Source: Camelus dromedarius (lineage: Eukaryota). Taken from it: a stretch of 64,000 nt of DNA. The position numbers and the translations under genes were made by a program. Position 1 is the stretch's first letter. Each line of letters starts with the position of its first letter. Where the stretch lies: the NCBI RefSeq assembly GCF_036321535.1, contig NC_087444.1, positions 74,276,001-74,340,000 of the forward strand, written 5' to 3'. The notes beneath the pieces are model-generated. The model was not told where the DNA came from, did no database searches, and was given only the letters and a program-made list of their open reading frames with translations. This document shows, piece after piece, positions 1-64,000 of the stretch.

Positions 1-450
1 TTTTGTCTCTCTTGTGAAACTTGTAGCTCAAATTTTTAGTTCACTTTTTTTTTAGGTTTAGCTGGGCTTCCTGGAGTGTATCTCATGCAGATGAGATACA
101 GGGTCAGCTGGGTATCTGAGCAGAGTTTATATAAAATATTTGGAGACACCCCCTCCCCCGCCGGATCTCTTTTCCAGAATTTATGTTTCCCTTTCCTGTT
201 GCTGTGGTGCTTTAAGCTAGGAAGACAGTGGTTTTTCCCCTGGTGTTTTAGCTGCCCCTTGGGTCATGAACTAGAATCCGCTCCTAGGCTGAAAGTGGTC
301 CAAAGGAGAAACTCACCACTGCTTTCCTTTTTTTCTGAGTGTCGATTCCCCTGCAGGTTCTGCCTGCTTTTGTGCACTTTCCAGTGCCTTTAGGTAATGG
401 TTATCTGTTTTATTCAGAGTTCATAATTGTTATCTGTGGGAGGGTTGGCA
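1..450 (-). mobile_element. Ancient L1 5'-region fragment (tentative)
   Basis: Ends with TTTTATTCAGAGTTCATAATTGTTATCTGTGGGAGGGTTGG, resembling recalled old L1M 5' ends in reverse orientation. Confidence 0.45.
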
Positions 451-487
451 TTTTAATCCACGTGGGACGCGAAGTTTTCATTGTAAC

Positions 488-506
488 ATACTGCCCCCTA
501 GTGGCT
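488..506 (-). promoter_or_regulatory. CTCF motif
   Basis: Minus strand reads GCCACTAGGGGGCAGTA, a perfect match to the CCASYAGRKGGCRS core (491-504). Confidence 0.6.
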
Positions 507-934
507 GAGGGGGAGAACTGGTTTAGGAAGGAGTAGGACACGTTTGTAGCTCACTTGGAGGGCCGCCGTGTTTGAAAATCTTTTAATCAAAATAATACAC
601 ACAGCAACAAATTATTTGTAGAGAAAAATTTATAATAAAAATTTGCCGAGCCGTTGCTCACTCTTAGTGTCTCTCCCCAGACTTTTAAAAAAATATTTTG
701 CTCATTTTGTTTATTTTAAATTTATGGCAATATACTCCTAGGATACAAAATTCTAAATATGTATGATGTTATATACTAAAAAACAAAGTCTTCCTTCCAC
801 CAAGGTCGGCTCTTCACAGGCATCCAGGATTTTTATCAGGGAGAATTCACACAGATTTAACCAAATATGTACAACTTATTTTTCTTTTTAATGGACATGA
901 TAGCAGATGATATTTTTACCTTTGTTTCTCTTTT

Positions 935-1055
935 TTTCATTTTATTTTTTATTGACATGTAGTTGATTTACAATGTTAGTTTCAGGTGTAAGCAAAGCGA
1001 TTCAGTTATACATGTACATACTTTTTTTTCAGATTCTTCTGTTATATGTTTTGTA
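935..1055 (-). mobile_element. Young L1 3' end fragment
   Basis: GTTGATTTACAATGTTAGTTTCAGGTGTAAGCAAAGCGATTCAGTTATAC is the reverse complement of the same L1 tail seen at 13448-13608. Confidence 0.75.
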
Positions 1056-1209
1056 TCTCATAATACGTTTGAGTCAGAATTCTCCAATTTTAATTTTTTA
1101 ATTATTAATATTTTTATTATGGTAATAATACATTTTGAAAACGATTTTTAGTCCATAAAGAAAATCTTCATTTCCTTTTTTTTCCTTCCCTCCCTCTCTC
1201 TTTTCTTTC

Positions 1210-1821
1210 TTATAGCTGAGTAATACGCTCCTGAATAGATGATTTAACCAATTCTCTACTGATCGACATTTAGGTTGTTTCTGGTCTTTTCTTTTACAAT
1301 CGGTGTTGCACAGAAGGTGCCAGCATATCTGTAATTTCTGTAGTTTTCCATGAGTTTAACTACAGATAAATTCCTAGAAGTGGAATTTATGAATTTGGTA
1401 GACATTGCCAAATTGCCAAGGACATCTCTTTGTTATGGTTGTGAGTTTAAGGTCATTTTAATGGGAATATAACAGAGGTGTAGAAAAGTGTACAACTCAA
1501 GTGTTCAGTGAAATGAATTTTCAGACAGCATGCATGCATCTGTAACTAGCACTCAGATCAAGAAAGAGAACAGTATCAGTCCCTAAGAGGACCCAGACAT
1601 CACCTCCACAAGGATAACCACTATCCTGATTTTGAAGAGCATAGTTTGCCTATTTATTTAGAGAAGTAGAAACACACTGTGTGCATTCAGACATGATGGG
1701 CAGAGCAGTCCTTCCTCTTCACTGCTGTATAGTATTCTACTGGGAATGGTCCACAGGTCATCCATCTTGCTGTTAATAAACCTTTGGGTCATTTCCCAGT
1801 GAGGGGCCATTACAAATAGAG

Positions 1822-1866
<45 letters not shown>

Positions 1867-2510
1867 GAGCCTGTTTGCTTGTCTGTTGGTTGTGGATGTT
1901 GAAGTGAGATTGCTCGGACATGGGGCCGGCATAGCTTTAGTATTACTAGATATAACCAAATTGCTTCCCCGGTTTCCATGTTCCCCAGTGTAGTAAAAAA
2001 GTTCCAGTGTCTCCACATCCTCGCCAACACTTATCATAAAGAACTTCTGAACTGTTTCTGCTTTTAGTTCTTCTATTGGTGACTCCCCTCCTCCAGATCA
2101 GCAGACGAAATCTTCAAGGCTTCCAAGACGAGGGTCTGTAATGTCAGATCTTTGATTTTTAAAAAATTGAGTTATAAATTACCTACTAAAAAGTTAGCTC
2201 TTTAAAGTGTATAATCCAGTGATTTTTAGTTAAATGTACAAGGTTGTACATCCATCACCACTAATTCCAGTACTTTTTCATCACCCCAACAGCAAATCAG
2301 TACTTTAGTCACTCCCCAATTCCCTCTCCCCAGCCCCACCACAGTCAAGGTACAGAATCAATCCATTGCCCCTCCCCAAATTCTCGTTACACCCCTCGTA
2401 GTCAATTCCTCCCCCTTCCCTGACAACCAAGGATTTGCTCCCTGTGTGTAGTTTCCCCTTTCCAGAATAAGTCTCCTCACTTAAAAATCTCAACAAATAA
2501 TTTCAACTGC
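1210..2510 (-). mobile_element. Cluster of old L1ME/L1M fragments
   Basis: GACATTTAGGTTGTTTC, AAATTCCTAGAAGTGGAATT, CCACATCCTCGCCAACACTT, TAAAGTGTATAATCCAGTGATTTTTAGT are reverse L1 3' motifs. Confidence 0.7.
1821..1865. repeat. (GTT)15 microsatellite
   Basis: 15 perfect GTT units, inside an old L1 fragment. Confidence 0.97.
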
Positions 2511-4447
2511 CTTAATTTGCAATTGTGGGTCCATTGAGGCTGAAGCCACCAGTGGGCACACCCCACCCAGGACAAACTCCACCACGTCCATTTCTTGCTT
2601 TAAACTTTAGACCAGTATCTAGGGAACCTCTGTGGAGAAAAGACAAGATATGTTTCCACTTCCGGTCCCTCCCTTCTGGTGCAGCTTCAGCTGTGGTATG
2701 ACTTTTGCTTCCTCTCATTACCTTTGAAATCTTAAAGGAAACTTCTCTCTGAGCACAAGGACCGACCCCCACCCCACCCCTCCCCGTAAAGAGTGTCTCG
2801 GGGCCTGTGAATTTAAGAGTGGGGTTTTGGCTCCTTGTGGAAATACAGGTGCAAGACTAGAAATCCTCGAAGTCTTTATCTGGGGTGGGGGGTGGTCTCT
2901 ATCACATACGAACAGGATCGGAGTCCTTGCGTGGAGGGGCTGGAAGGACTTGGGGTGGTTGAGGGATCTTGGGAGAAGAGAACCAAGATTAAGGGTCTTT
3001 AGGGAAGGAGGGGTGATCTGAATCGTTCTGGGTATAAAGGGACGGGGTGGGAGCTTGCTAAGGTTGGTGTGGAGGTGGGCAGTGCGGCAAACCTAGGGGA
3101 GGAAGGATACAAAGGATGTGGGGAAGGGCAGGACTGAATCTGGGGTGGGGGGTACCTGGATGAACCCGGATACAGCTACGGCCTTGAGCAGTGAATTTGG
3201 GCAAGTTGTCTTCACAGCCTCAGTGAGCTGTTCTGTGAAATGGGTGTCAGCATCCTTCTCTCAAGATTCTCACCGGGACTCAAGAAGACTGTACATTGAG
3301 AGGCCCAGATGGCAAGGGTTCCTTTAATATCAGCAGCACCTGAGTCAGTTTCCTGGGACTGGGAGCCCAAGAGTGGGGTGTGAAGGCTCTTAGGGACCAA
3401 GGGAAGGTTCTAGAAGTGTCTGAGAGAGCAAATGCTGGGTTTGGGGGGGGGCTCTCTGGGGTGTAAGGATAATGCCACCCATGCTCCTGCTAAAACCTTT
3501 CCCTGCAGTCAATGCACCACACAGTCCTGCACCAGACAGGGGTTTGCCCTGCAGTCAAGGACATGTCCTGGCCCTGTGACTCTCACCTGGGCATTAGATC
3601 AGATGACGTTTTACCAAAATGAAAAAGTAGAGACTGTTCACTGAACAGTGCAGTATGTGCATGGAAATCTCACTTTGGTTGAAAACATTCACATGTGTAC
3701 CTGCAGAGAGACCGGGAAGGACAAGACCTGCTCAGGGAGGCAGGACTTAAAGTCTTTATTTTTTTAATCTTTGTTTGACTGTACACTCTAATTTTCCACA
3801 CTGTACAGGGTCTGATTTTGTGATTCAATGGTTGCTAAAAACAGAGCTTTAAGGGCTGCCCCTGCTTCTGAGTCAAATCTGAGCTCCAGGCAGGTCCACC
3901 AGGCCCAGGGACTCTGACCTCCTCCCACTCTTCAACACCCCCCCCCCGCCCCACCAAGTACTCTGCGGCCTCCGGGCCTTTGCACTTGCGGTTTCCTCTT
4001 CCTTTTCACCCCCCAGCAGTCAAGTGTTGGGGGAAGGGGTGTTCTCGATCCCCTTCTCTAGACTAGGTGCCGCTGCTCCCTCTTGCTCACTGCACTTCAT
4101 TTCCTTTGGGTTTCTTATCACACTTTGCTCTGGGAGACTCATTCCCAGACCTCTCACGGGCTTCAAATGGATGTGAGCGGATTTGTATTTAGCCTGTTCA
4201 GGTGGCGCCCTCAAGAGGTCGCGGGGCAGACTCCGACTTCTGGCCACTCAACCCATTTAAGGCTGTGCATTTGCATTCGATTCAGATTTGACTTTTGACG
4301 TGAGACCACATCAAATACTCTTAGCCCACGCTTTCAAACTGCAGTCACGCTGGGGTGCTGCTCGCGTGGCCCGGCCTCCTCGCCCGCTGTCCCTGGGCTC
4401 CGGGGCGATAAATGAAGGTGCCACATAGCCGGTTGCATCCAAGCCCG

Positions 4448-4453
4448 TTTATT
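4448..4453 (-). terminator. NOSIP: NOSIP polyadenylation signal AATAAA
   Basis: tttatt on + at 4448-4453, only 15 nt after the stop codon. Confidence 0.85.
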
Positions 4454-4468
4454 TGGTTTCGGGCACAC

Positions 4469-7400
4469 TCAGGCCTGCATCACCGGCCTGGACTTCTCGG
4501 CCTGCAGCTTCACTCCGGAGCCTGCGAAGCCCGTCCCGCCCTAGACAGGGAGAAGAGGCGGAGGTGGAGGCGGCGCACGGCTGCGGGACACCCTAGCTGG
4601 GGGGGCGGGGTTTGTGGTGAAGGGGCGTGGCCTGGGCGGGTCTTCTGAGAGGAGGGCGGGGTCCGGGGTAGGGAGGGCCGGTACCGAAGGTAAGGGAACC
4701 AGGAGGAGGGGCGTCGCTCACCCGCTGCAGTACGATGATGTCGCGGTCTGTGAGCTTCTCCCCATTCACAGGGTCCACCATGTCCTTGCGAATCAGCTTC
4801 TCCACGCACTCGAGGGTGACCACGGCCCCACTGAGGTGAGGACGAGGGCACAGGGAACAGAGGGCACAGGGAACAGAGGGCACAGGGATCAGAGGCCACG
4901 GCCCGAAGAGGAAGAGCCATACCTCAGGTCCTGCCCTGTCCCACAGGTCCCCAAGCCGACCCCCCAGGTGACTCACGAGGGCCGCAGCACGGCGCAAGGA
5001 GTGGCGTTGCTCAGGCTGTCGCGGGTCACGGCGCAGACGTAGCGCTCGCTGCGCGTGATGAGCCCCACGCGGTCCACCGAGCTGTCCAGCGGCGTGAAGC
5101 GCACAGGCGTCAGGTCCGACATGCGCAGCGGCTTCCCGGACATGGGGCAGGTCACGATGCGGGACTGGGAAGCGAGAGGGGGCGGGATCAGCAAGCAGGG
5201 CTAGAGCCAGGTGGAGGGAGGACAGGGTCCCTGTGAGGGAGGAGAGGGGGGGCCCTTGGGAACCTGACTCTTTCTGGCAAAGTGGGCTCACGGGCGCTCC
5301 CTGGGGTGGGGGGCTCACCGGCTTCTCCAGCTTCGTGGCCTTGGCCTCAGGGGTCAGCGACGGGATCCAGAAGCTGGGCAGCGCTTTGTCCTTGTCCTTG
5401 CCTGCGGGGCCTGCGCTGGGCCCAGGTTGGCCATCATCTGCTGGGGGAAGAGGCGTTCGGACACAGCACCCAGGGCAGCACACCGCGGGGGCAGCCCCCC
5501 TGAAGTCTGCCTGCTTCCCCCTTACCTGAGTCGTTCCCCGAGGCGGCCTTGGGCGTGAAGGGGTTGAGGGGCCGGCTCACGATGGCTGCTTCCTTCTCCA
5601 GGAAGCCCCTCACCTGGTCCTGCGCTGCCGCCCGCTGCAGCTCTTTCTTCTCCTCACGCCGGGCGCCCCGCTGCTTCTCGTAAGCCTGCAGGCAGCCAGG
5701 GAGAAGTGAGCAACGCATCCTCCCATGGGTCATGAGTTTGAGGCACCCTAGGTAGGGGCTGGGGTGGTTCTTTAATTTTAAAGGCCAGTAAATCGGGCCT
5801 ACCCGGGGGGAAGCTCCCAGCAGAGGCTGTTTGGTGGAGGCTGGTGACTGCCTGGGTGATAATCTTTAATCAGCTGTACAGTGATCCATGCTGGGCCCCT
5901 GTTGCCTTATACCAACTGTAAGACACTTAGGCCATTTCCCCTTTGGGAGTTCAGGACTCGATGGCTTCTTTGTTCCTTGGTGGCACACTGGTCAACTACA
6001 TGGCTGGAGACAGACCACCAGGGCTCATTCCCTGCCCTTTGTCCCTGATTAGCTCTGTATCCTCCATAAGCACTGTGACCGCTCCTGGCCTCTGTTTCTT
6101 CATCTGTAAAATGGACTAATAATGGCGACCTATGCTGGAGGCTCCCTGGATCACATAGGATGACTTTTTAAAACACTTAGCACCTGGCCAGGCACATAGT
6201 AAGTGCTCAAGAAATGTTACCTGTGGGCCATATTACATTAATTATACAGTATATCTATAATTTATTTATTGTATGATGTATGCACTGCCATGACCCTGTT
6301 GTCATGTGAGCTGGGAACATGGGAGGGTGAGAGCCCCCCTTCCTGCCCCAGGGGCCTGCTGTCTAGTGGGGGAAGTGGGCATGTGCAGACAACCATATGG
6401 AGTCACATGTGACAAGTGCCAAAGAAGAGGTGACAGAGGCAGGCCCTCGGGGCCCTGGACTAGCGAGAGGTCAGAGGAGGCAAGACCTGGGCTGAAATCT
6501 GGAGCGTAAGAGGGACTGAATCAGGAGACATGGGTGGGGATGGTGCAGTGGGCAGAGAGAACAGAGCAGGGAAAGGCCTGGGGGGAAGGGACTCAGACAG
6601 AGGAGAGGCCCAGAGTCAAAACTGCCTGCTCGTGCCCACACCCCCTTCTCCTTCTCCATCTCCATCTCCACCACCTTCATCTGCCGAGCGATCTCCTTCT
6701 TCTGGTGCAAGATGTACTCCAGGATCGCCTCGCGCTCGTATAGGTAGCCATCTGGGCTGCAGAGAGAGGAGGGGATGAGAAACCGGGAACCACATTCCAC
6801 TCGCACCACCATCTCTATAAAACAGACCAGGTATCAAACACATGTTTGGTCAATGGACTAAGTACCTTCTACCCATTATCTCTCTGAAGCCTTTATGGGA
6901 CCAGAAGAGGCAGGTAATGGAGAGCACTCCACACGTGAGCTGTTGTTACCGGCCGGCCCTACCCTCTATTGTGAATGTATTCTTTCCCACACCCTTAAGC
7001 AAACTAGGATAATGACCCTGTCTCAGAGAACACTGAGGCTCCGTGAGGGTAGGTGGCTTGCCCAGGGTGCCCCGGCTGTGCAGACCCACGCATACAGCCC
7101 TCTCCACACAGTTCCACTGTCCTCGCCACCCTGACCCACCCTCCCATGTTCCCAGCTCACGTGACAACAGGGTCATGGCAGGGCTGCAGAGACAGGCAGC
7201 AGCAGTCAAAGTCCTTGACGGCATCCCGGCTCAGTCGAATGTTCTGGGTCCCATAGCCTGAGGCCGCTGGGGACAGAGACAGGCAGAGGGATGGAGAGAT
7301 GGGAGACGTACCCCACTCCAAACCCGGGGAGCGACGCACAGAGAGGACTCAGAGGTGCAGGAATTCGAGAGAACAGGTGGTCGAGAAATTGGGCTGTGTG

Positions 7401-7937
7401 TCTGTGTTGGGGGTGGTGGCTGCACAAGCTACACGAAGGTGTTCATCCCCAGAAGGTAAGGGACAGACAGGCCCTGTCAACGAGGCAGCTCGGGGGAGAG
7501 GTGCATGGCTGACTCCCCTTGGACCTTCTGGCTCTGTAACCAAACTCAAGTGCCTATACCTCTCCGGGCCTAGGTTTCTCCCTCTGGAATAGGGCCCCAA
7601 CAATAGTGATTCCTTCCTCGGTGGGTACGAGGAGGCTTAGATGAGTTCAAACACGAAGGCACTGAACAACCACCACAGGGCAGGCTGAGGGCTGCTGGCT
7701 CATGTGGCTGTTACTTACACGGTCATGACCATCAGTCACGTGAACTGTTAATTACACGGTCAGGACCATTAGTCGGGGGAAAGACACACACGGAAAGTAC
7801 AAACAGAGGTGCAAGTGACACGATGACTTTGAGATCTATTTGCCTCATCCTGTCTCAAGCCCAGTACCTGTGTCCTTCTTTTTCTCATGGTAGGTGTAGA
7901 CGGCCCCTGCCGTGCAGTTCTTGCCATGTCGCGTCAT
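4469..7937 (-). CDS. NOSIP: Nitric oxide synthase-interacting protein (U-box/RING-like E3 ligase), 301 aa, 8 coding exons
   Basis: Coding exons (minus): 7868-7937, 7161-7266, 6675-6756, 5526-5685, 5319-5437, 4977-5164, 4722-4830, 4469-4540. All introns are GT-AG and the total is 906 nt = 301 aa + TGA. Translation MTRHGKNCTAGAVYTYHEKKKDTAASGYGTQNIRLSRDAVKDFDCCCLSLQPCHDPVVTPDGYLYEREAILEYILHQKKE...GGTGFAGSGVKLQAEKSRPVMQA matches recalled mammalian NOSIP. Confidence 0.98.
4844..4899. repeat. 16-bp tandem repeat x3.5 in NOSIP intron 7
   Basis: GAGGGCACAGGGAACA at 4844, 4860 and 4876 (1 mismatch), plus a partial unit. Confidence 0.95.
6050..6220. mobile_element. MIR SINE (representative; further MIR cores near 7000, 9200, 16800, 19450, 33900, 34090, 34440, 35420, 40770, 50050, 53480, 61850, 63360)
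   Basis: CTCTGTTTCTTCATCTGTAAAATGG...AACACTTAGCAC...GCACATAGTAAGTGCTCAAGAAATGTT MIR core motifs. Confidence 0.75.
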
Positions 7938-8039
7938 CCTGGGGGAAGGAAGGGACAGTGGCAGGGCTGTGGTGGCCATGCAGGGAGGACTGGACTTTTA
8001 TGGCCCCCAGATCTGATCTGATGGGAAAGTTGGGTGTGG

Positions 8040-8432
8040 GGCAGGGGAAGACAGTTTTACACATGTTAAGTGGTTAAGAAGTGCCTACATTGTCCAAAAA
8101 AAAAAAAAGCACTTGACCCGGAAGAAAACCTGAAGTTTGCTTGTTGTGAGTTACTGTGAGTTGGTGGAAAGAGGGTTAATTGGAATCTGATGGGAAGTTC
8201 TAGCACCAGATTGGATGGGTGGGGCTGGTAACACACGTGGGGAACTGGAACGCCCAGTAGAGGTTTGGCTGGTCTGAGTGTGCTCCGTGTGCCTGTATGT
8301 TCATTTCAACTGAGTGCATCTGGGTTCACTTAGGTGCAATTTCCGTTATGCTTAAATGCTCCATAACTGATTATCAATTGGACTGGAATTAATTCCCAGT
8401 TTTCAAAACAAGTGTTATAGCAGAAGTGACTG
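8040..8432. mobile_element. Ancient Tigger-like DNA transposon fragment
   Basis: Ends GTTTTCAAAACAAGTGTTATAGCAGAAGTGACTG-TA, resembling a recalled Tigger terminal inverted repeat. Confidence 0.5.
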
Positions 8433-10419
8433 TATTTAGGACCTTGGCAAATCAGCAAGAAAAACCCAGCTAACCCCAAAAGAAAAAGCAGAGGACACGA
8501 AGAGATTAGATTTACAGAAGCAGCTCAGACTACCAAGTGGATGGAGACATGCCTCAAACTCTCCTCCTGGGAAAACTACAGTGAGATATCATTTACATCT
8601 GTCATCAGGCTGGAGGACGAAACCTGGAAATCAGGATAAGACCACAGTGGGGGTTGGTCAGAGGAACCCTCAGGTGATGCTTGGGGAACACGGGCTGGTG
8701 GCACTTCAGCCAAGTTAGTGCAGGCGCTCCTGAATGTCCTGAAGACATTCTCACAGACACCCACTAGGGAGCCTGTATAAGGGTGTTTCACAGTCATGTT
8801 ATTTACACCGGAGAGGAGTCCAAGGCGACTGAATATCCTGCCCAGGCAAAATGATTAGTGACTGCCCACCATAGAGACTAACTACCCAGAGGTGAGATGC
8901 AACTGACTAGGTGTGTCCAAAGCATCGGGGGTGAGTCTTAAAAACACAATGCTAGGCAGAAAAAGTAACAAATAAAACAATCTATACATGCACAATATGA
9001 TGCATCTAAGAATGGGTGCCCACGGAGGGGAGGGGACTGATGAGGGAATAGAAAAGAATAAATCAATGAAACAAGGAGTGGGGTGTCTGGATCAGCATGG
9101 GCAGAATTAAACAGTAAAACCTTCTGCCTGGGCTGGAGTCCAGGGCTGGCCCCCTACTCGCTGTGACTCTGGACTGGTGATTTCCTCTCTGAGCCTTTTG
9201 ATAAGAAGTGGGGAAAACCATGGGGTCTAGCTGGCGTGACTGGATTGCTGTGTGGACTAAATGAGGTCATGCTCACAGCCTGGCATATGGAACCTTCAGG
9301 AAATATTCTCTCCAGCTCTCTGGATGCAAGGAGGATGCAGAAGGCAGGGGAGGGGGACACAACCAAGAGCTCCCAAAAAGTAAAAAGCAACTTCATCTTT
9401 ATTTCCCCCTTCTGGATGCTTTCAGAAACTTGCCTTTCACATGCAACACTCTCTGAGCTACGGACCTTGCTCTCCCTCTACTGGCGTCTTCCTCCCAGAA
9501 GCCAATCTTTGTTTTGCAGGTTTATTTACATAGAACAGATGCACAGACCTTAAGGATGCAGTTTGACCGTGTTTCTGACAAACGTATACACCCTTGTAAC
9601 TACCATCCCCAACGAGTTCTGGAACGTTTCCATCACCCCAGCAGCGGCCACTGCGCTGCTGGCAGAAGCTAACCTTGGTGAAACACCCCAATTCCGCCCA
9701 CGGCCCCTCCTCTGACTTCCCCTCACCCCCAAGCTTTGGAGCAAGTGTCCAGCACCTGCTGCCCCTCCCTCACTCACCTGCCACCAGCTCCTCCGCCTCG
9801 GCCCCCTGGCTTCCGCCCCAGCCCCCCCAACTGCCGCTCATGAAGGTCGGGTTCACCTCCTAAGGGACAAATTCCCCACTCTATTCTTAGTTGTCAACTG
9901 CCTTGACCCTCTGCGCTGGTATTTGGCACTGGGCTGCTTGTCCTGTGGCCAAGCTCTTTGGCTTCATGGACCGGGACATCTTCCCTCTGAGAGGGAGGGG
10001 AGCCGCTGTAGGGGTAGCATTTCTTTACTTCTCCGGGCGGGTGTGGGAATGATCCCAAAGGACGCTGCTTGAGCCCTGACCCCATGCCAACTCTCTGAGC
10101 TCCCATCTCATCAACTGTGGACCTCAGCCTCCCTCTGAAGTCTGCCCCCTCACCATCTCCACTTCACAGAGGAGCAAACTGAGTCATGGAGGTGAAGTCG
10201 TTTGCTAAAAACAGTGGTTCTCAAAGGAAGGACCAGGGACCCAGGGGGGCCCCTAAGATATTTTCAGGGAGCCCACAAAACTATTGCCATAACATTAAAA
10301 CGCATTTGCCTTTGTTCCTGTTAGTCTCTCACGAGCAGACAGCAGAGTTTTCCAGAGGCTGTGTGACTTGTGCTTGTGCATCCTTGGGTTTTAAAAATGG
10401 CTGTTCTATTACACAGAGT

Positions 10420-10716
10420 GAAAGAAGCCAGGAATGAAAGGAATCTTGTTGATTCCATTTATATAAAAGGTCCAGAACAGGCAGATCCATAAGGACAGAA
10501 AGCAGATTGGTGGCTGCCATGGGCTGGGAGAAGGGAAGATGGGGAGTGGTTTCTAAGGGGTCTTGGGTTTCCTTCCACAGTGATGAAAATGTCCTGAAGT
10601 CAGAAAGTGGTGATGGATGCAAAATTATATGAGATCGTATTATATGAGAACCCGCTGAATTGTTGGCTTTAAGTGGGTGAGTTTTGTAGTATGTGAATTC
10701 TATCTCAATAAAAACA
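10420..10716 (+). mobile_element. L1M 3' end fragment
   Basis: GATTCCATTTATATAAAAGGTCCAGAACAGGCA...GTGATGAAAATGTCCTG...GTATGTGAATTCTATCTCAATAAA. Confidence 0.8.
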
Positions 10717-10775
10717 TTTTACTGTCTGTTTTCATTTCTTTTTTCTTTTTGGTTTTCATTTCTGACATGGCAAAT

Positions 10776-10858
10776 CTTTTTTATTTTATTTATTTTATTT
10801 TATTTTATTTTATTTCATTTTCATTCCATTCTATTCAATTTCATTTCATTTCATTTTT
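10776..10858. repeat. Compound (TTTTA)n/(TTTCA)n pentanucleotide repeat
   Basis: ttttattttatttattttattttattttattttatttcattttcattccattctattcaatttcatttcatttcattt. Confidence 0.85.
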
Positions 10859-11329
10859 GTGACAAGGTAAATCTTGACAAAGAAAACTCTCCACAAACTC
10901 TTTTGAAGTCCTCAAAGATTTTTAAGATCCTGAGAGCAAAAAGTTGGAGAACCGCTGGCCACGGTTTTTGGGAGGGCAGGGGTTGGCAGGTTTTCTCAGA
11001 AAGCTGAGTTTTCACACCACAGCACTATAGCCTCCTTGGTAAGGCTGATTCCTAAACAGAAAACCCAACTACTACGCTCTGCCATCACTCATATTTCAGA
11101 GAGGACCCATCCAAAGTCACATCAGCTACTATTTGTCATCATCCCCATTTCAGAGAGGACAAAACAGGCCCATGGAATCCCCCAGCTGGGGGAAATGGCA
11201 GAGCTGGATCTGAACCCCAGCAGCCAGGCTCTGGAGCTGCCCCCATAACCATGTGACAGCTATCTCCTCTGGGAAGGTCACCATTCGAGAAGGCAGGCTA
11301 ACCCAGGCCTGTTTCCCTACGGAGCTTTC

Positions 11330-11825
11330 AAAATCCAGCGCCTCTTTCAACACATCTCAATTCGGACACGAAATTTTCACTGGAGAAACTTGTCCTGTAT
11401 TTAGGTTTTATGACATTTACAAGCACAATGGTATGTTCACATGCCCTGCTTGTTCCAAATGTACTTTTTTTTTAAGTTTATCTTTTTCCAGGGGTAATAT
11501 TGGTATTGTTTTTAAAAAGCAGTTTGTTTTTGGGGGGGGAGGGTAATTACGTTTGTTTATTTATTTGTTTATTTATTTGTTTATTTATTTACTGGAGGTA
11601 CTGGGAATTCGACCCAGCACCTTGTGCATGCTAAGCACACGCTCTACCACTGAGCTGTACCCCACGTCTTCTAAACACACTTAAAGGTTTTCCAGTAACC
11701 AAAGCAAGTATTGGTGCTTGAATTTAAATTAATTAAAATAAAATCATTAAAAAAGACAACCCCTTGGTGGCACTAGCCACATATCAAAGTGCTCCCCAGC
11801 CTCTGGGGACTAGTGGCTGCTTTGT
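11330..11825 (+). mobile_element. hAT-Charlie DNA transposon fragment (SINE inserted)
   Basis: CACATCTCAATTCGGACAC...GCACTAGCCACATATCAAAGTGCTC...CTAGTGGCTGC. Confidence 0.65.
11523..11664 (-). mobile_element. tRNA-derived SINE, Vic-1-like (full length)
   Basis: Reverse complement of GGGGTACAGCTCAGTGGTAGAGCGTGTGCTTAGCATGCACAAGGTGCTGGGTCGAATTCCCAGTACCTCC with A-rich and poly-C tail; Pol III A and B boxes. Confidence 0.9.
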
Positions 11826-12188
11826 TTAAAAAAACCTGCCCACAATACCATTAACATGTTAATAGTTCCTCAACATCCTCTACTATCCAGCTGGTGGTCA
11901 GCTGATTATCTCCTGCCTTTTTCTACAGTTGGTTTGAATCCTGAACCTCCTGGCGGGGTCAGAGAGCCCTCTGAGAACTAAAGGATGCTACCAGCCCCCT
12001 CCATAGAAGGGTGTGTGTATCACAAGGCCCTCTCAGGGGGGCAGAGGCCTCTGTGTTAAAGGAACCCAAGGGGCCAATTACACTCAAGGAAATCACAGAC
12101 AGAAATAGGACGCATTGAAATCGGGGAAGAGGGAGCTCCCTAGGAGCAAAAGCGAGTGTCTGAGATGTTCTATTAATAATGGCTGAGA

Positions 12189-12308
12189 GGGAGGGTATAG
12201 CTCAGTGGTAGAATGCGTGCTTAGCATGCACGGAAGTCCTGGGTTCAATCCCCAGTACCTCCATTAAAACAAACAAACAAACAAAACCTACCCCCCCCCC
12301 AAAAAAAA
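12189..12308 (+). mobile_element. tRNA-derived SINE, Vic-1-like
   Basis: GGGAGGGTATAGCTCAGTGGTAGAATGCGTGCTTAGCATGCACGGAAGTCCTGGGTTCAATCCCCAGTACCTCC followed by (AAAC)n, C-run and A-run. Confidence 0.92.
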
Positions 12309-12933
12309 CTGTATGCAGTGCTGTCTGTCAATTATATCTCAATAAAACTGGAAGGGAAAAAATAAAACACCACCTGAAGCCCCCGATCAATCTCACCATC
12401 CCTAAAAGGGGGACAGCCAGGCAAAAGGCAACATGAAGCTAGCAGCTCTTAAGTAGCTATGCCAAAAAAAAGGGCTGAATCTTAATTTAATCAAGTCTTT
12501 AGATTTCATTTTCTGATTCTAGGAAGCCAGAGGTGAAGAGCAAGGATCCACTGGAATGGGCCAGGTAGTAAAGATTTTCAACTTTGTGGGCCACATGGCC
12601 CCTGTTACAACTACTCAACTCTGCCCTTGTACGACCAAGCAGCCACGGACAGTATGTAAAGGAATGGGTGTGGCTGTGTTCAGATAAAACTTTATTTATG
12701 GACACTGATAGCTGAATCACATATAGGTGTCACAGGCCACAAAATATTATTCTTCTTTTGATTTTTTCCCATTATTTAAAAATGTTAAAACCATTCTTAG
12801 TTTGCAGGCTGCACAAAAACAGGTGGTGGCTGCAAATCATTGGACAAAGGAATTGTATCTAGAATATTCAAGAAACCTACAACCCAATAATAAAAAGACA
12901 ACCCAGTTTAAAAATGGACATAGAGGGTGGGAT

Positions 12934-13018
12934 GGGGTGGGTATAGCTGAGTGGCAGAGCGGGTGCTTAGCATGCATGAGGTCCCGGGTTCCCCAGTGCC
13001 TCCATTAAAAAAAAAAAG
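12934..13018 (+). mobile_element. tRNA-derived SINE, Vic-1-like, inserted in an old L1
   Basis: GGGTATAGCTGAGTGGCAGAGC...GCTTAGCATGCATGAGGTCC plus poly-A, interrupting L1 sequence. Confidence 0.88.
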
Positions 13019-13447
13019 GATTAAAATAGACAGCTCTCCAAAGAGGATATATAAACGGCCAATAAGCCCATGAAAAAAACTTCCACATCATTCATCATGA
13101 GGGAAATGCAATCAAAACCACAGTGAGATCCCAGTTCACACCCCCTGGAGGACTATAATAAAAAAGTCAGATCATAACAAGTGTGGAGAAACTAGAACCC
13201 TCACACAGAGGATGGGAATGGAAAATCCCACTTTGGAAAAGTCTGGCAATTCCTCAAAAGGTTGAACACAGAGTTACCATTTGAGCAATTCCACTTCCAA
13301 TAGAAATGAAGACATGCCCACACACAAACTTGTACACAAGTGCAAGCAAGCCCCAAAGTGGAAAGAACACAAATGTCCATTGACTGATGAATGGATAAAC
13401 AAAATACGTATATCTCATATTCTTCGGCCTTAAAAAGAAGTACTGAA

Positions 13448-13608
13448 TCTACTATATGGCACCAGGAACTACGTTCAATCTTATAATAACATATAATGGA
13501 AAAGAATCTGAAAAGAAAAAACTGTATGTTTCTGTATAACTGAATCACTTTGCTGTACACCTGAAACTAACACTGTAAATCAACTACGCTTCAATAAAAA
13601 ATTTTAAA
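13448..13608 (+). mobile_element. 5'-truncated young L1 3' end nested in an older L1
   Basis: ...TATAACTGAATCACTTTGCTGTACACCTGAAACTAACACTGTAAATCAACTAC...AATAAA; AAGTACT duplicated on both sides. Confidence 0.82.
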
Positions 13609-14116
13609 AAGTACTAATACATGCTACAAAATGGATGAACCTTGAAAACATTATGCTAAGTGAAACCAGACAGAAAAACAATTCCTTTTACGTGAAATGT
13701 CCAGATTAGGTTAATCCATAGAGCTAAAAAGTAGATTAGTGGTTGCCTAGGGTGTGGCGGAGGTCGGGGTTTAGGGGGAAGGGGGAAGGGAGACTGGGGA
13801 ATGACAGCTAATGGGTACTGGATTTCTTTGCGGAGTGAAGAAAATGTTCTAAAACTGACAGCGGTGATGGCTGCACAATTCTGTGGATATACTAAAACCC
13901 ACTGAATTGTACACTTTAAATGGGTGAACTACATGTTATGTGGATTATATTCCAATAAAGCTTATGGAGGCCAGCAGGCTTTGGGTTTAGCCTGCTGACC
14001 CCTGGTGTGAAGGAATAAGTGAAAGGTGATTACAGGAAAGTGAAATGATAAATTTAGATGGATGGTGGAATGATAGCAGAATAACTGACCTAGCTTCTTC
14101 AATAAATCAATTGCAC

Positions 14117-14163
14117 TAAAAACAAAACAAAACAAAACAAAACAAAACAAAACAACAAAAAAA
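14117..14163. repeat. (AAAAC)n microsatellite
   Basis: About 8 AAAAC units. Confidence 0.9.
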
Positions 14164-14210
14164 CCCAGGGTAGGGTGGAGGGTAAACTGTTCTAAATTAA
14201 GAGCAACTTA

Positions 14211-14459
14211 AGAGGGGGTGGAAGGGTGAACTGGTAGTTCCGGATTTGCAGATACCACTATATATAAAATAGATAAACAGCAAGGTCCCACTGAATAGCA
14301 CAGGGAGCTATATCTATTCAATACTTTGTAAGAGCCTATAATGAAAAAGAATATGAAAAGGTATATATGTGCGTATAACTGAATCACTATGCTGTACTCC
14401 AGAAATTAACACAACATTGTAAACCAACTATTTAAATTAAAAAAAAAGAGAGAGAGAAA
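14211..14459 (+). mobile_element. 5'-truncated young L1 3' end (cetartiodactyl type) with 12-bp TSD
   Basis: TSD AAGAGCAACTTA at 14199-14210 and 14460-14471; TT|AAGA insertion site; body ...ATAACTGAATCACTATGCTGTAC...CATTGTAAACCAACTA plus A tail. Confidence 0.88.
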
Positions 14460-15399
14460 AAGAGCAACTTAGGGGACATAACAATGATTTGAATGGATCC
14501 TGATGAAACCCAATCTGATGAAACTCAATCAAATTAAACTTTTTAAAAGGCATTTTTTTGAGGTACAGAATTTGATTACTGACCAAGTAACAGATAATAG
14601 TCTAATATTATGGTTGCTTTTGTACAGTGTGATCATGGTATTGTGGTCATGTAAGGAAATATCCCTGCTTTTTACACATGTATCGTGAAGTATGCAGGGG
14701 TGAAATGTCACGATGGATAAGATTTGCTTCATGTATTTAATTAAAAAAAGATACTCAAATATGGCAAAAATATTAATAACTGGTAACTTTGGGCGATATT
14801 CTTAAATTATTCTCTCGCTTTTATATAAATTTGAACATTTTCATGGCAAAATATGAAGCTGAAATTGCTTTAAGGACACTTGAAGACCCAGGTTCACACC
14901 AAACAGCAGCACCATCAGGATGCGAACCCAGGACTGCCTGACTCCAAAGCTCCATAGAGGAAAACGTTAAACCCTACAGCAACTCCGAGGGGGAAGGGGC
15001 TGTCAAAAAGGTGCAAAGAGGTGGCAGCAGGGGACCACACAATCCTTCTCCGCCCTCCCCTTCACAGTGTGGGAAACTGAAGCCAGGAAAGGGGTGCTCC
15101 TTCCTCAACTCTCACTCCTTAGACTCCCAGGAATCCCAGTTCCCTCCGTCCCCTGGTACCACCGGCCCATCTGTCTGCACTGAAACTACAGCTCTCCCGA
15201 GAACTGCTGGATGAAGGTTTGGCTCCCTCCAGGGATTTCTGGGACCTGTAGTTCAGCTTCAGACTTGGGGAGCCTAGAGTGCCCTGTTAATGACTGCCAG
15301 GAAGTTGGAAATTCAAAATCTTGTCCCAGTATCCCTCAAGACCCCAAGACTCTAGCCCGCGGGAAGGGGATCGCAGTAACACTATCCTTCCACCGCCTG

Positions 15400-16300
15400 G
15401 AACTCACCTCACAAAAGACACCTCTTTCCTCGGTTGCTGCTTCAACTGTGCCCCTACACCGGAAAGGAGCGCTGTTTTCTCTCTCCGCTCCGCTCACTTC
15501 CGCTTGGTGGAAGAGATCGGAAGTATATATACCCCTAGACGGAAGTAGGTCTGCCCCTAGTTGCCGAGGTATCTCTTCTGGCTTGGTAAGTACTCCCTTC
15601 TTCTCTTCCTCCCTCCGGAAACGTAGGTGGCAATTCGAAGGTTCCGGTCGGTGAAACTGGTGTGACTAGGGGGCGCGCTTAGTATATACTAGGCGTTTTC
15701 CTGGGCGGGCGATTTCTTCCTTGTACCCGGGTTTTGCGTCTCTCCAAGCCCGTGTTTAAGAGCTAACCACTTCCCCCAGAGATTGGGGAGCCTGTTTTTC
15801 GACTTTTCTGCTGCAAAATAAGAGACAATAGAGAAGGGACAACTCCTCTGTCCCTACTTTATAAATGGAGCAGTTGAGAAGTCGGAAGTCAAAGGCGTTC
15901 AAATTACCTCAGGAAACAGGAATTTACTACGCCGTAACTCACCTATCCCCAGGGGCCAAGGCATAAATTTCCCGCCAATTTCGACATATCTAGATATCTG
16001 GGGACCAAAATGTTTATTTTCCTAGCTCGGCCTGGCGAGCTCTCTAGGGGGCAATGGGATAGGAGGGGAGAAGGGACATAACAAATTCCCTAAGTGCCCA
16101 CGGTGTCGGAGACCCTGGCCACCCTATGGGATTCTGGATCTTGGGCCCTTAATCATAAGGTCCCTTTAAATACTTTGTCCCTTACCTGAGTCCCGCCCAG
16201 GGCAGGTAATCGCAAACCCCGCCCCTCTGGCCAGAAACCGGGATCTGGCGACTACTGGGAGTAAGGCATCCCTCCTCCTTCTCCCCTCCCCTCTCCTCTA
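15400..16300. promoter_or_regulatory. NOSIP/PRRG2 head-to-head CpG-island promoter
   Basis: CpG-rich. ETS/GABP motifs CACTTCCG 15495-15502, CGGAAGT 15518-15524 and 15540-15546; E2F-type TTTCCCGCCAA 15968-15978; GC boxes. Lies between divergent first exons. Confidence 0.8.
15408..15510 (-). other. NOSIP: NOSIP non-coding exon 1 (5' end approximate)
   Basis: Minus-strand donor GAG|gtgagt at 15408/15407 in a CpG-rich region with ETS sites. It would splice to the acceptor at 7938, giving ...GTGAG|GATGACG. Intron 1 is ~7.5 kb. Confidence 0.75.
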
Positions 16301-16380
16301 GCCCCCCTTCACAGCTGGCCGCAGCTGGCAGAGAAGGCCCAGATTAAGGAGAAGGGGACAGTGTTCACAAATCTGGGCAG
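16300..16380 (+). other. PRRG2: PRRG2 non-coding exon 1 (5' end approximate)
   Basis: Strong donor CAG|gtaagt at 16380/16381, ~650 bp upstream of the coding exon and ~800 bp from NOSIP exon 1. Confidence 0.65.
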
Positions 16381-17046
16381 GTAAGTGAATGTCCCTGGAG
16401 GCAAAGCCTGGCTTGGGGACCCTGGCGACCTGGCTCCCCACTCTTCTGGGACCCAGAAATTGGGGTTCCCAAACCCAGGAGTCCAGGACCTTTGTCCCCT
16501 CCTCCTTCTGGACCCAAGAAGATAGGGCTCTGCTCTTACCTGTCCTGTAATCTTTGATCTCTGGGTGGATGTGGCAATGTGCACAGAGAGAGGCCAGTAT
16601 ACATGGAAATTACCAGGAAGGAAGGAATCCCTGTCAATGGACACGTTTATGAGCACCTACCATGTGCCTAAACCCGTGCTAGGTGCTGCAGACACAGCAG
16701 GAGAAAAAGCTAAGCTCCTGGCTCTAGTCTCTGGAGGCCCACTGCTTTTGCTGAAATTCTGCCTCTGAATCTTGCAAACTGTACGAACTTGGGCAAGTTC
16801 TTTTACCTCTCTGTGCCTCAGTTTCCTCATCTATCTAATGAGGTGAACCCAGCACCGCTGTAAAAGTAAAACTGAGTTGATAGAGATAAATGAACTTGAA
16901 CAATGTCTGGCCCAGAATACAGGCTATTGTAAGTGTCTGCTATTATAATTCATGGACCACAGAATCTGGTCAGGGAGACCTTGCCTCATTTCCCAGGAGC
17001 TGAGGCGCTGATCATCTAACCACACCTGGTTCCTAGTGTACAGAAT

Positions 17047-20000
17047 ATGAGGGGCCACCCCTCTGTGCTGGTGCTATACCTGGGATTGACCACCTGCCTG
17101 GACACCTCAGCCAGTGTGGAGCAAGACCAAGGTGAGTGTTTAAGGGAACAGCTGGAGTCCAGGCACTGACATCCACCTTCCTCTGGCCCAGGAAAAACCC
17201 TGATTCTAGTTTCCTCCTTCCCCAGGACCCCATAGTCCTCTGTTCCCTTAAATTCAGGCTCCTCCATGTCCCCAGTCCTAGGAACCTTCCATTTTTCTGT
17301 CCCTTATGTCCTTTGGGTCCAGAAGTCTTCCTGGACTCTCCAGAAGCTCAGAGCTTCCTAGGCAGCCGTCGCCGGATTCCACGAGCCAATCACTGGGACC
17401 TGGAGCTGTTCACTCCAGGGAACCTGGAAAGGGAGTGTCAGGAGGAGAAGTGTTCCTGGGAAGAGGCTCGGGAGTACTTTGAGGACAATACTCAGACGGT
17501 GAGGGCCTGGGGTCCCCCGAGTCCCTCTGTCTTATCCAGGAACTGGGGGTTCCTGTCCCACAACTCCCTCTGACCTCATGCCTCGGAGATCAGGGTGGGC
17601 TGGTTTGGGGGGGGGTGTGGAAGCTCCCAGTTGACACGCTGCCTTTCCCGCCTTCTCTATTCCTACCCGTTCAAGGAGCGCTTTTGGGAGAACTACATCT
17701 ACAATGGCAAAGGAGGTGAGTTGGGGGAGCCCTCTTGTTCTGTGCAGCTAAGGCAGCTTCTTCCTGCGGAGGCTAAGCCAACATCCTATCCTCCACTCCA
17801 AACTTGCCCCTTCTAATTCCATGCTCCCTGAGTTCCTGGAGGTGGTTGTCAGAGAAGCCCCCTCCTTTGAGGCTAGAGGAACCCACGACGTCTTATTCGG
17901 AGGAGGTCCCATGTCCCCAGGAAGAGGGAAATACAGTTGGAAGGAGAGACCCTGGCCCACCTGAGCTGCCCTTTGGAGTCCAGAGCCCCAGTACCTTCTA
18001 CAGCTTGGTTGCTAGGGGAATTGCTCCCTAGCAACAGGGCTGGGCCAGGCCAGTCATGGAAGCCTGTCTCTCCTCACCTGCTCAATCAGCCCACCCCCAA
18101 CCCCTCCTCTGAGTTCTGAGGCCCCATCTTGGCTGCAGCCTTGTTGCTAAGGGGGGGCTGCTCCTTAGCAACAGAGCCTGGCCAGGCTGGACCAACGAAG
18201 CCTGCTCTCACTACCTGGTTGGCTCCCCCTCCCCCACAACTCTATTCCAGCCCTGGCCTGGTTGCTAAGGAGGCCTTTTCCCTAGCAACCACACCTAGCC
18301 AGGCTCAGGACCCAAGGCCTCTTGCCCACAGGAGGAGCCCCCTTCAGGCACCAGACATCCCACCCCCTTGTGGCCTGGTTGCTAGGGGTGGATGCACCTT
18401 AGCAACAGGCCCTAAGTCTGGGCTGGAGTCCTCACATTGGTTGCTAGGGGAGGTAACTGCTTTGCTACAGGCCTATCAAGGCTTGGTGGCTCCTTGAATC
18501 CACCTGAAACATGTCCGGATTGGGAGGGTTCGGCTTCTTAGTGCAGCTTTTTGCTAAAAGGGCTAAAAGCCTGGGGTTTGCTGTTTGAGGAAAGCACCCC
18601 CCCACCCTGTGCTAAAGGAAGTTTCCCCTAGCAAGGCCTCATGAAGCCAGGGTCCTCCCTGGACACCCCTGCCCCCCACCAACTTCCTCAGTCATGAAGT
18701 CTTGGATTGCTAAGGGTGCTGCACCTTAGCCAAGGGTCCACATGAGTTCTAGACACCAGCAATCTGTTATTGAGGGGACATCCATAAATTCCTCCCTTGA
18801 TCAATGAATTTTTTCCTAGCCTTCTGGTAAATGACCAAGCCTTCCTCTAGATTCTGCTCCTTTTTCAGAGTGGAGGCCTTGCCTCTCAGTGGTCTGGTTA
18901 GTAAAAGGGACTGCATTCCAGTGGGGTCAGTGTTGCCAGTTGAAATACAAGACTTCCCCCTACCCCTCCAGTTAAATTTGAATTTCAAATGCAAAGGAAT
19001 AATTCTTTAGTAGAAGTAGATTTCATCTATTCCATGGGACATTACTTATACTAAAAACTTATTAATTATGTATCTAAAGTTCACATTCACATTAAATAGG
19101 GTATCCTCATTATTATTCACTAAATTTAGCAATGCTAAGGGGGTTGGGGTATAGCTCAGTTGGTAAAGTGCATGCTGGGCATGCACGAGGTACTTGGTTT
19201 GATCCCCAATACCTCCATTAAAAAAAGAAAAGAAAAGGAAAGCAGTGCTCAGTGTGGGGGCCTGGAGAGTTGGCTACCTGAGCTCCCTACCCTAAATGTG
19301 TCAACAGCAATCTTAGGAGGGGCCTTTGTCCTCACAGTGATTCAGCTGCCGTATTTTCTAGTCCCTGATGATGTTATCCCAAGCCCTTTCTGCATTTAAT
19401 TCATTGCATTTTTGCAACCTGTCAGGAAGGGGATATTTTTCCCATTTTACAGAACAGGAAATGGAGGCTCATAGAAGTGAGTGAGGTGAGTTGCCTGAGG
19501 TCACACAGCTAGGAAGTAACCCCAGCTCTGCCTTCCATCTTAGGCAGTTCTTTTCCCTGAAGGTGGCCAGGGGCTGGGGGGCAGAAGGTATCTGGATGTT
19601 GGGATGGGTGGCAGCCCCTGAATTTGCGCCCCCCTCCCCCCTACAGGGCGTGGACGAGTGGACGTAGCAGGCCTGGCTGTGGGGCTGACATCAGGCATCC
19701 TACTGATTGTCCTGGCTGGTCTGGGAGCCTTTTGGTATCTGCATTACCGGCGGGGCCGGGGCCAGCAGCCCTGTCCTCAAGAGTAAGAGGGCTTTGGGGA
19801 AGAAGGGCTGGGTGCTAGAGAGCAGGATGAGTAGAGGTGGGAGGAAAAATGGACCTAAGGAGATGGGCCAAGGATGGGGGCAGATGGGTGTGGCTCAAAG
19901 ATCAGAGGAGATAGGATCAGTGGAGAAGGAATCCATGAGATAGTCTACTTACGGCATCTGTGGCATCTGTCAGGCTATATCCTCAGTACCTGGCACGGGG

Positions 20001-21086
20001 TAGAAACTCAATCAATATTGGCTACCTGCTGTCTTTACAGGACCAAGTTTATGTGTGATTATCATTCTGGATATTGTATCTGGTGAAGCTACAACCTGTG
20101 GTCTGTGGGTGTCTGTGGGTGTCTGTGGTATGTCAGTTTCCGTGGTGACAAGGTGGAGCCGTGTTTGTGTGTGCCTGAGTTGTCTAGGTGAGTCTACATG
20201 AGTGGCAGGGTCTAAGAGAGGGCTGGAACATCAGTCTTGGAAGTAACGGAGGTCTTTTGAGGAAGAGCTGATGATCAGAGTGGATCTGGGAAATTTGTAA
20301 CTAAGTGTATCTCCGTGTTGTGTCTGTTTCTTGTGTGTCTGCCTGCCTCTCTGCGGGACTCTCTTTCAACATTGCTCTGCCTGTATCTGGAGCACATGTG
20401 TCTGTGCAGGAATCTGTCTCAGAAGTTGATTTCTGTGGCTGCCTGTCCCTGTGCATCTGCCTGTTCCTGTGTGGAGTCAGGTTGAAGGTGACCCTCTTTT
20501 TCCGGGGCCATCTCCCTTCCACCTGTGTCTACCACTCTCAGAGTCTCCGCCTCCCTAAATCCTTCCTCCTCCTAAGTCTCACTATCCTGTAGGTTTCCCT
20601 TTTTAACAGTGCATCTTCTGTCCCTAGGGCCGAGCTAATCAGCCCCCTGAGTCCCCTGAGCTCGCCGGGCCTGCCGACGCCCCTACCTCCACCCCTACCC
20701 CCAGGTCTCCCCACCTACGAGCAGGCCCTGGCGGCCTCTGGGGTGCACGACGCACCTCCGCCCCCCTACACCAGGTATGGGGCTGGGCTTCGGCCGGGGG
20801 GCGGGGCGCAAAGAGGAGGGCACGGCCGGAGGAGGGGCGTGGGCTTAGGGGCGGGACTTGGAATTTTAAGTTTATTATCCGGGGCGAGGCTTGGAGAGCG
20901 GGGGCGTGGCTCAGTGTCCTGTGTGTGTGGAGCATTATAGGAGGGTGGGTCTTCTACCCAGAGGGTCCGGGATTGGCTGGGATGCCCAGGGCGGGTCGGA
21001 GTGGTCTTGGTTGAGGGGGGAAAAACAGCCGGGTCTTTCACTCCCCACTGTGCCCCTCCCCTTCCAGCCTCAGGAGGACCTGCTGA
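17047..21086 (+). CDS. PRRG2: Proline-rich Gla (G-carboxyglutamic acid) protein 2, transmembrane, 200 aa
   Basis: Coding exons 17047-17131, 17323-17498, 17676-17715, 19647-19782, 20628-20774, 21068-21086 (603 nt). Signal peptide MRGHPSVLVLYLGLTTCL, propeptide ending RIPR|AN, Gla domain (LELFTPGNLERECQEEKCSWEEAREYFE), TM helix (LAVGLTSGILLIVLAGLGAFWYL), and LPTY and PPPY WW-binding motifs. Confidence 0.97.
18008..18732. repeat. Degenerate ~120-bp tandem array whose units contain inverted RFX X-box-like pairs
   Basis: GTTGCTARGG...CCYTAGCAAC at 18008-18035, 18143-18172, 18261-18289 and 18378-18406; half unit at 18440; decayed units at ~18609 and ~18707. Confidence 0.9.
19140..19236 (+). mobile_element. 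tRNA-derived SINE, Vic-1-like
   Basis: GGGGTATAGCTCAGTTGGTAAAGTGCATGC...GATCCCCAATACCTCC plus A-rich tail. Confidence 0.88.
20095..20129. repeat. 10-bp tandem repeat (GTCTGTGGGT)x3
   Basis: Directly visible in PRRG2 intron 5. Confidence 0.85.
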
Positions 21087-23000
21087 AGAGCTGCTTCGGA
21101 GCCGGGGTTCTCCGAACTGTGCCCCAGATTCGCACCGGATTCCGGAAACCCCCAGGCGTCTTAAAAGTCCAGAGCCGAGCTTAAGGGGTGATGGGAGTAG
21201 GGGTCGTCCGGCTAGAGGCCTACTCTAGCACACGTGTTTCCGCCGCGTACGCGTACACGCAAGTTCCCGGGTAACGTGTTCCCGCGTCCCTCGCAGGCCC
21301 CCCCATCTGACGGTGGGGCTACCAGCCAGCCCCGCCCCGGGGTAGGCGTGCTTGGAAACTCGGACCCTGGTGCGCAGGCTGGTTGTGCAGACTTAAGTGT
21401 GAGCAGGTGTGACAGCCATCGCTCTCAGTGTCACGGGCCACTCACACGCATGACCCTGCCTGTGCACACGCGCGTCTTCGTGCGCTCCCCGGGAGTGCAC
21501 AGGGGCACTTTGCAATCCAGGGAAAGGGTGGGGTACATTTGCAAGCGTGTTCGGTTGGGCGCAGGCTCGCACTGCACCTGGGGGACTTGGGTTGAGCTCT
21601 TTCCCTAAATAAAAACCCGTTGGAAAAAGACCCCAAAAAGTGAGATGATGCAAAAAAAAAACCCCAATCAAATAAACTGAACCGCGCTCTCGGGCGCGTC
21701 TGCGCACGGCAGACCTGGCTTTCTGTACAAATGCTGCGCCCTACACCCCCAGGCTCTGCTAGCGCTCANNNNNNNNNNNNNNNNNNNNNNNNNNNNNNNN
21801 NNNNNNNNNNNNNNNNNNNNNNNNNNNNNNNNNNNNNNNNNNNNNNNNNNNNNNNNNNNNNNNNNNNNNNNNNNNNNNNNNNNNNNNNNNNNNNNNNNNN
21901 NNNNNNNNNNNNNNNNNNNNNNNNNNNNNNNNNNNNNNNNNNNNNNNNNNNNNNNNNNNNNNNNNNNNNNNCCCGGGGGCCGCCCGGGACGCCCCCTCCT
22001 GAGCGCGCGCCCCCCCTTCTCTCTTGCAAGCGCCAGGGCAAAGGCGGAGACAGCGGGGTCCCTCCTCCCCCCTCTTTCCCTCCAGGGGGAACCCCCCTTC
22101 CCCCCTCCTTGNNNNNNNNNNNNNNNNNNNNNNNNNNNNNNNNNNNNNNNNNNNNNNNNNNNNNNNNNNNNNNNNNNNNNNNNNNNNNNNNNNNNNNNNN
22201 NNNNNNNNNNNNNNNNNNNNNNNNNNNNNNNNNNNNNNNNNNNNNNNNNNNNNNNNNNNNNNNNNNNNNNNNNNNNNNNNNNNNNNNNNNNNNNNNNNNN
22301 NNNNNNNNNNNNNNNNNNNNNNNNNNNNNNNNNNNNNNNNNNNNNNNNNNNNNNNNNNNNNNNNNNNNNNNNNNNNNNNNNNNNNNNNNNNNNNNNNNNN
22401 NNNNNNNNNNNNNNNNNNNNNNNNNNNNNNNNNNNNNNNNNNNNNNNNNNNNNNNNNNTGGAGGAAGGGGCCAAGGGGTGGGGGNNNNNNNNNNNNNNNN
22501 NNNNNNNNNNNNNNNNNNNNNNNNNNNNNNNNNNNNNNNNNNNNNNNNNNNNNNNNNNNNNNNNNNNNNNNNNNNNNNNNNNNNNNNNNNNNNNNNNNNN
22601 NNNNNNNNNNNNNNNNNNNNNNNNNNNNNNNNGAGAGATGCAGCGGGAAAATGGGGGTGCAAAACAATTTCAGACGGGAAGGCCTTGGGAAGGTGGGAGG
22701 GACTGGCGAAGCAAGGCCTGGATTTCCCCCCATCCTTGGATTCCCGGCTTGCTGACCCCTCCCCCCGCGCCCCGGGCTCTGCTCTTGCAAAGGTGGGAAG
22801 GAAAAGAGAATTAGAAAGCAGACCTGGGGGGCGCGCCCCCCCAGGTCCTATTGTTCCGGGACTGCGCGAGACCGCGCTGCTCGGGCCCCCCCACGAAATT
22901 CCGCGCGTAGAGTGGGCACAGGGCCCCGCCCCCTTCCTAAACTGGGGTTCTGTGTGTGTAAGGGGGGGGCCTGGCATCTGGGACACGCCCCCTTGAACTC
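20600..23000. promoter_or_regulatory. CpG island covering PRRG2 3' end and PRR12 promoter/exon 1
   Basis: High CpG and GC density around three N gaps. PRR12 exon 1 is expected in gap 22112-22458 from synteny. Confidence 0.65.
21608..21676 (+). terminator. PRRG2: PRRG2 candidate polyadenylation signals (two AATAAA)
   Basis: AATAAA at 21608-21613 and 21671-21676, ~520-590 nt after the stop codon. Confidence 0.65.
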
Positions 23001-25231
23001 CCCCACCCCCAAAGACAGAATTCTAGTTAATGGCGAGGAATGAAGTGTTTGACCTCCTGAGTCTGGGCCATGGATTTGGGCCGTTGCATAGGAAGATTCG
23101 GATGTTTCCCGGGTGTGTGGCTGTGTGTGTGTGTGAGCCTGGGCCCAGTGTGTGCGTACCTGGCAGGCTGTTCACCTGCGAATCTGCCCCTTTCCTGCTG
23201 TTTATTTGTGTCACGCCCTCACTCTTCACCTGCCCCCTCCCCCTCCCCCCACACACCTGGTTTCCCAGCATGGCTAGGCATGACCCCACGTGTGTTAGTA
23301 TTTTCCATGTGGGACTCCTCGCTCTGTATCTTTCTTTCCCCACGAGTGAGTTGGATACTGGTTTGCACACATACCTAGCTTTGCATGGGCCCATGCATTT
23401 CAACCCAGGGGGATGGAAGGTGTTCAAGTCCGCACTTGTACCTGGTACTTTCCCCGAGTCCTGTACCCTCCCCGCCCCCCAACCCTGCTTTTTGGGTAAC
23501 AATCTGCCTCCTGCTCCCGCCTCGGTATGCACCATCCCATGAGGTTCAGGGCCTATGTGCTCCCACATGTCTGAAGAAGAGGGGGCGTCCCTCAAGGGTT
23601 GGCCCCAGGGCCTTGTGTCACCTGCTGGGTAGGAGCTGTGGAAGGAGGTTCACATTTTCAACTCAAGGCTCTTTCTCTGACTCTTGACCCTGTTTGTCTC
23701 CTTGTGCATGCCTGTGTTTGTAAACGTGAGGCTATCTGGGCTCTATTTCCTGGGGCTCGAGTGGAGACCATTTTTATGGCTCTTTAGGTGGGCACTCCGG
23801 TTCCCTTGTCTTCTTTCCTTTAGGGCCCAAAGTTCCTTAGGATAACCCCCAGTCCAGTCAGCTGGAAGATTCCCCCCAACTCCCCCGGGGATTTGCTAGT
23901 TCCCTTCTCTGAGGGCAGCTTCAGAGGATATCCTAACATCTCCCCCTTCCCNNNNNNNNNNNNNNNNNNNNNNNNNNNNNNNNNNNNNNNNNNNNNNNNN
24001 NNNNNNNNNNNNNNNNNNNNNNNNNNNNNNNNNNNNNNNNNNNNNNNNNNNNNNNNNNNNNNNNNNNNNNNNNNNNNNNNNNNNNNNNNNNCGGGCTGGC
24101 CCTCCCTCCGAAGCAGCTGATTGGCTGCTTAAAGTTCCATCCCTTCCTAGTTGGCTGTGCTCTGCGTCCTGGCCCGCCCCTTGCTACTTCTCCTCTGATT
24201 GGTTTTTCTGGGGCTGCTTAATTTCACGCTGGATTCGTCCGCCCCTGTTTCTGGCCCCGCCTCTTTCGCTCCAATTGGTCGCGTCCTCTCAGCCCTCAGA
24301 TCCCACCTTCTCTTCCAGGCTTTTCCGCCTCTCCAGCCCACCCCAATCCCTGCCCTTTGGGTTTGCCCATCCTCCTGGTTCCTTGGTTCTCTGAATTCTT
24401 TTCTTCCTGATTCCCTTTCTTCCTGATTGGCTCCGATTCTTCGACCCTCCCCCTTTCCCTTAGATTTGCACACTACCTTATTCTTCCGCTGTGGCCCTGC
24501 TTCTAACGCTTCCTATTGGCTCCCTTCCTTTGATCCTGCTGCCTTCCTTCCTAGATGGATCTACTACGAGACTGTGGTGTCCAATTTGATCCTTGATCCT
24601 CTAGGTTGGGTCCTTCCCTTTATTCCTCTCCATTTTTTTTTTAATCTGCATTCTCTCTCTTTGACTCACCCCCTTTTGACTTGTTTTCTGGTTCTCCCAG
24701 TGGCTCCAGTCACCCCAAGCCTTCCCCTTTCTGGAACTGCCTGAATCCTTTGACCTCTCATGGACCAAAAGGACTCTCTGCCATTTTGCTCCCACATTTT
24801 TTACTGCTGGATTTTTCTACTACTTTGTCTACCTTTCCCCTCCTGGACTCCTTACTCTTATGATTGTATCAAACCTCATCCTGCCTACTCTCTCCCTAAC
24901 TTATCTCTGCCCACTTTTTCCTCTCTGAACCTGACCCTTCCCTCCAACCTGTTTTCCTGACCCAGCGTGCCTTTGGCCTGCTCTTTTTCCCTTTTAACCC
25001 TGCCCTATCCCCCACCTAGCTGACTCTACCCCCCTNNNNNNNNNNNNNNNNNNNNNNNNNNNNNNNNNNNNNNNNNNNNNNNNNNNNNNNNNNNNNNNNN
25101 NNNNNNNNNNNNNNNNNNNNNNNNNNNNNNNNNNNNNNNNNNNNNNNNNNNNNNNNNNNNNNNNNNNNNNNNNNNNNNNNNNNNNNNNNNNNNNNNNNNN
25201 NNNNNNNNNNNNNNNNNNNNNNNNNNNNNNN
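21769..25231. other. Assembly gaps (N runs) 21769-21971, 22112-22458, 22485-22632, 23952-24091, 25036-25231; further gaps 41644-41776 and 46252-46399
   Basis: Counted from the sequence. ORF-track entries containing X are gap artefacts. Confidence 0.98.
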
Positions 25232-25232
25232 T

Positions 25233-46251
<21,019 letters not shown>

Positions 46252-46399
46252 NNNNNNNNNNNNNNNNNNNNNNNNNNNNNNNNNNNNNNNNNNNNNNNNN
46301 NNNNNNNNNNNNNNNNNNNNNNNNNNNNNNNNNNNNNNNNNNNNNNNNNNNNNNNNNNNNNNNNNNNNNNNNNNNNNNNNNNNNNNNNNNNNNNNNNNN

Positions 46400-47230
46400 C
46401 TGGGGGTGGGGCCACCTCCTCCACGAACCGAGAATTGGGACAGAACTGTGCCCTCAGGAGCTAACCCCTGGGCCCTGGTGCCGGGGAAGGTGGGGGGGGG
46501 TCATTGGTCAGGGTGTGTCCATGCTGCCCCAACAGGGCAGGGTTCAGAGTTCGACTCCCCCCTCTCCCAAGCTCTCTCCACTCCCTCCTCCCTCCTCCCA
46601 CTGTCCGGTGTACAGAGAAATTATTTATATATATGTATAAATGTCTATTTAGTAACGGTTTCCCTTCCCCCTTGCCCCAATCCCCCCTCCACGGCCATAG
46701 CCCCAGCCCCCTCCACCTTGTACATAATGTATAGGAAAAGTCTATGTATGGTTGAGGGGGGCCTGGCGGCTTCAGAGAGCTGGGGGACCCCCTCCCCCCC
46801 CAAGCCCCCCTTACAGGCCAAGATCTTTGCTAAAGGCCATTCCCTCCCCAGGGCATTTGGTGTCGGGTGGGAGGGGGAAAATGCATCTTGTTAATTATTT
46901 TTAATCTTATTTATTGTACATACCTGGGGCGGGGGGCTGGGGAGGTCAGGGGGGGAGGGTCCCCTCCCTTTGCTCCTCCCACTCCTTTTCTACTGCGATT
47001 TGTCTGTGTCTGCCCCCCCACCCTCCCCACCCCTACCCTCACCCCATTGTCATCTGGATGTGGTTCTATTTTTTATCAGTCTCTTCTCTCCCCTCCTAAC
47101 CCCTCTGCTCCCATCTCCCCCCTCCCCTTGTCTCTTGCTCTCTCTTGGGCTTCTGTACAACTCAACTTGTATACACTGTGTACACACAACCAGCCAAACG
47201 AAAACCCAATGGCAAACACTTTACTGGCTG
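46400..47230 (+). other. PRR12: PRR12 3'UTR (end approximate)
   Basis: Follows the gap that hides the stop codon. It has AU-rich blocks and UGUA motifs and ends before an MLT1 LTR at ~47345. Confidence 0.65.
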
Positions 47231-47344
47231 GCTGGAGTGCCTCTGTCTTGCGGCGTGCTGGGGGGCTCAGGGGATGGCATAGACAGAGGGTCTAGAACGA
47301 GAAGGTGGCTTTTCTGGAGCCCTGGGAGGTGGTTGGTCTGGGAT

Positions 47345-47995
47345 CATTGTATCTTTTAGGTCTTGCTGTGTAACGATTAGCCCACCCACCCCACAACTCA
47401 GTGACTTAAACATTTATCATCATAGGGTTTCTGACCATCCAGGAGTTTGGGAGCAGGTTAGTGGGATGGTATAGGCTGAAGGCTCTCTTGTGAGGGTGCA
47501 GTCGCCATGAGTTTGACCGGAGTTACAGAAGCTACTTCTAAGGTGGCTCACTTGTGTGGCTGTTGGCTGGAACCTCTGTTCCTTGCCATGTGGACTTTGC
47601 CGTAGGGTGGCTTGAGTGTCTTCAAGACTTGGCAGCTGGCTTTCCCCAGAGTGAATGATTGAAAGGAGAGAGCAAAGAGGAAGCCACACGATCTTTGTGC
47701 CCTAAGCTCGGACACTGCGCTGTTGCTTCTGCCACATTGCTCATTAGACAAGGGTCTTTATGCCCAGCACACCCAGGGAGAGGGAGATCAAGCTCTACTC
47801 TATGAAGGGAAAAGTATAAAAATTTTTGGATTTTGTTTGGTTTTTGTTTTTGGTGGCAGGAGGTGATTAGGTTTACTTATTTATTTATTCTTAGAGGAAG
47901 TACTGGGTATTGAACCGAGGTCCTCGTGCATGCTAAGCATGTGCTCTACCACTGGGCTGTACCCCCACCCCTGGATGTATTTTTTAAACGAGGGC
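47345..47995. mobile_element. MLT1-type MaLR solo LTR
   Basis: TGCTGTGTAAC...CACAACTCAGTGACTTAAAC...AAGGTGGCTCAC...GGCTGTTGGCTGG...GGCAGCTGGCTT...CTTCTGCCACATT. Confidence 0.75.
47825..47971 (-). mobile_element. tRNA-derived SINE, Vic-1-like, inside an MLT1 LTR
   Basis: Reverse-oriented SINE body with T-rich tail. Confidence 0.88.
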
Positions 47996-50392
47996 AGGCA
48001 GTGACAGTTGTCAGAGTTGACCAGCTTTCTCTGGGCTCCCTGAAGTAAGCTTGAAGGTTGGTCTCTGTTCTTGAACCTGAAACCATGTATAAGGTCACAA
48101 GTGGACTGGCCTTTTAGACGTTGGCCTGCAGAGTTGAGGGTGGATTCCTGTATTCTCATACCTTCTTGGGGTCCCCCAAGAGCTTGTAGACTCTTTGGCT
48201 GTTTCTCAGATATGCTGAGTCAGAACCCACTTTTTAATATCCTGGGAGGATTCTAATACACGTTCAAGTTGGAGGAACAGTGTTCTAGAACAAGCGTGTT
48301 GAAAATTGGAGGTCAACTGGCAATCTACTAGAACCTAGCTTATAAGGTAGCGAGTAAGCCATTGTCATTCTAGAGGCTGGGTACATTCTCCAGAGTAGCC
48401 CACTGGTATTCTGGAACTCTGGAGTTGGCACTGAGGATGACTGGTCAGTGAATAAAGAATCAACATGATATTAAAGATGAACATTCTAGATTCTTATAGG
48501 CAAAACTGAAGAAGAACCCCCGTTCTAGAACCTCAGATATTGCCTAGACCATCACCAGTGTTATTGATTCTAGAGCCCTGGTTTTCTAGAACAAAGAACT
48601 GACAGTAGCATTTGAGGACCACAGTAGAGTAAATGATAGACCATTTGCTTTGTAGAATCATGGAGTTGAGGATGGGTCATTAGTGTCCTTGAACTGTGGC
48701 TTGTGGCACCTCAGTGCAGCCTGTGAGAGGGAATGGCACAGGCAAGGTTCTGGACAAGGATGTCAAATTGGGGCCAAAGTTTCCAGTATTGTCCCAGGTT
48801 AGAGCTCCAGGATTGAAAGTGAATGGAGTGTTCAGAAGGTGGCCCATGGGGGTAGTATCATCCCTCTGGGGACAGAATAACCTTGCAGCTGGCCTTTGGT
48901 ATTCAACTGCCCAATTGGAGTCCCAGCCCCAGCACTACCCAGATAGTGGATAGTTGGATAGTAGCCTCTGTCCTCAGCTTTGTCATCTGTACAATGGGCT
49001 TTTGTCAAGATGTAGGAGAATAATTTGAAGCACTCTTCAGCCCTTGGCACCTGTTACATAGCAGGAGACCCTGAGAGACCTGGTGGAGGGTCAAGAGATG
49101 GCAAGAAGGGACGAGAGACAGAGGACGACAAACACGGATAAAGAGAGGGACATTAAAACCCCGAGAGACTTAGAATTATTGACAAGGTTTGCCAAGCTCA
49201 GCGGAGGGCAGGAACCAGAGACTCACAGGCACACATACCTAGGCAGATGCCAACTAGGCCATCGCGGCCTCTTCACTGTTGTCTGATGAGCTTTGCAATG
49301 GTGGTGGCTGGGAACCTTCCAAAAATGGTCTACCAGTTGTCATGTGGGTTTGTCCGTGTGCCTTTTTTAGGGGCAGGCGGTAGCTTTGGTCACCTTCTAA
49401 GAGTGCATCTTGGTTTTCTGAGAAACGGGATTTTCCAGCCACAAACTTAGCCCCATCAAACGATGCAGGAAAGACTCAGACCTTCTGTTAGTGCATGTTG
49501 ACGGGGAGACCCCAGGGGGAACTTGGCCCAGGACCCCCCTGGTTCCTGTAGAGAGCTCACCCCTGGCTAGGGCTTCGGTGAGGGTGTCAGATCTTGTCTG
49601 GGAACTGACAGAAACATCCCCCTATCCCACCGGGGAGGGCCCCCTTGAGCAGAGGTTCTGCGGGGAGGGAGGGTGAACACTGCAGCACAATACATCTGAG
49701 CCATGCTTATTCCCAGAGCGGAAGGTTGAACCCAGGCCAAGGATTCTGTGATAATGAAACCCGGAAAGGGATATTTAGCTAATCATTGTTCTCATCTGGA
49801 ATACAGAGCGACATTCATGGTTCTGGGGCAGAACAGTAGGGCCTCGGTCATTGCTACTGAGCTCTTAGTATGTCCCAGGCACTGCTCTCATTCTCCATTG
49901 GCAGAATGACTCCTAAAGCCTGGTAATGGCCCGGAGGAGGCCAGAAATTATGGATTGGGGTATAGTGTATCCTGGGAGACCCAGAGGGGGAAACAGGTCG
50001 GTGAGGGCAGCTGGCCCTGGGAAGTAGCTCTGTGGTCACCCCCACTTTACAGATGAGAAGAGTAAGCATCACTTGCCTGAAGGCACTTGACTGGGAGTGG
50101 GTAGAACTGGGTTTGAACCCAGGCAGTCTGCTGCCAGAGGCCACCCAGGGCCATAATCTACTGTAGAACTGGGAAGAGGGTTCCAGGGTGGGTGTGAAGG
50201 GAGCATTTTGGGATGGGTTCCAGAGATTCGTTGAGACTTAGCAGATGTAGTGGTGGGGGGAGCAGATCATTGGCTGGTGACAGGTGTCAGGTGAAGGCCG
50301 AAGTTCCAGGGCATGGGGATATCTCAGTTGAGATTTCTGACCTGGTGTGTTGAGTAGGTGTTGGAGTTCAAAAATGGCCTGTCACAGGGTTT

Positions 50393-50484
50393 GGGAGGGT
50401 GTAGCTCAGTGGTAGAGCGTGTGCTTAGCATGCACGAGGTCTTGAGTTCAATACCCAGTACCTCCATCAAAAGAAGAAAAAAAA
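50393..50484 (+). mobile_element. tRNA-derived SINE, Vic-1-like
   Basis: GGGAGGGTGTAGCTCAGTGGTAGAGCGTGTGCTTAGCATGCACGAGGTCTTGAGTTCAATACCCAGTACCTCC plus A tail; GGCCTGT on both flanks. Confidence 0.9.
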
Positions 50485-51404
50485 GGCCTGTTGGCCTGGG
50501 ACATGGTGAGTGGTGGTTACCAGTTCTGGCCCCAGTCTTCCAGGTGAGCAAATAAAGTATGGAATTGAGGGTCCCGGGTTCCCAAACTGAAGTGTGTTGT
50601 CATCTTATCTGCAGTGGCCTTAAGGTGACCCACACTCAGCCCCTCCCAGGAGAGAGGTTTGCAGGGTGTATGTCCATACTGGCCTCAAATTGGATTCAGG
50701 GGTTAGAGGCCAGCCCAACAGGGAACTTTCAAGAACTGAGAACTTGCCAACCTGCTGCTTGTACACCATTTGGCCCATCTGTCCCTTCTGCAGCTAAAAG
50801 GCCTTTCTCAATATACATTAGAGGCAATAGGCAGGTGGACAGGATTTGTAGCAGTTGCTTCCTGCCTCCAGGATCCCAAAACCTCCTGGAATACCAATGT
50901 CTGACAGACCTTTCTGCAATGAGAGTGTGATCTGTTTGCCTGTGAGGGTATCCACTAAGCTACATAGGAGTATTGGAGCTCCTGAAATATGGCGAGAATG
51001 ACTGAGGAACTGAGCTTTAAATTTTTATTTAAATTAAATCTAGCCACATATAGCTTCTGGCTACCGTACTGAACGGTGCAGTTGTAGAACTTTCCAGAAA
51101 AAAAAATTTTTTTTCCAGATGTTAATCCTCATCCCAACAAAATGCCCACAGAAACCGAACAGGGTAGACTCGCCCTGTTGAAAGGGAAGTGGGGGTCCAG
51201 ATGCCTGGCTAGGGTTGTTCTGTATGTCCCCTGGCCCTTCCTCAAGCAGAGGGTTCTAGATCCGATGCTTCTAGGTGGAGCAAGACTTTAGCATGCGCGT
51301 GCGTGTGTGTGCGCGCGCCTGTGCGCACATGCCCTGAGATCACCCACCTCCCCTGCCTGCCCTTTTCCCTTTTTAAAAAGCACCTCCTGACGTTGGCAGT
51401 GACC

Positions 51405-51410
51405 TTTATT
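51405..51410 (-). terminator. RRAS: RRAS polyadenylation signal AATAAA
   Basis: tttatt on + at 51405-51410, ~230 nt after the TAG. Confidence 0.85.
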
Positions 51411-51641
51411 TCTCTGGGGGAGGGGAGTTATATACAGCAGTGACCTGGATGCCCGGGAGTCCTTACCCAGGGGCTCGGGTTGGGGAAAGAGGCGTCGGCA
51501 GAAGGCACAGAGTGGTGATGGCCCGGAGGAGGCCAGGAATTACTGGTGGGGATGTAGTGTATCCTGGGAGACCCAGATGGGGAAACAAGCTCTGCGAGGG
51601 CAGCTGGTCCCGAGATCGTGCCGGTTGCTCCTCTCACGCCC

Positions 51642-54600
51642 CTACAGGAGGACGCAGGGGCAGCCCCCATCCTTCTTCCTGGGGGCGCTGGGGGGACTGG
51701 GCGGGAGCTCTTGTTCCTGGTACTTCCTGTGGGAAAAGGCTGGTGATTTGGGACCGCGGGGACAGGTGAGGTTGGGTGGGAAGCAGGTGAGGACGACAGG
51801 AAGGGGGCTCAGCTCACCGGACTGCCCGCACCAGCTGCTCGAAGGCCTCATCCACGTTGAGGCGCAGTTTGGCCGACGCCTCAAAGTAGGCCACATGGTG
51901 GGAGGCGCTGAAGGCGGAGGCTTCCGATCGGGGAACCTGGGGGAGGGACACAAGGAAGAGTCAGGTCCCTACACTCAGGACGGGTCCTGGAGAGGTGAGA
52001 GGAACACAGACATACTGTACTCTAACAGGGGTTACATACTGTGGGGGCTCAAGTGAAGAGGGAAATTCCAGGGAGATCATGGAGATGCCAAGGGGGCTGG
52101 CTGGATGCCATCTAAGTAAGGAGTCAGGGAAGGCTCCACAGACCTTGGCAAATAACTGAGTTGCCGGGCAGAGAAGTCAGGATGTTCCCAGCAGGGGCCC
52201 CAGTAAAGTTCCAAAGGCTGGAAATCCCCAAAGGCTTAATCTGAAAAATGAGTTCTATGTGGAAATCACATAGTCTGTGTGGACAGGGAAGTGGTGAGAG
52301 CAGATGAAGGAAGGGAGAAGAGCATGGTTGACATCAAGGGCCAGGTGGCAGAGCTGGGGTGCTGGGGAGCCATGGGAAGGCTGGGAGCTGGAGAGGGGCA
52401 ACAGGAGGCGGGGTTGACCAGAGGGGAGAAACAGGAAGCTGGGCGAGGGTCCAGGTGGCATCAAGAGGAGGGGACGGGACAGAAAGTTGGGGCTGGTTGA
52501 TCATGGGGGAGGTGCTGTTTTTTCCATCCAGCCACCCCTCCTGAGAACTCGCTGTGTGCAATGCTGGGGACTTGGGGGCAACACATCTAGTGGGGTGTAT
52601 GACAGTGGACCTCGGGAGCCTGACGTGCGGAGATGCAGGTGAGCACCAGAAGGAGCCTCCCAGACAGATGGGGTGGGGATGGGATTGGGGGGGTGGTCCC
52701 AGACCTGGCGTTGTGTCTCCAGATCTGCCTTGTTCCCGACTAACACGATGGGGAAGTCATCTCGGTCCTTGACTCTGAGGATCTGTGTGAAGAGCTTGCT
52801 CACCTCGTTGAAACTGCAGATGAAGCCAGAGGTGTGAGATCCAGCCAGCCGCTCAGACCCAGTCCCCTCTGCTTCCTTTGCTCCACTGCCTGCAACCACT
52901 CTCACCTCTGCCGGTCATTAATGGCAAACACCAGCAGGAAGCCATGGCCCGCGCGCATGTACTGCTCCCTCATGGCACCAAACTCCTCCTGGCCTGCGGT
53001 GTCCAGGACTGCAGGGTGGGGGAAGGGATGCCCATGGGGACAAGGCACCCACCAGCCACCCCCATGAGCCCTCAGCCTCGCCACCATCCTCCCCCACCAT
53101 CTCCCCTGCTGCCCTCACTGTCAAGCCGGGCCGGGACGCCATCCACTGTGCAGATCTTCGTGTAGGAGTCTTCAATAGTGGGATCGTAGTCAGACACGAA
53201 GTAGGACTGGTGAGATCGGGAGAGGACACCATCACTGCAGTGTCCCAGCAGAGATGATGGAGCCCCGCCTCTAGGCCCTGCCTTTCTCAGCCTCCCTCTT
53301 TCTGGGTCTTTTTCTCTCTTTGGATCTGTCTCTGTCTGGGTCTTTGTCCCTTCCTCCAACCCTCCCCAGTCTCCTCTCTCTGGGTGTCTCCTGGTCTTCT
53401 CTCTTTTTCTGGCATAAAGTACATTTCCCATATTGTGATTACATTCTGGCTGTGTGGCATTGAACAAATCACTTCCCCTCTCTGAACCTCGGTTTTCTCA
53501 TTTGGAAAATGATAAAAATAGCACTGTGGTGAATCCAGTGTTTGTGAGATTCAGGGAGAACCCCTATTAAGCAATTAACATATCACCTGGGCATAGTGGG
53601 TGCTCAGTTACTGGGAGCTGTTGTTGTCCTGTCTATAGCTCTCCCTCCTCCTTTTCCTCTTCCCTCTTTTTTTATTCTTCCCCCTTTTCTCCTCCTCCTC
53701 CCCCTCCTCCTCCTTCTCCTCTGGCAGCTTCCAGTGTCTCCTCCCAGGGGAAGGTCCTGGTTCCAATCCGGCTGCGGAGAAGCTGCCCCGCCTGCGGAGA
53801 AGCTGCCCCGCCTGCAGGCTGAGCCCCTCCCTTCCTGCCTGGGTCCTGCCCGCCTCCAGCCAGGCCTTGGGCCATCTCTGGGTCTGCCCCTGGGTGCAAG
53901 GGGCCCAGGATAGGGGCCTTTCTCTACACAGACAGGGCCTCCCATGCAGGTGCTGGCTGGGGTCTCTTGAGGGATCTGGAGCCCTGGGGGCCTCTGTGGC
54001 ATTTTAGGAGCAGATATCTTTCTAGGGTTTTTCTTAGGTGGGAGGGTTTCCCTTGGGAATGGGCTGGAAGTTTCCCGGGCAGGGGTGGATTTTCAGGAGA
54101 GAAGGGGTGATGTAGCAGCTGGGGGTCTGAAGGCTGCATCCTGCCTGTTGGGGTGGGGGCACTTGTCCTGGAGGGAGGGTGTAGGGACCTACCCCTGGGG
54201 GATTAGGGCTGTGTCTGCAGAGTACATCAGGAGCAGCTCGGGTGAGATCTGCAGGCTCGGGCTCACTTGGGAGGTTAGTCATAGAATATAGGTGCATGTC
54301 TAGAAAGTCTTAGAGACCCTAAGATGCATTTAAGAGATCAGAGAAACTCCCAAGGAACTTGTCTTTCTAGGGATGTCGAGAATCTGGGGACTTCTTCCAT
54401 GGAGATGATTTGGGGGCTAGCCAGAGTTTCTGAGGGGCTCAGGGGATTGGAGTGGAGGAAAACTCAAGGTGGAGAAGTGGTTGGTTTTCCCTGGAAGAGG
54501 GTGTGGGTGTGGGTCTGGCAGAGGGGGTATCCCCAGAACTTGGGGTCTTAAAGAGTTCTCTAGAATGGCCAAGGGGCAAGGTCTTTTTAAAATCTCTGGT

Positions 54601-55334
54601 CTGAGGGTGACTCTCTCAGGACTGGGTGGTCCCAGGTGGGCCTCAGGGGCAAAGTCTGGGCATAATTTCTAGTTTCTGGGGGAGGTCCCTGAAGGGGCTA
54701 AGCATCCAGACTGAGGGAATCTCCAGGGCATTGGGCACAGGTATTCTCCGGGTTAGGTTCTGGGTGGCTCAGAGGGGAAGCTGGGGCCTGGAATTTGGGG
54801 GAGATGGGCTCTTGGTGGGGGGAGGTGGCATCTAGAGGGGTGGGGGCCAATAAGAGTGCTTAGGGTCTGAATGGAGTGACTCGTCTGGATTTAGGATGCT
54901 CCCTGGAGGCACCCAGGGTCAGGTTAGCAGGAAAGTGGGGTTTGGGGTACTGGAGGTAGGGGTGGTGGGTCTCAGGATACAAGTACAGGAGGAATGCCCC
55001 TCATGTAGGGGGGTGGAGGCCCTAGGGGTTCAGAGTCCCAAATTAGGGGATTTTTTTTAAGATTACAAGGCCTCATAGGAAGGTCTTAGTGATAGATCGA
55101 GGGGTAATCTGAGTTTCAGGGATCCCCCAAAGGGCTCAGTTCTAGGTCCCGGGGGCACCCCCCCGGGTGAGGGCCCGCTACCTGGATGAACTGGATGGTC
55201 AGCGCGCTCTTGCCCACGCCGCCGCCGCCCACGACCACCAGCTTGTGTGTCTCGCTGGGTGGGGGGTCCCCGGGCCCCGGCCCCCCGCCCCGGGGCCGCC
55301 CCCGCCCCGTCCCGGACGCCGCCCCGCTGCTCAT
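51642..55334 (-). CDS. RRAS: Ras-related protein R-Ras, 218 aa
   Basis: Coding exons (minus): 55182-55334, 53119-53206, 52906-53008, 52705-52813, 51818-51936, 51642-51726 = 657 nt. P-loop GGGGVGKS, effector [23 protein letters not shown], Pro-rich PPSPPSAP, and C-terminal CPCVLL (CaaX plus upstream Cys). Confidence 0.99.
53772..53815. repeat. Perfect 20-bp tandem duplication in RRAS intron 1
   Basis: CTGCGGAGAAGCTGCCCCGC at 53772-53791 and 53792-53811, then CTGC. Confidence 0.97.
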
Positions 55335-56079
55335 GTCGCCACCGCTGCTGCTGCTGCCGCTACCGCCTGAGGGGGAACCGGGAGGGGCCTAGGGGCGGGC
55401 CACGCTAATAAGGCTACTGCATAATCATAAGCTCCAGCAAGAAGGGCTCGAGTCTCGGGACACTTGAGGAGGCAAGGCCGGGGAAGAGGAGGAGCTATGC
55501 TAATAAGGGCAGGGAAACAGCTTTCTCCGAGAAGGGGAATTCCGAACGGGGCGGTGACATGCTAATAAGAGAACTGTGCTCACCTCGAGCGGCGCCACGC
55601 GCTCTCGGAGGGCGGGTCACCTGGGGGCGGAGATATGCTAATAAGAGCTTTCCTCCTCTTGGGAAGCTCCTTCGGGGCAGGGCTATGCAAATAAGGAGCC
55701 CTGTGATGCAGTTTCTCAGGGCACCATCCCAGAGGCCTTGTTCTAGCCAGGCGGGGCTCGCGGACTCGCGTGCGGCCGTATATAGGCGCGCTCTGAGGAA
55801 GGGGCAAGTCCTGAGGGGAAGCTCAGTCTCCGTCCTGGGATCCTAGCCAAGCTCCCGACCTGGGCATCTGGGCTGGATGCTGGAGGTTCCGCCCGCTAAG
55901 GGACCCAGGCTTCCGGTTCGCGCTGTCCCAGCCAAGCGGAAGACAGAGTGGGAGGGGAGATGGGGCCTTGGAGGGGGACCGCGGGTAATCGGGCAGGGAG
56001 GGGCCGTGAGATCATTGCATTCCTAATCCATGAGCCGGCTCGCCCAAGCCGGGACGCTTGGGTTATGAAGGGTCTAGGG

Positions 56080-56570
56080 TCAAGATTTCTGGGTCTTGAA
56101 GGAGGAGGAAGTTGAAGGCACAGACCCTTGGGTCCCTAGGAAATAATAGGGCTGGAGGTTTGGACTCCTGGGTTCCGGGAGGGAGGAGAACTGGGGGGTC
56201 CTCACTACTAGGTTCGGCAAAGGGAGCTGAGGGCTCGGACTCTTGGGTCCAGGCGTTGAAGAGGCTGGGGACCCAAAATTCTGGATCCGAGGGAATTGGG
56301 GTGGGGAACCCGAACACTTGTGTCAGTGTAAGATACGAGCTTGAGACCAGTCTGAGAAAGGACTGAGGGCCCGATTCCTGGATCTAAGAGGAAGGAGGGT
56401 TCGGACTTCTGAGTCCCAAGGAAGAGGGAAATGTGAGTCCAGACTCCTCTGCCCTGAGTGAGAGGAATTAGAATTCGGATTTTTCTGTCCTAAATGAGGA
56501 GGAAGCTACAGAGCTGGGTCCTTGGTTCTAAATAAAGAGAGAACTTGGGTTTTGGGATTCTGGGATCCCC
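56080..56570. repeat. MSR1-like ~37-bp minisatellite, ~13 degenerate units
   Basis: Anchors GA(C/T)(T/C)(C/T)CTGGGTC recur every ~36-39 bp; best unit GGGCTGGAGGTTTGGACTCCTGGGTTCCGGGAGGGAGGAG. Confidence 0.75.
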
Positions 56571-56939
56571 AGAATGTGGGCGGGACAACTCGCAGCCAGT
56601 CCGGCCTTTGCCGTCCACTCCGCGGAACTACAACTCCCTTGTATCTGGCACGCTGAGCGCTCTTTCCGTCACTTCCTCTTCTGCCGCTCTTTCCGCGCGC
56701 GTGCGGGGCACTATGGGGCCTAATCGCGGGCTACCGCAACCCGCCCATTTCACTCCTCACCCTCCACTCGCTGTACCCGCGCGGCGGAGGCGACGCGCAG
56801 ACTACGCCTCCCGGCGTGCGTCGCGCGCACCCTGCCCACGTGCCCCGTTGACTGCTGGGAAACTGAGTCCGAAGCCTTCCCACTAGCCTTCACGGCACCG
56901 TGCTCGGTACTTGAAGTCCCGGCAAGCTCGGCGGCGTTT

Positions 56940-57030
56940 TAACTCCGCCTCTCTCCTCCCTCTGCTCGCGAGTCCCGCCCCAGCCTGCCCCGCCCCGCGC
57001 CGGGGCCGGAGCCGCAGCCCGAGCGGCGGG
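56940..57030 (+). other. SCAF1: SCAF1 non-coding exon 1 (5' end approximate)
   Basis: Donor GGG|gtaaga at 57030/57031 in a CpG island, 2.7 kb upstream of the first coding exon. Confidence 0.7.
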
Positions 57031-59712
57031 GTAAGATGGCGGCGGCGGTCCGGGCCGCGGGGTTCGGGCCTATTGGGGTGGGCGGGGCGGAGTCGGGTCG
57101 CTACTTGTCCCGGGGTCCTCCCGACACGCCGCGGGGCTTGGAGGGCTTAGCGGGGCGGCCTCGAGCCCGGTAGCGGCGGCGGAGCCTGGGGCCGACCCAG
57201 GGGGCCTTCTCAAGGCCCCGGGACGCGTCTGTGGTGCCGGGGGGCGTCTGTGGGGCGTCCCTGAGAGGACGAGGGGCGTCCACAGGGCCTGGACCGAGGC
57301 TGAAGTCTTCCCTCTATCATATAGTTGGCTTGAATTATTTTTGTAGGCACTGTTGATCGTCTTTATGGGCTGACCGGAGGCTAGGGTCTGTTTAGAGGGT
57401 TCTGGGGCCATCTTGAGATCTTGAGATATGTCCCAGGGGTGAAGGAGATCTGCAAGAGCTGGGGAGTATCTGCAGAGCCAACTATAGCGCCTGGGGTATG
57501 TCTGTTAGGGCTGGGAAGTGTCTACATGGGCTGACCTGAGGATGCGGCTCACCTCCATGCGTCTGGGACCGTTTAGTTGGGTCTGGAGGAACTGTTCCAG
57601 GGCTAGGAAGTCTTTTATAGCTACCCAGAAGAGTGGGATGTACCCACTAGGGGAGGGGGCAAATATTGAGATGTGCTGAGAGGCCTGGATAGGTCACTAT
57701 CTGTCTGGGGACTGTCTAATCTGTGTGACAGGAGGCTGGGCGACAGTTAGAAGGACCTGGAACCATCTAGGTGGCTTGAAGTGTGACTGCAAGAGTGCAC
57801 TCTCTTATGCCTGGAGCAAATTCAGATGCCTTTGGGGACTGGATAATTGTGTGGAGAATAAAACAAAGGAGAGTGTTGGAAGATTTGTCTAGCTCAAAAG
57901 TACCTGCCTTTTAGAGAGTAATTCGAATGCAAAATGTTTAAAACCTCTGCATGGCCCTGAGGCTACAGAGAGAGTTAGAATTAGTCCACATTCGTCTGGG
58001 AAAGTCTATAGGATCATCTAGACTCATCTAGTGCAGCGTTTTTCAAACACTTTTGACCTTGATCTACAGTGAGAAATACATTTTTCATTGAGACCTGGGG
58101 TATACCATCAGATGAATTTAACTAATGCTCAAGTCCCATTAAATAATATTTCCATTTACTTGTAATGTGTTGTGAAGAATCTTCTACTGTGTTCGATTTG
58201 CTTTTATGACAAGCTGTGTGAAGCACTGAACTGCTATCAGACTGTAGTTTGGGAAGCTGGTCTAGAGGGACCTGGAGAGTCTGCAGAGCCTTCTCACATC
58301 TAAAAGATCTGAGGAGCTGAGGGTGTGTCTGCAAAGCCTGGGGCATGTGTCAAGAAGCTAGGCAGGATCTTCATACCGCTTAGGGTTTGGGAATCTGTGG
58401 GTCTGTGTAGTCAGCACAGTCTTGATTAAGTTTCTGTTATGTGACAGACACTGTTCCACGTAGCTTGTGCTTCCCCCCGGAGGTGCTGGAGAGCAGCTCC
58501 AGGGCTGGGAACTGTCCACAGGGGAGGCAAGACATGTCTACGGGAGTTAGAGAAGGAGCTGCAGGCTCTTAGCAGGGAGGCTGCATGCGAGAGCGCTGGT
58601 AATAGCTTGAGAATCTATGGTATGAGGGAGACCAGGATGGAGATCTTTTTCTTGCAGGTATGCAATTGGGATGTGGAGGAGACAGAAGTAGGAGAAACCT
58701 GGGTGTTAAAGGCTAATGATAATTACTGTTACTCTGTGTAGAGTGCTTGAGCTGTGTTAACTCTGTGTCGAAGTCAGTCTCCTTTCAAGTCTCAGCTTTT
58801 CTCTGAGTTAGATACTCTGTGCCCATTTCTAGTTAAGTACACATAGTTGGGGGTTAGGGGTTTTGAAGCTTTTCAGGGACGGTGGGACTAGATAACTGTT
58901 TTCAGAGTAAGAGATCTGACAGTTGCAGGGAAGTGTACAGCTGAAATATTCATATTTTCTGAAGCCCTAATCAAGACACCCATCAGTCCGAAGACTGATC
59001 TTTCAACTTCTGTATAATCAAGAATTCCTTTGGCAAAGCCCTCAGTCACGCTTCCATAGAACATGCAGATAGATGATAGGAGGAAACTCCTGGTGGCATC
59101 TGGTGGGCAGCATTTGAAATTAGTGTTTCCATTTTCAAAACGTACTGGTTTTGTAGATCATTCTATCACAGTTCTATATTATCTTCCTTATATAAATACA
59201 TTTTGCTGGGTCCCTCACCACCGAGGAAAATCGATGCTTTAAAAAGTTGTGTGGTGTTTAAGGCACGCCCAGCACCCTGGCACGCATCTCAGTTGGGGAA
59301 AGGTGGGTTTTGTGAGACTGTGAGACACAGTGTTTGAAATCACAACTCAACGGAAAAATGTCTTGACATTGGATTGGCCACCGTGAAAGCGGGCTGCCAT
59401 AGGGTCTTAAAGTTTGGTTGTGAGGGCAGCTGTAGGAACTGGGGAATGGGGTTTTGAAATTGACTCAGAAGGCCTCCCTTTGACAGAGGAAGCAACTGGA
59501 ATTTAGACAAGGGAAGAGAATTGCTCTAGTCCTTCTCGTGTCTGTGCTGGGCCTGGTACTTGCCCAGGGACTGGGATGAGGTGGAGGGGAGGAAGGATGC
59601 TTTGGAGGCCCTCGAGGTCTTCATGGCCATCTCTCCTTCCACCACCTAACAGCACTGTGCCCTGCCCACTGGCCTCTACTCCACACTCTCACCCCTCCAC
59701 CACCAGGTGACC

Positions 59713-61573
59713 ATGGAGGAAGAAGATGAGTCTCGAGGGAAGACAGAGGAGTCAGGCGAGGATCGGGGTGACGGTCCGCCAGACAGAGACCCTGCGCTTT
59801 CTCCTTCTGCTTTTATCTTGGTGAGGCTGCTAGACCCCTGGGGCTGAGGGAGGGAAGGGCCTGGAGTCCAGATTCCAGGGCCCTCATTTCCTGGACCCCA
59901 CGGGAGGGGAGTTGGGGGCCTGGATTTTTGGCCTGTCTGTAGGATTTTAGTCTTGTCATAGGAGGGGTCTGGACTCTGTCTTCCAGCAGTAGAGCCTGTG
60001 GCCTTTTGCATGAGTCCCCTAACTGCTCTTTCTTTCCAACCCCACTGCCCTCACCTTTCTTTCAGCGGGCCATTCAGCAGGCTGTGGGAAGTTCCCTGCA
60101 GGGGGATCTGCCAAAGGATAAAGGTATGACGGTTCCAGTTCCTCCCAGCTCCCTGCCCTATCTCTGCATTCTTTCTCCTAATCTCATTCAGATACTTTTC
60201 TGAGGCCTCCTGGGTGCTACCCTTGTCCTGGCACAGGGAGTCCAAGATGGGTTGGACTCCGTGGCTGCCTTGGAGGGGCTCACAGTTTTGTGGAGGGACT
60301 ACAGTCCCAGCACAGAGGTACCCTGAGGCACCATGAGAGGGCAAGGGGCCCAGCTAAGCTAGTTTGGAGGGAGATGGAGTCCAGGAAGGGTTCCTGGAGG
60401 AGGTGACAGGTGGACTGTGTCTCTAAGGATGTGTTAGAGTTGTCTGATAAAGAGGAAGGCCTGGTAGGCAGGGGCAGCACCAGCAGGAGCACTGCACAGG
60501 GATACATTGCAGGGCTGAGTTGTTCTTTGGGGCCTATGGGCAGAGGGTGTTGGTGGGAAGGGAAGCAGCATTGCTCCGTGGGGACTGGGTCACAGCAAGG
60601 CTCAAATGCCAAGCTGACTTGTCTGGACTTCATCCTGAGGGTGCCTGGGAGGACAAATGGATGAGAGAGTTGGAGCCTGAAAAGGGTGTTGGGGAAGTCC
60701 TTCTGGGACCCAAGTCGAGGGGCAGTTGGCTAGAGGCCGGGACAGTAGGCAGGAGCCTGGTTCCCTGTCAAGAGCTAGGCAGGCTCCTTTTTCCTCTGCC
60801 CTACGACATCTCTGCATCTAGTGCCTGGTCTCCATCCCCCATGCAACATCTCTTTCCAGATGGCTCTCGGTGTCGTGGCCTTCGATGGAGGCGCTGCCGG
60901 AGCCCACGGTCAGAGTCCCGTTCCCAGGAATCAGGGGGTGCTGACACGGCTACTGTGAGTAAGAAGAGGGGGCAAGGGACCTGGGCTTCTGGGGCTGGGG
61001 GAGGAAGGTCATTGGGGCCTGGATTCCTGAGGTGGGGAGATGGGGATGGGGACCCAGATACCTGGGTCTGGGGTGCTGATCAGGGGCAGCATTGGAGGGT
61101 CTTAGCCTTGGGGTCTGGAAGTAGTCAGGATGAGGGAATTGGTTGGACCTTTGTGTTTTCTTAGGGTCTCATGTCTGGGTTACTGAAAGGTCAAGGTCTG
61201 GGGAAATGGGATTTGTGGGTCCTCACATGAGCAGAGACAGTGTGGAGCCCCTCTTGGTCTATTCCAGGTGTTGGACGTGGCTGCGGACGGCCTCCTCACA
61301 GGGCTGGTGAGCATCCTGGATCCCCCAGATACCTGGGTTCCCAGCCACCTGGACCTGCGGCCTGGCGAGTGAGTATTTGAGCAGCTGGGGTGGGAGAGGC
61401 CCCCAACATGGGAGGTGGAAGTTCCTCTGAGGCTTAGTCACCCCTTCTGTCTTGCAGGAGCGAGGACATGCTGGAGCTGGTGGCCGAGGTCCGAATTGGG
61501 GACAGGGATCCGATCCCTCTTCCCGTGCCCAGCCTGCTGCCCCGTCTCAGGGCCTGGAGGACGGGCAAAACAG
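59713..61573 (+). CDS. SCAF1: SR-related CTD-associated factor 1, N-terminal part (gene continues past the window)
   Basis: Coding exons 59713-59820, 60066-60123, 60860-60954, 61268-61368, 61458-61573. Translation [74 protein letters not shown]...[38 protein letters not shown] matches recalled SCAF1. Confidence 0.96.
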
Positions 61574-62093
61574 GTATGTGGGGCCGGGGTGTAGCTGGGC
61601 AGTCGGCCAGCCTCGGTGTTGTGTGAGCATCTGCCGTTGTTGGTAGTAATGGTAGTGATGATGATGTCATTTAGACCAAATCTTTACTGCAACGTGTGTT
61701 TCCTATTGGACTGTAGTAAAGGCTGTTGATACCTGCAGATGTACATAAAGTAAAAACTGACATGAGAGCTACCACGTGGGAGCCGTGGTTAGCACGTGGG
61801 AGGCACTCCGCATCCTGGCCTCTCCATATCAGTGTAACTGTGCTGGGAAGTCATCTCCCTGGGAGGGGGAATCTTAGCATCTCCAACTCTAGGAGAAGTC
61901 TGAAAGGAAAGTCACTTGCTCAAGGTGGCACAGCCAGTTGCTTAGTGGTGGTCCTGAGCCCCAAGCCTGGGGCCTTCTGCGTGTGAAGCCCAGGTTTTTG
62001 ACTTCTGCGACGTGCATCTGCCCTAGTGATGGTCCGCTCCCACACCCTGCCTGTACCCTGCACATGGTGGTGTGCCCTTGAGCAGCAGGGAGC

Positions 62094-62265
62094 AGAGGGT
62101 CTCAAACTTGAGTACACATCACAGGTCCTGTTAATACACAGATTGCCAGGCCCACCCCTAGGGTTTCTGATTCAGCAGGTCTGTGGTTGGGCCTAGGAAT
62201 GTGCATTTCTAACTAAGTCCCGGTGTTGCTGCTGCTGGTTCCCTGGGACCCTGGATTGAGACTTT
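62094..62265. mobile_element. MER5A-like MITE
   Basis: GTCTCAAACTTGAG...CAGATTGCCAGGCCCACCCC...GTTTCTGATTCAGCAGGTCTG...GCATTTCTAAC. Confidence 0.8.
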
Positions 62266-62351
62266 CCTTCTGTGTGTACATACGTACGTATCCGAGGAGG
62301 GGCAGAGAGGAGAGGAACATATAGCAGTAGGTCAGCTGCGAGCACCTGTTC

Positions 62352-62479
62352 TTTTCTTTGTTTGGGGGTGGATAAATTAGGTTTATTCATTTATTTTTTT
62401 AATGGAGGTACTGGGGATTGAACCCAGAACCTTGTGCATGCTAAGCACATGCTCTACCACTTGAGCTATACCCTCCTCC
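62352..62479 (-). mobile_element. tRNA-derived SINE, Vic-1-like
   Basis: TGGAGGTACTGGGGATTGAACCCAGAACCTTGTGCATGCTAAGCACATGCTCTACCACTTGAGCTATACCCTCC on + (reverse orientation). Confidence 0.9.
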
Positions 62480-63199
62480 TGAAGTAACCTGTTATGCCAC
62501 AGAACGTGGCTTGCACACCCTCTGAGCCAGTGCACGGTTTTCTTGTCTTTTTTTTTTAATCCCCACACAGATGCGGGGTGACTTACTTATCCAATAGGCT
62601 TAGGGGATATGGTGCCTAGGGCCCACCACACTCTTAGGAGCCCACAAAGTATTTTCATTTTTTTTTTGAATCAGAGGCCGTAGGGGATACATTAATGAGT
62701 GGGTGGGATAGTGTTCCAATGAAACTTTATTTACAAAAGCAGTAGGTGTGTGGAATTTGGCCCCTAGGCCATAAGTGATATATGCAGGTGGTCTCTGGCA
62801 CCTAATGGTTGTCTTCAGTGGGACTCCGCGATTACATTTTTTCTTATTCCAAGTGTTGTTTGGTCTTCGTTGGAAAATATTAAGAACACAGGAAAAAGGA
62901 AAGAAAACTCACCCATAGTCTTGTCCCTCATGAACAAGCTATGTATAAAGAAGCGGATGTTTCTCGTTTGCGGACCGCTCCAGTCTGCAGACTGGTTTAT
63001 GCTTCAGGCGGTAGTAGTAACAGCTGAGGAGTCAGAGCTCGTACTCACCCAGGCCTCGAGGTGCCAGGGTCCGTCTGTTCTTTCCAAGCAGATGCTCATC
63101 CAGTCCTCTCAGCCCCCTGAGGTCTGGATGCTGTCATCCTCATCGTCCTCATCCCCTGCCTGGTATTCCTCCAGAGCCATCAGCGGCTCCCGGACTTTG

Positions 63200-63350
63200 T
63201 GCAGGGCTTACTGATATTTGTCTGTCCTCACTTGAACGTGAGCTCCTGGAAGGCAGGGAGTTTTGTCTCTTGTTCACTGTTCTGGTTTAGTACCCCATAG
63301 TGCACCTGTTAGACTAGTGATCGGAGAAAATGTGTTGTGTGAATGAGCAG
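63200..63350 (+). mobile_element. L2 3' end fragment
   Basis: GTGAGCTCCTGGAAGGCAGGGAG...TGTCTCTTGTTCACTG...AATGTGTTGTGTGAATGA. Confidence 0.7.
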
Positions 63351-64000
63351 ATGCCCATTTTGTTGATGAGGAAACTGAGGCAGACAGCGGTTGAGTTCCT
63401 TGCTCTTGGGCTCATCGAGGGTGAGGGCCGGAGCCTGGAATCTGGAAGGTGAGGTGGCTCGGGCTCTGCCCTCTCGACCCCAGGCCTTTCCAGCACTGTC
63501 CATGCAACCTTGCTGGCGTCCTTGCTGTGGCTGGACACGTTACATGTGGTTGAGAGAGTGGCCTCTGGACTCTGATGTGTATGTCTGAACCCTGGCCCCG
63601 TCACCCGCCCCAGGTGCAGCCCCAGTCAGTTGTCTCCTTTTTGTGACTTGTAGCACTGAGACCGTGTAGCACTTAGAAAGCCAGGACTTCGGAGGGTGGA
63701 CAAGGTGACGGAGGAGAAGATGAGGCCTGGCCCGTAGGAAGGGGCAAATGCTAGTTGATGCCTTCACTGGTCAGTGATGTCTGAGTCCTGAGCAGATGTC
63801 TCCCCTTAGATGGGCTCATCACAGAGTGACAAGGGTGCAGTGAGCTCTTCCTGACTCTGCAGAGGGGATTTCACCTTCTCAGCCTCCCATTATTACCCAT
63901 GTACAAAGTGATCAAGTCCCATAGAGGCAGCCGGCACAGCAGGCAGGCCTTGACCTTGCCACCGTCCTGGGTTAGAGCCCAGGCTCTGCTGTCCCAGCCT

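Follow-up and report, generated by a model that had tools for sequence, protein, structure and literature searches.

An intron of the PRRG2 gene, within a 64-kb stretch of Camelus dromedarius DNA (the window), holds a tandem array of inverted word pairs, nine arms of which are exact copies of a putative RFX half-site that is shared, unit by unit, with distantly related placental mammals. Taken together, the evidence makes it reasonably probable, though well short of assured, that this array serves as a multivalent platform of RFX half-sites, that is, as an intronic cis-regulatory element.

The array lies in PRRG2, as the initial annotation had claimed, and its intron is flanked by Gla-domain and transmembrane exons on the + strand. 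Six-frame translation recovers the PRRG2 orthologue on this strand, and the Gla exon, used as a protein query, retrieves PRRG2 from about a hundred mammals. The coding features that frame the array are as follows.

Near 17047-17125, + strand: PRRG2 signal-peptide exon (six-frame translation)
Near 17320-17500, + strand: PRRG2 Gla exon (six-frame translation)
17673-17716, + strand: short PRRG2 exon encoding ERFWENYIYNGKGG; the array's intron begins at 17717
19645-19783, + strand: PRRG2 transmembrane exon, which closes the array's intron
From ~20625, + strand: PRRG2 proline-rich exon (six-frame translation)
25254-28658: large PRR12 exon, downstream of PRRG2

The intron spans 17717-19644 (1.9 kb), and the array begins 290 nt past the short exon. 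NOSIP lies further upstream in the window and the first exons of PRR12 begin a few kb downstream; stretches of N occur at 21769-22632 and were left as they stand.

The array itself extends over 18008-18733 and comprises four exact inverted pairs, a left arm that stands alone as the fifth unit, and two further units that have decayed. All of these had been proposed initially: a search of the 64-kb window with the pattern GTTGCTARGG-N7-11-CCYTAGCAAC returned four matches, every one at the array and at the positions first given for the pairs, and both the lone arm with its GGTAAC and the two decayed pairs are present in the sequence. The start-to-start periods of the units are 135, 118, 117 and 62, the first three reproducing the periods in bp that had been claimed. 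The units (left arms L1 to L5, right arms R1 to R4; unstranded unless a strand is given) are these.

18008-18035: pair 1, GTTGCTAGGG-N8-CCCTAGCAAC; intact in 5/8 species, eroded in dog and mole and partly in bat
18143-18172: pair 2, GTTGCTAAGG-N10-CCTTAGCAAC; right arm kept in 8/8 species
18261-18289: pair 3, GTTGCTAAGG-N9-CCCTAGCAAC; CCTAGCAAC invariant in 8 species
18378-18406: pair 4, GTTGCTAGGG-N9-CCTTAGCAAC; the best conserved, with the 11-mers TGGTTGCTAGG and CCTTAGCAACA invariant in 8 species
18440-18457, + strand: fifth left arm L5, GTTGCTAGGG, followed after 2 nt by GGTAAC (18452-18457); arm 18440-18449 kept in 8/8 species
18607-18635: decayed unit 6, CTGTGCTAAAGG ... CCCTAGCAAG; poorly conserved
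18706-18733: decayed unit 7, ATTGCTAAGG ... CCTTAGCCAA; partly conserved

The original right arm of the fifth unit has decayed to CTTTGCTAC. Unit-to-unit alignment shows that the seven units are mutually homologous over their first ~65 nt, a stretch that takes in the left arm, the spacer, the right arm and a CCTGGCCAGGC-like word, and the array is an old tandem duplication with its units arranged head-to-tail. Tandem Repeats Finder reported nothing at the array, the divergence of the units outside the arms being too great for it, and no second copy of the array occurs within the 64-kb window. Chance falls far short of explaining the pattern: it had 0 matches in 100 shuffles of the window that preserved dinucleotides, the exact 10-mer arms number nine in the window and all fall within 18008-18449, and the 18-19 kb bin contains 10 half-site hexamers where the window averages 0.73 per kb. 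With its flanks the arm has the consensus YTK-GTTGCTARGG-RG, R1 reading CCCTAGCAACAG and R2 and R4 reading CCTTAGCAACAG, and within the pairs the gap from GTTGCT to AGCAAC is 16-18 nt (22-24 nt centre to centre).

Orthologous PRRG2 genes with their introns were obtained by exact-protein look-up from seven species, Sousa, Canis, Elephas, Capra, Saccopteryx, Microtus and Talpa, which with the window give a comparison set of eight placental species drawn from Afrotheria and Boreoeutheria; MAFFT was used to align both the whole intron and the conserved block alone. The same units, in the same order and at the same place, are found in 7/7 orthologous introns (dolphin, dog, elephant, goat, bat, vole and mole), and in the alignment of all eight species the four pairs and L5 are orthologous in every column. 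The units moreover keep their individual spellings, pair 1 reading AGGG/CCCT, pair 2 AAGG/CCTT, pair 3 AAGG/CCCT and pair 4 AGGG/CCTT in nearly all species. Since these unit-specific A/G and C/T states are orthologously kept, each arm has been conserved singly and without conversion, and concerted evolution or homogenisation of the units is rejected on the same grounds. A recent VNTR is likewise rejected, unit number and order being equal in the eight species, and this constancy of copy number marks the array as an old tandem duplication. Because units, order and unit-specific states are all shared, the array can be traced, with as many units as today, to the ancestor shared by Afrotheria and Boreoeutheria; on this comparison it is older than the placental radiation, its age being bounded, among the lineages sampled, only by the split between those two groups. 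Fourteen sequencing runs from the same organism, mostly of DNA, contain 97-100% of the sampled words. A 7-nt deletion before L5 is common to the window, dolphin and goat, as would suit a cetartiodactyl source.

The five well-kept units fall in a conserved non-coding block, in which several other words are also retained (all unstranded).

17960-18520: conserved non-coding block with the five well-kept units; sliding conservation 0.70-0.92
18075-18080: E-box CACCTG in unit 1, kept in 6/8 species
18212-18218: TACCTGG, invariant in 8 species
18226-18237: CCCCTCCCCCAC, lying between units 2 and 3; the longest stretch without any change among the eight aligned species
18501-18506: second CACCTG E-box, kept in 6/8 species

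Sliding conservation in the rest of the intron is 0.1-0.6, and the vole intron can be aligned only inside the block. Of the runs of at least 6 nt that are invariant in all eight species, four are arms (TGGTTGCTAGG, CCTTAGCAACA, CCTAGCAAC and GGTTGCTA). A 122-aa open frame at 18129-18497 was considered as a coding explanation and rejected: it reads one unit after another in a changed frame, the lengths of the indels that separate the species do not divide by three, and none of the predicted PRRG2 isoforms includes it.

Rates of change, counted by Fitch parsimony on the accepted tree of the eight species, separate the arms from their surroundings.

Arms: mean pairwise identity 0.93, 77% of columns invariant, 0.25 Fitch changes/site
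Spacers: mean pairwise identity 0.80, 0.58 Fitch changes/site
Between units: mean pairwise identity 0.75, 0.91 Fitch changes/site
Rest of the intron: mean pairwise identity 0.48, 1.49 Fitch changes/site, a value inflated by poor alignment
Two coding exons: mean pairwise identity 0.82-0.86, third codon positions at 0.95 and 1.19 Fitch changes/site

The initial annotation had called for a comparison of arm and spacer conservation across mammals, and in that comparison the arms come out ahead on both identity (0.93 against 0.80) and changes per site (0.25 against 0.58). They are also better conserved than the sequence between units (Mann-Whitney p=1e-12), with the GTTGCTA core slower still at 0.19 Fitch changes/site. 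Across the 72 orthologous arms, positions 1-7 are 96-99% fixed, and position 8 is a purine throughout (34 A, 38 G), its state being independent of the partner arm. Erosion is confined mostly to pairs 1 and 2 (in dog, mole and bat), and pairs 3 and 4 and L5 are nearly untouched. The individual departures are slight: the right arm of pair 2 in mole has one A>G change that retains the fit to RGYAAC, L5 in mole has one G>A change, and the GGTAAC that follows L5 is kept in 5/8 species and reads GGCAAC in mole. In dog, arm L3 has passed from GTTGCT to GTTACC, which still conforms to the RFX half-site rule GTNRCC. The length of the pair 2 spacer ranges from 8 to 14 nt across species.

These rates bear directly on the possibility that the array is a neutral relic, the remains of an old minisatellite or a piece of an ancient transposable element without present function. 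The units are clearly homologous tandem copies, as such a relic would have, and the sequence between them changes roughly as fast as synonymous sites (0.91 and 0.95-1.19 respectively). The arms, however, have rates 4-5 times below those of third codon positions and on a par with those of non-synonymous sites (0.21-0.23 Fitch changes/site at codon positions 1 and 2 of the Gla exon), they supply three of the four longest invariant runs, and copy number and unit-specific variants have been fixed in eight species spanning Afrotheria and Boreoeutheria. The neutral reading is largely refuted by this contrast in rates, and we give it hardly any credence. The best joint reading of the data is that each of the nine arms is probably under purifying selection, and since the arms have been kept as faithfully as protein-coding positions, the array is probably a working regulatory element.

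From published sites we infer that the arms are RFX half-sites of the X1 type, with an RFX factor as the binder. Over 12 nt, TGGTTGCTAGGG is identical to the X-box probe of the DYX1C1 promoter, an identity that covers L1, L3, L4 and L5, each with two 5' flanking bases; that probe is supershifted by antibodies to RFX1 and RFX2, and mutation of the site reduces promoter activity (PMC5024701). CCTAGCAACAG is found in a published HLA-DRA X-box probe, and CCYTAGCAACAG, the reverse complement of the arm, is the HLA-DRA X-box core as printed for a commercial probe (PMC4806502). For RFX5 and RFX7, X-boxes with a single half-site suffice for binding (PMC8287911). The half-site hexamer GTTGCY / RGCAAC is present in all nine exact GTTGCTARGG arms, the extended half-site X-box CCYTAGCAAC(AG) is present at R1, R2 and R4, and the positions conserved in the arms are those that make up the RFX half-site together with the 3' extension known for it.

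The arrangement of the half-sites is another matter. In the canonical palindromic X-box the inverted half-sites stand 0-3 nt apart, and that form is rejected here, the cores of each pair being 16-18 nt apart; the sole match to GTNRCY-N0-3-RGYAAC in the window, at 19490-19504, lies in a MIR-like fragment outside the array. No RFX complex is known to require inverted half-sites at the distance seen in the array. The RFX reading advanced in the initial annotation is sustained in part: identity to published RFX-bound sites and the match to the X1 core speak for it, and the canonical X-box spacing is not what the array displays. An MHC class II S-X-X2-Y module was also rejected, there being no CRE core and no CCAAT box at a fixed distance: CGTCA and TGACG do not occur in 17960-18520, and vole and mole have lost the single ATTGG of the block, which stands at 18436, 29 nt 3' of R4. 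Searchable supplements of RFX papers, RFX2 testis ChIP-seq included, have no entry for PRRG2, NOSIP or PRR12, and full-text literature searches gave nothing relevant linking any of the three genes to RFX. A ZBTB11 site at the PRRG2 promoter (PMC10867109) was considered and set aside as an unrelated motif.

This unusual geometry lends some weight to a binder other than RFX, either NFX1 or a dimer that reads the whole inverted repeat of 28-30 bp, in which case the likeness to RFX sites would be incidental. NFX1 is a published X-box binder, cloned as a protein that binds the MHC class II X-box (PMC2191754); the 16-18 nt between inverted cores is not a known RFX geometry, and the spacers are themselves somewhat constrained at 0.58 changes/site. 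A rigid dimer, however, is hard to reconcile with spacers that differ in length among species and with arms that persist alone (L5, and in bat R1 and R2), and the positions that are conserved are those of the RFX half-site plus its 3' extension, all of which leads us to regard a non-RFX binder as unlikely.

The complementarity of the arms also invites a reading at the level of RNA, in which 10-bp hairpins, formed either by the PRRG2 pre-mRNA or by an antisense RNA, would govern whether the intron is spliced or retained. The loop length of 6-14 nt between species is tolerable for a hairpin, and there is some evidence, though thin, of RNA from the intron: three RNA runs contain 81-86% of the words sampled from 17600-19100, which is mostly intron, a signal in which retention, internal initiation and DNA carry-over are indistinguishable, and assembled RNA from other species includes intron-retaining PRRG2 transcripts (P0002, P0015, P0026). 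The pattern of substitution nevertheless goes the other way. Compensatory changes were found at 0/40 stem pairs among the eight sequences, a count of limited power given that the arms hardly vary, and RNAalifold gives an unfavourable covariation term of +3.76, so that the hairpin or cruciform alternative offered in the initial annotation finds no support as far as RNA hairpins are concerned. All changes in the arms are one-sided and most disrupt pairing on the sense strand; the change to GTTACC in dog L3 alone removes two sense-strand pairs. In 8/8 species the sense strand of pair 3 contains an A.C mismatch, and in pair 4 the corresponding mismatch falls on the antisense strand, so that no single RNA strand would be served by both. 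L5, whose partner was already gone when the placentals radiated, is conserved like the paired arms all the same. Folding of the block as a single sequence is unremarkable (z = -1.6), and Rfam gave no match in the array at a permissive E-value. An RNA-level role is accordingly quite improbable, and all the variation seen in the arms points to a word that is read in double-stranded DNA. Further down the intron, Rfam matches are confined to mir-1302-like and tRNA-like elements in repeat-like sequence.

Returning to the RFX half-site platform as the preferred reading, a plausible course of events can be outlined. Ancient tandem duplication of a unit of ~117-135 bp would have put the array in place by the time of the placental common ancestor, and nine words of 10-12 nt with the consensus YTK-GTTGCTARGG would have been selected as putative RFX half-site X-boxes. 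Candidate binders are RFX5 or RFX7, reading single half-sites, or alternatively dimers of RFX1-3, which might bridge a pair by placing one of their two DNA-binding domains on each arm. Nine such sites in 450 bp could constitute a homotypic RFX platform of high avidity, which together with CCCCTCCCCCAC (a candidate site for another factor), TACCTGG and CACCTG might form an intronic cis-regulatory module, either an enhancer or a silencer. PRRG2, NOSIP and PRR12 are candidate targets by position only, and the direction of regulation, like the choice among these three genes, is speculative.

Parallels with known RFX systems are instructive, and so are the differences. The half-site X-box of RFX5 and RFX7, as in the MHC class II X1 box and RFX7 target promoters, has the same word CCYTAGCAAC(AG) and is likewise strongly conserved, but the known sites are single, near promoters and beside CCAAT or X2 boxes, whereas the array has nine sites in inverted pairs and tandem units, deep in an intron and without a CRE. 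With the palindromic X-box of RFX1-3, exemplified by the DYX1C1 and DCDC2 promoters (PMC5024701), the array shares the inversion of its half-sites, although here they stand 16-18 nt apart and at a distance that varies among species. Targets of DAF-19/RFX in C. elegans (PMC3245922) resemble it in having more than one RFX site per regulatory region, an arrangement that tunes output, but these are two or three sites in nematode promoters rather than a tandem array conserved among mammals. In our view the array is a homotypic transcription-factor site cluster, with sites of the RFX X-box type and with an unusual geometry and age. Full-text literature searches brought up no account of the PRRG2 element, nor of X-box arrays, tandem or clustered, in introns of mammals, in agreement with the initial annotation, which knew of none.

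RFX factors govern ciliary, MHC class II, spermiogenesis, tumour-suppressor and neurodevelopmental programmes, and the RFX sites known so far are single palindromes or single half-sites near promoters. An intronic set of nine half-sites, retained for ~100 million years and paired in inverted orientation with non-canonical spacing, would represent a novel architecture of RFX sites. It is conceivable, though we put it forward only tentatively and think it rather doubtful, that the array is one of a class, not yet described, of intronic RFX half-site arrays with deep conservation, which could act as high-avidity landing pads or sinks; such arrays, rather than being classical enhancers, could possibly couple RFX occupancy of the gene body to transcription or retention of the intron. 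The array offers a simple and testable case of how the number, orientation and spacing of sites affect RFX binding, and it may reveal RFX control of PRRG2, of NOSIP or of the neurodevelopmental gene PRR12.

The composition of the block bears on the kind of element that it might be. The block is 60% G+C with a CpG observed/expected ratio of 0.04, and it contains no TATA box; the near-absence of CpG indicates that it is not a CpG-island promoter, and a tissue-restricted enhancer or silencer fits it better.

The conserved non-coding block of the PRRG2 intron (17960-18520), which holds five well-kept units of the array of putative RFX half-sites, also carries other words. A lone ATTGG (reverse CCAAT) lies at 18436-18440, 29 nt 3' of R4, the right arm of the fourth inverted pair, a gap close to the X-to-Y distance of HLA-DRA; it is retained in six of the eight species compared (the window and the orthologous introns of dolphin, dog, elephant, goat, bat, vole and mole) and is absent from vole and mole. 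No invariant run in the block is longer than CCCCTCCCCCAC (18226-18237), which is unchanged in all eight and may be bound by a zinc-finger factor that recognises G-rich DNA.

Outside the array, the sole match in the window to a canonical full X-box is GTTGCCTGAGGTCAC, on the + strand at 19488-19510, and it is found in most of the eight species. The surrounding sequence resembles the core of a MIR SINE, and the match is probably a chance occurrence within an old repeat. At 19004-19057 and 19145-19217, in a poorly conserved portion of the same intron, Rfam gives weak hits to mir-1302, on both strands, and to tRNA; these most likely represent repeat-derived sequence.

In other species, assemblies of public RNA runs yield three PRRG2 products (P0002, P0015 and P0026) in which introns 2 to 4 are read through, which suggests that intron retention is frequent in this gene. 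At 20770-20790, in the proline-rich PRRG2 exon, the open frame continues beyond PPPYT into RYGAGL where the orthologues terminate in SLRRPR, and the DNA at this departure reads AG|GTATGG; together these features suggest that the last PRRG2 residues are encoded by an additional short 3' exon. Around the PRR12 exons there is strong strand skew, with a GC skew of -0.35 and an AT skew of -0.36 at 24001-26000 and a GC skew of +0.31 at 30001-32000.
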